64,000 nt of DNA from an uncultured Thermoplasmatales archaeon (lineage in GTDB: Archaea; Thermoplasmatota; E2; DHVEG-1), in assembly GCA_964347865.1 (NCBI GenBank), contig CAYGAC010000067.1, positions 6,592 through 70,591 of the forward strand, written 5' to 3'. Made by a program: the position numbers and the translations under genes. The notes under the pieces were generated by a model. It saw nothing but the letters and a program-made list of their open reading frames with translations. It ran no database searches and was not told the DNA's origin. Positions 1-64,000 of this stretch are shown here, one piece after another (the first letter of the stretch is position 1; the number at the start of each line of letters is the position of its first letter).

Positions 1-465
1 ATCTGGATCATAACCTCGCTTAAACACAAAATAAATAATAATAATAATAGTAAGAAACATAAGAATTAATCCTGAAATAACTCCCGCTAAAACTACAATT
101 ATTATCAATTCAAATGGATTAGGATAAACATTTAATGCTAATGAACTAACATATGCTAAAATTCCAATGATTATTGACATAATCAAACTTAGCATTATAG
201 AACCTAGGAGATTTTGTTTCAGTTCATCATTCAGTAAATTTTCTGCATCTATAATACCAAGATGATAAGCCGATCCTAAGCGAGAACCTAATGCGGTACT
301 TATATTCCCTCTCATTGCAATAACTGCAGGAATTACCACTATAAGACCTGGTATATCTCTTATTACAGTTACCATTGCTCCGAGAGTATTACCAGCAAGA
401 ATTCCTCCAAGACCACATACGACGAGGAGGGGGAGGCTCTGTTTCAACATTTCCTTGGCAAACAT
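1..465 (-). CDS. partial CDS (3' end outside the window); polytopic membrane protein, possibly an MgtE/SLC41-like divalent cation transporter membrane domain
   Basis: Reverse-strand ORF runs off the window start. The start codon is ATG at complement 463-465. Translation begins MFAKEMLKQSLPLLVVCGLGGILAGNTLGAMVTVIRDIPGLIVVIPAVIAMRGNISTALGSRLG... and is very hydrophobic. The family guess is from memory of MgtE membrane-domain motifs. Confidence 0.4.
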   Translation of the reverse strand, partial: MFAKEMLKQSLPLLVVCGLGGILAGNTLGAMVTVIRDIPGLIVVIPAVIAMRGNISTALGSRLGSAYHLGIIDAENLLNDELKQNLLGSIMLSLIMSIIIGILAYVSSLALNVYPNPFELIIIVVLAGVISGLILMFLTIIIIIYFVFKRGYDPD

Positions 466-502
466 GATTCAAGGCCTCCATAATTTTTTCACACTCCTTT
501 AA

Positions 503-1405
503 TTAGTAACACTTCCTATATCTTTCCCACATTTGGTCGATATGGTCTTCCAATGCCTTTATTCTTTTTAAATCCATTTCAGGTTTAAAAAGATGCCTAA
601 AACGACCCTGATATCGAATCCATTCTACAATTGGTTTCCGTTTAATCTTTTTTTCTAAAATTAATTTACTTTTTCCATTAAAAGTCATCACTTCGTTTTC
701 AAATTCATATAACGCCCATGCCCCTGTTTCTACAGCTAGTCTTCCCATTTCGACGGTTCTTTCCATACTAAAGCGCCAACCCGGAGGACAGGGAGCTAAA
801 ATCTCGATAAATTTCGGACCTTTGATACTTTTGGCTTTTTTTACTTTCTTATACAAATCCTCTGGATAACTTACACAAGCTTGTGCAGCATAGGGTAGGT
901 GGTGAGCTCTAATAATATCGCCAAATTCTTTTCGAAATTCAGTTTTCCCACTAACCGTCGTTGTCGTCCAAGCACCATAAGGAGTAGCACCACTTCTTTG
1001 AATACCTGTATTAGAATAAATTTGATTGTTATAACAAATATAAATAAAATTTGTACCTCGTTCAATAGCACCTGATAAAGCTTGGATTCCTATATCATAA
1101 GTTCCCCCATCTCCAGCCCACGCTAGTACAGTAGTATCTTTTTTTCCTTGTGTTCTTAATGCTGCTTCAACACCAGAAGCGCCTGCTGCAGCCGCTTCAA
1201 AAGCTATATTCATTACAGGGATGTTAAAGGATGTTTTTGGCCATAGACTTTCTATTACGGATGTGCAACAAGCTGGTACACACATAACAACATTCTTTCC
1301 CAATGCCTTAAACACGGTGCGAAACGCCATAGTTGCAGGACAACCAGGACAAGCTGCACTTCCTTGAAGGAGACATTCATCAATAGGAAAATCTTTTAGT
1401 GCCAT
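503..1405 (-). CDS. porB: 2-oxoacid (pyruvate/2-ketoisovalerate):ferredoxin oxidoreductase beta subunit, TPP-binding
   Basis: TPP motif AWAGDGGTYDIG and an N-terminal Cys cluster (CPGCP...C...C) are present. The gene is last in a gamma-delta-alpha-beta operon. POR versus VOR specificity cannot be decided from sequence alone. Confidence 0.8.
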   Translation of the reverse strand: MALKDFPIDECLLQGSAACPGCPATMAFRTVFKALGKNVVMCVPACCTSVIESLWPKTSFNIPVMNIAFEAAAAGASGVEAALRTQGKKDTTVLAWAGDGGTYDIGIQALSGAIERGTNFIYICYNNQIYSNTGIQRSGATPYGAWTTTTVSGKTEFRKEFGDIIRAHHLPYAAQACVSYPEDLYKKVKKAKSIKGPKFIEILAPCPPGWRFSMERTVEMGRLAVETGAWALYEFENEVMTFNGKSKLILEKKIKRKPIVEWIRYQGRFRHLFKPEMDLKRIKALEDHIDQMWERYRKCY

Positions 1406-1408
1406 TTG

Positions 1409-2566
1409 TTAGTCCTCCACAACTCCATATAATTCTGATTCTCCTACTTTTCCATTTATTGCTCTCTTACATATTTTGGTAATATCTTTATATGTAACAT
1501 CTGTTCCTCCAATTCCGGCAATTATACCATGAACCTTGACACCTGATTGTCCATAAAGTGCAGATTTTACTTCTGAAAATAAAGCACCACCCAATCCTGG
1601 AGATATATTTCTGTCTATTACAATTAAATCAGCTTTTTTTCCCAATTGAATAAATTCCTTTGAGGGAGATGGTCGAAAGGTTCGAACTCGAGCAAGTCCA
1701 ATTTTTATTCCGTTTTTCTGCATTTCATCGATGGCAACCTTGCTTTCTGCACCAATAGCGCCCATGGACAATAGTATATATTCTGCATTATCACATTTAT
1801 ATTCTTCGATTAATTCACCATGGTAATAACCAGATTTTTTCTTCCATTCTTTTGCAATTTGTGGAATCAATTTTAATGCTTTATTATGAGCTTCTACCAT
1901 AGCTTTTCTAACGTTATAATATCCAACTGGTCCGATGATATTCCCAAATGTAATAGGATTCTTAACATCTAATTTCCATTGAGGTTGATATTTTCCTAGA
2001 AAATCGTCTACAATTTGTTGCTCAGGAATATCAGTCGGCATCGAAGTATGTGATAATATAAATGCGTTATAGCTTATCATAACAGGTAAGGAAATTCCTG
2101 TATATTCACCTAATTTAAAGGCTTGAATTACTGTATCAAAAATTTCTTGATTACTGCTACAATAAAATTGTATCCACCCTGTATCTCTTTGAGAGATAGA
2201 ATCATTTTCATCAGCCCAAATATTCCATCCAGGGCCAACAACTCTATTAATATTACACATAACAATAGGCAATCGTGCAAGAGCTGCCCAGTGGAGCATC
2301 TCATGCATGAGTAAAAGACCATGAGATGAGGTTCCCGTGAATACTCTTGAACCGGCAGCACTAGCTCCTATACAAGCACTCATAGCTGAATGTTCACTTT
2401 CTACACAAATGTATTCTCCGGTAAACTCTCCCTGTGCTTTTAAACTTGCAATTCCTTCAACTAGTGTGGTTTGAGGTGTAATTGGATAAGCTGCAACAAC
2501 ATCTGGTTTTACCATAACAGCTGCTTTTGCAGCTATATGATTTCCAGTATCAATCATAATTGTCAT
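1409..2566 (-). CDS. porA: 2-oxoacid:ferredoxin oxidoreductase alpha subunit
   Basis: 385 aa. It sits between the delta and beta genes with only a 3-nt gap to beta, and looks like the typical POR alpha domain. Confidence 0.8.
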   Translation of the reverse strand: MTIMIDTGNHIAAKAAVMVKPDVVAAYPITPQTTLVEGIASLKAQGEFTGEYICVESEHSAMSACIGASAAGSRVFTGTSSHGLLLMHEMLHWAALARLPIVMCNINRVVGPGWNIWADENDSISQRDTGWIQFYCSSNQEIFDTVIQAFKLGEYTGISLPVMISYNAFILSHTSMPTDIPEQQIVDDFLGKYQPQWKLDVKNPITFGNIIGPVGYYNVRKAMVEAHNKALKLIPQIAKEWKKKSGYYHGELIEEYKCDNAEYILLSMGAIGAESKVAIDEMQKNGIKIGLARVRTFRPSPSKEFIQLGKKADLIVIDRNISPGLGGALFSEVKSALYGQSGVKVHGIIAGIGGTDVTYKDITKICKRAINGKVGESELYGVVED

Positions 2567-2835
2567 TTTTTCTTTTCCTCCCGTTCCATTGAAATCGCTT
2601 TTACATTACATTCAGTGGCACATATTCCACAGCCTTTACAGTATTCGTAATCTATATTTATTGTTCCATCTTTTTTTCTTTTAATAGAGCTTTCTGGACA
2701 AAAAATCCAACACCTTAGACATTTTACACATTTTTTTTTGTCAAATACTGGTTTAAAAACCCTCCAACTACCAGTCTTTCCCATAGCTCCTTGCGTCGGA
2801 TAAGAAATACTTGTTGTTACTTTATATTTCTTCAA
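2563..2835 (-). CDS. porD: 2-oxoacid:ferredoxin oxidoreductase delta subunit (2x[4Fe-4S] ferredoxin)
   Basis: Two CxxCxxCxxxC(P) motifs are present (CVKCLRCWIFCPE and CKGCGICATECN). The gene overlaps the alpha start by 4 nt. Confidence 0.8.
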   Translation of the reverse strand: MKKYKVTTSISYPTQGAMGKTGSWRVFKPVFDKKKCVKCLRCWIFCPESSIKRKKDGTINIDYEYCKGCGICATECNVKAISMEREEKKK

Positions 2836-3446
2836 AAGTTCACCTCAGTCAATTTATAAGCATCGTTCGTAGCTTGTACATTTCTATCTCCAAGATCTCC
2901 TTTCCATCTATTTTTTATCGCTTTTTGAATGGATTTTAGTGTTACCCTATCTAACACTTTTGGAACGGAACCAAGTATAGGTGTGTTAACAACTGGAATT
3001 CCTCCAACTAAAATGTCATATTTTATTGCTATGCCGGTAGCATCAATTGATGCAACGTCATATTCCTTTGAAAAATCAAATTCATTTGGTTTTTTAGTTG
3101 TATTAATTAAAATTTTTCCATTTTTTTTCAATCCTTTTATAACATCAACAAGTCCCATGATACTTTCGTCAAGAACAATCACTATATCAGGAGAGTAAAT
3201 TTCACTTCGAAGATGTATTTCATCCTCCGATACACGGGCAAATGCTCGTACTGGAGCACCTCGTCTTTCTGCACCAAAAAATGGGAAGGCTTGGACTCCT
3301 TTATTTCCATCTATTAATGAAGCTTCAACAAGTATATTTGCTGCAGTAACGGCACCCTGACCGCCTCTTCCATGAAACACTATTTCTACTAAGGATTTCG
3401 ATGACACAAAATTACCGTCCCGGTTCCCGAAATGAACATTATACAT
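2832..3446 (-). CDS. porG: 2-oxoacid:ferredoxin oxidoreductase gamma subunit
   Basis: The gamma-type GRGGQG motif is present. This is the first gene of the operon and overlaps the delta start. Confidence 0.8.
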   Translation of the reverse strand: MYNVHFGNRDGNFVSSKSLVEIVFHGRGGQGAVTAANILVEASLIDGNKGVQAFPFFGAERRGAPVRAFARVSEDEIHLRSEIYSPDIVIVLDESIMGLVDVIKGLKKNGKILINTTKKPNEFDFSKEYDVASIDATGIAIKYDILVGGIPVVNTPILGSVPKVLDRVTLKSIQKAIKNRWKGDLGDRNVQATNDAYKLTEVNF

Positions 3447-3589
3447 ATAACTGTTTTGAATGAATTTTAAGACATTTAAATTTCGATTTTTAAAAATAAA
3501 AAATTTAGGACATAATTAGTAAATATTAGGAAATAAACTTTTTTGGTACATCTTATTTTTCATAATAAAATTATGAGTTTATAGTAATA

Positions 3590-3877
3590 CTATCTTATAG
3601 AGTTTAATTTAGATTCTATTGTATTATTTTTATCTCTTCTATCATCTATCTTTAATTCTGTTATTATTCTCTCAGCTCCAAAATTTAACACTGCATTATG
3701 TGCTTTTTTTACTACATTGAATAACGTTTCCAAATCTTCTGTTTCGATAACTGTTGCCATTGCATTCGTTTTATATTTTACATTTCCTTTTTTAAATACT
3801 TCAATTGCTACTTTGACATATTTACTTAAGCTAGTACCTTTTCCCACTGGGGCAATACTAAGTTGTGCAATAATCAT
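3590..3877 (-). CDS. MTH1187/YkoF-family small ligand-binding protein
   Basis: 95 aa. The opening MIIAQLSIAPVGKG... is typical of the DUF77/MTH1187 fold. Recognised from memory. Confidence 0.55.
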   Translation of the reverse strand: MIIAQLSIAPVGKGTSLSKYVKVAIEVFKKGNVKYKTNAMATVIETEDLETLFNVVKKAHNAVLNFGAERIITELKIDDRRDKNNTIESKLNSIR

Positions 3878-3980
3878 ACCATAACCACATACCTTAACCT
3901 GTTATTATTGATTAAATTTTTGACTTAAGAAATTAACAAAAATATTACATAAAAAATGTCAAACAAGTAATTAAAATCTA

Positions 3981-5138
3981 TTAGAATAACTCTTTTATTC
4001 TATTTATTGCCATATCGATGTTTGTAAGAGTTGTTGCATAGGAAAATCTAAGAAAACCTTCACCATATGGACCAAATGCAGTGCCTGGGAGAGCTGCTAC
4101 CCCCGCTTTGTAAAGAAGATGGTTGGCACATTCCTCAGAACTCATACCAGTTCCTTTTATATTGGGAAATGAATAAAATGCCCCCTTTGGTGTAAGGCAT
4201 CGAAAGCCTGATATGGAGTTAAGTCCCTTTACTATTTTATCTCTCTTCTCCTTAAATCTTCTCATCATATCGGATATAAATTTTTGATTACCTGTGAGTG
4301 CTTCAATACCTGCCCATTGTGTAAATGATGCAGTACACGATACTGCGCTAACAAGGAAATCTTTCAGTCTTTCAGCCATATTAACAGGTACCACCATATA
4401 ACCCAATCGCCAACCTGTCATTGCATAGTATTTTGAGAAACCATCTAAAAGAATCGTTCGTTCTTTTGCTTCATCTCTTGATGTTGGGGTATAGTGGTCT
4501 GTTTCGTATGTCATCTTTGAATATATCTCATCTGATACAATGAAGATTTCGCGTTCTTCTGCTAACTCAGCAATAGCTTCTAACTCAGATTTTGTCATCA
4601 CTGAACCTGTTGGATTTTGAGGGGAATTGACAATTATTAGCTTTGTTTTTTTTGTTATTTTATCCATTATATCCTCGGGATCCATACGGAATTCGTTCTC
4701 TTCCAAAAGAGGGACCATAATACCTTTTGCTCCAAGGAAGGATGTGACTGATCCATACGTGGGATAACCAGGATCTTGGTATATAACCTCATCACCTGGA
4801 TTAATGATAGCTAACATTGAAAAAAATATTCCAGGTTTCAAACCTGGTGTAATAACTATTTGTTCTAGGCTTGGTCTATATCCCCTCGTTTTTTCGACCT
4901 CATCCTGAACAGCTTTTCTAAGTTCTATAATACCTATCGACGGTTCATAATGCGTTTTATTATTCCTGATTGCTCGTATTCCAGCTCGTATAACATTTTT
5001 TGGAGTTTCCATATCTGGTTCTCCAATCTCAAAATGCAATATGCTTTTACCTTGTCTTTCTAATTCCTGGACCTTTGCAAGAACCTCAAATGCTGCTTCC
5101 CCATAAATCCGATTTGAACCTTCACTTAATTGAACCAT
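3981..5138 (-). CDS. class I/II PLP-dependent aminotransferase (aspartate aminotransferase-like)
   Basis: PLP-lysine region GFSKYYAMTGWRLGY. Also has the NPTG motif and is 385 aa. Confidence 0.8.
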   Translation of the reverse strand: MVQLSEGSNRIYGEAAFEVLAKVQELERQGKSILHFEIGEPDMETPKNVIRAGIRAIRNNKTHYEPSIGIIELRKAVQDEVEKTRGYRPSLEQIVITPGLKPGIFFSMLAIINPGDEVIYQDPGYPTYGSVTSFLGAKGIMVPLLEENEFRMDPEDIMDKITKKTKLIIVNSPQNPTGSVMTKSELEAIAELAEEREIFIVSDEIYSKMTYETDHYTPTSRDEAKERTILLDGFSKYYAMTGWRLGYMVVPVNMAERLKDFLVSAVSCTASFTQWAGIEALTGNQKFISDMMRRFKEKRDKIVKGLNSISGFRCLTPKGAFYSFPNIKGTGMSSEECANHLLYKAGVAALPGTAFGPYGEGFLRFSYATTLTNIDMAINRIKELF

Positions 5139-5180
5139 TTTCTAGTCCTCTATTTTCGATATTATTTTCCTATTTACTAA

Positions 5181-7001
5181 TTAAACATAATTGATTAATC
5201 CAAGTTCTTTTATTTTTTCTGTTATGGGAATGCCATTCTGATTCCATCCACGGAGAGAGTAATATTCTTGTAAACTTTTTTTGAATTCGTTAATTGATAA
5301 ACTTACACCTTTTGTAGATCCTTTAGTAAAGGATTCCTCAAAGAATCTAATTGGGAGCTTGTCTTCACCTGGATCTAATCCCTCACGAAGATTGTATAAA
5401 CGTATTAGATTCCATATCCGTTCCCCTGCAAATAAATAACTTTCTACTGTATGATCAAACCCTGTTGCTAAATTTAACATACTAACACAGTCTTTTTCTG
5501 AAATTGGTGCAAAATCACAAAACACAAGTGAAAAAAATGCAGCTCGTTCGTCTTGAATCTCCTTTACCAGTTTTGCTTTTTCTTTAAAGGAAAATCTTTC
5601 AAGGTTAGGATCCATAACCTCAGCTTTAGCAGTCCATGCTCTTTGATGACATCCACCTCTATCTGACGTTGCATATGCAAGACCCATACCAAAAGCACCT
5701 CTAGGATCATAGCCAGGAATTTCAAGTCCTTTAGCATGTACAGCATATCTTTCGGACTCTTTTCCTAAAATCTTTGAAGCAAGTTGAACTCCTTCAGCTA
5801 AAATTTTTCCAGCATTATTTTTTTTGTGGGCAATATCATCAATAAGTTTTGCCAATTCTTCAGTTTTTCCCCAACCAATTTCCAGATTATCAAGATCACA
5901 TTTTGAAATAACACCTTTTTCAAATACTTCAATAGCAAAACCAAGAACGCCACCTAAAGAAATTGTGTCCATTCCAAGTTCATTACATCTTTCATTTAGA
6001 TATGCTACATCCTCAATTTTATCTATACATAAATTGGAACCCATTAACGCTATAGTTTCATATTCAGGTCCAACCAATGAAACTCCCTTATGAGGTCCTG
6101 AGTTTATGGTAGATTTATTCCAACATGCAATAACACAATTCCAACATGCTCCAGATCCGTCTACCACTTTGGTTTGCATAGTATCGGCACAAAGTGCATC
6201 TCCATGTTCGAAATATCCTTCTTGGTAATTCTTGGTTGGAATGAAGCCCCAATCGTTTATGGGTTTGACCCAATAGGGAGTTCCATATTTCCTTCTTATT
6301 GGAATAAAATCGTTTTCTTGAATTTTTTTCAAAACATCTTTTGTTTTAATCTTAAAATTTTCTAGATCGTGAATTGGTACTTTACCATTCCCACTAATTG
6401 CAATAGCTTTTAGGTTTTTTGAACCCATAACAGCTCCTGATCCTCCCCTTCCCGCATGTCTATGTCCATCTATAGTAATAGCTGAGAATTTCACCAATTT
6501 TTCTCCAGCCGGTCCAATAATTGCTGTTCTGACTTTGCCTTCAATTTGGTTTATTGAGTTATGAGTTTTGAGACATTCCTTTCCCCAAATTTTAGAAGCA
6601 TCCTTGAATTCAACATTTCTGTCTTTAATTAAAAGATAAATAGGTTTCTCAGACCGATCTTTGAGAATTATAAAATCCCAACCTGCTTTTTTCATTTCAG
6701 CGGCAAAGGTTCCTCCAAAATGAGAATCTAAAAAAATACCTGTTTGTGGGGATTTAGTCACGATAGTCCCTCGACCTGATGTTTGGGCTAATGTGCCTGT
6801 GAGTGGGCCCGTTGCCAATATTAAAACGTTTTTTGGAGATAATGGATCTACATTCTTTGGTAATTGGTCAAAGAGGATTTTTGCACCAAGGCCTTTCGCA
6901 CCGATAAAATTTTTTGCATCTTCAATATTTGTCTTTTCTACTTTTATAGTATGAGTATTTAGATTTATTATAAGTGTTTTTTCTGTATATCCACCGCTCA
7001 T
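5181..7001 (-). CDS. aor: tungsten-containing aldehyde:ferredoxin oxidoreductase (AOR family)
   Basis: 606 aa. The N-terminal AOR_N-like domain and the large C-terminal domain with conserved Cys residues resemble the Pyrococcus AOR family. Confidence 0.75.
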   Translation of the reverse strand: MSGGYTEKTLIINLNTHTIKVEKTNIEDAKNFIGAKGLGAKILFDQLPKNVDPLSPKNVLILATGPLTGTLAQTSGRGTIVTKSPQTGIFLDSHFGGTFAAEMKKAGWDFIILKDRSEKPIYLLIKDRNVEFKDASKIWGKECLKTHNSINQIEGKVRTAIIGPAGEKLVKFSAITIDGHRHAGRGGSGAVMGSKNLKAIAISGNGKVPIHDLENFKIKTKDVLKKIQENDFIPIRRKYGTPYWVKPINDWGFIPTKNYQEGYFEHGDALCADTMQTKVVDGSGACWNCVIACWNKSTINSGPHKGVSLVGPEYETIALMGSNLCIDKIEDVAYLNERCNELGMDTISLGGVLGFAIEVFEKGVISKCDLDNLEIGWGKTEELAKLIDDIAHKKNNAGKILAEGVQLASKILGKESERYAVHAKGLEIPGYDPRGAFGMGLAYATSDRGGCHQRAWTAKAEVMDPNLERFSFKEKAKLVKEIQDERAAFFSLVFCDFAPISEKDCVSMLNLATGFDHTVESYLFAGERIWNLIRLYNLREGLDPGEDKLPIRFFEESFTKGSTKGVSLSINEFKKSLQEYYSLRGWNQNGIPITEKIKELGLINYV

Positions 7002-7052
7002 TAGATCACCCTTTCCATATTATAGAGGACAATATCAATTTTTGAATTAAAT

Positions 7053-8012
7053 CTAGTTACGAGATTCTCGATTTATCTCCAAGAGATTTATAAGTAAAGA
7101 AAAACCTGTTTCACGTCGACCAGCTCCAGGTCCAACAATTGTTACTGGGCCAAGTTCATCTGTATAAAAGGTCAATGCATTAACAGCTTCACATACTCCA
7201 GCTAAAGGATCACTAAGGGCCAGTTTTTCTGGCCATACTTTTGCTTGTACTGATCCATCCTTCTGTATCTCTGCACTTCCAATAAGCTTCCATCGTTTAC
7301 CCTCTGATTTTGCCTTATCAATATCCTCTTTAGTTATATTAGAAATACCCTTTCGTTCTACATTTTCCCAACCAATATTTTTCTCTAAAATAATATTGGA
7401 TAAAATTACAACCTTTCCAACAGCATCCCAACCTTCTATATCTCCTGTTGGATCTGCCTCTGCATAGCCCAGTTCTTGCGCCTTTTTCAATGCTTCAGAA
7501 TAGGACATACCTTCTTCCATTCTAGTCAGAATATAGTTGGTAGTTCCGTTCAATATTCCTTTGAAACCATTAATTTTATTACCTGCCAAGGTGTATTTAA
7601 CAAGATTCAATACAGGAGTACCTGCTAATACAACACCTTCAAAACCATAGTATATGTTGTTAGATAAGGCAATATCTAAGAGTTCTTTTGCTTGTTTTAT
7701 TGCAGGTCCCTTATTTGTAGATACTACATTTTTCCCCGCATTCAATGCTGTTTTTATGTGTGAAAGTGCTGGCTCTCCTGTTTTTACATCGGTATAGGTC
7801 ACTTCCACTATAGTATTAGCATTAGTATCTTTAATAGTACAAAGACTATCCATACCCTTCACACTTGTTGGATACTCGTCTAGTTTTTTACCATTTTTAA
7901 CCAAGTCGAGAATCTTAGCTAAATCAAGTCCATCTTTGTTATATACAGATCCTTTCATTATATCTGAGATTGCAACTACTTTATAGTGAAAATTATACTT
8001 ATCAGCAAGCAT
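7053..8012 (-). CDS. hom: homoserine dehydrogenase
   Basis: 319 aa. An NAD-binding N-terminus is followed by a central homoserine dehydrogenase catalytic region (…GFEGVVLAGTPV…). Confidence 0.7.
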   Translation of the reverse strand: MLADKYNFHYKVVAISDIMKGSVYNKDGLDLAKILDLVKNGKKLDEYPTSVKGMDSLCTIKDTNANTIVEVTYTDVKTGEPALSHIKTALNAGKNVVSTNKGPAIKQAKELLDIALSNNIYYGFEGVVLAGTPVLNLVKYTLAGNKINGFKGILNGTTNYILTRMEEGMSYSEALKKAQELGYAEADPTGDIEGWDAVGKVVILSNIILEKNIGWENVERKGISNITKEDIDKAKSEGKRWKLIGSAEIQKDGSVQAKVWPEKLALSDPLAGVCEAVNALTFYTDELGPVTIVGPGAGRRETGFSLLINLLEINRESRN

Positions 8013-8092
8013 ATTCTTTTTTTCTAATAAGATTTCACATAAACCTTGTCCTACTGTTCCAAAACCTATAAATGCAATTTTGAAGTTGATAC

Positions 8093-9367
8093 TTAATTCC
8101 CCCTATGATGTAATTTCGGGGCGGCAATGAAACTCAAACCTCTTTCGGTTAAAGCTTGTGCAGTATTATTTATTGCATCGTGCTTATCCAGATAATTCTG
8201 TAATAACAAGGGCATTAATCCTTTCTCTTCGATTTCAGCTTTTGGAAGAAAATAATCTAGAATATCACTTGGATGATCTCTTCTTTGATCTACACTCACT
8301 TCAGCTCCTTCATGCTTAGCACTAATATTTTTCACCTTATTTGCTAAATCAATGAGTTCTTTTCTACGATCGTAAGGTTGAATCACAATACTTTTCCATG
8401 TTTCAAGAATGTGATGCTCAAAACGAACGAACTTTTCTAGTCCTAAAGATTTTCTTATGTTACTACTCATTTCTATTGTAACGTTGTTTACAGAATTTGA
8501 AAAATTAAATCCAATCAGTGATGTAGATCCGTCTTCTCTTGAAAATAAACGTGCTGCTAAAAGTGTCCAAAATACTGCGTAAGGATTATCGTTACCCATA
8601 TAAACAGAGATTTTGAATTCAATATCAATTCCAAGCTTATGTAAAAGATAACCAAGGAGTATAGTTCCAGGATTAATATTTAGAACTTGTTTAACACCGT
8701 AGTTGGTATAATAATAGAGAAACTCATCCACCCATTTAACTGGATAATCGTTTGGTTGACCAACACCACCAAAATAACCTGTAATTGTTTCTGGTCCACC
8801 AAGATGAATATTAGATCCATCAGTTCCCTTTGTGTCTAATGTTTCACACCAACTCGCCCCTATAATTTGCATGGCTGCTGCTATTGCTAATAAATCATTG
8901 TCTTCCTCCTGTTCCTTCATACATCTTACTCTAATGAAACGTCCAGGCATCAACTTTTTATTTTGGACAGATTTTTGTGCTTGTTCCATAAAGAAAGAAA
9001 AATATTGACATGCGCTTATCTCCAATGTAACCGCAAAATCTTCATCGAAATCCATTTCTTCTGCTTTGGCTCCTAATATCTTTTTTCGGTATTCATCAAC
9101 TGAAATAAAAGCTCCTTTTTCCTTCTGCTCTATCAGCCATTCTAAATCGTTAAAAAAGGGAGATTTTTTATTCTTGAGTTTTGCCATTAAGTTTTGTAAA
9201 TCACCTGCTTCTCTTGCTTTCCGATTTATCTCACTGGTTCCTCCATATTTCTCAACCGTAGTTAAAAGATCATTTACCAATTTATTTTCTGGATTTATTA
9301 AAAAAGAGTTTATTTCTTTAAGCCTTTTATTATCTATAATCAGTTTATTTCGCAAATCTATAGACAT
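8093..9367 (-). CDS. conserved hypothetical protein (424 aa), family not recognised
   Basis: Long ORF with good coding appearance. It lies between hom and an aminotransferase. I recognise no motif with confidence. Confidence 0.5.
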   Translation of the reverse strand: MSIDLRNKLIIDNKRLKEINSFLINPENKLVNDLLTTVEKYGGTSEINRKAREAGDLQNLMAKLKNKKSPFFNDLEWLIEQKEKGAFISVDEYRKKILGAKAEEMDFDEDFAVTLEISACQYFSFFMEQAQKSVQNKKLMPGRFIRVRCMKEQEEDNDLLAIAAAMQIIGASWCETLDTKGTDGSNIHLGGPETITGYFGGVGQPNDYPVKWVDEFLYYYTNYGVKQVLNINPGTILLGYLLHKLGIDIEFKISVYMGNDNPYAVFWTLLAARLFSREDGSTSLIGFNFSNSVNNVTIEMSSNIRKSLGLEKFVRFEHHILETWKSIVIQPYDRRKELIDLANKVKNISAKHEGAEVSVDQRRDHPSDILDYFLPKAEIEEKGLMPLLLQNYLDKHDAINNTAQALTERGLSFIAAPKLHHRGN

Positions 9368-9492
9368 GTGCTATTTCCCCCATGTGATGCAATTTTTAAG
9401 TTAACAAAACAAATAAAACAACGCTATAAATAATATTTGTTTTAATAGAAACAATATTTTTTATTTACGAAGTAAAAGTATAGTGTATTATA

Positions 9493-10704
9493 TTAATTTA
9501 AAAATTTATTTTTCATAAATTCTTCTAATTTATCAAATGCTTTCTCCAATATTTCCATTGGTGGAAGAATTACTGCTCTAAAATGTCCTTTACCGTATTT
9601 AGAGCAAAAACCAGAACCATGAACTACTAGAACATGCGTCTCATGTAATAAATCTAAAACAAAATCTTTGTCATCTTTCCAAAATCCTTTATCTATACCT
9701 TCAATTTTTGGGAATATGTAAAAGGCACCATCTGGTTTAGCAGTAGAGATGCCTTCTATTTCATTAAGTCTTTTATATGAGAAATCACGCCTTTCTTTTA
9801 ACTTTTTATTCATCTTTTCAATATGATCTTGTGGTCCTTTTAATGCTTGGATGCAAGCAAGTTGACAAACGGAATTTGCGCATAACCGTGAACGAGCAAT
9901 ACGCATAAAAGCATCCTGTACTGCATCAAGTTTTTCTTCATGATGAAACAATATATATCCAACACGCCATCCTGGTACAAGATAAACCTTAGAAAAACCA
10001 TTGAATGTAATAATTGGTACGTCTTTTGCTAGGGATGCAGTTGCATATTGTTTGCTATCAAATGTGATATCATCATATATTTCATCAGAAATAACTGGAA
10101 TTTGAAATTCACCTGCGATATCAAGAATTTCTTTTAGAATCTTTTTTGAATATAAAGCTCCTGTTGGATTATTTGGATTAATAACAACAATTCCTTTGGT
10201 ACGTTTTGATATTTTTTTACGAATATCATTTATGTCCGGTTGCCACCCTTCTTCTTCAATACACTGGTATGTTATTGGCTCTGCATCATTAAAACGAGTA
10301 ATTAAGGTATATTGTGGATATGTTGGCCCAGGTATTAAAAGTTCATCACCAGCATTGAGCGATGCATTAAGCAGAATTTGAAGAGATTCAGTTACACCTG
10401 TGGTGATACAAATATCATCAGATTCATATTCGATATTATTTCTTTTTTGTTCACGAATAGCTATAGCATTTCTCAATTCCATATATCCTTCGGAAGGAGA
10501 ATAACCATTATTACCATCAATCGCAGCTTTGTAAAGGGAATCTTTCATATGTTGTGGGGTGTCAAAGTCATATTTATTTGGATCTCCAATATTAAGATGT
10601 AAAACTTCAATACCCTTTTTTTCTAACTCCTTTGCAGGTAATACTACTTCTCTGATGGCATAAGAAACTCCTTGTGAACGATTCGAAGCTTTTATCATAA
10701 ACAA
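9493..10704 (-). CDS. class I/II PLP-dependent aminotransferase (alanine/aspartate aminotransferase-like)
   Basis: PLP-lysine region FNGFSKVYLVPGWRVGY. Also has the NPNNPTG motif. Confidence 0.8.
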   Translation of the reverse strand: MFMIKASNRSQGVSYAIREVVLPAKELEKKGIEVLHLNIGDPNKYDFDTPQHMKDSLYKAAIDGNNGYSPSEGYMELRNAIAIREQKRNNIEYESDDICITTGVTESLQILLNASLNAGDELLIPGPTYPQYTLITRFNDAEPITYQCIEEEGWQPDINDIRKKISKRTKGIVVINPNNPTGALYSKKILKEILDIAGEFQIPVISDEIYDDITFDSKQYATASLAKDVPIITFNGFSKVYLVPGWRVGYILFHHEEKLDAVQDAFMRIARSRLCANSVCQLACIQALKGPQDHIEKMNKKLKERRDFSYKRLNEIEGISTAKPDGAFYIFPKIEGIDKGFWKDDKDFVLDLLHETHVLVVHGSGFCSKYGKGHFRAVILPPMEILEKAFDKLEEFMKNKFLN

Positions 10705-10799
10705 TCAGAAATCGGACATAAGAAGGCAACATAAATAGTTGATGGTTAATTAAAATTAATAGTAAAAAGGGGAATATTCATTATTCCTCAATGTTTGTA

Positions 10800-11978
10800 T
10801 TATTTATTATAAGATAAGGTATCTTCTTTTATATTACATTTAAACAAATTTTTATCTTTAATATACTGTATATTTTCACTCACAAAAATTGAAGTTCCGT
10901 TTTTCTTTTTATGTATAGTTTTTAAATTAATTTTTCCCTGTTTTTTAATTTTGTTTATTTTCTTTTTTATATCTTCTTTAGTTTCAAGATTATCAATATC
11001 AACTAGATTTAACTTAAGCATTTCATCTTTTTTATAACCTAAAGATTTACATAAATCTTCATTACAATCTATAATATATGCATTTTCATCAAAGATTAAC
11101 ATGCCAACAAACTTATCTTGGGTCAAGTTATCAAAAGTCTTTTTCAAATGAGTGTCATATTTATATTTTGTTTTTTCATTTAAAATATCGCGCATTCTAT
11201 CTTTCATATCAAGCAGTTTATTGTTTAGGTCTTCAATTTTTTCTTTATTCATTTTTGATTCCGTCAGGTCTTTTGCAATACCTCTAAACCCTAGAAAATT
11301 TCCTAGTTCATCAAAAATTGTGTAAAAGCTGGTGTACACATATACATTGTGTCCATCTTTGTGAACCAATTGTGTTTCAAAACTATTATTTACCTTCTGT
11401 TTTTTTCTCACAGTTTTTTTGAAAATATCTTTAATTTTTTTTGATTTATTTGATGAAAGGAATTCATAAATTTCTTTTCCAATTATTTCATTTGAATTGT
11501 ATCCTAATGTATTTGAAATATTATCTGAGCAGTACGTACACACTCCTTTATCATTAGTTTCCCAAATCCATTCATCTATATTTTTTAAAAGAGTCTCAAA
11601 TTTTTCCTCTACTGTTTCTTTTGCCTTAATGGTTTCTTCAAATATCTCTCCTTTTTTTACACCAACTTTATGTATTGCTAATTTTAAACTGGCCATAACC
11701 CTATTTAATGCTTCAGTTAATCTATTTATCTCGTAAATCTCACTCTTATCTATTTTAACATCAAGATTTCCTTTGCTTATTTCTTCAATATTCTTTGTTA
11801 AATTTTCTAGTGGTAAGGTTATAAAGTATGATACAAACAATGAAACAAAGAATGTAACTACAATTATGAGTCCTAGGAATGCTGTTGCAATTTGAAAACC
11901 CTGAAAACCTCCAATAATTCCAACAGGTATCAAAGAAATTGCAAGGCACATAATTATTAATAATCCTCTTAATCTCAT
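10800..11978 (-). CDS. membrane-anchored HAMP + tandem PAS sensor protein (no kinase domain)
   Basis: Two N-terminal TM helices are followed by a HAMP-like region and two PAS-like segments. The gene overlaps the upstream histidine kinase gene by 1 nt. Confidence 0.6.
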   Translation of the reverse strand: MRLRGLLIIMCLAISLIPVGIIGGFQGFQIATAFLGLIIVVTFFVSLFVSYFITLPLENLTKNIEEISKGNLDVKIDKSEIYEINRLTEALNRVMASLKLAIHKVGVKKGEIFEETIKAKETVEEKFETLLKNIDEWIWETNDKGVCTYCSDNISNTLGYNSNEIIGKEIYEFLSSNKSKKIKDIFKKTVRKKQKVNNSFETQLVHKDGHNVYVYTSFYTIFDELGNFLGFRGIAKDLTESKMNKEKIEDLNNKLLDMKDRMRDILNEKTKYKYDTHLKKTFDNLTQDKFVGMLIFDENAYIIDCNEDLCKSLGYKKDEMLKLNLVDIDNLETKEDIKKKINKIKKQGKINLKTIHKKKNGTSIFVSENIQYIKDKNLFKCNIKEDTLSYNK

Positions 11979-13390
11979 CAGTTCACCTTTAAAACCTCTT
12001 TTTCAAATTCCTCATTAGTAATATTTTCACCAAAAATTTTACCAATATTTGTTTTGAAATCGATGGTAGTTGAATTATTTATAATATTTAACTCTCTTAA
12101 TTCATCAATATATTCTAATAAACTGTATTTTTCTATTGCGTTTTTATTTTTTAATTCATCAAATTCAACCATACCCATGGGTCCTAATGTTTGTATAAAT
12201 TCTTTTTTTAATTCCTTTTCTATTTCGGATTTTAATGAGAAGAGTATCTTTATAGGTTCAATATCCTCTATTGGTTTTAATGGAATGGTAAAATTGAAAA
12301 TACTACCCTGATCTAAATAGCTATCAACCCATATTTTACCTTTTTGAGATTCTATTATACCCCGACAAATCGCTAGCCCCAAACCCGTTCCCTCATGTTT
12401 TCTATTTATCGAATCTTCAGTTTGATAAAATGGTTCGAATATTCTTATTTGGTCTTTGGGACTAATACCAACTCCATGATCTTTAACACTAATTAAAATA
12501 TGATTTTTTTTAGAAATTGTGGATATTTCAATTTCACTATTAATATTTGAAAATTTTATAGCATTATTAATAAGATTTCTTAAAACTTGACTGATACGAT
12601 CAGGATCAAATTCGAAAATTGGTAGTTTGTCAACATTTGAAATAAGTTTTATATTTTTTTCATGAGCAAAACCTGACATCAAATCGATTGTTTCTTCTAT
12701 AGTTTCATCAAGATTTGCTTTTTTAAAATTGAATCTTAATCTGGCAGCTTCTATTCTTGAAATCTCTAAAAAATCTTCTATCATCTTACTTAATCGTTCT
12801 GTATTTCTAATAACGATTTCAAGACTTTTTTTCTGTTTTTCCGTAAGTTTTCCAAAATATTGCTCTTTCATCATTTGTATTTGAACGACTAATGGAGTTA
12901 TTGGTGTTTTAAGTTCATGTGATGTAATACTAAGAAATTCTGATTTTGCTTTATCTAATTGCTTTCTTTCTTCCTTCATCTTACCTAAAGCAATGGCACT
13001 CATATTTATTGCATCACCTAATTTTTTAATCTCATCGTCTGTTTTGATATCCACACGAACATTGAAATTTCCTTTTTCAATTTCTTTTGCCGCGTTATGT
13101 AATTTTTTAATAGGTTTTGTTATAGTATGAGAAACTAAAAATCCAAGTAATCCTGCATTTATGGCTATTAAAGTTATAATTATTATTACTGCCGTTTCAA
13201 GGATAAATGATTGTTCAATAAAAGTTTCCAAGCTTGGGTCAAGATAAGAACTAGCAAGGGAATGGTAATAAAGAATTCCAATTGCTGGAGCAACTATTCC
13301 TATTAATAGAAAAAGGAAGGTTAACCTTCTATTTATCTTTCCCATTAGGAATTTTTTTATTTCAAACGGTTCATTATCCAAATAATACAC
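11978..13390 (-). CDS. sensor histidine kinase (TM-HAMP-HisKA-HATPase_c) with extra C-terminal domain
   Basis: H-box ITSHELKTPITPL, N-box LINNAIKFS and G-box GTGLGLAICRG are present. Confidence 0.8.
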   Translation of the reverse strand: MYYLDNEPFEIKKFLMGKINRRLTFLFLLIGIVAPAIGILYYHSLASSYLDPSLETFIEQSFILETAVIIIITLIAINAGLLGFLVSHTITKPIKKLHNAAKEIEKGNFNVRVDIKTDDEIKKLGDAINMSAIALGKMKEERKQLDKAKSEFLSITSHELKTPITPLVVQIQMMKEQYFGKLTEKQKKSLEIVIRNTERLSKMIEDFLEISRIEAARLRFNFKKANLDETIEETIDLMSGFAHEKNIKLISNVDKLPIFEFDPDRISQVLRNLINNAIKFSNINSEIEISTISKKNHILISVKDHGVGISPKDQIRIFEPFYQTEDSINRKHEGTGLGLAICRGIIESQKGKIWVDSYLDQGSIFNFTIPLKPIEDIEPIKILFSLKSEIEKELKKEFIQTLGPMGMVEFDELKNKNAIEKYSLLEYIDELRELNIINNSTTIDFKTNIGKIFGENITNEEFEKEVLKVN

Positions 13391-13567
13391 CTTCTAAAAA
13401 TGGCCAATTATTATCCAATGAATTTAAAGTCAATCTAATATTAAAAAAACTATACATTTCACTACTATTATTCATCTTTTACATCCCATTTTAGATTAAT
13501 ATGAATTTCAAAATTCTAATATGCAAGAATAAATTTTTGTATATAAAATTCTTATGGTCCCTTTACG

Positions 13568-13711
13568 CTATTTCTTTCCAATACGACATTTAACACATAT
13601 ACCATGTTCTTTTTCATAACAATTAGTACATACTAATTTTCCACACAAATGACATGTAAACATAGCACCTGGTTTACCACATATATTACATAGACCCATT
13701 AAATCTGCCAT
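13568..13711 (-). CDS. small zinc-ribbon protein (47 aa), absent from the ORF track
   Basis: The complement translation is MADLMGLCNICGKPGAMFTCHLCGKLVCTNCYEKEHGICVKCRIGKK. Four CxxC pairs are present. Confidence 0.45.
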   Translation of the reverse strand: MADLMGLCNICGKPGAMFTCHLCGKLVCTNCYEKEHGICVKCRIGKK

Positions 13712-13717
13712 TTTTAA

Positions 13718-14428
13718 TTACCTTCCCAATAAAACAAGTTTTTTCTTTAATTCATCCAAAGGTATATTTGTTACTACAAGTGGCATATTCTCTCTCTCCG
13801 CAAGTTGTATTGCTAAAGGGTCAACAGCTCCGGGTTTGTGATAAACAACAATTAGGGGTTTAACGGGATGTATCCTTATGGCAATCATTGGACTTCTTCC
13901 ATATTTAATATTAGTAAAAATCAAAGCCCGTTCTGTATTCCAACCATATAGGTTTGGATAACCTGAAGAGCTTATTGTTTTAATTGTTTCAATCCCATCT
14001 ATAAGAGTAAATCCCTTTATGTTTTTTTTAATGTCAACTTTTTTAGAGGTTAATAGTTTACCACTAATCTCCTCAATAAATTTTTTAACAGATATTGAAA
14101 ATGGATATTCCTTAATATCCAATATTCCATACTGATTTTTGGTAACAAATTGATATTTTCGTAAAATTTTGCTATTGTTTTTCTTTTCATCTATTTTTAA
14201 GAAAGCTTCAATTATTTTTTTTACTGCTAAAATACCTGGTGATTTTCTTCTTTCTGACTCGTAATCACTAATAACACTAGGAGATAATCTTAAAAAATCA
14301 GCAAGTTCAGTTTGAGAGATTCCAAATACAGTGCGCCATTTTCTTATTGTCTTCCCTGGTTTGGGGCTTAATGTAATTTCTCCAGCTATCTTTTCAGCCA
14401 AAATATCTTTAACATTCATAGCAGTCAT
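13718..14428 (-). CDS. XRE-family HTH transcriptional regulator, archaeal COG1395-type
   Basis: HTH region WRTVFGISQTELADFLRLSPSVISDYE. The C-terminal domain resembles the archaeal COG1395 regulators. Confidence 0.65.
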   Translation of the reverse strand: MTAMNVKDILAEKIAGEITLSPKPGKTIRKWRTVFGISQTELADFLRLSPSVISDYESERRKSPGILAVKKIIEAFLKIDEKKNNSKILRKYQFVTKNQYGILDIKEYPFSISVKKFIEEISGKLLTSKKVDIKKNIKGFTLIDGIETIKTISSSGYPNLYGWNTERALIFTNIKYGRSPMIAIRIHPVKPLIVVYHKPGAVDPLAIQLAERENMPLVVTNIPLDELKKKLVLLGR

Positions 14429-14461
14429 AACCTTAACATTGAAGTATCAGATTCTATTTAT

Positions 14462-14481
14462 GCCGATAGGTATATCGGCAA
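14462..14481. promoter_or_regulatory. perfect 7-bp stem hairpin/palindrome GCCGATA-ggta-TATCGGC in the divergent promoter region
   Basis: tgccgataggtatatcggca lies between the XRE regulator (minus strand) and alaS (plus strand). Confidence 0.3.
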
Positions 14482-14556
14482 TATATTAAAAATATTTCCT
14501 TAGGTTTAATAAGATAAAACTTTAAACCTTTTTTACATTCCTGAAAAATTAGTGCC

Positions 14557-17286
14557 ATGATAGACTCAATGCTAAAATCAGAATGTGATCTACAATTTTT
14601 CCATGATAATGGATATGTCCGAAAAAAATGCAAATTGTGTGGTGATTATTTTTGGACATTGGATAGTAGTACAAGTATTTGTGGTGATCAACCTTGCATA
14701 GAATTAAGTTTTATCAATAATCCTATCACAAAAAAATCTTTTTCACTCACAGACGTAAGAAATAGATTTCTTTCTTTTTTTGAAAAACAAAATCATTCTA
14801 AGGTAAGTTATCCTGAAACTGGTAATCGGTGTCCAGTAATCGCACGGTGGCGTTCTGATATTTATCTTACTATAGCATCCATTGCAGATTTTCAACCTCA
14901 TGTCACCTCTGGTGAGGTACCCGCTCCAGCAAATCCATTAGTAATCTCACAACCATGTATTCGATTGAATGATCTTGAAGAAGTAGGGAGGAGTGGACGT
15001 CACCTTACAATATTTGAAATGATGGGGCATCACGCTTTTAATAAAAAAGTTGATGAAATTTATTGGAAAGAAGCTACAGTATCATACTGCGATGAATTCT
15101 TTAGAACAAGTATTGGCATTCCAGGTGACATTATTAACTATAAGGAACAATTATGGGTTGGTGGAGGAAATGCTGGTCCATGTCTTGAGGTAATTGCCGG
15201 CGGTCTAGAGATTGCTACACTAGTATTTATGAATATGAAGGAGGATAGCAATGGAACGATAACTATACAAGGAAAAAAATATTCCCAAAATCCATTAAAT
15301 ATTGTTGATACTGGATATGGTCTGGAAAGAATCGTATGGACCACCAAAGGTACTCCAACTATATATGAAATTGTATTTCCAGAGATTATTAACTTCATTC
15401 TCAATTATACTGAAAAAAATATTGATATTGCACACGTTTATGCCTTAGCTGATCATTCAAAATGCCTTGCATTTATGCTTGGAGATGGTATTGTACCATC
15501 GAATGTCAAAGCTGGTTATCTCACTAGACTTATAATTCGAAGGTCTCTTCGTTTTCTTGAAAAATTAAATCTTAACATTTCATTAACAAAGCTTGTAAAT
15601 TTACAGCTCGAATCACTTCAAAAGGAATTTCCAACATTGAAACAAAGAAGAGATCAGATAGATGAAATTCTGAATATGGAAACAAAGAGATTTGTTGAAA
15701 CGCTTTCAAAAGGTGAGAGTTTAGTTAAAAAAATTATCAAGGAGAAAAAAACTATCGATAAAAATGAACTTATTACATTGTATGATACACATGGTTTACC
15801 TCCAGATACAGTAAAAAATATTGCTAAAAAAGAAGGGATTACTATTATGATTCCAAAAACTTTTGATTCTATGATTGCAGAATTACATTCACACGAAAAA
15901 AAAGAAGAATCAGCGTATAAGGTAAAAACAAATCTTCCTGTAACTATCCCTTTATATTATGAGGATCACTATGCTAACGAATTTGATGGAAAGGTATTAT
16001 GGAAAACCGACACTGATGCTGGAACTAAAGTTATCCTTGATAGAACAACATTTTATCCTGATGGTGGAGGACAACCAGGAGATATAGGAGTTCTAGTTTC
16101 AGATAAAAAGCAAGTATATGTTAAACTTGTTGAAAAAGATGGCCAGTCAATAGTCCATACTACAGATGGTGATTTAGATATCGGTGATAGTGTCCATGGA
16201 AAAATTGATTGGAATCACCGCTACTCGCTGATGAAACATCATACTGGAACACATGTTGTAAACGGTGTACTTAGAAAGTTGTTTGGTGAACATATATGGC
16301 AAGCAGGTTCTCAACTTGGTTTAAATGAAGCACGTTTTGATTTCTCACATTATAAATCTATTACTGAAAAAGAAATAAAGATGATTGAAAAAATAGCAAA
16401 CGAGTTTATCAAAGAAGAGCTCCCTGTTGAGAAAAAAATAATGACAAGAAACGATGCAGAAAGAAAATATGGATTTAGACTGTATCAGGGTGGAGTACCT
16501 CCGGGAAATAAGATACGTGTTTTAAATATTCCAGGAATTGATGTGGAAGCTTGTGGTGGAACTCATTTAAACAATATTAAGGAAATTGAAAAGATTCGAA
16601 TTTTAAAGACAGAAAGAATACAAGATGGTGTAAATCGAATTGTATTTGCTGCAGGAAAGATGGTTGATAAATATCAAAAAGAAGAAAATGAATTTTATAA
16701 TAAAATTGTCAGGGATCTTGGTGTCATTTACACAATAAAAGAAAAAAATAATATTTCTGAACAATTAAAGGAAGCTAGTAAATTACTTTCAGTATCAATA
16801 GGCCAGTTAGATAAAACAATAAATCGATTTTTAAGGGAGACAGGAAAAATCCAGAAAACAACGGTAAATAATCTTCAGGATGCATGTAATCAACTTTTTA
16901 AAGAGTGGAAAAAAACACAGAAAGCAAAGAAAAAAACATCATCAGATGAAATAGAAGTGTTAAAAAGTAAGGCTGAACCAATACCTGGAACGAAAGTAAA
17001 AATTATTGCAGAAATATCCTCATCGGAATCTACTGCTACTGCTGGGAGATTAACCGAAGAATCTAATTATATAGCTCATATTTATGATGGTAATAAAATT
17101 ACATCTGCAGCTTCTGAGAATGTATCAATTGATTTAAGAAAAATTGCACCTGAAATTGGAAAAATTCTTGGAGGAAGTGGCGGTGGAAAACCAAAGCTCA
17201 CACAGAGTGGCGGACCTAAGAAAGAGAACATAAATAAAGCGTTGGAATTGGCCAAGAAATTAACTAGGGAGAAATTAAAAAAATAA
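14557..17286 (+). CDS. alaS: alanyl-tRNA synthetase
   Basis: 909 aa. The class II AlaRS catalytic core is followed by an editing domain with the HxxxH...CGGTH motif (HTGTHV ... ACGGTHL). Ends with a TAA stop. Confidence 0.9.
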   Translation: MIDSMLKSECDLQFFHDNGYVRKKCKLCGDYFWTLDSSTSICGDQPCIELSFINNPITKKSFSLTDVRNRFLSFFEKQNHSKVSYPETGNRCPVIARWRSDIYLTIASIADFQPHVTSGEVPAPANPLVISQPCIRLNDLEEVGRSGRHLTIFEMMGHHAFNKKVDEIYWKEATVSYCDEFFRTSIGIPGDIINYKEQLWVGGGNAGPCLEVIAGGLEIATLVFMNMKEDSNGTITIQGKKYSQNPLNIVDTGYGLERIVWTTKGTPTIYEIVFPEIINFILNYTEKNIDIAHVYALADHSKCLAFMLGDGIVPSNVKAGYLTRLIIRRSLRFLEKLNLNISLTKLVNLQLESLQKEFPTLKQRRDQIDEILNMETKRFVETLSKGESLVKKIIKEKKTIDKNELITLYDTHGLPPDTVKNIAKKEGITIMIPKTFDSMIAELHSHEKKEESAYKVKTNLPVTIPLYYEDHYANEFDGKVLWKTDTDAGTKVILDRTTFYPDGGGQPGDIGVLVSDKKQVYVKLVEKDGQSIVHTTDGDLDIGDSVHGKIDWNHRYSLMKHHTGTHVVNGVLRKLFGEHIWQAGSQLGLNEARFDFSHYKSITEKEIKMIEKIANEFIKEELPVEKKIMTRNDAERKYGFRLYQGGVPPGNKIRVLNIPGIDVEACGGTHLNNIKEIEKIRILKTERIQDGVNRIVFAAGKMVDKYQKEENEFYNKIVRDLGVIYTIKEKNNISEQLKEASKLLSVSIGQLDKTINRFLRETGKIQKTTVNNLQDACNQLFKEWKKTQKAKKKTSSDEIEVLKSKAEPIPGTKVKIIAEISSSESTATAGRLTEESNYIAHIYDGNKITSAASENVSIDLRKIAPEIGKILGGSGGGKPKLTQSGGPKKENINKALELAKKLTREKLKK

Positions 17287-17363
17287 AAGTTAAAATTTAT
17301 TATCCATTTTGACAATTTTCCGCCATAGGTTTAAATAAGATTATTTTTAAAGTATATCACAAT

Positions 17364-18749
17364 ATGAAAGTGGCGAAGAGGAGAATATTGAGGAAAAATG
17401 TACTAAATTATGGTATGGGTGTTCTTATTGCCCTGCTATTATCGATATCCTTCATAGGAGAATCTACTGGAAATATCTCTCTTGATAGTGGTTTGAGTAC
17501 TGATAGTACAAGCATCAACGATGGAAAAGTAGATTTAACTTCTGATGAACCTTCTACAGATACTTCTGTAGAGGAACAAAATGATCAAACAATTGATATT
17601 CCATCCGATTCTACGGACACTTCTTCTCCAGATAGTACAACTAATAAAGATAACACAATAGATCCCTCTATTTCTAAGGATGATTCTATTCTAGCAACTA
17701 CAAGTGATAATACAATAATTGATACACTAACAAATATCATTGAGACAACTAATTACAATGTATCTATTTTAACTCAATTAACAACAGAAAATATCGATGT
17801 AAATAGTGATACTTTGGAATATTGGCTCAATCAGTTTAATCTTACAGATATTGATGAAGAACTTAAAGCAAGATTTCTAACACTTATGGAAAAAGCTACA
17901 TTTATTAAAGAACTTAAAATAAAAATGTTGAATTTACTAACTGATGGTACATTAAATGAAGAAGAACTGAAAATAAGGCTATTGAATTATATCAGAACTG
18001 TTTCATTAAATGAACGTGAGGTTTCCATTGAAGAAATAGCATCCAAAGTTGAACTGGTTTGTGATGATGACATAGTTTCGTGTAAAAAAGCACAAGTTTT
18101 AATGAATGAACTTGATCTAGATACAGGGATTGAAAAAGTTCAATTTACTGCAAAACGAAATCTCTCAAATATAAAAGTTTCAATTATTAAACTAAAACAA
18201 AAACCTGAAGATATCCCACTTCGTTTGAGTAGAAATAAAACTGTTTATCAGTATATGGATATCAAGCTTTTATCAGAAGATGAGTATGTATCCGATGATG
18301 ATATAGAAACACTTACTTTTACTTTTAAAGTAGATCTCACTTGGATATTAGAGAATAATATTGATAAAGACACCATTATCCTTACTCGTTATCATGATGG
18401 AGAATGGCAAAATCTTACGACAATAAAGCTAAGTGAAAATGAAACAGTTATTTCTTTTGAAGCAGAAACACCTGGATGTTCTACTTTTGCAGTTGTTGGA
18501 AGTACACTTGTTGAGATACCAGACCCATATGTAACTGAAACACCTGAAATTCCCTGGATGGTAATTATTGGTGTTATCGCATCAACAACAATAATATTAG
18601 TCACTGTTCTTTTTAAAGCAAGATATATATATTTTGAGGAAAGTCCTCATAAAACTAAGTATGTTTTCTATGAAGGAGACCCACACAAGTTAAAATCAAA
18701 AAATAACAATATCCCAAAAAACAATAATTTTAATAAAAAAGCTAGATAA
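17364..18749 (+). CDS. surface/secreted protein with Ser/Thr/Asp-rich region and C-terminal TM anchor
   Basis: An N-terminal signal/TM segment is followed by a low-complexity S/T/D-rich stretch. A C-terminal hydrophobic helix WMVIIGVIASTTIILVTVLF is followed by a basic tail. Confidence 0.5.
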   Translation: MKVAKRRILRKNVLNYGMGVLIALLLSISFIGESTGNISLDSGLSTDSTSINDGKVDLTSDEPSTDTSVEEQNDQTIDIPSDSTDTSSPDSTTNKDNTIDPSISKDDSILATTSDNTIIDTLTNIIETTNYNVSILTQLTTENIDVNSDTLEYWLNQFNLTDIDEELKARFLTLMEKATFIKELKIKMLNLLTDGTLNEEELKIRLLNYIRTVSLNEREVSIEEIASKVELVCDDDIVSCKKAQVLMNELDLDTGIEKVQFTAKRNLSNIKVSIIKLKQKPEDIPLRLSRNKTVYQYMDIKLLSEDEYVSDDDIETLTFTFKVDLTWILENNIDKDTIILTRYHDGEWQNLTTIKLSENETVISFEAETPGCSTFAVVGSTLVEIPDPYVTETPEIPWMVIIGVIASTTIILVTVLFKARYIYFEESPHKTKYVFYEGDPHKLKSKNNNIPKNNNFNKKAR

Positions 18750-18845
18750 AATTTAATAATTCTGTGATACCTTAATTTCAATACATACATTATCTTAAAA
18801 TATTATTATACTTTTTTTTAATAATTCCATTTATTTATTATACTT

Positions 18846-20300
18846 TTATGTATCCGTTTTTAAGGTGAAATAAAATGTTGTACCCTTATCTTTTCCCATA
18901 CTTTCTGCCCAGATACGGCCACCGTGTTTTTCAACAATCCTTTTACAAATAGATAGACCTAGGCCGGTAGAATCAAACTCATCCAGCGATTTATCTGCTT
19001 TATAAAATTCATCAAAAATATGACTGAGTTGTTCTTTTGTCATACCAATACCATTATCTTTTACTGAAACAGTAGTAAAATCGTTATTTTTACTTGCATC
19101 GAGTGTGATACTACCATTGTCTTTTGCTGTGTATTTAACAGCGTTAGTGATTAGATTATTCAATAATTCGCCAAGTCTTAATTTATCTGCTTTGACATAA
19201 ATTTCTTTATTGACTAGATTATTTAAAGATATATTTTTTTCTTTCAAAAGTGATTGTTGACGCTCGAGAACATTATCAATCTCTTCCTTCAGATTTAACC
19301 TTTGGATATCAAATTTAACATTTGAAGATCTTAACTTTGCTAGTTGTAAAGTCTTGAAAATCAGATCTTTCATGTATTCAACATTACTAGTAATTACTTT
19401 CAAATGTTCCTTAAGTTTTGGATCTTTCTCCTGTTCTGTAATTATTGGTAGTAAACCCACAAGTGGTGTTAGGGGATTTTTTAGATCGTGGCCAAGCTGG
19501 CCAATAAACTCATCTTTTTGACTAAGTAACTTTTTCAACGTTTTATTATATTTTTCAATTTTATCTTTTGATATTCTTAAATCTGTTGTCATTTTATTAA
19601 ATGCATTTGCAAGCTCCCCCAACTCATCTCTAGATTGAATGTTTATTTCTTCATTAAGATTTCCTTCACCTATAACTTTGGTTGCATCTCTAAAAGTAAT
19701 TATTGGTTTAACAATAGCCCTACGAAGCATATATAAGAAACTGAAAATTAGGATGAAAAGACTAATTACAGAAATCATAACAAGGTTTCTAATTTGGATA
19801 TCCAAAGCTCTATATGCCGCATCCATAGAAATAACAATTTCATACGTACCAGCTATTTGTCCAGATATATTAATTGGTGCCAGCATCGTTAATATATGGC
19901 TATCTTTACTATGGTGGGGGATATAAACAATTGCACCTTTTTCATATGAGATATTATTATATTTACTAGAGGGAGTTCCTATCGATTCTTCAAGGGTGGA
20001 AACAAAAATTAGTAATCCATCTTCACCTGGTACATTTATACTTAATTTTAAAATATCTGGATTCAGGGCACTAAAGTTTGAGATATAGTTTTGTAATTTT
20101 ACATTCTCATTTAATTGTTCTTGATTAGTTATACTAGCATCAAGAGCTTTAGAAAAAGAAGCAGCTTTCTCGAAATAAGCATCTTCAAAAAATTCATTCT
20201 GTTGATGTATGTTATAATAGGTCAATAGGATAATAACAAAAGCTGAAATTGAAACAACAAGTAGTGTTAGTTTTAATGAAAGACTAAAGTTAATTCGCAT
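18846..20300 (-). CDS. sensor histidine kinase (TM sensor-HAMP-HisKA-HATPase_c)
   Basis: H-box GHDLKNPLTPL. The HATPase motifs NAVKYT and GLGLSICKRIVEKHGG are present. Confidence 0.8.
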   Translation of the reverse strand: MRINFSLSLKLTLLVVSISAFVIILLTYYNIHQQNEFFEDAYFEKAASFSKALDASITNQEQLNENVKLQNYISNFSALNPDILKLSINVPGEDGLLIFVSTLEESIGTPSSKYNNISYEKGAIVYIPHHSKDSHILTMLAPINISGQIAGTYEIVISMDAAYRALDIQIRNLVMISVISLFILIFSFLYMLRRAIVKPIITFRDATKVIGEGNLNEEINIQSRDELGELANAFNKMTTDLRISKDKIEKYNKTLKKLLSQKDEFIGQLGHDLKNPLTPLVGLLPIITEQEKDPKLKEHLKVITSNVEYMKDLIFKTLQLAKLRSSNVKFDIQRLNLKEEIDNVLERQQSLLKEKNISLNNLVNKEIYVKADKLRLGELLNNLITNAVKYTAKDNGSITLDASKNNDFTTVSVKDNGIGMTKEQLSHIFDEFYKADKSLDEFDSTGLGLSICKRIVEKHGGRIWAESMGKDKGTTFYFTLKTDT

Positions 20301-20352
20301 AGTAAGACATCTATTGAAAACAACAGCGAAGTATTTTCCAATATTGTCTTCG

Positions 20353-20736
20353 CTAGGACTTCCGTTCTAATACTTTATCAATTTTTTTCTTTAAATCTGG
20401 AATTTCAAACGGTTTTCCAATATAATCTTCTGCGATAATACTACCTGTTATTTTACTAGTTTCATCTGCTGTTGCTGTGAGAAAAATTATTGGAATTTTT
20501 CTCCACTCGAAATTTTTTTTTATGGCTTTTGCAACCTCCCAACCATTCATATCTGGCATCATGATATCCAGGAGAATAAGATCGGGAATTTGATTGTTTT
20601 TTAAGAGTTCAATGCATTTTTTTCCATTTTCAACTTCAATAACATTGTAATTTGGATCCAATTTTTCCAATCCATATTTGACTGTATATGTTACTTGGGG
20701 CAAATCATCTACAATCATTATCTTCTTAATGTGCAT
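20353..20736 (-). CDS. response regulator, receiver domain only (CheY-like)
   Basis: 127 aa. The receiver domain signature is IMIVDDLP…DLILLDIMMPDMNGWE…KIPIIFLTA. Confidence 0.8.
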   Translation of the reverse strand: MHIKKIMIVDDLPQVTYTVKYGLEKLDPNYNVIEVENGKKCIELLKNNQIPDLILLDIMMPDMNGWEVAKAIKKNFEWRKIPIIFLTATADETSKITGSIIAEDYIGKPFEIPDLKKKIDKVLERKS

Positions 20737-20880
20737 ACCACCTTCCCTATGATATCATATAAGTATTTAATCAATTTTTCTATTGATATATCATTAATAT
20801 ATATAAGAATAAGATGTAAAAACAAATATGTTCCAAATTTAGATTTTTATTATACGTTACATTATTAAAAAATATTAATT

Positions 20881-21051
20881 TTACGCAAGGGGATTCAAAA
20901 GATGGGCGGCAGTAATTATTATAGCAGTTGCAATGCATGCAGCAATAACAAACCATGGTGGAATCTTTAGTGCAGTTTTTTCCTCTGCATCAAAGTATCT
21001 TATGAGTCCTGCTCCAGAATGAACGCCTTCACCCTTTTTCTCTTTAGCCAT
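20881..21051 (-). CDS. secG: preprotein translocase subunit SecG/Sec61beta (56 aa), absent from the ORF track
   Basis: The complement translation is MAKEKKGEGVHSGAGLIRYFDAEEKTALKIPPWFVIAACIATAIIITAAHLLNPLA. The conserved GLIRYF...K(I/L)xP motif is followed by a single TM helix. Confidence 0.6.
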   Translation of the reverse strand: MAKEKKGEGVHSGAGLIRYFDAEEKTALKIPPWFVIAACIATAIIITAAHLLNPLA

Positions 21052-21191
21052 ATTTTATCACTTTTAATTAATAGTACATACTATCCTACTATTTTAGTTT
21101 TACTGTTGCCTGATTTACTCATATAATAAATCATTATAGCAAACATCTAAATAATGAAGATATATACCTATCCAGAGAGGGTGTAAAGTAA

Positions 21192-21761
21192 ATGAAGGAA
21201 ATAGAATCTCTGACAAAAAAAGCATTAAAATACAAAGAGAGCGGATTGACTGATTATGAGATAGCCGAAGAATTGAATGTATCTAAAGAAACTGCAATAT
21301 GGCTTTTAAATAAAGGTAAAGAAAAGAAACCAATAGGTGATGTTAAAATTGGTTGGCGTTCTATTGGGGTTTATCCTTCAAGAATTGGATTTATTTCTGA
21401 TGGACTATGTGATATTATATTAGAAGAATGCGAACAGATTGATACAATAGTTGGAATTGCTATAAATGGGATTCCTTTTGCTACTTTTGTTGCCGATAAA
21501 TTAGGTGTTGAGCTAACGGTTTTTCGACCGCATCATGAAAAAGTGGGAGCGTTTTCATCAAATTATGCAAGTGTAAATGGTAAGAATGTCGTTATTGTAG
21601 ATGATGTAGTTGGTACTGGCGAAACATTTAGGGGTGCAATCAAAGCAATAAAGGAAAACAAAGGTAAGCCCATACTCTGTATTGCGATAATAAATAAAAG
21701 AACTCAAAATAGTATTAGCAATGTACCGCTTCGCGCCCTTATTAGAGCTAGAGTTATTTAG
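21192..21761 (+). CDS. orotate phosphoribosyltransferase-like protein with N-terminal HTH (GfcR/PyrE-like regulator family)
   Basis: N-terminal HTH (LTDYEIAEELNVSKETAIWLL). The PRPP-binding motif VVIVDDVVGTGETF is present. Confidence 0.65.
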   Translation: MKEIESLTKKALKYKESGLTDYEIAEELNVSKETAIWLLNKGKEKKPIGDVKIGWRSIGVYPSRIGFISDGLCDIILEECEQIDTIVGIAINGIPFATFVADKLGVELTVFRPHHEKVGAFSSNYASVNGKNVVIVDDVVGTGETFRGAIKAIKENKGKPILCIAIINKRTQNSISNVPLRALIRARVI

Positions 21762-21775
21762 CCAAATACTTATAT

Positions 21776-23341
21776 GTGGGGATATCAGCGATGCATTGGG
21801 CAGATATTTTAGCAGATAAATTATTTAAAGACAAAAAAAAGCATGTACTCGCTACTGGTATAACTCCTTCAGGTCCAATCCATATTGGAAACATGCGGGA
21901 AATTTTAACTACTGATGCGGTGTATCGATCACTAATAGAAAAAGGTGGAAATGCTGAATTAATCTACATTGCTGATGATTTTGATCCTCTCAGGAAAGTG
22001 TATCCTTATCTTCCAAAATCTTACGAAAAACACGTTGGAAAACCAATATCAGAAATACCTTGTCCATGTGGAGAACATCAAAGTTATGCAGATCATTATC
22101 TTACTTCCTTTTTAAATTCTTTAGAAGAGATTGGAGTAAATCCCAACATTTACCGTGCTAATGAGATGTACAAAAACGGAGAATACAATGAAGCTATTCT
22201 GATCGCTTTAGAAAATACAGATAAAATTAGGAAGATATTAGAAAATATATCCAAAAGAAAACTTCCAAAAGATTGGCTCCCCTTTAATATTCGATGTAAA
22301 AAATGTAATAGAATGACTCTTGCAAAACCAATACTATATGAATATCCAATTATAGAATACCAGTGTGATTGTGGATACGAAGGGGAAGTAGATATAAGAG
22401 AAGGGGGCGTTGGAAAACTTCCATGGAGAGTAGATTGGCCAGCAAGATGGAAAATGCTCGGTGTTACTTTCGAACCTTGTGGGAAGGATTTAGCAACTGT
22501 GGGGGGTGCAAAAGATACCGGGATTAAAATTGTAGAAGACATTTATGGTTATTCTCCACCAACAATACTTGTTTATGAATTTATTTTGTTAAAAGGAAAA
22601 GGAGCGATGCATAGTTCTAAAGGCACAGCGTTGAGTGGAGAAGAAATGCTAAAGATGACTCCGCCTGAAGTACTTAGATTTTTACTGATGAGAAATCAAC
22701 CAAATAAACATATTGTTTTTGATTCTGGTCTAGGGCTCCTTAATCTGGTAGATGAATATGATAAAGAAGAGCGAGTATATTTTGGTATTGAGAAAGAAAC
22801 GAAAGGTATGAAAGATCTAAGGAAAACGTACGAACTTTCTCAACCTTATAACATTCCAAAGACAATCCCATATCAACTCCCATATAGGCATTTAGTTACT
22901 CTTAATCAAATAGGAGAAAATTGGGATGAAGTAAAAAAGATACTTCTTCGAACTGGTCAAATTCCAAAGGATTTGAAGAAAGAAGACGAGAAACATCTGA
23001 AACAGAGAACGGAACATGTACGATATTGGTTAGAGCAATTTGCACCAGATATGGTAAAATTTAATGTCACGAAAGAGATGCCCAAAATAATTCTTACCAA
23101 CGAGCAAATAACATTTCTTAAAAATTTAAATAAGAAAATATGTAATATAAAATGGGAACCTGAAGAAATACACAATGCAATTTATGATATTTCAGAGGAA
23201 GAAAATATAAAGATAAAATTAGCGTTTAAAACGATATATCAAATAATTCTTGGACAGGAAAAAGGACCGCGCGCAGGTTATTTTTTATCAAACTTAGATA
23301 AAAAATTCGTTTTAGAACGAGTAGCAGAAGCAATTAAATAG
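21776..23341 (+). CDS. lysK: lysyl-tRNA synthetase, class I (archaeal type)
   Basis: The HIGN motif (PSGPIHIGNMRE) and the KMSKS-like motif (MHSSKG) are present. 521 aa. Ends with a TAG stop. Confidence 0.85.
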   Translation: MGISAMHWADILADKLFKDKKKHVLATGITPSGPIHIGNMREILTTDAVYRSLIEKGGNAELIYIADDFDPLRKVYPYLPKSYEKHVGKPISEIPCPCGEHQSYADHYLTSFLNSLEEIGVNPNIYRANEMYKNGEYNEAILIALENTDKIRKILENISKRKLPKDWLPFNIRCKKCNRMTLAKPILYEYPIIEYQCDCGYEGEVDIREGGVGKLPWRVDWPARWKMLGVTFEPCGKDLATVGGAKDTGIKIVEDIYGYSPPTILVYEFILLKGKGAMHSSKGTALSGEEMLKMTPPEVLRFLLMRNQPNKHIVFDSGLGLLNLVDEYDKEERVYFGIEKETKGMKDLRKTYELSQPYNIPKTIPYQLPYRHLVTLNQIGENWDEVKKILLRTGQIPKDLKKEDEKHLKQRTEHVRYWLEQFAPDMVKFNVTKEMPKIILTNEQITFLKNLNKKICNIKWEPEEIHNAIYDISEEENIKIKLAFKTIYQIILGQEKGPRAGYFLSNLDKKFVLERVAEAIK

Positions 23342-23367
23342 AATTACTCCTCTTAGCAGTTGTAATA

Positions 23368-25721
<2,354 letters not shown>

Positions 25722-25882
25722 GATAGATATTATTATAATTTTATAAATATAACTATTTTATATTGCCTTAAAAATTTTCGACAAAAAAATTAAAATATTA
25801 TCTTCATTTGTTTTAGCTTGGTGTTTCTATAAGTGGGATATTCAAGAGATTTAATATTAAAATAAATAAGATCGAATTTAAG

Positions 25883-26257
25883 ATGATAAGAAAAGATGAT
25901 GATTGTTGGATAAAAATAGTTCCGACTGTTCAGCAATCAATTCCAGCTACTTTATGTATTAACTTAAATGATGCGGAACACCGATGGGATATATACGATA
26001 AATCCGGAAGGGATAAACACAATATCTACTTCGAAGGTTTTAAAATAACACCAAGTTTTTATCTTAAATCAGGAGATAATTGTTATAGAATAGATTGTGA
26101 ATATGATATTATTAATATCCATCCAATTAATAAGAAACACAAAATAAAAGTGTACTTAAAAAACAAATGTCATAATTCCTCATCACGAGCATCATGCTGG
26201 GCTATAACAATTTATTCTACAAGAAAGCCTGAAAAATATCCCTTTAATATTATGTAA
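25883..26257 (+). CDS. hypothetical Cys-containing protein (124 aa)
   Basis: ORF only; no recognisable motif. Confidence 0.35.
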   Translation: MIRKDDDCWIKIVPTVQQSIPATLCINLNDAEHRWDIYDKSGRDKHNIYFEGFKITPSFYLKSGDNCYRIDCEYDIINIHPINKKHKIKVYLKNKCHNSSSRASCWAITIYSTRKPEKYPFNIM

Positions 26258-26281
26258 AAATATGTAATTTCACTGGGGGAG

Positions 26282-26318
26282 AAGAAGGGAGGCGAAAAAA
26301 ACAGAATACCCTTCTTCC
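26282..26318. other. GC-rich stem-loop (9-bp stem GAAGAAGGG/CCCTTCTTC) flanked by direct repeats CACTGGGG (26271-26278 and 26325-26332)
   Basis: Seen directly in the sequence, immediately 3' of the 25883-26257 ORF. Could be a terminator-like element or a small structured RNA. Confidence 0.3.
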
Positions 26319-26559
26319 TTCTCTCACTGGGGTAAAATATGATTTATACCAACTATATCTATATCATTCGATTTAAATATGGTTTATGGTACAGAATTTT
26401 GATTAATACAGATAGTTGATGATTATATAAACAATAAATACTATTTATAATCATAATTTAATAATTAATGCACATAAATCATCAATTTTATTATTATTCG
26501 AGTATAGAAAATATAAATATGATTAGACAAAGGTTTTATATTAAAAAAGTATTTCCATT

Positions 26560-27405
26560 ATGGGCTCTGAGATGCACGAAGATTCTTTAATGGAGGAAAA
26601 AGATAACTCTACTAGTTTATTACACAAAGGAGTATCAATTTACTACATTGGTTCTATGTTTTTTGTAGCTGGCATTGCACTCGTTGCATTAGGATCAGCT
26701 TTTATAATGATATATCAGATACATTATGGATCTCCAGCAGATAGAATTCTTTACACTGCAATTTTCCTAGGGACAGGAATCACGTTGGTTTTGATTGGTA
26801 TAAATCTAATGATAAGACAGACAAAGAAGGGATATTATATTATTGGGATGAGTGCATTTATTTCATTTCTTGCACTCTTATTATTTGTTACAAATTATAT
26901 GCACAATTGGTATTATCCACTAATAAGTTATGTTCTCGGTCTTTATATTATTGGATTTTTAGTACTGTTAGGAAATGCATTTGGAAATGTAACTCTTTGG
27001 ATAATTGAAAAAAGACCTGAATTTGAATTTGGTGAGAGGAAAGAAAAAAAAACATATACCGACGATGAAATTCAACGTGACATTGAAGAAGCAACAAGAC
27101 AGAGTATTGAAGCGGCTGCAAGTGATTTACAATATGATATGGATATTACAGGTGATATTAAATTAGGGAAATCATCCCCAAAAACATGCGGTCTTATAAC
27201 AAGAGTTAAAGATAATATAGATGAAGAAATTGGCTTACAACAAACATTTAACCCTGGAGCAACGGATAAGTGGGGATCAATTGGGATTGACAAAGCCTCA
27301 TCGCAATTAGCAGAGGCAATGACGGAAAAGAAAGTTGAAAAAGGATTATTTGGAGGTTTTAAAAAAAGAGTTTTAAAAACATTTGGAAAGCAAAATGATA
27401 ATTAA
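26560..27405 (+). CDS. membrane protein (about 5 TM) with acidic cytoplasmic C-terminal domain
   Basis: Hydrophobic helices run through about residue 150, followed by a charged soluble tail. Confidence 0.5.
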   Translation: MGSEMHEDSLMEEKDNSTSLLHKGVSIYYIGSMFFVAGIALVALGSAFIMIYQIHYGSPADRILYTAIFLGTGITLVLIGINLMIRQTKKGYYIIGMSAFISFLALLLFVTNYMHNWYYPLISYVLGLYIIGFLVLLGNAFGNVTLWIIEKRPEFEFGERKEKKTYTDDEIQRDIEEATRQSIEAAASDLQYDMDITGDIKLGKSSPKTCGLITRVKDNIDEEIGLQQTFNPGATDKWGSIGIDKASSQLAEAMTEKKVEKGLFGGFKKRVLKTFGKQNDN

Positions 27406-27482
27406 TAATTACTAATATCCGAAATGTTTTTAAGGTGGATATCGCTATCAGAATTATACTCAACATAGGAGGGTGATGTGAG

Positions 27483-28565
27483 ATGGCAAAAGGCCTTGAT
27501 ATTGGAACTATGAATATTATTTGTGCAGAAAAAGAAGGCGAAGATGTAATTTTTATGCAGCAGAGAAACGCTTTTATGAACCTGGACTCAAACGATCTGA
27601 CAAAGAATATGTTAGATACTTCAAAGGTTCTCTATATCGAAGAAGATAAAGGAATCGCATTATTAGGAGAAGATGCCTTTAAATTCGCTACGATATTTGA
27701 AAAAGAAGCAAGAAGACCGATGAGTCAAGGGATTATTAGTCCCAAAGAAAAGGAAGCAATACCAATAATGAAACTCATAGTTGAGAGGGTATTAGGACAG
27801 CCAAAATCTAAAAATGAAGTATTATGCGTTTCAACTCCAGCAGATCCAATTGATGTCGATTTGGATGTACTCTACCATAAAAAAACTATGGAAGCATTAA
27901 CAAAATCAATGAATTATGACACCCACGTAATTGATGAAGGATTAGCAGTGATATATTCTGAGCTTTCAGACTACAACTTCACGGGAATTGGTATCAGTGT
28001 TGGTGCAGGTCTAACAAACGTGACACTTGCGTATTTGGGTACACCGTTACTTTCCTTTAGTATCGCTCGAGGTGGAGATTGGATAGACGCGCAAGTAGCA
28101 AAATCAACAGGGTTACCAAAGGAACACGTGACACACACAAAAGAAACACTCTCAAAATTAAGTAAACAAGTGAAAATGGGAAGTCCAGAAGGTGCAATCA
28201 CCATCTATTACGAAGCATTAATGACATATGTAATTCAGAATTTAAACAAAAGACTTGCTAAGATTACCCCACCAAAAGTAGCTTTTCCTGTTGCTATCGC
28301 TGGTGGAAGTTCAATGCCAGAAGGATTTTTTGAGTTATTCGAGAGGAAATTAAGAGAATCAAACCTACGAGTTCAGATATCGAAAATTAAGTTGGCTAGG
28401 GATCCATTACACGCAGTTGCGAGAGGATGTTTAATCGCAGCAAGAACACAAGAAGCGGGCAAGAAGCGAGCAGCAACAACAACCACTAGTGTTCCACCGA
28501 TACCACAGCAGACACCTCAACCACAAACCCCAGTAGCAAAGAAAAAATATAAGAAAAAAAAGTAA
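27483..28565 (+). CDS. actin-fold ATPase (archaeal actin homolog, ParM/MreB/Ta0583-like) with Pro/Gln/Thr-rich linker and poly-Lys tail
   Basis: The phosphate-1 motif GLDIGTMNI, the phosphate-2 motif GIGISVGAGLTNV and the adenosine motif AIAGGSSMPEGF are present. The C-terminus is …TTTTSVPPIPQQTPQPQTPVAKKKYKKKK. Confidence 0.6.
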   Translation: MAKGLDIGTMNIICAEKEGEDVIFMQQRNAFMNLDSNDLTKNMLDTSKVLYIEEDKGIALLGEDAFKFATIFEKEARRPMSQGIISPKEKEAIPIMKLIVERVLGQPKSKNEVLCVSTPADPIDVDLDVLYHKKTMEALTKSMNYDTHVIDEGLAVIYSELSDYNFTGIGISVGAGLTNVTLAYLGTPLLSFSIARGGDWIDAQVAKSTGLPKEHVTHTKETLSKLSKQVKMGSPEGAITIYYEALMTYVIQNLNKRLAKITPPKVAFPVAIAGGSSMPEGFFELFERKLRESNLRVQISKIKLARDPLHAVARGCLIAARTQEAGKKRAATTTTSVPPIPQQTPQPQTPVAKKKYKKKK

Positions 28566-28713
28566 AGAGAAATAATTTAATCTGACTTTTTATCTTTATT
28601 TTATAGAGATATTTCTCTTTCTATCTTTACTTTTTGTTATAAAATTATGTGTAATATTTTTACTTAATTTTAAATAAACATGAATGATACGTCGTTTTGT
28701 GGAGGTTTACTTT

Positions 28714-29952
28714 ATGAAGGAATACAATACATTGGATGATTTTGATGTAAATAATAAAACTGTGCTATTACGCGTCGATTTCAATATGCCTCTTGACAAG
28801 GATACTTTAAATATCTTAGATAGTAGTCGAATTAAACTTGTTATTCCGACAATAAAAGAATTGATAGAAAAAAAGGCAAAAATTGTAATACTTGCTCATC
28901 AAGGAAGACAAGGAAGTTGGGATTTTATATCTATGGAAAAACATGCAAAAGCGTTACAAGAATTACTTGGAAAAGAGGTAAATTTTGTTGATGATATTTT
29001 TGGGGAAAAAGCAAAAACTGCAATAAAAAATCTCGTACCAGGAGGGATTTTATTCTTAGATAATGTTAGAAAATATTCAGGAGAGACTGATAAAAAATCT
29101 GCTGAAGAACATGCACAATCAGAGCTTGTACAGAATCTATATCCTTTAGCTGACCTTTTTGTAAACGATGCATTTGCTGCAGCTCATAGAGCCCAATGTT
29201 CACTTATTGGATTTACTGCTGTATTACCATCCTGTTCGGGGAGATTGATGGAAAAGGAATTAACAACGTTGGGAAAAATTGTCAGTAATCCAGAAAAACC
29301 TTGTTTATTTCTATTTGGTGGAGCAAAATATTCTGATGTGATTGTTACGATTGAGCGTGTTTTACTAAATAAAACTGCTGACCAAGTACTTCTTACAGGA
29401 TTACCTGCAAATGCATTCTTAAAAGCAGACGGTTATAATCTAGGAGAAAAAAATGAATTAGTGCTATCAGAAGAAGGAAAACCAGAGCAAATTGATGAAA
29501 TAAAAAAAATATTGTCCTCCTATCCTAATGATATATATTTGCCAATAGATTTTGCAGTCTCAGAAAATGAAATAAGAAAGGAAATTGAACTTAATGAATT
29601 ACCAAGTAAATATCCATTATTTGACATAGGTGAAAAAACTATAGAAAAATTTAAAGAAATTTTAACAAATGCAAAAACAGTCTTTTTATCTGGTCCTTGT
29701 GGAGTATTTGAAAAATCTGAATTTAGAAAAGGAACAGAGGAAATATTCAATTTCGTAGCTAACTTAAATGCATTTTCAATTGTAGGTGGAGGACATACTG
29801 TTGCAGCGGTAGAACAGATGAATCTAAGAAATAAAATATCCCATATAAGTACCGGTGGAGGATCACTTGAAAAATTCATGATGGGTGAGAAACTCGCAGT
29901 TGTTGAGGCATTAAAAGAGGCGAAAAATAAAAATCTGTTAAAGTACAGCTAA
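28714..29952 (+). CDS. pgk: phosphoglycerate kinase
   Basis: PGK-like N-terminal and C-terminal domains. Start chosen at the second ATG (MKEYNTLDDF…), which is preceded by GGAGGT 8 nt upstream. The track ORF starts at 28684. Confidence 0.8.
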   Translation: MKEYNTLDDFDVNNKTVLLRVDFNMPLDKDTLNILDSSRIKLVIPTIKELIEKKAKIVILAHQGRQGSWDFISMEKHAKALQELLGKEVNFVDDIFGEKAKTAIKNLVPGGILFLDNVRKYSGETDKKSAEEHAQSELVQNLYPLADLFVNDAFAAAHRAQCSLIGFTAVLPSCSGRLMEKELTTLGKIVSNPEKPCLFLFGGAKYSDVIVTIERVLLNKTADQVLLTGLPANAFLKADGYNLGEKNELVLSEEGKPEQIDEIKKILSSYPNDIYLPIDFAVSENEIRKEIELNELPSKYPLFDIGEKTIEKFKEILTNAKTVFLSGPCGVFEKSEFRKGTEEIFNFVANLNAFSIVGGGHTVAAVEQMNLRNKISHISTGGGSLEKFMMGEKLAVVEALKEAKNKNLLKYS

Positions 29953-29995
29953 AAAAGAAACAATCAAATAATCGACTTTCTTATACTTTTTTTAA

Positions 29996-30067
29996 GGGCT
30001 GGTAGATCAGTGGAAGATCGCCACCTTCGCAAGGTGGAGGCCATGGGTTCAAATCCCATCCAGTCCA
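29996..30067 (+). tRNA. tRNA-Ala (anticodon CGC), no encoded CCA
   Basis: Cloverleaf by eye. The acceptor stem is GGGCTGG/CCAGTCC with a G3:U70 alanine identity pair. The anticodon loop is TTCGCAA. The T-arm is GGGTTCAAATCCC. Confidence 0.85.
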
Positions 30068-30112
30068 TATACTTATAATTAAATGCTAGGGGAAAATTGA
30101 GAGAATATTTGA

Positions 30113-30316
30113 TTAAATTTGTCCTTTATTGTATGATCGAATAAAATTATCTATGCTTCTATCATATGTTTTTTCAATATCATCTGGGAAAAAACAAGCT
30201 GGTAGTTCACCTCGATTTTTATGATATTTTAAGCATTTACAACACATACCTTTTTTATCACAGGGATAACTACAATTGCAGTCTAATTTGTTCTGTTCTA
30301 AATTACATTCTACCAT
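30113..30316 (-). CDS. small Cys-rich protein (67 aa; CxC…C…CCxC…H…C)
   Basis: [43 protein letters not shown]… The family is not recognised with certainty. Confidence 0.45.
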
Positions 30317-30325
30317 ATTATTCCT

Positions 30326-34032
<3,707 letters not shown>

Positions 34033-34043
34033 AGTTCTTCTCT

Positions 34044-34706
34044 TTATTTTTCCAAATAGATAATTATCTCTACCTCATCACTATCTTTAAGGTGTAATTG
34101 TTCTCTTAAATAATGCGGAGATATTAATTCAAGGACATTAGAGTAATGACTTCGTTTTGGTAATACGATTGCCCCCTTCCAGTTATTGACTTTTGCCTTA
34201 AAACATAGTACACTACCAAAGGTACGATTTTGAGTTTCGAATTCTTCGATAGCAATTCCACCATAACTTCTTAGAAGCCGTAACTTATTTCTTTCAATAT
34301 ATTCAATTTCAACGTTCAATGTTCCTGGATAGGGGATAAAACCGAGTTTTTTCTTAAATTGATCAACATATCCTTTCTGCTCAGTATAGTATTTACCTTC
34401 GCCCATTCCTGAAACAACCTTTCCTCTAAAAACAACCCTGTTTGAGAGATCAAAAATCTGATTATATTGGGAATGTTCATCCTTTAATACTTCTGTTCCC
34501 AAACTTGTTATTTGTATGAGCTGTTTTTTAATTCCAAATTCTCGTGTAATCATTTGAACATTATCCAATTCCAAAAGATATCGGGAAGCAGTTTGCTGAC
34601 TTGTTTCTAATTGTTTGGCTAATTCATATGATGAAATTTCAATTCTATTTCTTATTGCACCAAGCAATGCAAGTTCCTTTAAAGTTTGCAATAGATAAGG
34701 TTTCAT
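34044..34706 (-). CDS. ribK: archaeal CTP-dependent riboflavin kinase with N-terminal HTH domain
   Basis: The C-terminal MJ0056-type kinase domain carries the PYPGTLNV motif. The N-terminus is a winged helix. Confidence 0.7.
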   Translation of the reverse strand: MKPYLLQTLKELALLGAIRNRIEISSYELAKQLETSQQTASRYLLELDNVQMITREFGIKKQLIQITSLGTEVLKDEHSQYNQIFDLSNRVVFRGKVVSGMGEGKYYTEQKGYVDQFKKKLGFIPYPGTLNVEIEYIERNKLRLLRSYGGIAIEEFETQNRTFGSVLCFKAKVNNWKGAIVLPKRSHYSNVLELISPHYLREQLHLKDSDEVEIIIYLEK

Positions 34707-34721
34707 ATGGTATATTTCCCC

Positions 34722-34949
34722 TTATTTACCAATACTATCTACAAGTTTTTTACCCTTTTTTGTTAAGATATAAGAATTACCCTGTTTTTCTAATATATCA
34801 CCTTTAATAAAATCATCCACAACTCTTTGAACGACTGTTTGAATTATTCGATGCTTTTTTGCAATTCTTTGAATATTTATTTCACCTGAGGCAAATTCAT
34901 CAAATATTGCTCTTCGATACTTATTTGAAAGTATATATCCTTCATCCAT
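34722..34949 (-). CDS. small winged-helix DNA-binding protein (75 aa)
   Basis: The HTH-like region is IQRIAKKHRIIQTVVQRVV. Confidence 0.45.
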   Translation of the reverse strand: MDEGYILSNKYRRAIFDEFASGEINIQRIAKKHRIIQTVVQRVVDDFIKGDILEKQGNSYILTKKGKKLVDSIGK

Positions 34950-35243
34950 GAGTAAACCAATTTTTTAATTTATATTATCGAGAACCTTCCAATCCGTTCG
35001 GTTCTAATACCAATAAATGAGTAGATAGTTAACCCATTAATAAACATAAGGGTTGAAAAAGACGATTTTATACTTTTCTATTCTCTTTATTTTTTAATTT
35101 CTTAAAATTATTAATTGATTTTGTTACAGATGTTATAAAAAATTTACCATAAGAAACATTTAAATTCTATTATTTTATATCAAATTTACCCAATTTTAAT
35201 ATATGGGGGACGGAGGAAAAAAATAGTAGGTATTTTAGTTTGT

Positions 35244-36158
35244 ATGCTGTTGATTGCAACTGCTATACCTGTAGTAGGGATATTAAGTGAAGAAGAGAAT
35301 CGTCAAAATATTTGCAATAGAGGTGGAATTTTCAGACAATATCCCTCTCCATATGATGAGCCTATGCCAGAAGGTTGGATAAGTGATACACAGGAAGGGT
35401 GGCAGCTTTATGAGAATTTCCAAGATGTTTCCAGCCCAATCTGTACGATTCACTGGTGGGGTCAAGCTGCTGTATGGTTGTTTGAGACCTCGTATCCTGG
35501 TGATCCTAAGGGCATGATTTTCGACATTATTTTCTTTGAGGATGAAAATGGTAAATCTGGTGCCGAGTTTTGTTCGTATACTAATGTCTCTCCATTAATC
35601 ATTGAAACGGGCATCATTTATGATTATGGTGATAAATGGCCTGAACCATTTGAATTATATTATTTTGAGGCAGATCTCAGTCCATGTTGCAATCTGTCCA
35701 ATGGGTGGGTATCGGTACTAAAAACATATAGTCCTGACGACCATGTGTTCGGGTGGTTTGAATCTCCGGATGGTAATGGTAAGGTTTACATGAATACAGT
35801 TCCAGTTTTTTTAGATGTTGCTTTTATATTAACTGATGGAGAGCCTGACGTTGAAATAAAAGTAAAGAGTGGGCTTGGTGCCACTGTAAAAGTTACCAAT
35901 ATCGGAGCTGGTACATTAACTGATATACCTGTTGACATTATTATATATGGTGAAATAGTCGGAGATGTAAAACATATGAGAGAAACCATATCAAGTCTTG
36001 GTGCGGATGAAACAGTTTCAGTACGAACAGGGATGTTCCTTGGACTTGGAAAAATAGCAATCGGTGTAATTGTAGATGATCAAGTAAAGTATAAAACGGG
36101 ATTGCAATTGCTAATCTTTACCTTGATTTCAAATAGCTACATCCCTCTTCTTTTTTAA
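35244..36158 (+). CDS. secreted protein with C-terminal CARDB-like domain and hydrophobic anchor
   Basis: Has an N-terminal hydrophobic leader. The CARDB-like segment VKVTNIGAGTLTDIPVDIIIYGE and the C-terminal hydrophobic tail support the call. Confidence 0.45.
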   Translation: MLLIATAIPVVGILSEEENRQNICNRGGIFRQYPSPYDEPMPEGWISDTQEGWQLYENFQDVSSPICTIHWWGQAAVWLFETSYPGDPKGMIFDIIFFEDENGKSGAEFCSYTNVSPLIIETGIIYDYGDKWPEPFELYYFEADLSPCCNLSNGWVSVLKTYSPDDHVFGWFESPDGNGKVYMNTVPVFLDVAFILTDGEPDVEIKVKSGLGATVKVTNIGAGTLTDIPVDIIIYGEIVGDVKHMRETISSLGADETVSVRTGMFLGLGKIAIGVIVDDQVKYKTGLQLLIFTLISNSYIPLLF

Positions 36159-36253
36159 CCATATTTTCCTAGAATAGAAGAAATAACCATTACCTGGAGT
36201 TAATGGTAACCAATATATTAATTTAGAAGCATCACATAAAGCTTTTTACTTTT

Positions 36254-37219
36254 ATGTTTGCAAACATACCAATAATACTCAATGCAGAACAATTAATTGA
36301 CCGTACTATCAAAAGAACAAAAAAGATACAAATACATGATAGAGATCCACACTTTAAGGTAAAAAAAACAATTATTGCAAGAATTGATGCTTTTGCATCG
36401 GTTATAATTTCTGCACTTGAGAAATATGTAAAAGAATTTCCTTCTATTGAAAATCTTCCCTCTTTTTACCAAGAAATTATTGATATCAGAATAGATACAA
36501 ATAATCTTAAAAAATCTCTTGGTGCGGTTGATTGGGCCAGAAAAACTTGTTCAATGATTTATTCAAAACAGGGAAAATCATTGAAAAAAACAGGAAATAT
36601 TGAATTTTTAAAACAAAAACAAAAGGAGATATATGGACGGATATCTTCAGTTTTGAGACAAATTGATAAAAACTTAATTTTTCTCGCAAATGCACAAAAT
36701 ATAATGAAAAATTTTCCTGAAATCCAAGATATTCCTACTATAGTAATTGCTGGTTATCCAAATGTAGGTAAATCGTCTCTTCTAAGATTTCTTTCTTCTG
36801 CAAAACCAAAGATTGCTCAATACCCCTTTACTACTAAACAGATTCACGTAGGGCATATTGAAAGTAAAGAAAAATATACGAAAAAATTGTATCAAATAAT
36901 TGATACCCCAGGATTACTAGATAGACCGTTATCAAAAAGAAATTATATTGAAAAACAAGCTATTGCAGCCCTAAATCACCTTGCAGATCTTATTATTTTT
37001 ATTTTTGATCCTTCAGAGACCTGTGGATATTCATCAGAAAATCAATTGAATATTCTTGCTCAGATAAAAGAAATCTTTAGTGGAATTCCTTTGATAATTG
37101 TCGAAAACAAAGTTGATCTCAAAAAAACAAATTCTTCTAATTTAAAGATTTCTTGTATTAATAATCAGGGAATTGATGAATTAATCGAAGAGATATTTAG
37201 CATATTAAGAAAAACTTAA
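36254..37219 (+). CDS. NOG1-family GTP-binding protein
   Basis: G1 motif GYPNVGKSS, G3 motif DTPG and G4 motif NKVD. The N-terminal NOG1-like region is present. Confidence 0.75.
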   Translation: MFANIPIILNAEQLIDRTIKRTKKIQIHDRDPHFKVKKTIIARIDAFASVIISALEKYVKEFPSIENLPSFYQEIIDIRIDTNNLKKSLGAVDWARKTCSMIYSKQGKSLKKTGNIEFLKQKQKEIYGRISSVLRQIDKNLIFLANAQNIMKNFPEIQDIPTIVIAGYPNVGKSSLLRFLSSAKPKIAQYPFTTKQIHVGHIESKEKYTKKLYQIIDTPGLLDRPLSKRNYIEKQAIAALNHLADLIIFIFDPSETCGYSSENQLNILAQIKEIFSGIPLIIVENKVDLKKTNSSNLKISCINNQGIDELIEEIFSILRKT

Positions 37220-37453
37220 TTATGCATTATTACCTGCATATGTACCTAATTATCGATATTTCATTTCATTAAACAAGATCAATGAAAAAATATGATATTA
37301 TTTTACCGTAATGTTAGTAGACATGTTTATTTTATAAAAGCAAGAAAAGTAGATTTTATCAGAAAAAATAAAAGAAAGAATGGTTCATTAATTTCTTTTT
37401 TATCCAAGGGATCCTCACATTAAACAATGTTAATTTTTTTTAATGTAAGGATA

Positions 37454-37552
37454 GGGGTCTAACGCTATAGGCAGGAGGAAAGGAGGAAAGAAGGGAGAAA
37501 ATGACACCCCAAAATTTCTAGAAAATATTTTTCTACTACCATGTTAGACCCC
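37454..37552. other. perfect 10-bp inverted repeat GGGGTCTAAC/GTTAGACCCC enclosing about 80 nt with a purine-rich tract (ggaggaaaggaggaaagaagggagaaa)
   Basis: Seen directly, in the 440-bp intergenic region between the NOG1 GTPase gene and the HTH regulator gene. Candidate structured ncRNA or regulatory hairpin. Confidence 0.3.
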
Positions 37553-37555
37553 ATA

Positions 37556-37570
37556 TTAACAATTGTTAAC
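37556..37570. promoter_or_regulatory. palindromic motif TTAACAATTGTTAAC (candidate operator), copy 1
   Basis: Perfect palindrome. Related copies lie at 38009-38023 (ttaacgattgttaac) and 58093-58106 (ttaacaatcgttac). Confidence 0.35.
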
Positions 37571-37656
37571 TTAAGTTAATAAACTTTTCGGTTAAATACT
37601 GAGAATAATCTTTCGAACTAAAAACAAAAGGAAATCTAGAAAAACAGATTCAAATT

Positions 37657-37977
37657 TTAATCAATAATAAATAGAGATTTTTGGTTTGATCTTATTATCT
37701 TACAGATTCTGCAAATTTCAGGAATTACCGCTGCTTCTCCATGTTGAACTATCCTTTTAGCAGAAATATTAATTTCTACTATAATTCTTTTATCTTTAAT
37801 ATCAATCTTACCACGCTTTTTTGACATATATTGACAGATTGCTGCTGGTGTAACTCCCAATAATTTTGCAGTTTCTCTTTGATTTAATCCATAATTATCA
37901 ATGATACACTTAGTTAATTCTTTTTTAATAGAAGGTAATCCGTTCCAAATCATATATTCGCAAGGACTATGGTTCAT
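37657..37977 (-). CDS. HTH-domain transcriptional regulator (106 aa)
   Basis: The HTH segment is LNQRETAKLLGVTPAAICQYMSKKRG. The gene is flanked on both sides by TTAAC-N5-GTTAAC palindromes. Confidence 0.55.
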   Translation of the reverse strand: MNHSPCEYMIWNGLPSIKKELTKCIIDNYGLNQRETAKLLGVTPAAICQYMSKKRGKIDIKDKRIIVEINISAKRIVQHGEAAVIPEICRICKIIRSNQKSLFIID

Positions 37978-38008
37978 AATATAATAATATCCTTAATAGT
38001 ATATATAA

Positions 38009-38023
38009 TTAACGATTGTTAAC
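38009..38023. promoter_or_regulatory. palindromic motif TTAACGATTGTTAAC (candidate operator), copy 2, in the divergent promoter region
   Basis: Lies between the divergently oriented regulator genes 37657-37977 and 38082-39053. Confidence 0.35.
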
Positions 38024-38081
38024 ATACTAAAGGAAGAAAAAGTATAACAAAATTGAAAAACGATTAAAATATCATTTCTTT

Positions 38082-39053
38082 TTGGATATGGAGAAAATTG
38101 ATCTAAAAGATAGAAAAATATTATATCATTTAGATTTGAATTCACGACAACCATTTTCACAAATAGGGAAGAGAACCGGTTTAAATAAAGAAGTTGTAGT
38201 TGCTAAAGTAAAAAGACTGCAAGAAATAGGTGTAATTAGGAATTTCTATACCGTTATTGATGTCTATAAATTAGGTTTCATTATGATGAGATTTCTCTAT
38301 AAATATCAATATACAACACCAGAAAAAGAAAAAGAAATCGTAGATTTTTTTGTAAAACACAAGAACTCTACATTAGTAGCATCAACTAAAGATATGTTTA
38401 ATTTAAAAGTAATTAAGATTATAAAAGATATAAATGATTTCTATAACATCTGGCAAGAAACTCAAAGACAATATGGTTATTACTTTCAAGATAAATCGTC
38501 AGCTTTATTCATCAATGAAGTTTATTATGCACCTTCATATCTAATATCAGACAGTTATGATAAAAAAAGAAGGGAAAAGGTTACATTAGTCGGCCGAGGA
38601 AAACAAATTGAAATCGATGAAATAGGATTCAAAATATTGAGGTTAATTTCATCAAACGCACGAATCAAAATTTCAGATATTGCTGAAAAATTGAATATTA
38701 ACGCAAATTCAGTAAAAGATAAGCTTCTACAATTAAGAAAATTAGGTGTCATTCAAGGATTTAGAGTGGACATTGATATTTTAAAATTGGGATATCATAT
38801 TTTTCGAGTTAATATTTACCTCGAAGATTATCATCTAAGAAACAAAATAATCGAGTACGTAAAATTTAATCCAAATTTAGCTTTTATAGATACCTATAGT
38901 GGAGGAGCAGATATTGAATTAGAATTTCATTTAGAACATATGAACCAACTCTATCCAATTATGCAAAATATCGCAGAAAAATTTCCAAAAGCTATACGCT
39001 ATTATAAACAACTTAACATTGAAAAATATCACAAGTTTCTATATTTACCTTAA
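38082..39053 (+). CDS. tandem Lrp/AsnC-type HTH regulator (two HTH_AsnC-like repeats)
   Basis: The two repeats are KILYHLDLNSRQPFSQIGKRTGLNKEVVVAKVKRLQEIGVI and FKILRLISSNARIKISDIAEKLNINANSVKDKLLQLRKLGVI. Confidence 0.6.
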   Translation: MDMEKIDLKDRKILYHLDLNSRQPFSQIGKRTGLNKEVVVAKVKRLQEIGVIRNFYTVIDVYKLGFIMMRFLYKYQYTTPEKEKEIVDFFVKHKNSTLVASTKDMFNLKVIKIIKDINDFYNIWQETQRQYGYYFQDKSSALFINEVYYAPSYLISDSYDKKRREKVTLVGRGKQIEIDEIGFKILRLISSNARIKISDIAEKLNINANSVKDKLLQLRKLGVIQGFRVDIDILKLGYHIFRVNIYLEDYHLRNKIIEYVKFNPNLAFIDTYSGGADIELEFHLEHMNQLYPIMQNIAEKFPKAIRYYKQLNIEKYHKFLYLP

Positions 39054-39075
39054 TAACTTGATTTTTTATAAGAGG

Positions 39076-39420
39076 TTATCTTCTATTTTTAACAGTTTCA
39101 ATCATTTCTTTTCCAAAGGGAGTTATTCCATATAAACGAATATTTTTACCTCCACTCTTTTCTTCAACTACATTTAAACTTATAAGTGACTCCTCTTTTT
39201 TGTACCTAGAATTCATACCTCTTAGCGCACCTATAACATTTGAAGATGTTGCTCCAACATTATAAGCTATTTCGGAAGTATAACTATAACTTGGACTGAT
39301 ATCAAAAAGATATTCAGCAACTTTTTTCCTTATATTACTTCTCCTTAGAGCTCTTACAACTAGAGGTTTTTTTATATCTAGAGAATGGTCTAAATTAAGA
39401 TCTTCTGGCATCCCATCCAC
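39076..39420 (-). CDS. winged-helix transcriptional regulator (archaeal ArsR/MarR-like, 114 aa)
   Basis: The wHTH-like region is EIAYNVGATSSNVIGALRGM. Confidence 0.45.
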   Translation of the reverse strand: MDGMPEDLNLDHSLDIKKPLVVRALRRSNIRKKVAEYLFDISPSYSYTSEIAYNVGATSSNVIGALRGMNSRYKKEESLISLNVVEEKSGGKNIRLYGITPFGKEMIETVKNRR

Positions 39421-39895
39421 GTACCCTTTAAACGAATTCAGCTTCCTTTTATTAAAGTATTCCCTACCGTATATTTATCTACATATGCAAATGCACAATT
39501 ATATGAATAATTACCTACATATTATTGTATATGCATAATCATCTTCATATTCAGGTGTAAATTCTATTGAATATACTACCGATCATATTATCTTCATTTC
39601 GTATAAGTTCATTAAAAAATATGCGGGCGCCGGGATTTTGACCTTAATATGTTAACAAATTTTATGGTTTGTTAGGATATGCTAGGGAAATGATACCGAC
39701 TGGACGTTTAAATCACACATTCATTTTAAATAATGGTTTGATTGTTATTTGAAAAAGACGTTTTTACTCTATAATAACGTCGAGGGGGAGATTTGGTTTC
39801 GAATTAATTGGTAAAAAATATTTGTCTTCAAATGTTGATTTAAAAAAAAGTTAGTGTTTTTCAATTGGTATTTCTTTTTTATTCTTTTAATATTA

Positions 39896-40003
39896 CGCCA
39901 CATAACAAAGTGGTTACCTTCCCCTTTTCGCTGAGAATATCGTCGAAATAATCGTCGAAAATCTAAAAGTTTTTTCTAAAATTCTTTTTTTCTTTTTTAA
40001 ATA
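39896..40003. repeat. repeated intergenic element, copy A (about 97 percent identical over about 79 nt to 55207-55285; the shared CGCCACATAACA prefix also occurs at 55113-55124)
   Basis: cgccacataacaaagtggttaccttccccttttcgctgagaatatcgtcgaaataatcgtcgaaaatctaaaagttttttctaaa plus a T-rich tail. Contains an internal direct repeat of TCGTCGAAA. Confidence 0.7.
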
Positions 40004-40077
40004 ACAAAATATTATGATGTTACTATTATTATATCTCAACTAGCTTTTTTAACTAAAATATATTTTGGATTGAAGAA

Positions 40078-40485
40078 ATGGAAAGAAAATCAAAACAGAA
40101 AGATAAAACCTCAAATCAATTACTTAAATGGATATTAATAACTGTAGGAACTTTTTTTGTAGGACTTGGAATTCTTGGAATATTTATACCAATACTCCCT
40201 ACTACTCCTTTTCTTTTACTTGCTGCAGCTTGTTATGCTCGAAGCTCAAAAAAATTCTATGAATGGTTAATAAATAATAAATTGATAGGTGCCTATATTA
40301 AAAACTATAGAGAAGGCAGAGGAGTTCCATTAAAAATCAAGGTTTTCACCATTTCCTTACTATGGGTTACAATCCTATTTTCAGTATTTTATATATCACA
40401 TAATTCTTGGATTAAAATTATTCTAATTATAATAGCTAGTGGAGTTACTATTCACATCCTTACAATAAAAATCTATAAACAATAA
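40078..40485 (+). CDS. DUF454/YbaN-like small inner-membrane protein
   Basis: 135 aa with two TM hairpins. The WILITVGTFFVGLGILGIFIPILPTTPFLLLAAACYARSS pattern is typical of YbaN-family proteins. Confidence 0.55.
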   Translation: MERKSKQKDKTSNQLLKWILITVGTFFVGLGILGIFIPILPTTPFLLLAAACYARSSKKFYEWLINNKLIGAYIKNYREGRGVPLKIKVFTISLLWVTILFSVFYISHNSWIKIILIIIASGVTIHILTIKIYKQ

Positions 40486-40543
40486 ATAAGTTAAGATAAT
40501 AAATGTTTAAATAATATGTATCATTTCGAATAGTGGTGAGTTA

Positions 40544-40675
40544 ATGGAAGAATCTTGTACCTGTTGTGTTTGTGGAACCGAATGTGAAAAAGAACAAGTT
40601 AAACAATTCGAAAGAAAAGGAAAAACAAAGAATATCTGTAAGGAATGTGTAACAGCAATAAAAGGACTGGCTTAA
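40544..40675 (+). CDS. small zinc-ribbon protein (43 aa), absent from the ORF track
   Basis: MEESCTCCVCGTECEKEQVKQFERKGKTKNICKECVTAIKGLA. Two CxxC pairs are separated by about 20 aa. Confidence 0.4.
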   Translation: MEESCTCCVCGTECEKEQVKQFERKGKTKNICKECVTAIKGLA

Positions 40676-40727
40676 TATGTAAAAAAAATTTGATATTAAA
40701 AGAAGATATTAGAATTGGGGGGATTTT

Positions 40728-40997
40728 GTGCCTAATAAAGTTATTAAAAAAGATGGAAGAACGGAACCATTTATAAAAGAAAAAATTGTTGTTAGCGCTA
40801 TAAAAACAGGTGCAAATGTTGAAGTAGCACGAAAAATAGCTGACAAGATAGAAAAACACCCTAAGGAAAACATTAGGTCAAGTTGGATACGTAAAAATGT
40901 ATTAGATGAATTAGAACTACACAATCCTGATTGGCCTAAACGCTGGTATAACTATGACAAGAACATTAAAAGATTACATAAATCTGGTCTAGAATAG
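40728..40997 (+). CDS. ATP-cone domain protein (89 aa), GTG start
   Basis: The NrdR/RNR-like ATP-cone sequence is VIKKDGRTEPFIKEKIVVSAIKTGANVEVARKIADKI. GGGGGG lies upstream of the GTG start. Confidence 0.55.
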   Translation: MPNKVIKKDGRTEPFIKEKIVVSAIKTGANVEVARKIADKIEKHPKENIRSSWIRKNVLDELELHNPDWPKRWYNYDKNIKRLHKSGLE

Positions 40998-41088
40998 ATT
41001 ACATTCAAAAAGCTGTATTCAATATTTATTGTTGTGAAAGACCAATAACCGATGTCTATCTAGAGGAAAAAATTACCAATAAGAATTA

Positions 41089-41937
41089 TTAATTTTGATG
41101 GAGAAAATTCTTCACAATTTTCAATCTCTTTTTTCTATCCATTTTATCATAAACTGGATTCCAATCACCATACAACTCCTTATGAAAAACAGGTTTATTA
41201 ACCTTATAAAAAACACCTATCGGTATATGATCCTTCATATTCTTTACCGATTTAATTGCCTCTTCAAAAGTCTTTCCAGGTTTAGGAATTATTTCAGTTT
41301 TCTCATTATACAACTTATACGTGTTGCTAAAAACCACACTTGGCTGCAAAACGTCAACAATTGAGAAACCTTGATGCAATATTGCTTCTACAATTAGATC
41401 ACTTAAATGATCAATCTTTCCAGCATATCCACGAGCAACAAAACTCGCACCTGCTTCCAATAATAAACTCAGCGGATTTAAGGGCTCTTCGATATTTCCT
41501 TCAGGTTTAGAAGGGCCTTTAAAGCCTTTCTTACTAGTAGGAGAAAACTGACCAGTAGTTAAAGCGTATGTACTATTATTATGAACTATAACAGTAATAT
41601 CAGCATTTCGTTTCGCTGCAAAAATCATATGTGCAATCCCCTAACCATAAGCATCTCCATCACCTGCAAAAGCTACAACTTTCAAATCAGGATTGCCAAG
41701 TTTAATTCCTTGAACAGTTGCCATACTTCGGCCATGAATTGAATATAAACCACTCAAACCTACATAATCAAAAATCTTACCGTGACAGCCAATACCACTA
41801 GAAATTATCAGATTACTACGGTTAATACCATTATTCTCGAGCTTATTTACTACCTTTTTAAATGCATTCAAAATACCGAAATTACCACAACCTGGACACC
41901 AAGTGTTTTCAGCATCGGTATCAAGATTATAACTCAA
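41089..41937 (-). pseudogene. 2-oxoacid:ferredoxin oxidoreductase beta subunit (two-subunit alpha/beta type) interrupted by a single in-frame TAG at 41641-41643
   Basis: ORFs 41641-41937 (CPGCGNF…GDGDAYG*) and 41089-41628 (MIFAAKRNADITVIVHNN…) are in the same frame. The read-through sequence is GDGDAYG-TAG-GIAHMIFAAKRN. The consensus beta subunit reads GDGxAYGIGGNHFIHAARRN here. Confidence 0.7.
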
Positions 41938-41938
41938 T

Positions 41939-43591
41939 TTATAACACCTCTTTTATTTTATTTAATAGTTCTATAGGATCAAAAGGACGTCCATTATATT
42001 TCAGAATTGTCTCATTTGTTTCAATACCTACTTTTTCCCTTAATAATGATGCAAGTTGACCTGTGCTATTCTGTTCTACTACAATCGCTTTCTTGCCCTT
42101 GTATCTTTCAAGTTCCCATATTGGAAAAGGTTTAAGATAAATTGGCTGAACTACTTTCATATCCAGTTTGCCATAATCTAGAGCTTCTCGGACACTCATT
42201 GTAGTTGATCCAAAGGTAAAAATCAATTTTTCTCCCTCACCAAAAGTATTAACAGTATGTGCTTTTTTCAAAAAATCAATAAGGCTTTTTTGTTTCTTTC
42301 GTCTTTTTTCATGCATCTTAGCAATTAATTCAGCCTTCTCTGTTGTTAAACCTAATTCAGTATGTTCATAACTATTCCACTTAATCAATTTCTTATTCGG
42401 TGGAAACAGCAATGGAGATATACCATTCTTAGTATCTAGATAACGTTTGAATTGGCCATCTATGTGTATAATAGGTTCAGACCATTTTGAATTTTCAGGA
42501 TTAATAGAAACACTCATGCTACTTTCACCTAAATGCTTCTCTGACAATAAGATTGCTGGTGTTTGAAAACGCCAAATCAGATTCAACAGCTCTGCAGTCA
42601 AATAGAATGCTTCCTCAATACTACCTGGGGAAGCTACAATACGAGGAAACTCACCCTGTCCCGGATTAAGAGAGAAAAATAATTCTCCTTGCTCAGTATA
42701 TGTTGGTACCCCAGTACTTGGTCCAGGACGTTGGCCGATATAGAACAGCACTGGTGCTTCAACCATTCCCGCAAGAGAAAATGCTTCCTGCATCAGGCAA
42801 AAACCACCACCACTTGTTCCAACCATGCTACGTGCACTAGTAAATGTTGCACCAATAGCCATATTTGCAACTGCAATCTCATTCTCAGGTTGAACTACTA
42901 CAATACTAAGTTTTTCACTATTGCCTGCTAAAAAATGTAATACAGGAGTAGAAGGTGTCATAGGATAACTAAAATAGATATCCAAACCAGCAGCAGCTGC
43001 ACCTAAACCTATAGCTTCACTACCAGACAATGATACAAGTTTTTTATTCCCTTGTTTTAAGGTAACTTTATTTTTTATTTTTTTGTCAGCAGCATCAAAA
43101 ATTACATGAGCATACTTAATGTTATCTTCGACATTGTATCCATATTCCTTTTTGATAATGTCATCCAATTTCTTTTTATCTGCGCCCACTATTGCAACAA
43201 GGATAGCAATACCAGCCACACCTTGGATGAGATCCGGATTCTCATATTTTTTCGCCTCAGAAGAAATTGGAATGCCGATGCCCGAACCCCTTGCTTTGTC
43301 AGAGTTGTAAACTATTATCCCATTTTTTGTGACATGGTCCTTGTGGATGTCATAGCTTCGTTGATCAAGAACAATAACGAGATCTGCTTTCATGTAATGA
43401 CTATAGATTTTTGATGTAGCAGTACTAACAACTGAGAAGTTATGGCCACCTCGTATCAGACTTGGATAGTCATTCATTTGAAAAACTTCACGTTTTAAAT
43501 CAGCAAAGAAATTTGCAGCAACAAGACCTGCTTTTTTTGTGCCTTGACCAGCTTTACCACCAATAATAAAGGTATAGATATTCTTCTTCAT
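41939..43591 (-). CDS. 2-oxoacid:ferredoxin oxidoreductase alpha subunit (fused gamma/alpha, two-subunit type)
   Basis: The N-terminal gamma-like motif GGKAGQG is followed by the alpha domain. 550 aa. The stop overlaps the beta start. Confidence 0.8.
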   Translation of the reverse strand: MKKNIYTFIIGGKAGQGTKKAGLVAANFFADLKREVFQMNDYPSLIRGGHNFSVVSTATSKIYSHYMKADLVIVLDQRSYDIHKDHVTKNGIIVYNSDKARGSGIGIPISSEAKKYENPDLIQGVAGIAILVAIVGADKKKLDDIIKKEYGYNVEDNIKYAHVIFDAADKKIKNKVTLKQGNKKLVSLSGSEAIGLGAAAAGLDIYFSYPMTPSTPVLHFLAGNSEKLSIVVVQPENEIAVANMAIGATFTSARSMVGTSGGGFCLMQEAFSLAGMVEAPVLFYIGQRPGPSTGVPTYTEQGELFFSLNPGQGEFPRIVASPGSIEEAFYLTAELLNLIWRFQTPAILLSEKHLGESSMSVSINPENSKWSEPIIHIDGQFKRYLDTKNGISPLLFPPNKKLIKWNSYEHTELGLTTEKAELIAKMHEKRRKKQKSLIDFLKKAHTVNTFGEGEKLIFTFGSTTMSVREALDYGKLDMKVVQPIYLKPFPIWELERYKGKKAIVVEQNSTGQLASLLREKVGIETNETILKYNGRPFDPIELLNKIKEVL

Positions 43592-43974
43592 AAGAAAATC
43601 AATCTCCCTTATAATATTTTTATAATCATACAGATCTGAACCTATATGTAATCACATTTTATTTATTAAATCGCATTACAATTTAGAAACAAAGCATATT
43701 TTTTTTCAATATTTATTTTGCATATCATTCCAGGGGACCAATTACCTTAAATTTTTTATAACCATATTATTTTTTATAAAAGTATTGTTCATATCAGCGG
43801 TAAATATCCAATAAAAAATAAATCTAGATGCTTTAAATATTCTACTGCAAGAGAAATAATAAAACGATGATTGTGTATAAAGGAAAAACAATTATAGGAA
43901 TTGAATCTTGGTCAGATATATTACATGAAATCAAGATGATAGAGAACAAATCTTGATATAAATATTGGAGGATT

Positions 43975-44418
43975 ATGAATATGAAATCAACTGCGATTTT
44001 GGATTTGATGGTTAAAGACCATCATCGTATTCTAGAATATCTTAAAGATGTTGAGAATAATCTTGGACGAGATTTTGGGTTTATAAGCAATTCTTTTAAT
44101 ACTTTTCAATGGAATTTGGAAAAACATTTTTTTGTTGAGGAAAGGGCAATCTTTCTTACTTATATTCCTGAAGACGCTGCTCAGGAATATGATTTTTTTT
44201 CAGATCTTATGGATCAACACACAGAACTTTTAGAAAAAATTAATACATTGAGAAAAAAGCTACAGAGAAGAGAACCTTTTGATTTGAATGAAATGAAAAC
44301 GTTTTTAGTTAAACATAAAACTTTTGAGGAAAGGAACATCTATCCATTGCTAGATCAGAAACTCGACGAGAGTGAAAAGGATTTCATAATTGATCGTATA
44401 AGAGATATTAGAATATAA
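43975..44418 (+). CDS. hemerythrin HHE cation-binding domain protein
   Basis: The His/Glu pattern (DHHRILEYL … HFFVEER … H…E) is typical of hemerythrin-like domains. Confidence 0.6.
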   Translation: MNMKSTAILDLMVKDHHRILEYLKDVENNLGRDFGFISNSFNTFQWNLEKHFFVEERAIFLTYIPEDAAQEYDFFSDLMDQHTELLEKINTLRKKLQRREPFDLNEMKTFLVKHKTFEERNIYPLLDQKLDESEKDFIIDRIRDIRI

Positions 44419-44442
44419 TAGGAGTAAAAACAGTTTTAAAAA

Positions 44443-45741
44443 TCAATGTACTGAACAAGAGATACATGGATCATAGGCCCGAATGAGCATCTCACATTTT
44501 AGAGTAATTTCATCTAAAGGTAAGGCCAATATAGTTTGAACAAAATCGTTAACATCTTTTTCAACATTGTAAGCATTTTGTGAAGTAGGTGGAACAATAT
44601 CTACACCTCTCACAATTCCATTATTATCAAGATCATAGCTATGATAAAGACTTCCACGAGGCGCCTCAGTAATAGCAGCACCAAAACCTGATTTACACAC
44701 TATATTTATTGATTCTTCCTTAAGAGATAATCGATTAATTATCTCAATTGACTCATCAATATTATGAACCAATTCTATTGCTCTTGCCAGATGCGACACA
44801 AATGGATTGAAATTGGGGAATTTAACACTGCTTCTTTTTGCTGCATCCTTTGCATCAGAAGAAAGCTGGCTGAAGTTAATATTAACTCTTGGAAGAGGCC
44901 CTACCATAAATGAATCTCGATTTTTCACATACGAAAGTAATGCCATTGAATAAGGCACCTGTTTCTCATGGATATAATCGCGATACTCCTCTTCATCAAT
45001 ATCTAATCCATCTGTTGATTTAAGCCGCCCGTGATTAATAGCATACTCCTTTGGATCTGAAATCGCTACATGTTCACACTTTCTCTCAAAATCTGGAACT
45101 TCTAATTCTGAGAAAAGATCAACAGTTTCAAAGGCGTCCTGTTTAAGTTCTAATAACCGTTTTCGTATAGTTTGTATATGATTTCTATTTGGCAATGCTG
45201 TAAAACCTCCAACGACTGCTGTAACAGGATGAACAGCTCTTCCACCGATAAGATCAGTAATATCATTACCTAATTTCTTAAGCTTCAGTCCTCTCTTCAC
45301 TAAATCCAAATGGTCCTTTGCCATAGCAATGCTGCTTTCATAACCCATAAGATCCGGGAGAGAAAGAAAATACATGCTAAGCACATTGCTTTGTATATGT
45401 GCACTTATTACAAGGAGTTTCCGTAAATCCTTGGTTTGCTGGCTAGGTTCTATTCCAAGTGCATTTTCAATAGCTTTAAGCGCCGTTATCTGGTGGGCTA
45501 CTGGGCAGATACCACAGATCCGAGAGGCAAGCTCCATTATTTCATCATACCTTCTGCCGATTAGGAAGAATTCAAAAAAGCGTGGTGGTTCATATATTCT
45601 AAACTGAAGGTCTTCTACTTTTCCATCCTTTGAAATGCTGATATTCAATGCTCCTCGCCCTTCCACACGAGCTATGTAGTCGACATCTATGGTTTTTCCA
45701 CTCTGATGTTTGTAATGAACTTCCACAGTTTTTTTTCTCAT
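44443..45741 (-). CDS. hydA: [NiFe]-hydrogenase large subunit (group 3b sulfhydrogenase alpha-like)
   Basis: N-terminal RICGICPVAH motif (L1) and C-terminal DPCISCSVH motif (L2). Last gene of a beta-gamma-delta-alpha operon. Confidence 0.85.
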   Translation of the reverse strand: MRKKTVEVHYKHQSGKTIDVDYIARVEGRGALNISISKDGKVEDLQFRIYEPPRFFEFFLIGRRYDEIMELASRICGICPVAHQITALKAIENALGIEPSQQTKDLRKLLVISAHIQSNVLSMYFLSLPDLMGYESSIAMAKDHLDLVKRGLKLKKLGNDITDLIGGRAVHPVTAVVGGFTALPNRNHIQTIRKRLLELKQDAFETVDLFSELEVPDFERKCEHVAISDPKEYAINHGRLKSTDGLDIDEEEYRDYIHEKQVPYSMALLSYVKNRDSFMVGPLPRVNINFSQLSSDAKDAAKRSSVKFPNFNPFVSHLARAIELVHNIDESIEIINRLSLKEESINIVCKSGFGAAITEAPRGSLYHSYDLDNNGIVRGVDIVPPTSQNAYNVEKDVNDFVQTILALPLDEITLKCEMLIRAYDPCISCSVH

Positions 45742-46520
45742 CAGTGTTCCGCCTCCTTCAGAAACTCTGGTGACATACCAGCATATTTTCTAAACTTCCG
45801 TTTAATATCCCTATCAGTCAGCCCCATATCTCTAAAAATACCAGCAAGAGCTGAGGCGTTCGGGTTGCTCATTGGCCCGAAACATCCCTCACAATCTCTA
45901 TTAAGAGAAGGGCATATCGCATTACATCCAGCGCTAGTAACTGGACCCATGCAAGCTCTTTTTTTACTGGTAATAAGGCAAATATTATCTCTGAACTTAC
46001 ATTCAACACAGACAGGGTGATGTCTTAGACGCGGCTGTATCTTTAGAAGAGCTGATTTCAAAAGCTCAACAATCATATCTCTATGGGGAGGGCACCCCTT
46101 TAAAATCTTGTCAACCTTAACATATTCTCCAATGCCTAAAACCTTGGTGGAATGAATTGTCGAAGTATCATGATAGACAAGGTTTTCTGCTTCCATCTGT
46201 GGTATCCAATTTCTAATAGATGGAATACAGCCACCAATGGCACAATCCCCAAAGGCTACAAGAAATTTTGTCTTCTTCCTGATTTGTTTAATCTCTTCAA
46301 TTTCCTCAGGAGTTGAAATTCCACCTTCAACAAAGCTGATATCCCATTCTTTCTTATCATTTTCTCGTTTAACCATAACCCAATAATTTATATCAAATAA
46401 TTCAAGCAAATCAAGGAAAATATCTTCCAAATGAAGGAACTCTAGCTGACAACCCGCGCACCCGGTAAATTTAAAAACTGCAATCCATGGTTTTTCATTC
46501 ATAATATATATCACTCTCAT
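45741..46520 (-). CDS. hydD: [NiFe]-hydrogenase small subunit (sulfhydrogenase delta-like)
   Basis: The GCAGC, GDCAIGGCIP and GCPP motifs are present, with additional Cys clusters. Confidence 0.8.
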   Translation of the reverse strand: MRVIYIMNEKPWIAVFKFTGCAGCQLEFLHLEDIFLDLLELFDINYWVMVKRENDKKEWDISFVEGGISTPEEIEEIKQIRKKTKFLVAFGDCAIGGCIPSIRNWIPQMEAENLVYHDTSTIHSTKVLGIGEYVKVDKILKGCPPHRDMIVELLKSALLKIQPRLRHHPVCVECKFRDNICLITSKKRACMGPVTSAGCNAICPSLNRDCEGCFGPMSNPNASALAGIFRDMGLTDRDIKRKFRKYAGMSPEFLKEAEH

Positions 46521-47350
46521 TATAAAGGATGGATAAAAGGTTTGATGTCATTGTAGCTGAAGACAGGGCCATCTTTACAAACAAATTTTAAACCAACTTG
46601 ACAGTGACCACACTTGCCTATTCCACATTTCATCCTCCTTTCAAGCGATAAATAAATTTGATTATCATTAAATCCTATTGTTTCCAAGCATTTAGCAGCA
46701 TATCGCATCATGATTTCAGGTCCACATACAAATGCTACAGAGTTTCGTGTTTTCGTAGTCATCCTCGGGAAGCAAGATGTAACAAGACCCAGCTGACATT
46801 CAAATTGTGATTCAACAGGAATAGTATCAACAGTAAGCTCAAGTCTACTACTTTTTATACCCCTCCATCTTTCAAATTCATCAGTGAAAATCATATCATC
46901 TGGTGTTCTAGCTCCATAAAGAATCTCTAAATGACCGAAATCTCTCCTATTAGCTCTAATATGATTGATAACACCTCTAAGGGGAGCAATTCCCATACCA
47001 CCTGCAACAAGTAAAACATCCTTACCTTTTATCTTAACAAGTGGCCATCCATTTCCATAGGGGCCACGCATTCCAATATAACTACCATCTTTTAATTGGA
47101 GAATTGCGCTAGTGACACTTCCAACGTTTCTAATAGTAGTGATAATAGAACCATTGTTACCAATGTCTGATAAAGAAATTGCAGATTCTCCTGCACCAAA
47201 TAAGCTAAGCATCATAAATTGGCCAGGTTTGGGTGAAAAATCTTTTTGCAGTTTTGAATCAGAAAACTCAAGGGTATAGGTATTCGTATTAGAGGTCTCA
47301 GGTTTAATTTTTTTTATTACTCCTATGTTTGGATAATACTCATTTATCAC
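46520..47350 (-). CDS. hydG: sulfhydrogenase gamma-like subunit (FAD/NAD(P)-binding oxidoreductase with C-terminal 2Fe-2S; PyrK-like)
   Basis: A ferredoxin-reductase-type fold is followed by the C-terminal CGIGKCGHCQVG motif. Confidence 0.7.
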   Translation of the reverse strand: MINEYYPNIGVIKKIKPETSNTNTYTLEFSDSKLQKDFSPKPGQFMMLSLFGAGESAISLSDIGNNGSIITTIRNVGSVTSAILQLKDGSYIGMRGPYGNGWPLVKIKGKDVLLVAGGMGIAPLRGVINHIRANRRDFGHLEILYGARTPDDMIFTDEFERWRGIKSSRLELTVDTIPVESQFECQLGLVTSCFPRMTTKTRNSVAFVCGPEIMMRYAAKCLETIGFNDNQIYLSLERRMKCGIGKCGHCQVGLKFVCKDGPVFSYNDIKPFIHPL

Positions 47351-47354
47351 ATTT

Positions 47355-48395
47355 TTAACCTCCTCTAATAGCTTTGGCTACTTCTGTAATATCGATCTTA
47401 GAGGGACATACACGGATGCATCGACCACACCCCACACAACTAGAATTTATACCCCCAGCTGCAGCGCCAAATTTGCACATCATCCAATGGCGTATCCTAT
47501 CTTTTCTATCTCTCCTAAAATTCCCATCAAGAGATACTTCACCATATTCAAGCAACTGACAGGAATCCCATTCCCGGTAACGAGCTCCACTTTTTAATGA
47601 CAAATCTGTTGTATCATTGACATCATAACAATAACAAGTAGGGCAGACGAAGGTACATGAGCCACATGATAAACATGGGAATGAGCCTGCAACTCCACCA
47701 CATTCTCCTAAATCCAGCCAAACTCCATGATTAGTGTTTTCCCTTGCAATTCTGGATAGCCATGAGATGTTCATAAATTTCTTCATTTTTTTCTCCATCA
47801 ATTTTAATCGTTTTTCCTTTTCTTTTATATCTTCTTTTTGTGCAGTTCTTAATTTTAATCCTTCAACTAAACTACTACCAGTTTTTGTCCCTATTTCCAA
47901 GAGATATTTTGTGCCTATATCAGTCAATAAAAGGTCATATCCTTCGTTTAGATAGGGACCTGTGTCCATTGAGCTGCAAAAAGAATGCCCACTTGGTTCA
48001 ATACAGTTAAGAGCAACTATAAAAGTATTTTTTCTCCGATTCTGATAATATGGATCGTTAAAATCCCCTGAAAAAAATTTATCTAATCTGTGGATAGCAT
48101 TCACATCACAAGGATGAATTCCAAAAAGGAGTATTTTTTCATCAAGTTTAATCTCATTAGTGGTGAATTTTCCATTTTTAACATCAAAAGAAAATAACGT
48201 TTCCTTCGGCGGATGGAAGAATTTCTTTGGTGGAAGAACAGTAGATATGTAATCAAGATGAAGGTCTTTTATAGATGTTATCTCATCGAAGGTTGAATCC
48301 GGACCAGGTTTTGTTGGGCCATATACTTTATATTTCTTTTGAAATCGTTCTAGGAGCTTATTCAGATTACTTTTATCTATTGTTAAAGCCTTCAT
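47355..48395 (-). CDS. hydB: sulfhydrogenase beta-like subunit (iron-sulfur protein)
   Basis: Several Cys clusters (CLSCGSCTFVCPTCYC; CVGCGRCIRVCP) match the HydB/AsrA-like family. Confidence 0.7.
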   Translation of the reverse strand: MKALTIDKSNLNKLLERFQKKYKVYGPTKPGPDSTFDEITSIKDLHLDYISTVLPPKKFFHPPKETLFSFDVKNGKFTTNEIKLDEKILLFGIHPCDVNAIHRLDKFFSGDFNDPYYQNRRKNTFIVALNCIEPSGHSFCSSMDTGPYLNEGYDLLLTDIGTKYLLEIGTKTGSSLVEGLKLRTAQKEDIKEKEKRLKLMEKKMKKFMNISWLSRIARENTNHGVWLDLGECGGVAGSFPCLSCGSCTFVCPTCYCYDVNDTTDLSLKSGARYREWDSCQLLEYGEVSLDGNFRRDRKDRIRHWMMCKFGAAAGGINSSCVGCGRCIRVCPSKIDITEVAKAIRGG

Positions 48396-48583
48396 ATTAT
48401 CAATCTATTTATTTAAGTCAAGAAGAGCATAGATTAATTTAGCTATTAGTACATAAATTATTCGTCATACATGCATAATCGTTATATGAGATACGAAAAA
48501 GTTATATTTATTATTAAATTACCAATGGGTCAGTAATTATAATGTGGAGAGGCTATTTATAAAAAAATCCAGAAGGGAATAGT

Positions 48584-50710
48584 ATGAATAATGGACATAA
48601 GAAACAGGATTCCCAAAATATGGATATGCATAAAAATCATGAAAAAATGGATGATATGAACCATTCTAAAATGAATCATGGGAAACATATGAAAATGGAG
48701 CATGAACATAAGCCCAAAGGAGAACATGAGCAGCATAAACATCCTGGACATCATGATCATACAGCTCATCATAAAATGATGATGGAAGATTTCAAACGAA
48801 GATTCATTATATCTTTAATTGTCACTATTCCAATACTGATATTATCTCCCTTGATTCAGGAATTTCTAGGTTTTGATTTTACTTTCACTGGGAGAAATTA
48901 TTTTTTATTTTTGCTTTCGTCTTTTGTCTTCTTCTACGGCGGTTGGCCTTTTCTAAAAGGTTTAGGATCTGAACTGAAAAGCAAGACACCAGGTATGATG
49001 ACACTAATTGCAGTTGCAATATCAGTTGCATATTTTTACAGTGCTGCAGTGGTTTTTGGCCTTGAGGGAAAGTTTTTCTTCTGGGAATTAGCCACACTAA
49101 TTGACATTATGCTGTTGGGCCACTGGATTGAGATGAGATCTGTTCTAGGAGCTTCTAATGCTCTTGAGAAATTAGCCCAGCTTATGCCTGATGAGGCCCA
49201 TCTTATCAAGGGAAATGACGTCGTAGATGTTAAACTAAGTGAAATATCAAAAGGGGATCATGTTTTAGTAAAGCCTGGTGAAAAAATCCCATCTGATGGG
49301 ATAATTATGAAGGGGAATAGTTATGTTAATGAGGCAATGCTTACCGGGGAATCAAAGCCTGTTGAAAAGAAAAAGGGAGATAAAGTAATTGGTGGAGCTA
49401 TCAATGGGGATGGTTCACTTGAGATTATGGTAGAGGGTACCGGTGAGGATTCCTATTTGTCAAAAGTCATAAACCTTGTAAGGGAAGCACAGGAAGCAAA
49501 ATCAAAAACCCAACGCTTAGCTGATAAGGCAGCTTTTTGGCTTACAATTATTGCATTAACTGCAGGTTTCACAACTCTTTTTACATGGACTTATTTTGGT
49601 CAGGATTTTGCTTTTTCTGTTGAACGGATGGCTACTGTTATGGTGATAACATGTCCGCATGCTCTTGGCCTGGCCATACCGTTGGTTGTCGCGGTTTCTA
49701 CAGCATTATCAGCAAGAAATGGTTTGCTTATCCGTGATAGGACAGCATTTGAAAATTCAAGGAAGATTACAACTATTGTTTTTGATAAAACAGGTACGCT
49801 TACTGAAGGAAATTTTGGAGTTAGTTCTGTTCAAACCGTTGATAATAAATACAATGAGAAGAAAATAATTCAACTCGCTGCAGCCGTAGAGAAGAATTCT
49901 GAGCATCCGATAGCTACAGGAATTCTTGAAAAAGCAAAAAACCTTGATGTTAAGGCTCCTGAAGTTTCAGATTTTAAAGCTATCAAGGGCAAAGGTGTTG
50001 AGGGAATTATTGAAGGGAAATCTGTTAAGGTGGTCAGTCCTGGTTATTTGAAAGAAAAAAATATTCAGATCCCTAACAATCAGAAGCTGAGTAGTTCAGA
50101 TACAGTGGTGTTTTTATTAGTCAATAATAGATTAGTTGGTATTATTAGTCTTTCTGATAAGATAAGAGAGGAATCTTTCAGTGCTATTGAGCGTTTAAAA
50201 AAAGCAGGGATAAAATGCTGGATGTTGACAGGAGATAATAAGAGAATTGCAAAAAAAGTTTCTGATGAGTTAAAACTTGATGGTTATTTCGCAGAGGTAT
50301 TACCTCATGAGAAACAGGAGAAGGTTAAGGAATTGCAGTCTAAAGATGAATTTGTTGCTATGACAGGTGATGGTGTAAATGATGCTCCTGCTTTGGCTCA
50401 AGCTGATGTTGGTATTGCTATTGGTTCTGGTACTGATGTTGCTGCTGAAACTGCAGATATAATTCTTGTGAATAGCAATCCTGCTGATGTCACATCTTTG
50501 ATTCTTTTCGGTAGAGCTACTTATAAGAAAATGGCTCAGAATCTTGTGTGGGCAACTGGTTATAATGTTGTTGCTATTCCCTTAGCTGCTGGTGTAATGT
50601 ACAGTCAGGGTATTCTTCTTTCTCCAGCGATGGGAGCTGTTTTAATGTCTTTGAGCACTGTAATTGTTGCAATAAATGCTAGATTGTTGAGAGTTGAGAA
50701 GGAGATTTAA
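48584..50710 (+). CDS. copB: P1B-type heavy-metal (copper) transporting ATPase, CopB-like (CPH motif, His-rich N-terminus)
   Basis: His-rich N-terminal tail (…[17 protein letters not shown]…). TM motif [10 protein letters not shown], phosphorylation site DKTGTLT and hinge GDGVNDAP. Confidence 0.85.
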
Positions 50711-50712
50711 TT

Positions 50713-51102
50713 ATGATTAGTTATAGGTTTACAAAAGAAGTAGATATGCCTTTTGAAGAAACAATTAAAATAGTAACTGAAAAGCTGAAAAAGGAAGGCT
50801 TTGGAATTCTAACAAGAATTGATGTTAAGGATAAATTCAAAGAGAAGCTTGATATCGATTTTAAGAACTATGTTATACTTGGTGCTTGTAATCCTCCTAG
50901 TGCCCATAAAGCTATTCTTACTGAGGAAAACATAGGCTTGATGCTTCCTTGTAATGTTATTGTTTATGAAAGTGGAGATAAGACAACGATATCTATTATT
51001 AAACCTACTGTTGCAATGAGTATGATTGATAATGAAGAGTTAAAGCAGATAGCTGAAGATATTGAAAAAAAACTTAAACATGTATTTGATGTTATAGAAT
51101 AG
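50713..51102 (+). CDS. DUF302 domain protein
   Basis: 129 aa. The GACNP motif and overall pattern match DUF302 proteins. The start lies 3 nt after the copB stop. Confidence 0.6.
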   Translation: MISYRFTKEVDMPFEETIKIVTEKLKKEGFGILTRIDVKDKFKEKLDIDFKNYVILGACNPPSAHKAILTEENIGLMLPCNVIVYESGDKTTISIIKPTVAMSMIDNEELKQIAEDIEKKLKHVFDVIE

Positions 51103-51114
51103 GAGGTAGCTGTT

Positions 51115-51528
51115 ATGGATAAAAAATTATCAGCAGTTTTTTTTGGAGGTTTTCCATTTATTGTTTTAAATGGTGGAGGTTTTACTCATATGATGGATGA
51201 CTGGGGTCATATGATGGATTGGTGGGGTATCCCATTTATGGGTTTCTGGTGGATTGGAGTGTGGATTATTCAGTTTATTATTGCTTTTCTTGTCTATAAG
51301 GATGCTGAGAAGAGAGATAATAATGGTTTGCTTTGGTTTGTACTTGTGGTTCTTCCTTGGATTGGTATTATCTTTTTGATAATTTATTTGATAATTCGGG
51401 AGGAAAAAACTGAGGCTGAGGAGACTATATCTGATGCCCTGAAGATCCTTGATGATCGGTATGCAAAAGGTGAGATGACAAGAAAGGAATATCTCCAAGC
51501 TAAAGAAGATATTGAGAAGAAGAAATAA
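51115..51528 (+). CDS. membrane protein with C-terminal SHOCT domain
   Basis: TM helices with Trp/His-rich loops. The C-terminal sequence LDDRYAKGEMTRKEYLQAKEDI matches the SHOCT consensus. Confidence 0.6.
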   Translation: MDKKLSAVFFGGFPFIVLNGGGFTHMMDDWGHMMDWWGIPFMGFWWIGVWIIQFIIAFLVYKDAEKRDNNGLLWFVLVVLPWIGIIFLIIYLIIREEKTEAEETISDALKILDDRYAKGEMTRKEYLQAKEDIEKKK

Positions 51529-51577
51529 ATTGAAAAAAAGAAAGATTTATATCAAAATGAATATGGGTAAAAATTAA

Positions 51578-52642
51578 ATGGCTATAGATCCAATTTGTGA
51601 AATGGAATGTGAAGAAAATAATTATTCTTATGAGTACGCAGGTAAGAAATATCATTTTTGTTCACAAGGTTGCTTGGATGCTTTTAAGCAATCTCCAGAT
51701 GAATATTTCAAGAAAAAGGAGCATCAGTTAATAATTATAGGTGGTGGTCCTGCTGGGCTTACTGCAGCGGTTTATTCCTCTGTATTTAAAATTCCAACAT
51801 TTTTAATATCTATGGATATTGGCGGTCAGGCGATAGACAGCATTAATATTAAAAATTATATGGGATTTGACTTCATATCTGGAAAAGATCTTACTAATAA
51901 ATTCAAGGAACAATTTTTACATGAACATTATCTAGACCATAAGATTGATGAAGTACTAAGTATAAATAAAAAGGGTGAATTATTTGAAGTAATTACCAAA
52001 AGTGGTGGTAAATATTCTGCTCAATCAATCATTATTGCTAGCGGCATGAAGCGGAGGAAATTGAATGTCCTTGGTGAGGATAGACTACAAAGGAAAGGAA
52101 TATTTTACAGCTCAGCACATGACATCACGTTTTGTAAAGGTTCAAATGTTGTAGTTGTAGGTGGTGGCAACTCAGGAGTGCAGACTGCCAATAATTTGAA
52201 AAATATTGGTTGCCATGTAACACTAGTCTCAAAAGGAAAACTAATAGCAGATAAACATGATATTGAAGAGCTTCAAGGATGTAAAGACGTTGAGATATTA
52301 GAGGGTTATAATGTTAGTGAAATATCTGGTGAGGATAAAGTAGAAGGAGTTTCTCTTATATCCCAAGATGGATCTTCTAAAATAGAAAAAAGGATTGTTG
52401 GTATATTTATCCAGATAGGGTTTTTGCCAAATACAGAGTTATGCGAGGATAAATTGAAATTGAATAAAAGGGGTGAGATTATAATCAAGCCAGATTGTTC
52501 TACTAATGTTAAAGGTATATTTGCCTGTGGTGATGTCACAGATGCATTTGGTAAAAGAATTATTGTAGCTGCTGGTGAAGGCGCAAAAGCTACTTTGAGT
52601 GCCAAACAGTATTTAATTGAAAGTGGGAGAGAATGTAGATGA
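51578..52642 (+). CDS. YHS/TRASH-domain fused to thioredoxin-reductase-like flavoprotein lacking the CxxC redox disulfide (FNR/YumC-like)
   Basis: N-terminal CEMECEENNYSYEYAGKKYHFCSQGCLDAF (YHS-like). FAD site IIGGGPAGLTAAVY. NAD(P) site VVVGGGNSG. C-terminal ACGD. TrxR has CATC where this protein has SSAH. Confidence 0.65.
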   Translation: MAIDPICEMECEENNYSYEYAGKKYHFCSQGCLDAFKQSPDEYFKKKEHQLIIIGGGPAGLTAAVYSSVFKIPTFLISMDIGGQAIDSINIKNYMGFDFISGKDLTNKFKEQFLHEHYLDHKIDEVLSINKKGELFEVITKSGGKYSAQSIIIASGMKRRKLNVLGEDRLQRKGIFYSSAHDITFCKGSNVVVVGGGNSGVQTANNLKNIGCHVTLVSKGKLIADKHDIEELQGCKDVEILEGYNVSEISGEDKVEGVSLISQDGSSKIEKRIVGIFIQIGFLPNTELCEDKLKLNKRGEIIIKPDCSTNVKGIFACGDVTDAFGKRIIVAAGEGAKATLSAKQYLIESGRECR

Positions 52643-52844
52643 ATGATGTAAAAGAGAAAGAATGTCCAATATGTAGTAAAAAGATAGGTCTGATGCTGCT
52701 ATTCATGAGTTCTGCAAACTTTGCGGTATGGGAATTCCTGAGCCTACAGACGCTCCTAAGATTCAGACAAAAGATGGGAAATATGATTATTTCTGTTGTG
52801 ATAGATGTTGTTCAATTTATAAGAAAAATATTGATAAATCTTGA
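52639..52844 (+). pseudogene. small Cys-rich metal-binding (zinc-ribbon plus YHS/TRASH-like) protein, apparent -1 frameshift near 52690
   Basis: Frame 1 reads MNDVKEKECPICSKKIG. The reading then continues in another frame as SDAAIHEFCKLCGMGIPEPTDAPKIQTKDGKYDYFCCDRCCSIYKKNIDKS*. The downstream frame is blocked upstream by TAA. The track ORF 52639-52857 reads through in the wrong frame. Confidence 0.4.
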
Positions 52845-52853
52845 GGTTAAATT

Positions 52854-54335
52854 ATGAAGCAGAGGTTTTTAATTGTTATTTTATTAGGTTTATTTTTAAT
52901 CGCTGGTTCTATACCAGCTGTTGCCCATGAGGATGAAGACAACACCGATTTACATGAGATAGATGGAGAAATTATTGAAGATGAATACCCAAATCATAGC
53001 ATCTTTGGTAATGGAGTATATGAATTATATTGGCGCATAGAAAATGATATCATATATATGGCCATGGTGGGTAAGACCACAGGTTGGGTTGCAATAGGAT
53101 TTGGTCCTATAACTTTACATAAGGGTGCTGATGTTGTAAGTGGATGGGTGGATGAAAATAAAACTGTCAGTGTTATTGATTGTTATTTCCCAGATATGTA
53201 CCCTCCACATCCACATGATACAGAGCAGAATGGTACTTATGACATTCTTTCCTATAATGGAACTGAACATGATAATAAAACAATTATAGAATTCTCTCGA
53301 AAGCTATCAACAGGTGACGATTTCGATACTGATATTCCTCTCAATAATAGCTTAGAGATATTCTGGTCTACAGGACCTACAGATAACTGGAGACAAAAAC
53401 ACGAGGAAGCAGGCTACACTACTGTAAATTTTACAGCAGGAGAACATTCTGAAAAAGTAGTAGATTGGATTGGACATGCAATTGTCAGCATCATTGGTCT
53501 TATTTTGGCAATTTCTATTCTAATTTCAGGTGCAAAATTAACAGGTAGAATCAAGGGTAAGAAAGGGGCAAATACTTATAAAATTCACAAGATAGTAAGT
53601 GTCTTATTTAGTGTTTTTATGATTGGAACATTTTTCTATGGATTATGGGTGACGTCAGGACATGGTTCGCCTATACTTTCATCTGTTCATGGTTGGCTGG
53701 GATTAATTATCTTTATTTTTGCAGTAATACAACTCATTCCTTGTTTGTTTGTTAAAAATCGAACTAGAATAAAATTTCCCCATATGATAATTGGTTATCC
53801 TTTAGCATTTTTGGTTGTTATTCAGGTTGCATGGGGTACTCATATAGCTGTATTGGGTGAAGTAAAATCTCTTGTACTTATTCATTCAATAACTGGAGGA
53901 ATTGCTGCTTTGGCCTTATTTTGGATAATTATAGAGATGAGACATCTTACTGAAAAAGGAATTAAGAGGTCTAAGAATGCGAGTTATATTTCAGCATTTT
54001 TCAATATTGTAGGATGCTGGATAATAGGTGGTTATAGTTATTTAACAGAATATGGGTCAAATGTTAAACCTATTATAAAATCAGGTGCTCAACCTTGGGC
54101 ACATCAGATTATAACCGAAACAAAAGAACATATCTTCATTTTCCTTCCAATACTATCAATCCTTCTTGCAATAACACTGTTCACCCTCGGTAAAGATGAT
54201 ACTTTATTGAAGGATCTTAAATCAAAACGTGCAGTAATTCTCCTTACAGCCTTTGTATTATTCTTTATTTTATTGATGTTTATAATGGGTGCAATTATTT
54301 CTTATGTAGGAAATCTTAGTGCAGGAGGTATTTAG
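52854..54335 (+). CDS. signal-peptide DOMON-like extracytoplasmic domain fused to multi-His cytochrome b561-like polytopic membrane domain
   Basis: Signal peptide, then a His/acidic region. The DOMON-like core is YELYWRIENDIIYMAMVGKTTGWVAIGFGP…ADVVSGWVDE. At least 8 TM helices follow, with His in consecutive helices (GHAIV, IHKIV, VHGWLG, PHMIIG…GTHIAV, IHSITGG). Confidence 0.6.
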   Translation: MKQRFLIVILLGLFLIAGSIPAVAHEDEDNTDLHEIDGEIIEDEYPNHSIFGNGVYELYWRIENDIIYMAMVGKTTGWVAIGFGPITLHKGADVVSGWVDENKTVSVIDCYFPDMYPPHPHDTEQNGTYDILSYNGTEHDNKTIIEFSRKLSTGDDFDTDIPLNNSLEIFWSTGPTDNWRQKHEEAGYTTVNFTAGEHSEKVVDWIGHAIVSIIGLILAISILISGAKLTGRIKGKKGANTYKIHKIVSVLFSVFMIGTFFYGLWVTSGHGSPILSSVHGWLGLIIFIFAVIQLIPCLFVKNRTRIKFPHMIIGYPLAFLVVIQVAWGTHIAVLGEVKSLVLIHSITGGIAALALFWIIIEMRHLTEKGIKRSKNASYISAFFNIVGCWIIGGYSYLTEYGSNVKPIIKSGAQPWAHQIITETKEHIFIFLPILSILLAITLFTLGKDDTLLKDLKSKRAVILLTAFVLFFILLMFIMGAIISYVGNLSAGGI

Positions 54336-54337
54336 AT

Positions 54338-54679
54338 ATGAAGCATAACCAAACCGAAAGAATTGCGGCATTCTATCTTGCAGCTATAATAACTGTTGTT
54401 GTCATCGGTTCCATGATAATTATACATGAAGAATCTACAGAGTTCAAGGATTTCCTAATCAACTTGACGGGTCACCATTGGATTACTAAAAGCATTTTTG
54501 CTATTGTTATATTCCTGATTCTATCGATAGTATTCTATGTAATGTTCAGATCAGAAAAGCTGAGGAAAGCATTGAAGGCTGATAATGTATGGTTATGGTC
54601 TGTTTTCACAGTTATTATTACAGTTATTTTTATACTTGGTAGCTTATTGATTTATATCCTCCATTTCTATGGTGGCTAA
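54338..54679 (+). CDS. small membrane protein (113 aa, 3 TM)
   Basis: Hydrophobic ORF starting 3 nt after the upstream stop. Confidence 0.45.
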   Translation: MKHNQTERIAAFYLAAIITVVVIGSMIIIHEESTEFKDFLINLTGHHWITKSIFAIVIFLILSIVFYVMFRSEKLRKALKADNVWLWSVFTVIITVIFILGSLLIYILHFYGG

Positions 54680-54754
54680 TAAGATTTTAAAAAAGCTATA
54701 TCTATAAGTAACTAATAATTGCAAATAATCAATCAAGTTCTTTCTTTAACACTT

Positions 54755-55030
54755 TTATTTCTTTTGTTTTTCTTTGAAAAACTTATGCATCTCTGATAAT
54801 ATTTTTTTCATTGTGTCGATTTGTTCATGGGCGATGGTAGTTCCTTCATGAAGTTCTTGGATAAAAGTGTGCATATCAGAAATCGCTTCTTTCATTGTCG
54901 TAATTTCTTCATGAGCTAGTATTGTTCTCTTGCGTAGTTCCCGAAAATGATAGATTAAGAATATTAGTACAATTGTTTCTATAACAATGATTGTTGCTTC
55001 TATAATTAAAATGAAATTTTCGTGAATCAT
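54755..55030 (-). CDS. N-terminally anchored protein with tandem His/Met/Glu repeat (candidate metal-binding)
   Basis: One TM helix, then two repeats: TILAHEEITTMKEAISDMHTFIQEL and TIAHEQIDTMKKILSEMHKFFKE. Confidence 0.45.
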   Translation of the reverse strand: MIHENFILIIEATIIVIETIVLIFLIYHFRELRKRTILAHEEITTMKEAISDMHTFIQELHEGTTIAHEQIDTMKKILSEMHKFFKEKQKK

Positions 55031-55112
55031 GGCTTTGAAGAATATCTTATTTATTTTAAAAAATTCTGTAGTCTAATTAGTTATTTAAAAAAAAATTCCA
55101 AAGTTACATATT

Positions 55113-55440
55113 CGCCACATAACATGTAGTTACATGGCGGTGGTCCAACAGGAGTAGTCAAAAAGCTTAAATTAACCCTGTTGTTACTCCTTATAAAAAC
55201 GGGCGGGTAACAAAGTGGTTACATTCCCCTTTTCGCTGAGAATATCGTCGAAAAAATCGTCGAAAATCTAAAAGTTTTTTCTAAACCCCTTCTTTTCTTT
55301 TTAATATTTGGCTATGATATAGTGGTTATGATGGATGTATTTATTCGCCGATTCTCATCGCTTTTCTCGTCGAAAATCTCCGCGTTATTTTCCATGGACT
55401 CCTTAAAAACCTTCTTTTTTTCTTTCTATTCTAAGAAACG
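55113..55440. repeat. composite repeated intergenic region, copy B (CGCCACATAACA + 81-bp insert + 79-nt core at 55207-55285; extra TCGTCGAAAATCT copy at 55368-55380; T-rich CTTCTTTTTCTTTT tails)
   Basis: Direct repeat of 39896-40003. It contains 55341-55360, which is the inverted-repeat partner of 61423-61442. Confidence 0.65.
55341..55360. repeat. inverted repeat arm 1 (atttattcgccgattctcatcg; the 22-bp perfect match spans 55339-55360) paired with 61423-61442
   Basis: The reverse complement of 61423-61444 is identical over 22 nt. Confidence 0.7.
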
Positions 55441-55513
55441 AATTTAGATATGAATTATTCTTATCACAGGTTATAATAAAATATTTAAATATGCACATAT
55501 ATACATATAAAAT

Positions 55514-55792
55514 ATGGTTAAAAACATGGTAAAATTCTTCAAGGCATTAGGAGACGAAACACGTTTTAAAATAGTCAGGTACCTTTTGAACCATGAATAT
55601 TGTGCATGTGATTTTACATCTATGACAAAGAAGGATCAAACTACTGTATCGAGGCATCTTAAGGTTTTGGTGGATGCAGGTGTTTTGAAATACAAAAAGA
55701 ACGGCAGGAATATAATCTACAGCATCAGGGATAAAAATGTAAAAAACGCACTATTGAAATTCGGAATAAAGTGGATAAAATCGTGCTGTTAA
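55514..55792 (+). CDS. ArsR/SmtB-family metalloregulator
   Basis: The HTH segment is ALGDETRFKIVRYLL…EYCACDFTSMTKKDQTTVSRHLKVL, with the CxCD-type metal site. 92 aa with C-terminal CC. Confidence 0.75.
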   Translation: MVKNMVKFFKALGDETRFKIVRYLLNHEYCACDFTSMTKKDQTTVSRHLKVLVDAGVLKYKKNGRNIIYSIRDKNVKNALLKFGIKWIKSCC

Positions 55793-56379
55793 AAGGTGAA
55801 ATGCAAAAAAGTGTTATACTAATATGTTTGATTGTTGTGATTTTAATTAGTGGTTGTATATCTGAAGAAAGGGGAATTGATATGGTAAACGAAATGAATA
55901 AATTAGTAATAGATTATCTATACTTAGACCTTTCATTGTGTAAAAGATGTCAAGCAACTGATATAGTGCTTGATGAGGCATTAAGTGAACTAAGAGAAGA
56001 GCTAAAGGATGTAAGGCAAATAACAGTCAATAAGATCAAGATATTAAGCGACAAGGAAGCGGAAAAATATGAATTTAAGAGTTCTCCAACCATAAGGATA
56101 AATGGTAAAGATATTGAAGAGATTATTACAGGTAAATTAGAGATAAAAGAAAATTATTGCAGCTCTTGTTCAGAAGTTTGTTGTGGGGAACCGAATTGCC
56201 GAACTTTTGAATACAATGGAACAATTAGTGATTCTATTCCCAAAGAAATGATAAAAGAAGCAATAATGATAGTTTTGGAAATAAATTCAAATGAAGAGCC
56301 TAAAGAGGGCGGGGCAGGTGGTTCACCGTGTTGCCCTCCAAGTAATCAAACATCAGGTTGTTGTGGTTCTGATACCTAA
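55771..56379 (+). CDS. lipoprotein with thioredoxin-like ArsD/DUF2703-type domain and C-terminal PCCPP…GCCG motifs
   Basis: Signal peptide with lipobox (LISGC). Central CKRCQ and SPTIRINGKDI segments resemble ArsD. CSSC and CCGEPNC follow, with C-terminal GGSPCCPPSNQTSGCCGS. The gene overlaps the arsR-like gene by 22 nt. Confidence 0.5.
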   Translation: MDKIVLLKGEMQKSVILICLIVVILISGCISEERGIDMVNEMNKLVIDYLYLDLSLCKRCQATDIVLDEALSELREELKDVRQITVNKIKILSDKEAEKYEFKSSPTIRINGKDIEEIITGKLEIKENYCSSCSEVCCGEPNCRTFEYNGTISDSIPKEMIKEAIMIVLEINSNEEPKEGGAGGSPCCPPSNQTSGCCGSDT

Positions 56380-56570
56380 CGATATTGTTGAGAGGATTTG
56401 AGATGAATGATAAAAAGACTAAGATTTTCCACGGATTCTATACAAACCCTTCTTTTTCTTTTTTTTAATCAAGTGAAGAAGACGATATCTAGGTCTTGAG
56501 TTTAAATCACTTTTTACAACGAAAATTTTTTTAATATAAAAATTATTTGATTTGATGGGAGGTTGATATT

Positions 56571-57089
56571 TTGGTAAAGAAAAAAGGAAAAAAAGTTGCC
56601 GTAAAAACTAAAAAAGAGAAGAAACCTACCACTAAGATGACGGATGCTCCAACGGTATGGACCCCTTTTGACTTATTCGAAGATATTGACAGATACTTTT
56701 TTGAAGACCCATGGTTTAGACGCTCTGGATGGATGAGACCATGGACTGGAGCTTTAATTCCAGATGTGAAACATACAGCTGTGGATATGATTGATACCGG
56801 GAAAGAATATAAGGTGACTGCTGAAATGCCGGGAGTTGCGAAAAAGGATCTTGAAGTTTCAATAACACCTAATAATATAAGCATCTGTGGTGAAACCAAG
56901 ACTGAGACTAAAGAAGAAGAAAGGGGATACATTAGACGTGAAAGAAGTTATTCTACACTTTGTAGAAATATGAAATTTCCTGAAGAAGTAAATCCTGATA
57001 AAGCAGTAGCAACACTTAATGATGGTATTCTAGAAGTAAAGATTCCTAAAATTATACCAAGAAAAAGCAGAATTATACCAGTAAAATAA
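56571..57089 (+). CDS. Hsp20/alpha-crystallin small heat-shock protein (Lys-rich N-terminus; TTG start, or ATG at 56637)
   Basis: The alpha-crystallin domain is …DMIDTGKEYKVTAEMPGVAKKDLEVSI…GILEVKIPK. GGAGGT lies 8 nt upstream of TTG 56571. Confidence 0.7.
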   Translation: MVKKKGKKVAVKTKKEKKPTTKMTDAPTVWTPFDLFEDIDRYFFEDPWFRRSGWMRPWTGALIPDVKHTAVDMIDTGKEYKVTAEMPGVAKKDLEVSITPNNISICGETKTETKEEERGYIRRERSYSTLCRNMKFPEEVNPDKAVATLNDGILEVKIPKIIPRKSRIIPVK

Positions 57090-57134
57090 TAAATTAAATG
57101 ATTTAAAATTGATAAAAAATAATTGGTACAATTT

Positions 57135-57275
57135 ATGATACTATTATGGAAGCTATTCAAAAAAGAAAAGAAATGTGAAGAATGTGGAGTATCCGTTGCG
57201 GAAATACTAAGTTATAAAAATAAGAAATTATGTAAAAAATGTTATGATAAATATTTAGAGATTTTAAATGAATAG
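57135..57275 (+). CDS. small zinc-ribbon protein candidate (46 aa), absent from the ORF track
   Basis: MILLWKLFKKEKKCEECGVSVAEILSYKNKKLCKKCYDKYLEILNE. Contains CxxC…CxxC. Weak upstream signals. Confidence 0.3.
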   Translation: MILLWKLFKKEKKCEECGVSVAEILSYKNKKLCKKCYDKYLEILNE

Positions 57276-57548
57276 TAATAAGAAATTTAAGTAATGTTGT
57301 TGCTGTTAATATCGATGTGTGCACAATGTAAGAAAAATGATCATTATAGGTATAAAAAAACTTATTCTAACTATAAAAAATATGTAAGTAAAATATGCAT
57401 GTGTAGAAATGGAAAGGAATTCTATTTGTGGTTCAAACATTTAATTTAATATAAAAAATAGCAAAGGTAATATCGGTTCTTTATATTTTTAAAGCTCATA
57501 TATAATTTATGGAGATTTATTATGATAATTTGTAACCATAACTAGGTT

Positions 57549-57773
57549 TTATCTGATTGTGGTAAATTTTAAAATCGCTGCAGTGCCCCTTAGTTTTGAC
57601 TGGATTTTATCTGCTAAATCAAGTTCATCTGATATCTTTGCGATGCCTTTCCAATCATAGATAAAGTCATGTTCACCAATGTGATATTTCAACCCCATCT
57701 CATTTATTTTTTTAAATATAACAGATGCTTTCTCTCCATCTGCACTAACATATACATCGACAAATGTTTCCAT
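57549..57773 (-). CDS. hypothetical small protein (74 aa)
   Basis: ORF only. Confidence 0.35.
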   Translation of the reverse strand: METFVDVYVSADGEKASVIFKKINEMGLKYHIGEHDFIYDWKGIAKISDELDLADKIQSKLRGTAAILKFTTIR

Positions 57774-57813
57774 AAATTTTCGTATACAAAATGAGATATA
57801 ATAATTTTAATTT

Positions 57814-58011
57814 CTATTTACGGTCACATTCTATGTCTTCTTCATTTTCATCTTCCTGATCTTCAGACTCTGTATAATCATATTCTTTAGTTATTTCAAA
57901 ATGGTCTATTAACCTATTTATCATATCATCTATAGAATCTTCAGATTTTCCTATTTCTTTTAACCGGCTAATGGTTTTTTGTTTTATACTAACATTAACA
58001 GTTTTTTCCAT
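57814..58011 (-). CDS. small protein with RHH/antitoxin-like N-terminus and acidic C-terminal tail (65 aa)
   Basis: MEKTVNVSIKQKTISRLKEIGKSEDSIDDMINRLIDHFE is followed by a D/E-rich tail. Confidence 0.35.
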   Translation of the reverse strand: MEKTVNVSIKQKTISRLKEIGKSEDSIDDMINRLIDHFEITKEYDYTESEDQEDENEEDIECDRK

Positions 58012-58092
58012 ATAAAAAACCTCAGATTGTATATCGGTTTTCTCATTATTAGGTTTTTCAATATCTTTTTAGAACTGCCTTTTGTTACAAAT

Positions 58093-58106
58093 TAACAATC
58101 GTTACA
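58093..58106. promoter_or_regulatory. TTAACAATCGTTAC, third copy of the TTAACAATYGTTAAC-like palindrome
   Basis: Seen directly. It is upstream (on the minus strand) of the 57814-58011 gene and upstream of the plus-strand small gene at 58224. Confidence 0.3.
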
Positions 58107-58223
58107 GATTTTATTTGGTTACATTACTGGAATTATATATAGAAGAGCAACAATTTAAATGAGTAGGAAAAATTTATCGAGGTATTAAACATTCATTTCA
58201 TTAATCTTGTAAAAGGGAAGTAT

Positions 58224-58397
58224 CATGTCAAAGAAGAAAAAGAAATTTCCAATAAAATATATGCGTAAGGGATTATTTACAGATGAAGATTTTCTAGATG
58301 AAAAACTGGATAAGAAAGAAAAAGGTAAGAAACGGATTAAAAAACCTAAAATGTCGGTTCATATGAAAACTGGAAGGGGAAGAGATAAAGCAAAATA
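58224..58397 (+). CDS. small Lys-rich basic protein (57 aa), absent from the ORF track
   Basis: MSKKKKKFPIKYMRKGLFTDEDFLDEKLDKKEKGKKRIKKPKMSVHMKTGRGRDKAK. Could be a ribosomal or nucleic-acid-binding mini-protein. Not recognised. Confidence 0.35.
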
Positions 58398-58454
58398 ATT
58401 CCTATAATCATTTTTTTAGTTAAAATTGATTAATTTTCATGTAATTTTAAAATT

Positions 58455-59213
58455 TCAATGGTACATATCTTTATAGGGCTGTGTTTCTGGTTGGGGCGCT
58501 TCTGCTTGTTTCCTTAATGTTTTCAGATATTCCTCTAATTTTTTAGATTCCTCATATAAAGGTTTTGTTTCTATTTTAATCTCAGGTATGAGTTTGTCTA
58601 TAGCTTCAAGGATTTTTGCTGCTCCAATAGAATCTGGTAAATCAACACAAGCTTCTGCTAATAAAGTTATAACATCATAGTTTCTCCATCTACCTTCATT
58701 TAAAAGAACTCCTGAGACACCGTAAATCATTCCTGTTTGAAGAGGCTCTATTTCCGCATCTTTTAGTTCTTTTCGTGCTTTATCGGTACTTCCAATACCA
58801 AATACCTTTGTCTCTATTTTGTCCATTGGTTCTCCAGGTTTACATTTAATATCTGAAGGAAGACCTTCCATGGAAACAATTCGTCTTATTTTTTGTTCCT
58901 TGCACCATTCCATTAATTTTAAAGCCATTGGCCTATGGAGTAGAGGTGTCGGAGTAAACTCTGAGAGAAAAACACCAATTTTATGTTTACCATCTGCATA
59001 AATACGTGCGGGAAACTTTGGTTTTGATGCATAAATAATCGATGTGGGCGGAAATGCTTCAGAATCAAAGGCGCAGATTTGATCAAGTTTAAGAAAATCT
59101 ACAAGATGAGTCGCCGCAATACTACTAACAAGACCCACTCCTGGAGAACCTTCTATAATTGTTCCGTTTTCTAAATTCATGTCCTTAAATTTTTTTACCT
59201 CAATATCAATCAT
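58455..59213 (-). CDS. PAC2-family proteasome assembly chaperone-like protein (archaeal COG1938, PbaA/PbaB-like)
   Basis: The N-terminus is MIDIEVKKF…IIEGSPGVGLVSSIAATHLVDFL. 252 aa. Confidence 0.6.
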   Translation of the reverse strand: MIDIEVKKFKDMNLENGTIIEGSPGVGLVSSIAATHLVDFLKLDQICAFDSEAFPPTSIIYASKPKFPARIYADGKHKIGVFLSEFTPTPLLHRPMALKLMEWCKEQKIRRIVSMEGLPSDIKCKPGEPMDKIETKVFGIGSTDKARKELKDAEIEPLQTGMIYGVSGVLLNEGRWRNYDVITLLAEACVDLPDSIGAAKILEAIDKLIPEIKIETKPLYEESKKLEEYLKTLRKQAEAPQPETQPYKDMYH

Positions 59214-59419
59214 AAACTCCTCAAAGAACCCTATAAATTTTACTCTATTTATTAATTACGGGACGTGAAAAAACAAAGATATCCCAGAATGATTATTTCA
59301 TGATAACAGGAATACGTATAAAAATAAAATAAAAATTACCCACATAAAAACTTCCAAAAATATATCTTGATTATTGTAATTAAATTTATTTTTTTGTTAA
59401 ATCATTATAAATAAAGCAA

Positions 59420-60808
59420 TTGAATATATGCAAAGATGATAATATGAAGGAATATGATGTAGTTATTATTGGGAGTGGCTCTGGTGGAATTATCGTTGAA
59501 AAAGCAATAGCTAAAAATATTAAAGTCGCATGGATAGAAAAAGGTTCTCTCGGAGGAACCTGTCTCAATGTCGGATGTATTCCTTCTAAAATGTTGATTT
59601 ATCCGGCAGACAAAATAATAGAATCACAAGAAGCGGAAAAACTTGGTTGTGAAATAAAATTCAATAATCTAAATTTTACTAAGATAATAAAAAGAATAAA
59701 ACAAACAATTACAGAGAATCAAAAACAAATAAAAACATGGATAGAAAGAGAAAAAAACATAGATTTTTATAACGGGGAAGCACATTTTATCGGAGATTAC
59801 ACACTAGAAGTAAAAAATAGAAAAATATATGGAAATAAAATATTTGTCGCCTCTGGTTCAAGACCACACATACCCTCTATAGCCTCAATAGATAAGAGTA
59901 ATATTTTAACAAATGAATCTGTTTTTGATATAAAAGAAAAACCAGAAAGTCTTATTATTATTATTGGTGGTGGTTATATTGCTGCGGAGTTTGGCCATTT
60001 TTTCACAACAATTGGATCTAAAGTTACTATTTTGCAGCGATGGGACAGGATTTTACCAAATGAAGAACCTGAAATATCTACAATATTAAAAAAACAAATG
60101 AATAAAAGAATGAGGGTTTTTATAAATACTGAGGCTATAGAGATAATACCATCTAAACCACTGTATACAGTAATTGGAAAAAACAGAATTACAGATGTGA
60201 AAAAAAAATTTAAAGCAGAAAAAATAATGATTGCAACAGGTAGAGAACCAAATGTTGACAGGCTTAGAGTTGAAAATACTGGAGTCAATGTAGATGAAAA
60301 GGGATATATTAAAGTAAATAATTATTTAGAAACTACTAAAAAAAATATTTGGGCATTTGGTGATGCTATTGGGAGATTCATGTTTAGACATGTAGCAAAT
60401 AAAGAAGCAGAGGTTGCATGGTATAATTCAACTTATAAACATAAAAAAATGATGAGCTATAATGCCATTCCTCATGCGGTTTTTACTTATCCACAAGTTG
60501 CCTCAGTTGGAATGACTGAAGCTGAAGCTAAGAAAAACCATGATATCATTGTTGGAAAAGCATATTATTCAGATATTGCAATGGGATGGGCTATGATGGA
60601 AAAAAATGGTTTTGCTAAAGCAATTGTCGAAAAAAATACAAATAAAATTCTAGGTTTTCATATCATTGGACCATATGCCTCTATTTTAATCCAAGAAATT
60701 GTGAATGTTATGGAATCTGATAAAAAGATTACATCTTTGATAAAAAGTATACATATTCACCCGGCTTTAAGTGAACTGATACCGGCAACACTAAGTAACC
60801 TTAAATGA
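59420..60808 (+). CDS. pyridine nucleotide-disulfide oxidoreductase, dihydrolipoyl dehydrogenase-like
   Basis: FAD site VVIIGSGSGG. The redox-active disulfide is GGTCLNVGCIPSK. The NAD site IIIGGGYIAAEFG and a C-terminal dimerisation domain with HPALSE are also present. Confidence 0.75.
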   Translation: MNICKDDNMKEYDVVIIGSGSGGIIVEKAIAKNIKVAWIEKGSLGGTCLNVGCIPSKMLIYPADKIIESQEAEKLGCEIKFNNLNFTKIIKRIKQTITENQKQIKTWIEREKNIDFYNGEAHFIGDYTLEVKNRKIYGNKIFVASGSRPHIPSIASIDKSNILTNESVFDIKEKPESLIIIIGGGYIAAEFGHFFTTIGSKVTILQRWDRILPNEEPEISTILKKQMNKRMRVFINTEAIEIIPSKPLYTVIGKNRITDVKKKFKAEKIMIATGREPNVDRLRVENTGVNVDEKGYIKVNNYLETTKKNIWAFGDAIGRFMFRHVANKEAEVAWYNSTYKHKKMMSYNAIPHAVFTYPQVASVGMTEAEAKKNHDIIVGKAYYSDIAMGWAMMEKNGFAKAIVEKNTNKILGFHIIGPYASILIQEIVNVMESDKKITSLIKSIHIHPALSELIPATLSNLK

Positions 60809-61054
60809 TTAAAATTTTAAAGAATACATACTTTATATACTAAATGTTATTAGTCCTTTAAATAAAAGTGATATTAATGGGATTATTTAATAGATTTAAA
60901 AAACAAGTTGAAGAAGAAATAGAAGAAATAACAATTGATGCGGACATTTTGCAAATTGTAGTGACAATTGCCTCCTGAAAGAACCGATAAAGGACATCGT
61001 TGAATAAAAAAATAAAAATTATACCGGCATCTAATTAGCTGGAACTGATAAACA

Positions 61055-61339
61055 ATGATTGATAAATCTAAGTTTCCAATTTACGGGTATATATGTAACA
61101 CTATTGCAATATTATTCTTTATAGTTCATCTCTTATATTTAGTAGATCTCTGTCCTTATGGTATTTCAACTGTCATTAGAATTAGTTTTATACAGGTTAT
61201 ACTTGCAATTTTAGCGATATATTTTGGATGTTGTTCTGAAGCAAAAAAAGCAAAGATTAGTATTATTTTAGGTTTAATAGTAATACTTTTTGTAATCTTG
61301 TACTCTGCCCTAGTTATTCTTCCATGTATATCATTATAA
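61055..61339 (+). CDS. small membrane protein (94 aa)
   Basis: Three hydrophobic helices. Confidence 0.4.
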   Translation: MIDKSKFPIYGYICNTIAILFFIVHLLYLVDLCPYGISTVIRISFIQVILAILAIYFGCCSEAKKAKISIILGLIVILFVILYSALVILPCISL

Positions 61340-61422
61340 CCGCTAGAACACATCCGCGTTAACAGGGGAAAAATCAAGTCATTATTTTTATATTTTTATG
61401 TGGTTTATGATAATAGTCAAAA

Positions 61423-61442
61423 CGATGAGAATCGGCGAATAA
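61423..61442. repeat. inverted repeat arm 2 (cgatgagaatcggcgaataa), partner of 55341-55360
   Basis: Its reverse complement matches 55339-55360 perfectly over 22 nt. Confidence 0.7.
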
Positions 61443-61476
61443 ATGCGTCTATCATAAATACTAGATTATTGTTCTT

Positions 61477-61689
61477 TTATTCTCGTTTACACACTACAAT
61501 TACTGACATTATGGTATGTGCAATTAAAACAAGTCCAAGGAATACCCAAAAGAAAACCCATGACGCCTCTTTATAGATTCCTCCATTTTCCGAAAACGAA
61601 GTTGCTATAGAAAAAATTATCATAAGAATACCGACTATTGCTGGTATCAGACAAAAGCATAACTCTTTAATTTTCTTTTTTCTTGCCAT
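61477..61689 (-). CDS. small membrane protein (70 aa, 2 TM)
   Basis: Hydrophobic ORF. Confidence 0.4.
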   Translation of the reverse strand: MARKKKIKELCFCLIPAIVGILMIIFSIATSFSENGGIYKEASWVFFWVFLGLVLIAHTIMSVIVVCKRE

Positions 61690-61717
61690 ATTATGCGATT
61701 CGTTATATTTTTTGATT

Positions 61718-62110
61718 TTATTTGCATTCAGGTATTTTATCTAGACCTTTTAGAGTTCTGGTAAGTGTTACTACGTTTCCAACTGCTTTTATATATCCGA
61801 CAGGTAAACAAATTGTTATGTGACCTAATAAAGGCTTTTTATAACCAAGTTCTTTTACTGCTTCATCAGATAATTCAATATGTAAATGTGTAGCCTCCCA
61901 CTTTTTGGTATTTATCTCCATCCCGGATATTTCACCAGCCTGAAAGCCATCTAGTGTTACTACATTCATGCCATCCAATTTACTATATTTCATACAGACT
62001 TCCAAAGGTTTAATGTAGAATAAAGAATATAATATTTTTGCTAAAAGCATTTCTTCATAATCATTTATTAAAAGATTTGAGGCAATTGTTCGATTTTTAA
62101 TAATTAACAT
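61718..62110 (-). CDS. PRC-barrel domain protein
   Basis: DGMNVVTLDGFQAGEISGMEINTKKWEATHLHIEL is PRC-barrel-like. The true start may be the internal Met (MKYSKLDG…). Confidence 0.5.
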   Translation of the reverse strand: MLIIKNRTIASNLLINDYEEMLLAKILYSLFYIKPLEVCMKYSKLDGMNVVTLDGFQAGEISGMEINTKKWEATHLHIELSDEAVKELGYKKPLLGHITICLPVGYIKAVGNVVTLTRTLKGLDKIPECK

Positions 62111-62173
62111 GTTGTTAAAGAAAATGATTTTAAGAAATTTTTAAATCCTTAATCATGTTAAAAGAATTGAAAT

Positions 62174-63091
62174 ATGAAAAAGCTTAGAATTTTTGGAATT
62201 ATACTCTTATTAATCATTGTCATTAGTATTATAGGATTTTTGACAGGTATTTTATCGATTCCATCAATAAAAAGTATTAGCAACAGATGGGGAGATGTGA
62301 CGAATAATACTACGGAGATCATTAGTAGCATTACAATTGAAAATAATAACCCATTTAGAATCAATATACCAAGAGTTGAAGTAGATTACACTGTGAAGAT
62401 GAATAATATTGAAATGGCATATGGCAAAATAGAGGAGATTAATTTGAAAAAAGGAGATACAACAATAGAGGTCAGCTCGTATCTTGATAATGCAAAGATA
62501 CCTGAATGGTGGGTATCCCATATTGAAAATAATGAATCAACTATCGTGAATATTGAACCTGTTGTAGTAATTGATGCAGAATTTTCAGAGCCTCATGTTG
62601 AGACCTCGACTAAAACAATACCGATAACTACCGATTTTCTTGCGGATATAAACACAAATAGTGAAAGAATTATTGAAATTGGTCCTATCAATCTTGCTTT
62701 GAAATCAGTTTCTGCGAATTGGGGAAATACTAGTAGCGAAACAACTGAACTTCTAATAGACATTTTAGTACATAATTCTCTACCTATTACTGTTCCAATG
62801 CCAAAGATTGATTACAAAATAGAAATGAACAATATTACCATCGGAAACGGTACCATCAAGGATTCAATTATGTTAAAAGCAAATAATTATACCACAATAA
62901 ACTTAGCAACTAAAATAAATAATTACAAGCTAGATGACTGGTTTATATCAAATCTCCAAAATGATGAACATTCTATTTTTGAAATTAATATCAACGCAGA
63001 AATAAAATATAATGAGATCAGTTACCTCGTTGATGATTTTTTGATTTATACATATGAATTCGACACCGATATTTTAGGTCATGACCTATAG
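62174..63091 (+). CDS. membrane-anchored protein with two tandem LEA-2/WHy-like (LEA14-type) domains
   Basis: N-terminal TM helix. Two repeats each begin with WGDVTNNTTEI… or WGNTSSETTEL…, followed by a beta-rich segment of about 110 aa (…VEVDYTVKMNNIEMAYGKI… and …KIDYKIEMNNITIGNGTI…). Confidence 0.55.
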   Translation: MKKLRIFGIILLLIIVISIIGFLTGILSIPSIKSISNRWGDVTNNTTEIISSITIENNNPFRINIPRVEVDYTVKMNNIEMAYGKIEEINLKKGDTTIEVSSYLDNAKIPEWWVSHIENNESTIVNIEPVVVIDAEFSEPHVETSTKTIPITTDFLADINTNSERIIEIGPINLALKSVSANWGNTSSETTELLIDILVHNSLPITVPMPKIDYKIEMNNITIGNGTIKDSIMLKANNYTTINLATKINNYKLDDWFISNLQNDEHSIFEININAEIKYNEISYLVDDFLIYTYEFDTDILGHDL

Positions 63092-63225
63092 TTATTGGAT
63101 CATAAGAACAATAGAGACACGTTTAAATCAAATGGATTAATATCGTCTATTGTGTACTTCCGAATGTAATAAAAACGCTAACACAAAGACAAATTATTAC
63201 AGTGTAATAAAACAGATTTAATCTC

Positions 63226-63752
63226 TTATCTTTTTATTAGTTCAATTGGTGAGATTAAATCCATCAGATATGGTTTTAGAAATTTTCTAACGCTTGCCAT
63301 CCAGACAATTGCACAAAATATCAAAATGATTGTAAAATAATTCCATTCATTGATTACAAGACCAAGCGCAATTCCAGCAGCAGGAGCATGTTCAGTATTG
63401 GTTATTGTCATAATAAAAATAGCTATTCCAACAGCAATAGCACCAAATACAATTAGTGCCATTTTTGAGTTATAAAAAAATTGCTGAAATCTTCAATAAA
63501 AGAAATATAATTACAGATTATTCCAACAATAATTCCAACTATATAACCACCGATTAATCTCCTAGGATCAGAAGAATAGGTATTTGGCATTGTAAAAACA
63601 ATAAAAGCACTTGCACCAAGTGCAGCAATTATCGCTGTTTCAGTGAGAACATTTAGAAAAACAAGCACCGCTAAGACAGTTAGTGTAGCCAAAACACATT
63701 GAAAAATATACCTATGAACATTTTTTCTAAATTTTTTATCAAAAAATCTCAT
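63226..63752 (-). pseudogene. HPP-family membrane protein split by a frameshift (ORFs 63453-63752 and 63226-63462 overlap by 10 nt in different frames)
   Basis: Together the two parts make about 177 aa with 4-5 TM helices. The HPP-like motif is TEHAPAAGIALG. An A7 homopolymer at 63472-63478 lies next to the junction. Confidence 0.4.
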
Positions 63753-64000
63753 TAATAAATCTCCGATTTAGCTTTTTCTCAATGTAACATCAATATTTTC
63801 AGATGCTATCTTAATGTTCCCGTTTTTCTCTATCTTACTTAATATTAACTTACTTAAATTATCGCGAAGAATTCTTCTTTCTTTTGTGTCAGTAACATAT
63901 CTAATATTTAGATTAATCCAGTTATCAGTAAGTGTAAAAAAGATTACAGGCTCAACTGGTTTTTTAGGTAAATAATATTTTTCCCCTAGTTTTGTAATTT

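Follow-up and report, generated by a model that had tools for sequence, protein, structure and literature searches.

The window analysed here is a stretch of 64,000 nucleotides from an uncultured Thermoplasmatales archaeon, in which ten open reading frames are present between positions 48584 and 56379:

48584..50710, plus strand: CopB-type (P1B-3) copper P-type ATPase, 708 aa long and rich in His/Met at its N-terminus (TIGR01511 at 626 bits, cutoff 397).
50713..51102, plus strand: DUF302 protein of 129 aa, an accessory insertion (PF03625, 81 bits).
51115..51528, plus strand: two-TM SHOCT protein of 137 aa, a member of the backbone (PF09851, 28.7 bits against a cutoff of 27).
51578..52642, plus strand: AhpF/TrxR-like FAD/NAD(P)H flavoprotein without CxxC that carries a fused YHS domain at aa 3-45; an accessory cassette (YHS, 51.1 bits against 30.3; Pyr_redox_2, 129 bits).
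52639..52844, plus strand: frameshifted Cys-rich mini-gene of about 68 aa once corrected (three-frame translation).
52854..54335, plus strand: 493-aa fusion in which a signal peptide, a DOMON domain and a b561-like core precede a novel His-rich 4-TM module (DOMON at 84 bits, cutoff 32.7; AlphaFold2).
54338..54679, plus strand: 113-aa three-TM partner with a conserved GHHW(I/V)xKS motif, directly after the C-terminal module in most loci scanned.
54755..55030, minus strand: membrane-anchored protein of 91 aa that carries the repeat AHE(E/Q)I(T/D)TMK...MH twice and is encoded convergently to the operon.
55514..55792, plus strand: ArsR/SmtB metalloregulator of 92 aa, in a separate accessory unit (NF033788, 83.4 bits against a cutoff of 55).
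55771..56379, plus strand: DUF2703 thioredoxin-like Cys-rich protein, a probable lipoprotein, overlapping the end of arsR (PF10865, 100 bits against 23.6).

Pfam and NCBIfam searches agree with the gene content that a sequence-only reading had listed, namely a CPH-type CopB, DUF302, SHOCT, a YHS-fused flavoprotein lacking CxxC, an 8-helix membrane protein with a DOMON, as well as ArsR and DUF2703. The same reading had proposed co-transcribed units. Along 48584-54679 the intergenic distances are only 2, 12, 49, -4, 9 and 2 bp, which is consistent with a single operon, but the proposal does not extend to the 91-aa gene on the opposite strand or to the arsR-DUF2703 pair, which a 483-bp gap sets apart as a separate unit. 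No operator shared by arsR and the copB promoter was found. In the source stretch, genes for HSP20 and hemerythrin flank the copper island.

The ATPase carries CPH357 in TM4, DKTGT401, YNVVAIP660 (YN(x)4P) in TM5 and MSLST688 in TM6, and 16 His and 11 Met residues lie within its first 75 aa. A Pfam/NCBIfam search gave no match to an HMA domain. The DKTGT, TGE and GDGxNDAP motifs of the P-type core, the HMM score, the CPH/YN(x)4P/MSxST motifs and a His-rich N-terminus in place of HMA assign it to the P1B-3 group. The SHOCT protein contains a tandem HMMD(D)WG Met/His motif, with a direct repeat at 51186-51227, and its homologue is placed between CopB and the cytochrome gene in three other loci (L004, L008 and L095).

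The 493-aa protein consists of a signal peptide (aa 1-24), a DOMON domain (about aa 35-195), a b561-like 4-helix core (aa 202-334) and a 4-TM module (aa 339-493), and its AlphaFold2 model shows a beta-sandwich followed by 8 TM helices. The DOMON and cytochrome-b assignments made earlier from the sequence fared differently in HMM searches. The DOMON (PF03351) exceeded its gathering score with 84 bits and has the expected beta-sandwich fold, while the cytochrome models stayed below threshold on this protein, DUF4079 (PF13301) at 27.8 against 31.4 bits and Cytochrom_B561 (PF03188) at 17.7 against 23. Relatives carry precomputed cytochrome matches, with PF03188 on P0029, P0031 and P0043-46, and some have PF03188 or PF13301. 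When PDB sequences were searched with a profile, Dcytb and an Arabidopsis b561 came out best, with His residues aligned to the haem-ligand His, and the fold of the core is similar to solved b561 structures. The probable cytochrome-b assignment rests on fold, profile and conserved-His evidence instead of a Pfam threshold.

In a 17-sequence alignment, H245, H279 and H310 are invariant and H208 is nearly invariant. The modelled core helices (202-229, 241-269, 278-299 and 307-334) bear one conserved His each on TM1-4, on alternating faces and with a spacing like that of HYP1, so the transmembrane His residues are placed like haem ligands, as had been anticipated. The predicted helix boundaries put H208 and H279 near the outer face and H245 and H310 near the inner face. 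Judging from the alignment and the model, the core most probably binds a pair of b-haems, one on the outer side between H208 and H279 and one on the inner side between H245 and H310. In the DOMON, the candidate haem ligands are H89 and H183; H183 is invariant together with H119, and H89 is Met in the distant homologues P0044-46. The C-terminal 4-TM module has its own conserved residues (H344, PWAH417 and ExKEH426, including invariant His, Glu and Trp), which by predicted topology face outward with the GHHW motif of the 113-aa partner. The partner itself matched no Pfam family. The module and the partner form a conserved gene pair, and they are fused in one locus (L040).

The YHS domain (PF04945) of the flavoprotein follows the CxM...FCS..C pattern as DPICEME...YHFCSQGC. 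Both the YHS fusion and the replacement of the redox CxxC (CPHC/CATC in AhpF/TrxR) by SSAH, noticed earlier in the sequence, were confirmed by the Pfam scores and by alignment to 4o5q. The label FNR/YumC-like given at the same time did not hold, since the closest solved structures are AhpF (2e-59) and TrxR (7e-42), ahead of a YumC-type ferredoxin-NADP+ reductase (3lzw, 7e-28). Thioredoxin reductase and AhpF HMMs remained under their cutoffs (TIGR01292, 249 against 343; AhpF, 245 against 503). The adjoining 72-aa ORF proved to be frameshifted, as had been suspected: three-frame translation showed that adding one A to the A5 run at 52678-52682 brings MNDVKEKECPICSKK into frame with DRSDAAIHEFCKLCGMGI...YDYFCCDRCCSIYKKNIDKS, and this frame ends at a stop codon at 52842-52844. 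The corrected mini-protein has a CxxC...FCCxxCC pattern reminiscent of TRASH/YHS and gave no Pfam match even after correction; in L090 and L091 the flavoprotein is directly followed by small YHS proteins.

A comparison by blastn with the close relative L008 (about 90% nucleotide identity) revealed a mosaic structure. L008 lacks DUF302 (50712-51110 of the window has no counterpart), the YHS-flavoprotein with the mini-ORF and the ArsR-DUF2703 pair, and homology ends at 55087. These three segments are best explained as independently acquired accessory metal cassettes rather than obligate partners. The conserved backbone comprises CopB, the SHOCT protein, the (DOMON-)cytochrome b561-like core with its novel His-rich 4-TM module, and the 113-aa partner. 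The region is best read as a metal-stress locus of a Thermoplasmatota archaeon that is centred on CopB and has this backbone as its base.

The mosaic structure bears on two other explanations. In one, the YHS-flavoprotein would draw electrons from NAD(P)H and pass them to the cytochrome b and the DOMON, making a dedicated three-component Cu(II)/Cu(I) chain beside CopB. The two genes share a putative operon with short gaps, the flavoprotein retains FAD and NAD(P)H motifs next to a metal-binding YHS domain, and its large, mainly bacterial family is linked to copper (all three bacterial contexts examined are Cu/Ag efflux loci). However, the flavoprotein is missing from L008, and no YHS-fused version occurs in any other cytochrome-module locus scanned, where only TrxR-like genes without YHS or YHS-only matches lie nearby. 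The three bacterial loci likewise gave no match to the cytochrome module (C-terminal or partner) and list no cytochrome family in their gene tables. Thus neither the synteny of flavoprotein and cytochrome nor the cytoplasmic-partner role held up, and we consider such a chain improbable. The other explanation is that unrelated metal and membrane genes gathered by chance in a variable region, with no functional coupling. Three cassettes varying between near relatives and one frameshifted gene fit this idea, but the backbone keeps its gene order, and CopB and the cytochrome are linked in several orders far more often than the 1-2% that we roughly estimate per random 10-kb neighbourhood, which makes a chance assembly very improbable.

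The remaining genes of the island add metal-related features. The Met/His-repeat anchored protein of the earlier description does exist at 54755-55030, although it lies on the minus strand and runs towards the operon; it has no family match and is kept in L008 and L095 at 86% identity. The ArsR/SmtB-family protein has a candidate metal site (YCACD and C-terminal SCC motifs). The DUF2703 protein contains CKRC, CSSCSEVCC and PCC...GCC motifs and an ISGC lipobox-like site, in line with the first description as a lipoprotein with CC motifs; the ArsD-like part of that description is unsupported, because no ArsD family was matched at E<=0.01 in Pfam/NCBIfam.

Beyond the window, a P1B ATPase lies within 5 kb of the cytochrome and C-terminal module in 10 of 27 other loci (11 of 28 with the window), mostly within about 1 kb and on the same strand. 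These CopB-linked loci occur in Thermoplasmatota, Methanothrix and Methanosarcinaceae with differing gene orders, so the expected synteny of the cytochrome module with metal genes is kept across several archaeal orders. All eight ATPases checked, the window's included, are CPH-type; of the other three, the one in L093 is a degraded fragment, and those in L105 and L114 lay outside this check. Met-rich secreted proteins, SHOCT, ArsR and cupredoxin are recurrent neighbours of the module. Among CopB-linked forms, the DOMON is found only in the window's lineage.

About 60% of the module loci have no CopB within 5 kb, and an Fe/Mn-SOD gene lies near the module in five other loci (209-343 bp upstream in L012, L099, L100 and L108; 1.2 kb downstream in L014). 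Therefore copper is not the only plausible context of the module. Ferritin and rubredoxin genes lie upstream of it in L011, and ferritin and HSP20 genes accompany it in L004. Taken together, these neighbours and the loci without CopB suggest that the common denominator may be oxidative stress rather than copper. CybB of E. coli and MsrQ are di-haem membrane proteins with roles in superoxide or oxidant scavenging and in supplying electrons for extracytoplasmic repair. The module might be a comparable device of strict anaerobes, standing near copB through a shared stress regulon, and the HSP20 and hemerythrin genes around the window's island would suit such a role. We regard this as possible but rather unlikely, since the CopB link is restricted to CPH-type pumps in all cases checked and is found in several gene orders, the module repeatedly has Met-rich Cu(I)-type proteins, SHOCT and cupredoxin as neighbours, and the His cluster on its outer face is more reminiscent of a metal site.

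The C-terminal pair also exists on its own, in about 70 loci where no cytochrome gene could be detected. Such stand-alone pairs are present in CPR bacteria and DPANN archaea and often adjoin VKOR, Trx, CcdA or DsbA genes. Across about 80 loci of the pair, a P1B ATPase lies within 5 kb in 11 and a cupredoxin in 5. No copper genes lie near L001 or L094, the two loci examined in which a DOMON occurs without the C-terminal module. From these distributions, and from the invariant His, Glu and Trp on its predicted outer face, the pair could itself be the copper-relevant part, a CopD-like complex binding or translocating copper, with cytochrome and DOMON as secondary lineage add-ons. But the C-terminal domain resembled neither CopD nor any family in Pfam or PDB, no transport-like fold was recognised, and after the ATPase it is thiol-disulfide genes that are the commonest neighbours; we judge this explanation doubtful at best.

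The reading that we prefer, and to which we give about an even chance, is that the module is a haem-based transmembrane electron conduit serving copper or oxidative-stress defence in the CopB-centred locus. Its parts would be the b561-like di-haem core, the 4-TM domain with its partner and, in this lineage only, a secreted haem-b-type DOMON. In the manner of cytochromes b561 and CYBDOM proteins, it would conduct electrons through the membrane to an extracytoplasmic site, where it would reduce or oxidise either copper or a target damaged by copper or an oxidant, close to where CopB releases copper. By analogy, reduction of Cu(II) to Cu(I) is the more plausible direction. No cytoplasmic electron donor for the module was identified, and archaea are not expected to have ascorbate, which serves eukaryotic b561 as donor.

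A bolder version, which we advance as speculative and on balance unlikely, is that anaerobic archaea pair CopB with an O2-independent, haem-driven copper redox enzyme. Here the di-haem core, aided in this lineage by the haem DOMON, would exchange electrons with a new His-ligated extracytoplasmic copper site formed by the 4-TM domain and the 3-TM partner, and the same His-rich pair without cytochrome would serve CPR and DPANN organisms via thiol-based electron pathways. Such an enzyme would be the anoxic-habitat counterpart of multicopper oxidases or eukaryotic cupric reductases. In any case, an uncultured sediment archaeon carries a CopB gene beside a membrane protein resembling plant and animal iron/copper reductases, and since this pairing recurs in other anaerobic archaea, it offers a testable lead to undescribed oxygen-free copper handling.

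Compared with known systems, the CopB is an ordinary family member, sharing all signature motifs and the His-rich N-terminus with A. fulgidus-type CopB (P1B-3), with no difference detected. For the flavoprotein, the closest systems are the C-terminal module of AhpF and low-Mr TrxR; it aligns end to end with AhpF over about 300 aa and keeps the FAD and NAD(P)H glycine motifs. Unlike them, its whole family lacks the redox CxxC (consensus YSSVQD at that site) and has new invariant residues, C289, C307, H117 and H121; where AhpF has a double Trx fold at its N-terminus, the window protein has a metal-binding YHS domain. By analogy only, this recalls the layout of MerA, with NmerA plus a reductase core.

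For TM1-4 of the fusion protein, cytochrome b561/Dcytb (4o6y, 5zle) and DUF4079 are the best profile and fold matches, with the di-haem bis-His pattern, although all matches are sub-threshold (E 0.004-0.2) and the canonical six-helix bundle is absent. Haem-b DOMON-type cytochrome domains, namely ethylbenzene dehydrogenase gamma (2ivf_C), NxrC, and those of cellobiose and pyranose dehydrogenase, are also among the closest systems. As the sequence-only reading had recognised, eukaryotic CYBDOM ferric/cupric reductases are built in the same way, with a secreted DOMON on a b561-like core (PMC10784544). In Arabidopsis HYP1/CRR and animal SDR2/FRRS1, as here, an N-terminal extracytoplasmic DOMON directly precedes the b561-type core; the domain order is what the window protein shares with the CYBDOM reductases, which are defined by transmembrane electron transfer from a cytoplasmic reductant to Fe(III) or Cu(II). 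HYP1 pairs H211/H278 and H245/H314 around its haems and uses M90/H174 in its DOMON (PMC10784544). The His spacing on consecutive helices is nearly equal (211/245/278/314 against 208/245/279/310), and in position the candidate ligands H89/H183 resemble M90/H174, the first candidate being His in the window protein where HYP1 has Met. In contrast to CYBDOM, the window protein misses the Pfam b561 threshold, joins its four-helix core to an unrelated 4-TM domain rich in His, has a 3-TM protein as a separate subunit, and is encoded within a putative archaeal CopB operon.

All ten ORFs that the sequence-only reading had placed in the island (48584-56379) were located in the window. The best-supported reading of the 493-aa DOMON-cytochrome fusion protein is a transmembrane haem conduit that would deliver electrons to the outer face. 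The main features of the island and its flanks are as follows.

43975-44418, plus strand: hemerythrin-domain protein adjoining the hydrogenase cluster
44443-48395, minus strand: four-gene [NiFe]-hydrogenase cluster
51578-52642, plus strand: YHS-flavoprotein
52639-52844, plus strand: frameshifted Cys-rich mini-ORF
52854-54335, plus strand: DOMON-cytochrome fusion protein
54338-54679, plus strand: three-TM partner, 113 aa
56571-57089: HSP20 gene, just downstream of the island
59420-60808: class-I pyridine-nucleotide disulfide oxidoreductase (CxxxxC, dimerisation domain), just downstream of the island

The hydrogenase cluster is divergent from copB, and its subunits are sulfhydrogenase-like (Fer4_22, NAD_binding_1/DHODB Fe-S, Oxidored_q6, NiFeSe_Hases).

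The ATPase was confirmed as a CPH-motif CopB (TIGR01511, 626 bits against a cutoff of 397), with complete P1B-3/CopB signatures (CPH357, DKTGT401, YN(x)4P660 and MSLST688) and a His-rich N-terminus (16 His and 11 Met within 75 residues). The DUF302 protein (81 bits) and the membrane protein with a SHOCT domain (28.7 bits against 27) were recovered with Pfam/NCBIfam, and the calls also held for the YHS domain (51 bits) and the pyridine-nucleotide flavoprotein to which it is fused (Pyr_redox_2, 129 bits), the DOMON domain (84 bits against 32.7) and the ArsR/SmtB regulator (83 bits against 55). For the protein described as ArsD/DUF2703-like, the DUF2703 part stands (100 bits) and no support was found for the ArsD likeness. 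The layout needed two corrections: the gene of the 91-aa His/Met-repeat protein lies on the minus strand, and ArsR-DUF2703 forms a separate unit beyond a 483-bp spacer. The mini-protein is indeed frameshifted and Cys-rich; inserting one A into the A5 run at 52678-52682 would turn the 72-aa ORF into a 68-aa protein of the pattern CxxC...CxxC...FCCxxCC, which matches no Pfam family at E<=10. At the N-terminus of the SHOCT protein, a tandem 21-nt repeat (51186-51227) yields two HMMD(D)WG Met/His motifs, likely candidates for Cu(I) binding.

The fusion protein comprises a secreted DOMON domain, a four-helix core and a second four-helix domain at the C-terminus, and alignment showed these parts combined differently elsewhere. 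Its relatives, found in Thermoplasmatota and methanogen MAGs, are built either as DOMON plus core (~345 aa) or as core plus C-terminal domain (~325 aa), and the triple fusion was seen in one lineage only (the window and the compared loci L008 and L095). Across a 17-sequence alignment, H245, H279 and H310 are invariant and H208 almost so. The AlphaFold2 model (pLDDT 79.5) has core helices at 202-229, 241-269, 278-299 and 307-334; with the DOMON domain on the outside, the predicted location of H208 and H279 is close to the outer face, and that of H245 and H310 close to the inner one. This is the same pattern as in the plant CYBDOM reductase HYP1, with haem pairs H211-H278 (apical) and H245-H314 (cytoplasmic) (PMC10784544). 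The core misses the Pfam cytochrome thresholds (DUF4079, 27.8 bits against 31.4; b561, 17.7 against 23). A PDB sequence-profile search returned Dcytb (E=0.011) and Arabidopsis b561 as best matches, with His aligned to ligand His, and Foldseek gave a probability of 0.97-0.99 against b561. Of the proposed DOMON-haem b pairing, the DOMON domain was upheld by Pfam itself, and the b561-like assignment by fold, profile and His residues though not by Pfam threshold. The HMMER alignment to Dcytb is offset by one helix relative to the topology-based His pairing, and a fifth His, H344 on TM5, sits at equal spacing; therefore, H279 and H344 could form an alternative outer haem pair. Within the DOMON domain, H183 and H119 are invariant and Met replaces H89 in distant homologues, so that positions 89 and 183 fit a putative His(Met)/His haem site. 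A sugar-binding (CBM9-like) DOMON was rated less likely, given the invariant His183 and the His or Met at position 89.

The association with copper pumps was examined in 27 other loci in which cytochrome core and C-terminal domain are fused, within a radius of 5 kb. A P1B ATPase occurs in 10 of them, one a weak match (L105, 37% identity over a short segment), mostly no more than ~1 kb away and on the same strand; including the window, the count is 11/28. Additional partial or more distant cases are L102, L117 and L123. The gene order is ATPase-SHOCT-cytochrome in the window, L004 and L008, cytochrome-partner-ATPase in L007 and ATPase-cytochrome in the Methanothrix loci L013, L015 and L055, and in L010 (Methanosarcinaceae) the ATPase lies ~5 kb off on the opposite strand. 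All eight ATPases checked, those of the window and the seven loci just named, are CPH-type (L105 and L114 were left out). Only ~1-2% of random 10-kb neighbourhoods would hold such a pump by our estimate, and therefore the CopB-cytochrome link is real, though not obligatory. Upstream of the cytochrome module in L093 (2222-3120) there are only CopB fragments (residues 376-704, in three frames), too degraded for a type call, reflecting either decay of the pump gene or indel errors in long reads. No metal genes were found near L001 and L094, the two DOMON-bearing loci lacking the C-terminal domain that we examined.

The second recurrent partner is an Fe/Mn superoxide dismutase, 209-343 bp upstream in L012, L099, L100 and L108 and 1.2 kb downstream in L014; ferritin, rubredoxin and HSP20 likewise lie near some cytochrome-module loci. 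The loci with SOD, ferritin or rubredoxin speak for a rival explanation, in which the cytochrome module handles superoxide or other oxidants. Copper is the most likely substrate of the haem conduit, judging from what recurs around it: CPH-type pumps, SHOCT and other Met-rich proteins, cupredoxins and ArsR. The SOD-linked operons are paralogous and CopB-less, and come from Methanotrichaceae/Methanoregulaceae genomes (L012, L014) and three metagenome contigs (L099, L100, L108). HSP20 also adjoins the module in L004, L008 and L095.

Comparison by blastn with L008, a Thermoplasmatales MAG locus of ~90% nucleotide identity, revealed a mosaic, in which only 49946-50711, 51111-51560 and 52909-55087 of the window aligned. 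Relative to L008, the DUF302 stretch (50712-51110) is an insertion, as is 51561-52908, which holds the 5' part of the DOMON gene along with the YHS-flavoprotein and mini-ORF; ArsR-DUF2703 is absent from L008. The genes conserved as a backbone encode CopB, SHOCT, the DOMON-cytochrome protein and its partner, together with the 91-aa repeat protein, whose gene is convergent. Scanning for repeats gave no meaningful long or inverted ones at the island borders. The intergenic stretch upstream of arsR (55088-55513) has no counterpart in L008, and a duplicated unit, TCGTCGAAAATCT...AAACCCCTTCTTTTCTTTTT, lies at 55257-55302 and 55367-55424, the copies ~110-120 bp apart; nothing in 54680-55530 matched Rfam. 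The upstream regions of copB and arsR have no k-mer or palindrome in common, so ArsR control of copB is unsupported.

The C-terminal domain (residues ~337-493) emerged from a genome scan as a family in its own right. Loci were scanned with the narrower alignments A2 and A7, alignment A1 being too diverse. Members are stand-alone proteins of ~155 aa from DPANN archaea, CPR bacteria, some Gammaproteobacteria (including Lysobacterales), Thermoplasmata and Halogranum, and the family is rare (301 representatives in 1.84 billion). In most loci a homologue of the 113-aa partner directly follows the stand-alone gene, and in L040 the two are a single fused protein. Invariant motifs are a first-helix His, GGxYY and PWAHxIxxExKEHxFxFLP in the domain and GHHWxGKS in the partner, all of them probably extracytoplasmic according to the positive-inside rule and the model helices. 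Neither protein matches a Pfam family at E<=10, and a PDB sequence-profile search with the C-terminal module gave only spurious transporter matches and no solved relative. Within 5 kb in ~80 loci of this family, the neighbours include P1B ATPases (11), VKOR-like (8), Trx-like CxxC (7), CcdA/DsbD-like (7), SHOCT (6), ArsR (6), cupredoxin (5) and DsbA (4) genes. The stand-alone pairs of DPANN and CPR often adjoin the VKOR-like, Trx-like CxxC, CcdA/DsbD-like and DsbA genes (L017-L087; e.g. L019, L026, L029, L036, L086), which suggests that they are tied to extracytoplasmic thiol redox.

The YHS-flavoprotein belongs to a family of thousands of members, chiefly in anaerobic bacteria, with 55-64% identity to the window protein. 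The loss of CxxC is family-wide (consensus YSSVQD), and C289, C307, C317, H117 and H121 are invariant. Among solved structures, the TrxR-like half of AhpF comes closest (2e-59), well ahead of TrxR (7e-42) and YumC-type FNR (7e-28), so the label FNR/YumC-like is not the best description. Cys289, Cys307 and the HxxxH (H117, H121), invariant in the family alignment A5, are missing from AhpF and may constitute a redox or metal site of a new kind in place of CxxC. All three contexts examined, all bacterial, are Cu/Ag efflux loci with CusCBA-type pumps, YHS-/HMA-/HMBD-bearing P1B ATPases and a P-II-like protein, with or without a cupredoxin; in two, a small YHS protein just downstream parallels the frameshifted mini-gene of the window. 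A MerA-like scheme for the flavoprotein, in which the metal-binding domain would pass metal on to the reductase core, is suggested by analogy only. Since none of the other cytochrome-module loci scanned contains the YHS-flavoprotein, the suggested electron path from flavoprotein to cytochrome finds no comparative support.

The core of the proposed haem conduit would carry two b-haems and the DOMON domain possibly a third, beside a conserved His/Glu/Trp cluster to which the C-terminal domain and its small partner subunit both contribute. That the module binds haem and copper is inferred, as is any statement on its electron donor or on which way the electrons flow. Judged from b561 and CYBDOM enzymes, reduction of Cu(II) to Cu(I) would be the favoured direction; in reverse, the module could possibly be an oxygen-independent cuprous oxidase.

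The literature searched describes no prokaryotic or archaeal DOMON-b561 protein in a copper locus, neither the C-terminal 4-TM family nor the YHS-flavoprotein family, and, for DUF4079 and for DUF302 with copper, no such system. The separate folds are already known, and as a CopB the pump is unremarkable; the novelty lies in how the parts are combined, in the recurrence of this combination among anaerobic archaea and in the His-rich two-protein module. The work also brings out two uncharacterised groups: this rare 4-TM plus 3-TM membrane pair of DPANN, CPR, some Gammaproteobacteria and one haloarchaeon, and the YHS-fused, CxxC-less AhpF-like flavoproteins, which form a very large family. Post-efflux copper detoxification is known mainly from aerobes, through multicopper oxidases, Cus and CopC/D systems, and the substrate valence of CopB-type pumps has itself been a matter of dispute. 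For strict anaerobes, a haem conduit beside CopB in methanogens and Thermoplasmatota would be a concrete candidate, open to cloning, for controlling the redox state of exported copper. CYBDOM proteins, whose architecture has been studied as an invention of eukaryotes, would then have prokaryotic counterparts.

What the first reader, a model, noticed from the sequence alone, without database searches (positions are those of the whole stretch)
52854..54335. Archaeal DOMON-like ectodomain fused to a cytochrome b561/ferric-reductase-like multi-His membrane core
The sequence shows a cleavable-looking signal peptide and a His/acidic linker. A DOMON-type beta-sandwich signature follows (…MAMVGKTTGWVAIGFGP…, …ADVVSGWVDE…). 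After it come at least 8 TM helices with conserved-looking His in successive helices (GHAIV, IHKIV, VHGWLG, PHMIIG/GTHIAV, IHSITGG). This fusion is characteristic of eukaryotic SDR2 and FRRS1 transmembrane reductases. A prokaryotic homolog embedded in a copB locus would be an informative evolutionary and functional outlier.
Basis: partly seen in the sequence, partly recalled or inferred. Interest (0 to 1): 0.65.

Follow-up and report, generated by a model that had tools for sequence, protein, structure and literature searches.

The report
Archaeal copper-operon DOMON cytochrome b fusion
This archaeal gene encodes a membrane "electron wire" related to plant and animal iron/copper reductases. 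It is fused to a previously unnamed four-helix module and sits inside a copper-export operon, so it probably changes the redox state of copper outside the cell.

Summary
The ORF at 52854-54335 (+) is real and encodes 493 aa. It has a signal peptide, a His/acidic linker, a DOMON domain (Pfam 84 bits against a cut-off of 32.7) and eight TM helices.

TM1-4 form a four-helix cytochrome b core of the DUF4079/b561 superfamily. One conserved His sits in each helix: H208/H279 on the outer side and H245/H310 on the inner side. This is the layout of eukaryotic CYBDOM proteins. The "ferric-reductase-like" label got no support from profile searches.

TM5-8 are a separate, unnamed module, called X here. 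X also occurs as a stand-alone protein in Patescibacteria. A homologue of the window's 113-aa downstream gene (Y, motif LTGHHW) always follows it.

The canonical DOMON haem-ligand Met is His89 in this clade.

Prokaryotic DOMON-cytochrome fusions are common, with 1,859 cluster representatives, including Asgard archaea and Caldisericota. The gene is therefore not an outlier. What is unusual:
- The three-module fusion was seen only in this lineage, and was confirmed in an independent MAG.
- Linkage to CopB and a Met/His-rich SHOCT membrane protein recurs in 7 of 12 archaeal loci.

Best reading: a trans-membrane haem relay serving extracellular copper redox chemistry. Direction and cofactors are inferred, not shown.

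The parts
48584..50710 (+). CopB-type (P1B) copper ATPase, first gene of the operon. It has a His/Met-rich N-terminus and a CPH motif in 'VITCPHALG'.
   Evidence: Pfam E1-E2_ATPase 1.3e-54 and Hydrolase 2.7e-31. The motifs are read from the translation. Orthologues lie next to cytochrome homologues in L005, L006, L009, L021 and L022.
50713..51102 (+). DUF302 protein
   Evidence: Pfam DUF302 5.2e-23. It recurs in L004 and L022.
51115..51528 (+). Met/His-rich membrane protein (HMMDDWGHMMDWWG) with a C-terminal SHOCT domain. It is a recurrent neighbour of the cytochrome gene.
   Evidence: Pfam SHOCT 1e-6. Homologues at 48-77% identity lie directly upstream of the cytochrome gene in L005 and L009 and two genes upstream in L004; it is also directly upstream in L021 and L022.
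51578..52642 (+). YHS-domain plus AhpF/TrxR-like flavoprotein without the CxxC redox disulfide. Found in the window only. Possible cytoplasmic electron donor (speculative).
   Evidence: Pfam YHS 1.4e-13 and Pyr_redox_2 2.3e-37. TIGR01292 and TIGR03140 score below their cut-offs. 'SSAHD' stands where TrxR has CATCD (sequence; TrxR motif from my own knowledge).
52639..52857 (+). Frameshifted small Cys-rich TRASH/YHS-like gene
   Evidence: Only the first ~17 aa are in this frame. The other 52 aa, 65% identical to the 70-aa protein of L004, are in another frame (tblastn E=3e-26).
52854..52925 (+). Signal peptide (residues 1-24), with predicted cleavage after A-V-A
   Evidence: Hydropathy peak at residues 5-23. 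An A-x-A/S followed by His pattern is conserved in 13/15 clade members. Cleavage itself is inferred.
52926..52958 (+). His/acidic linker HEDEDNTDLHE (residues 25-35). His25 is the predicted first residue of the mature protein.
   Evidence: Sequence. H25 is conserved in 13/15 and H34 in 11 of the clade.
52959..53441 (+). DOMON beta-sandwich (residues 36-196). Candidate haem ligands are H89 (at the canonical Met position) and H183. A clade-specific M115-x3-H119-x-H121 loop is present.
   Evidence: Pfam DOMON 84 bits. Foldseek hits: 4zel DOMON E=2.7e-5, CDH cytochrome domain probability 1.0. Column census. Ligand positions taken from PMC10691727 and PMC10784544.
53451..53858 (+). Four-helix di-haem cytochrome b core (residues 200-335). 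H208 and H279 form the outer pair; H245 and H310 form the inner pair. A conserved basic cytoplasmic loop G-A-x-L-T-G-R-I-K is present.
   Evidence: DUF4079 E=1.2e-4, below the cut-off. 44/47 relatives hit DUF4079 and 29/47 hit Cytochrom_B561. His conservation. Helices. Topology follows from K/R counts in the loops (sequence).
53859..54332 (+). Module X (residues 336-493). An unnamed four-helix membrane module with near-invariant H344, E361, W389, Y396, W415, H417, E422, K424 and H426.
   Evidence: Profile search finds fused and stand-alone forms, none with a Pfam domain for this region. No Pfam family covers it. Model pLDDT 93.5. Conservation.
54338..54679 (+). Module Y. A 113-aa membrane protein with the motif FK..L..LTGHHW[VI]TK; the invariable downstream partner of module X.
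   Evidence: 38-70% identical partners in L004, L006, L007 and L008. Homologous to the Patescibacteria partners (hhalign probability 99.1%, E=8.9e-19). X is followed by Y in 12/12 distinct contexts.

Best explanation
**What it is.** The gene encodes a three-module membrane redox protein of an anaerobic Thermoplasmatota archaeon.

**Proposed path of electrons.**
1. After secretion and signal-peptide cleavage, a DOMON domain sits outside the cell, on top of a four-helix cytochrome b core.
2. The core carries two b-haems. The inner haem is held by H245/H310, next to a conserved basic cytoplasmic loop. The outer haem is held by H208/H279.
3. By homology with b561 and CYBDOM proteins, electrons taken from a cytoplasmic donor pass from the inner to the outer haem.
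4. They then reach a third redox site outside the membrane. That site is a bis-His (H89/H183) haem in the DOMON, the conserved His/Glu cluster of module X with its partner Y, or both.
5. There an extracellular acceptor is reduced.

**Why copper.** The gene is translationally packed into a copB operon. The cytochrome core travels with CopB and a Met/His-rich SHOCT membrane protein whether DOMON, X-Y or both are attached. The acceptor is therefore most likely copper, with Cu(II) reduced to Cu(I) as an accessory step of copper efflux or detoxification.

**Shown:** domain identities, conserved residues, topology logic and gene linkage.

**Inferred:** haem binding, direction of electron flow, copper as substrate and the identity of the donor.
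For: - **Domains.** DOMON scores 84 bits. The core falls in the DUF4079/b561 superfamily.
- **Haem ligands.** Four His, one per helix, are conserved in 83-99% of sequences. They are placed exactly as His1/His3 (outer) and His2/His4 (inner) of b561. As in CYBDOMs, the core is TM1-4 directly after the DOMON (PMC10691727).
- **Topology.** Loops predicted to be cytoplasmic carry 18 K/R; loops predicted to be outside carry 3 (sequence).
- **DOMON ligand columns.** H183 is conserved 184/206. Column 89 is Met 200/253 and His here.
- **Precedent.** The plant CYBDOM protein HYP1 is a three-haem relay that reduces both Fe(III) and Cu(II) (PMC10784544).
- **Operon packing.** Gaps or overlaps between the + strand genes from 48584 to 54679 are -4 to 49 bp.
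- **Copper linkage.** CopB and/or the HMM-SHOCT protein lie next to the cytochrome gene in the window, L004, L005, L006, L009, L021 and L022. These loci cover all three architectures.
- **Other copper genes.** Csp in L006 and a cupredoxin in L005.
- **Independent confirmation.** The same fusion sits in the same context in an independent MAG (L021), and a 502-aa member of the same 90% cluster occurs on other contigs.
Against: - No cofactor or activity can be tested here.
- The window protein scores below Pfam's cut-off for DUF4079 (22.8 against 31.4 bits) and does not hit Cytochrom_B561 itself.
- The canonical DOMON Met ligand is absent, so the DOMON haem is uncertain.
- Five of the 12 distinct archaeal loci (L001, L007, L008, L023, L024) show no copper gene within the flanks held. 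A distant Asgard relative is not CopB-linked.
- A benefit of reducing Cu(II) outside the cell during copper stress is not obvious.
- Module X-Y also occurs in Patescibacteria. As I recall, these bacteria are not expected to make haem, and no copper genes lie nearby in those loci. The role of X-Y may therefore be neither haem- nor copper-specific.
- Whether this organism can make haem is unknown.
Confidence: 0.5

Rival explanations
1. Same haem relay, opposite direction: an oxygen-independent cuprous oxidase. Cu(I) pumped out by CopB is oxidised at the DOMON or X-Y site. The electrons are returned through the b-haems to a membrane or cytoplasmic acceptor. This would be an anaerobe's functional substitute for CueO.
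For: The gene sits in an efflux operon, not an uptake operon. The flanking NiFe hydrogenase and POR genes indicate an anaerobe, so an O2-dependent multicopper oxidase would be of little use. A Met/His-rich Cu(I)-type motif is found in the conserved SHOCT neighbour.
Against: All characterised b561 and CYBDOM proteins move electrons outward (PMC10784544; PMC10691727). A bis-His DOMON haem would be expected to have a lower potential than Met/His (general haem chemistry, from my own knowledge), which disfavours oxidation of Cu(I). No quinone-site features were identified.
Confidence: 0.15
2. In this clade the ectodomain is a copper-binding module rather than a haem carrier. The Met-to-His change, the M115-x3-H119-x-H121 loop and a predicted N-terminal His (histidine-brace-like) would bind copper. 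The DOMON would then act as a metallochaperone or sensor, or as the substrate site reduced directly by the outer membrane haem.
For: H89 replaces the Met ligand in the whole clade. M115 and H121 are clade-specific. His follows the A-x-A/S cleavage motif in 13/15 members. These loops have lower pLDDT, 65-71. The DBH DOMON, the best structural match, binds no haem (PMC10691727).
Against: The second haem ligand, H183, is retained in 24/27. His at column 89 also occurs in unrelated multi-DOMON proteins. The cleavage site is only predicted.
Confidence: 0.15
3. A general extracellular electron-transfer or ferric-reductase protein whose position next to copB reflects a shared metal- or stress-response island rather than a shared function.
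For: Five archaeal loci lack copper genes within the flanks. HSP20, ferritin and ArsR genes also recur nearby. CYBDOM proteins reduce Fe(III) as well as Cu(II).
Against: Adjacency to CopB and HMM-SHOCT is immediate and same-strand, with overlapping or near-overlapping reading frames. It persists across three architectures and two gene orders. My own rough estimate: with one or two P1B ATPase genes per genome, chance adjacency within three genes is below 1% per locus.
Confidence: 0.1
4. An electron supplier for extracytoplasmic protein maintenance, working like MsrQ or DsbD. The haem relay would feed reducing power to X-Y or to partner proteins, keeping Met/Cys/His copper ligands of surface proteins reduced during copper stress.
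For: Stand-alone X-Y pairs in Patescibacteria lie near DsbA and VKOR genes. A Met-rich partner protein is conserved.
Against: No MsrP-, Msr- or thioredoxin-like extracytoplasmic partner is encoded in the archaeal loci. X has only one conserved Cys, C388 at 37/40. The DsbA proximity was seen in two of three CPR contexts only, and the genes after X-Y are not conserved.
Confidence: 0.1

Closest known systems
Eukaryotic CYBDOM proteins (plant HYP1/CRR, animal SDR2/FRRS1, insect CG8399)
   Same: An extracellular DOMON lies directly upstream of a four-helix di-haem core occupying TM1-4. His1/His3 are outer and His2/His4 inner. The core loops run cytoplasmic, outside, cytoplasmic. The N- and C-termini face outward. 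Documented activity includes Cu(II) reduction.
   Different: The core is closer to DUF4079 than to Pfam Cytochrom_B561. The DOMON Met ligand is His. There are no two CYBDOM-type extra helices; four helices of the unrelated module X follow instead. Ascorbate is, to my knowledge, not a known archaeal metabolite. The gene lies in a prokaryotic copper-efflux operon.
Pfam DUF4079 (PF13301), uncharacterised four-helix membrane proteins. As I recall, Pfam places it in the same di-haem cytochrome clan as b561.
   Same: It is the best Pfam match of the membrane core, covering residues 205-331 against profile positions 2-137 of 141. 44/47 relatives match.
   Different: The window protein scores 22.8 bits, below the 31.4 cut-off. 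DUF4079 itself has no assigned function and, as a Pfam model, carries no DOMON or X module.
Cytochrome b561 / Dcytb (single-domain, six-TM ascorbate-dependent reductases)
   Same: Fold match to 4o6y (probability 0.95, TM-score normalised to target 0.48). The same four-His logic applies. 29/47 relatives hit PF03188.
   Different: There are no flanking TM1 and TM6. The orientation has the N-terminus outside. A profile of the core finds no solved b561 chain by sequence.
Haem-copper oxidase subunits III and IV (CyoC/CyoD, CtaE, COX3)
   Same: Module X superposes on subunit III four-helix bundles (probability up to 1.0, TM-score normalised to query 0.55-0.66). The gene pair of a multi-TM protein plus a ~100-110-aa three-TM protein mirrors cyoC-cyoD. 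JGI names a Y homologue 'oxidase subunit 4'.
   Different: Foldseek E-values are not significant (0.17 or higher). hhalign probabilities are 0.2% (X against CyoC) and 0.6% (Y against CyoD). No COX3 or COX4 Pfam signal appears. The conserved His/Glu hairpin of X was not matched by any family in these searches.
CueO-type multicopper oxidases and FRE/STEAP metalloreductases (functional analogues only)
   Same: Both are extracytoplasmic copper redox steps coupled to copper homeostasis.
   Different: No cupredoxin or ferric-reductase-domain match appears in the Pfam result for this protein. The resemblance is functional and hypothetical.

Membership tests
CYBDOM (DOMON + cytochrome b561 fusion) | Extracellular DOMON domain N-terminal to the cytochrome core | tested here: met
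   Pfam DOMON 84.1 bits against cut-off 32.7, residues 53-174. A signal-peptide-like N-terminus precedes it. Foldseek hits to DOMON and CDH cytochrome domains.
CYBDOM (DOMON + cytochrome b561 fusion) | Four consecutive helices (TM1-4) with four conserved His: His1/His3 outer and His2/His4 inner | tested here: met
   H208, H245, H279 and H310 each lie near the expected end of helices 202-229, 241-269, 278-299 and 304-334. Definition taken from PMC10691727. His-His distances could not be measured.
CYBDOM (DOMON + cytochrome b561 fusion) | Met + His axial ligands of the DOMON haem | tested here: not met
   The His position is conserved (H183, 184/206). The Met position is His89 here; it is Met in 200/253 DOMON instances. 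Ligand positions.
CYBDOM (DOMON + cytochrome b561 fusion) | Membrane domain recognised by Pfam Cytochrom_B561 (PF03188) above threshold | tested here: not met
   The window protein shows no PF03188 match at E<=1. 29/47 relatives match at E<=0.01, best 8.1e-8.
CYBDOM (DOMON + cytochrome b561 fusion) | Three bound b-haems and ascorbate-driven trans-membrane electron transfer | not testable with these tools
   Needs protein biochemistry.
DUF4079 (PF13301) | Score at or above Pfam's gathering cut-off | tested here: not met
   22.8 bits against 31.4, although nearly the whole profile is covered. 44/47 relatives match at E<=0.01, best 3.2e-10. This indicates a superfamily relative, not a curated member.
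Ferric reductase domain superfamily (FRE/NOX/STEAP/YedZ) | Match to a ferric-reductase transmembrane-domain profile | tested here: not met
   No such family appears among the Pfam matches at E<=1, and NCBIfam gives none.
Haem-copper oxidase subunit III (CyoC/COX3), for module X | Detectable sequence or profile homology | tested here: not met
   hhalign probability 0.2% against E. coli CyoC. The similarity is at fold level only, with non-significant E-values.
Haem-copper oxidase subunit IV (CyoD), for module Y | Detectable sequence or profile homology | tested here: not met
   hhalign probability 0.6% against E. coli CyoD. TIGR02847 scores 14 bits against a cut-off of 81.
P1B-3 (CopB-type) copper ATPase, for the neighbour at 48584-50710 | P-type ATPase domains, a CPH motif in the transmembrane metal site and a His-rich N-terminus | tested here: met
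   Pfam E1-E2_ATPase and Hydrolase. 'CPH' and the His-rich N-terminus are read from the translation. The subgroup criteria are from my own knowledge.

The most novel reading that the evidence does not exclude
Modules X and Y form a previously unrecognised extracytoplasmic metal/redox module, shared by Archaea and Patescibacteria. A group of anaerobic archaea has wired it, alone or together with a His-ligated DOMON, onto a b561-type haem relay. The result would be an oxygen-independent copper oxidoreductase that works with the CopB pump. This would be a new component of copper homeostasis and could help settle whether CopB systems handle Cu(I) or Cu(II).
Probability: 0.25. Interest if true: 0.75.

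Novelty: new variant of a known kind. Interest (0 to 1): 0.55.

Why it matters
- **Origin of CYBDOM proteins.** CYBDOM-type trans-membrane reductases are treated as eukaryotic iron/copper reductases. This locus shows a minimal prokaryotic version, DOMON plus a four-helix core. It is abundant in uncultured archaea and bacteria, including Asgard lineages, which bears on the origin of the eukaryotic family.
- **Copper homeostasis.** In one archaeal clade the gene has been recruited into CopB operons. That points to a redox step in anaerobic copper resistance which no described system covers, since CueO-type oxidases need O2.
- **A new gene pair.** The work exposes an unnamed, conserved two-gene membrane module (X-Y) with an invariant His/Glu hairpin. 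It is present from Thermoplasmatota to Patescibacteria, and its function is open.

Tried and rejected
- **Sequence searches against PDB chains.** The whole protein, module X and the four-helix core gave nothing meaningful. The DOMON profile reached only the haem-free DBH DOMON.
- **Hidden C-terminal module in short homologues.** The 790-bp gap after P0002's gene holds no X-like ORF. Type A proteins therefore truly lack X.
- **X-Y as oxidase subunits III/IV.** This was prompted by fold hits and a JGI name. Profile comparison and the absence of a Pfam signal reject it.
- **COX15/CtaA.** Weak hits in 9/26 members (best E=0.038) were not reproduced in the deeper set (2/59). Treated as noise.
- **A conserved third gene after X-Y in Patescibacteria.** None found.
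- **Genome scan.** The scan with the full alignment failed because it had no conserved stretch, so it was redone with the core only.
- **Encoding contig of P0001.** Not on record. The source organism was therefore inferred from L021 and from relatives.
- **Literature.** Searches for prokaryotic DOMON-b561 proteins, DUF4079 or a DOMON-copper-resistance link found nothing relevant.
Full report
**1. Observation**

The ORF at 52854..54335 (+) exists as described and encodes 493 aa.
- The N-terminus is a hydrophobic signal-like segment ending A-V-A, followed by HEDEDNTDLHEIDG.
- Pfam assigns residues 53-174 to DOMON (E=1.2e-23, 84.1 bits, cut-off 32.7). The only other match is a sub-threshold one, of residues 205-331 to DUF4079 (22.8 bits, cut-off 31.4).
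- NCBIfam has no model for the protein.
- An AlphaFold2 model built on 47 homologues (pLDDT 84.5, pTM 0.70) shows a beta-sandwich at 47-192 followed by eight long helices.

**2. Three modules, not one eight-helix core**

Most homologues cover only about 60-67% of the query. Alignment shows three architectures:
- Type A: DOMON + 4 TM, about 345 aa.
- Type B: 4 TM + a C-terminal ~160-aa extension, no DOMON, about 325 aa.
- Type C: all three parts, as in the window's protein.

| Architecture among 195 retrieved relatives | Count |
|---|---|
| DOMON + 4TM | 85 |
| DOMON only | 64 |
| 4TM + extension | 36 |
| All three modules | 1 (the window's own sequence) |
| Fragments (4TM only 7, extension only 2) | 9 |

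The triple fusion is nevertheless real.
- A 502-aa member of the same 90% cluster occurs on three other contigs.
- An independent Thermoplasmatales MAG (L021) carries a 509-aa ORF with the same three modules in the same gene context.
- The short type A genes do not hide a frameshifted extension.

**3. The cytochrome core (residues ~200-335)**

- **Conserved His.** H208 is conserved in 115/138 sequences, H245 in 119/128, H279 in 123/129 and H310 in 95/96. There is one per helix.
- **Topology.** With the DOMON outside, loops predicted to be cytoplasmic carry 18 K/R and loops predicted to be outside carry 3 (sequence). H208 and H279 then lie near the outer face, and H245 and H310 near the inner face.
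- **Match to b561 and CYBDOM.** This is the His1/His3 outer, His2/His4 inner rule of cytochrome b561. In eukaryotic CYBDOM proteins the core likewise occupies TM1-4 directly after the DOMON (PMC10691727).
- **Family-level support.** 44/47 relatives hit DUF4079 (best E=3.2e-10) and 29/47 hit Cytochrom_B561 (best E=8.1e-8). Foldseek matches b561 structure 4o6y with probability 0.95.
- **Limits.** No ferric-reductase-type family is matched. A narrow profile of the core does not reach solved b561 chains by sequence.

I therefore place the core in the DUF4079/b561 superfamily, not in either curated family.

**4. The DOMON**

- Structural matches are the DBH DOMON (E=2.7e-5), the haem-binding CDH cytochrome domain (probability 1.0) and NxrC.
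- In haem-binding DOMONs the iron is held by a Met in a conserved loop and by a C-terminal His (PMC10691727). In plant HYP1 these are M90 and H174 (PMC10784544).
- In an alignment of 313 domain instances the His column is conserved (H183, 184/206). The Met column is Met in 200/253 and His in 27, including the whole window clade (H89).
- The clade also has a specific M115-x3-H119-x-H121 loop. A His follows the predicted A-x-A/S cleavage site in 13/15 members.
- The DOMON may thus carry a bis-His haem, or it may have become a copper-binding domain.

**5. Module X (residues 336-493) and its partner Y (54338-54679)**

- A profile of the extension retrieves fused forms and ~150-160-aa stand-alone proteins, among them Patescibacteria (Harrisonbacteria, Yanofskybacteria) and Methanothrix. 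None has a Pfam domain for this region.
- The family shares the signature W.GGYYY...YG..VKPIIKAG..PWAH.I.MEAKEHIFLFLP.
- H344, E361, W389, Y396, W415, H417, E422, K424 and H426 are near-invariant.
- Modelled alone, X is a confident four-helix bundle (pLDDT 93.5). Helices 2 and 3 are long (44 and 34 residues). The conserved hairpin between them lies on the side I infer to be outside.
- In every distinct context examined (12/12), X is followed immediately by a ~100-114-aa membrane protein homologous to the window's 113-aa ORF. The evidence is hhalign probability 99.1% (E=8.9e-19) and the shared motif FK..L..LTGHHW[VI]TK.
- Fold matches to oxidase subunit III (TM-score normalised to query 0.55-0.66, E 0.17 or higher) and a JGI label 'oxidase subunit 4' suggested a CyoC/CyoD analogy. 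Profile comparisons reject homology, at 0.2% and 0.6%.
- X-Y is an unnamed two-gene module of unknown function.

**6. Genomic context**

The + strand genes from 48584 to 54679 are tightly packed. In order they are:
1. CopB-type ATPase, with a CPH motif and a His-rich N-terminus.
2. DUF302 protein.
3. A Met/His-rich SHOCT membrane protein.
4. A YHS-AhpF/TrxR-like flavoprotein lacking CxxC.
5. A frameshifted TRASH-like gene.
6. The cytochrome gene.
7. Y.

An ArsR regulator and a Cys-rich DUF2703 protein follow.

| Locus | Type | CopB | HMM-SHOCT protein |
|---|---|---|---|
| Window | C | yes | yes |
| L021 | C | yes | yes |
| L009 | A | yes | yes |
| L022 | A | yes | yes |
| L005 | B | yes | yes |
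| L006 | B | yes | no |
| L004 | B | contig ends at DUF302 | yes |

- No copper genes lie within the flanks of L001, L007, L008, L023 or L024.
- A Hodarchaeales relative is paired with a soluble DOMON protein instead.
- The common denominator of the copper linkage is therefore the cytochrome core. DOMON and X-Y look like exchangeable outer-face accessories.
- The neighbouring NiFe hydrogenase and POR genes point to an anaerobe.

**7. Mechanism**

- Most likely (confidence about 0.5) the protein is a trans-membrane haem relay delivering electrons to an extracytoplasmic site where copper is reduced, as an accessory to CopB-mediated detoxification.
- This rests on homology with CYBDOM proteins that reduce Cu(II) and on the gene linkage.
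- Haem binding, direction, donor and substrate are all inferred.
- Rivals: the reverse reaction (an anaerobic Cu(I) oxidase), a copper-binding rather than haem-binding DOMON, a copper-unrelated extracellular reductase, and an MsrQ/DsbD-like electron supply for protein maintenance.

**8. Comparison and novelty**

- The closest known kind is the CYBDOM family. The domain order, core position and His logic are met.
- The Met ligand, the Pfam b561 threshold and the six-helix count are not met.
- Prokaryotic DOMON-cytochrome fusions are common (1,859 representatives at E<=1e-3). NCBI already names them in Caldisericota, and they occur in Asgard archaea.
- The tight family around the window gene was found in only four species-representative genomes, all archaeal.
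- New here: the triple fusion, the unnamed X-Y module, the His-for-Met DOMON clade and the recurrent CopB/SHOCT linkage.
- I found no paper describing any of these.
- Verdict: a new variant of a known kind, of moderate interest.

Noticed in passing
window 52639-52857: The 72-aa ORF just upstream of the target is a frameshifted copy of a ~70-aa Cys-rich TRASH/YHS-like metal-binding gene. 'CPICSKKI' is in one frame. The remaining 52 codons, 65% identical to the L004 homologue, are in another frame and end about 10 bp before the target's ATG.
   Followed up: yes
window 51578-52642: A YHS metal-binding domain is fused to an AhpF/TrxR-like FAD/NAD(P)H oxidoreductase that has SSAHD where TrxR has its CATCD redox disulfide. 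It is present only in the window's version of the operon. It could be a cytoplasmic copper-responsive flavoprotein or an electron donor.
   Followed up: partly
window 51115-51528; L004 426-836; L005 7612-8004; L009 3940-4383; L021 749-1180; L022 4967-5383: A small membrane protein with an N-terminal HMMDDWGHMMDWWG Met/His motif and a C-terminal SHOCT domain lies upstream of the cytochrome gene in six loci and directly after CopB in four of them. It looks like an uncharacterised copper-handling partner.
   Followed up: partly
L010 5001-5785; L013 5001-5773; L016 5001-5785: Stand-alone X-Y gene pairs occur in Patescibacteria. In two of three contexts they lie within a few kb of DsbA (plus VKOR and TspO in L010). 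The genes that follow X-Y are not conserved.
   Followed up: partly
L025 5492-7020: A Hodarchaeales (Asgard) contig carries a soluble 163-aa DOMON protein directly upstream of a 339-aa DOMON-b561 fusion. Heimdallarchaeota have a similar 346-aa protein. This may bear on the origin of eukaryotic CYBDOM and AIR12-like proteins.
   Followed up: no
window 55514-56379: An ArsR-family regulator overlaps the start of a DUF2703 protein that has a CxxC motif and a Cys-rich C-terminal tail (CCGEPNC...CCPPSNQTSGCCGSD). This is probably a further metal-responsive unit next to the operon.
   Followed up: no
window 54755-55030 (-) and 56571-57089 (+); L021 3112-3396 (-) and 3620-4141 (-): A ~91-aa ORF with one hydrophobic segment and repeated 'AHE[EQ]I.TMK' motifs, convergent on gene Y, is conserved between the window and L021. 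An HSP20-like protein (judged by eye, not scanned) is nearby in both, and HSP20 genes also flank the homologue in L005.
   Followed up: no
window 44443-48395 (-): A four-gene cluster is transcribed divergently from copB: a 4Fe-4S subunit, an NAD-binding/FeS subunit, and the small and large NiFe-hydrogenase subunits. It resembles a soluble group-3 hydrogenase, and POR lies further upstream (41939-43591).
   Followed up: partly
L001 7633-7968; L004 844-1185: A ~111-aa lipoprotein-like protein (46% identical between the two loci) lies upstream of the cytochrome gene in a type A and a type B locus. It is absent from the window.
   Followed up: no
P0044, P0045, P0046 (homologues): More distant relatives place one or more Ig-like repeat domains in front of a Met-type DOMON and a PF03188-positive b561 core. 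Two of them also have a His directly after an A-x-A-like motif (…A|HAPSS…).
   Followed up: no
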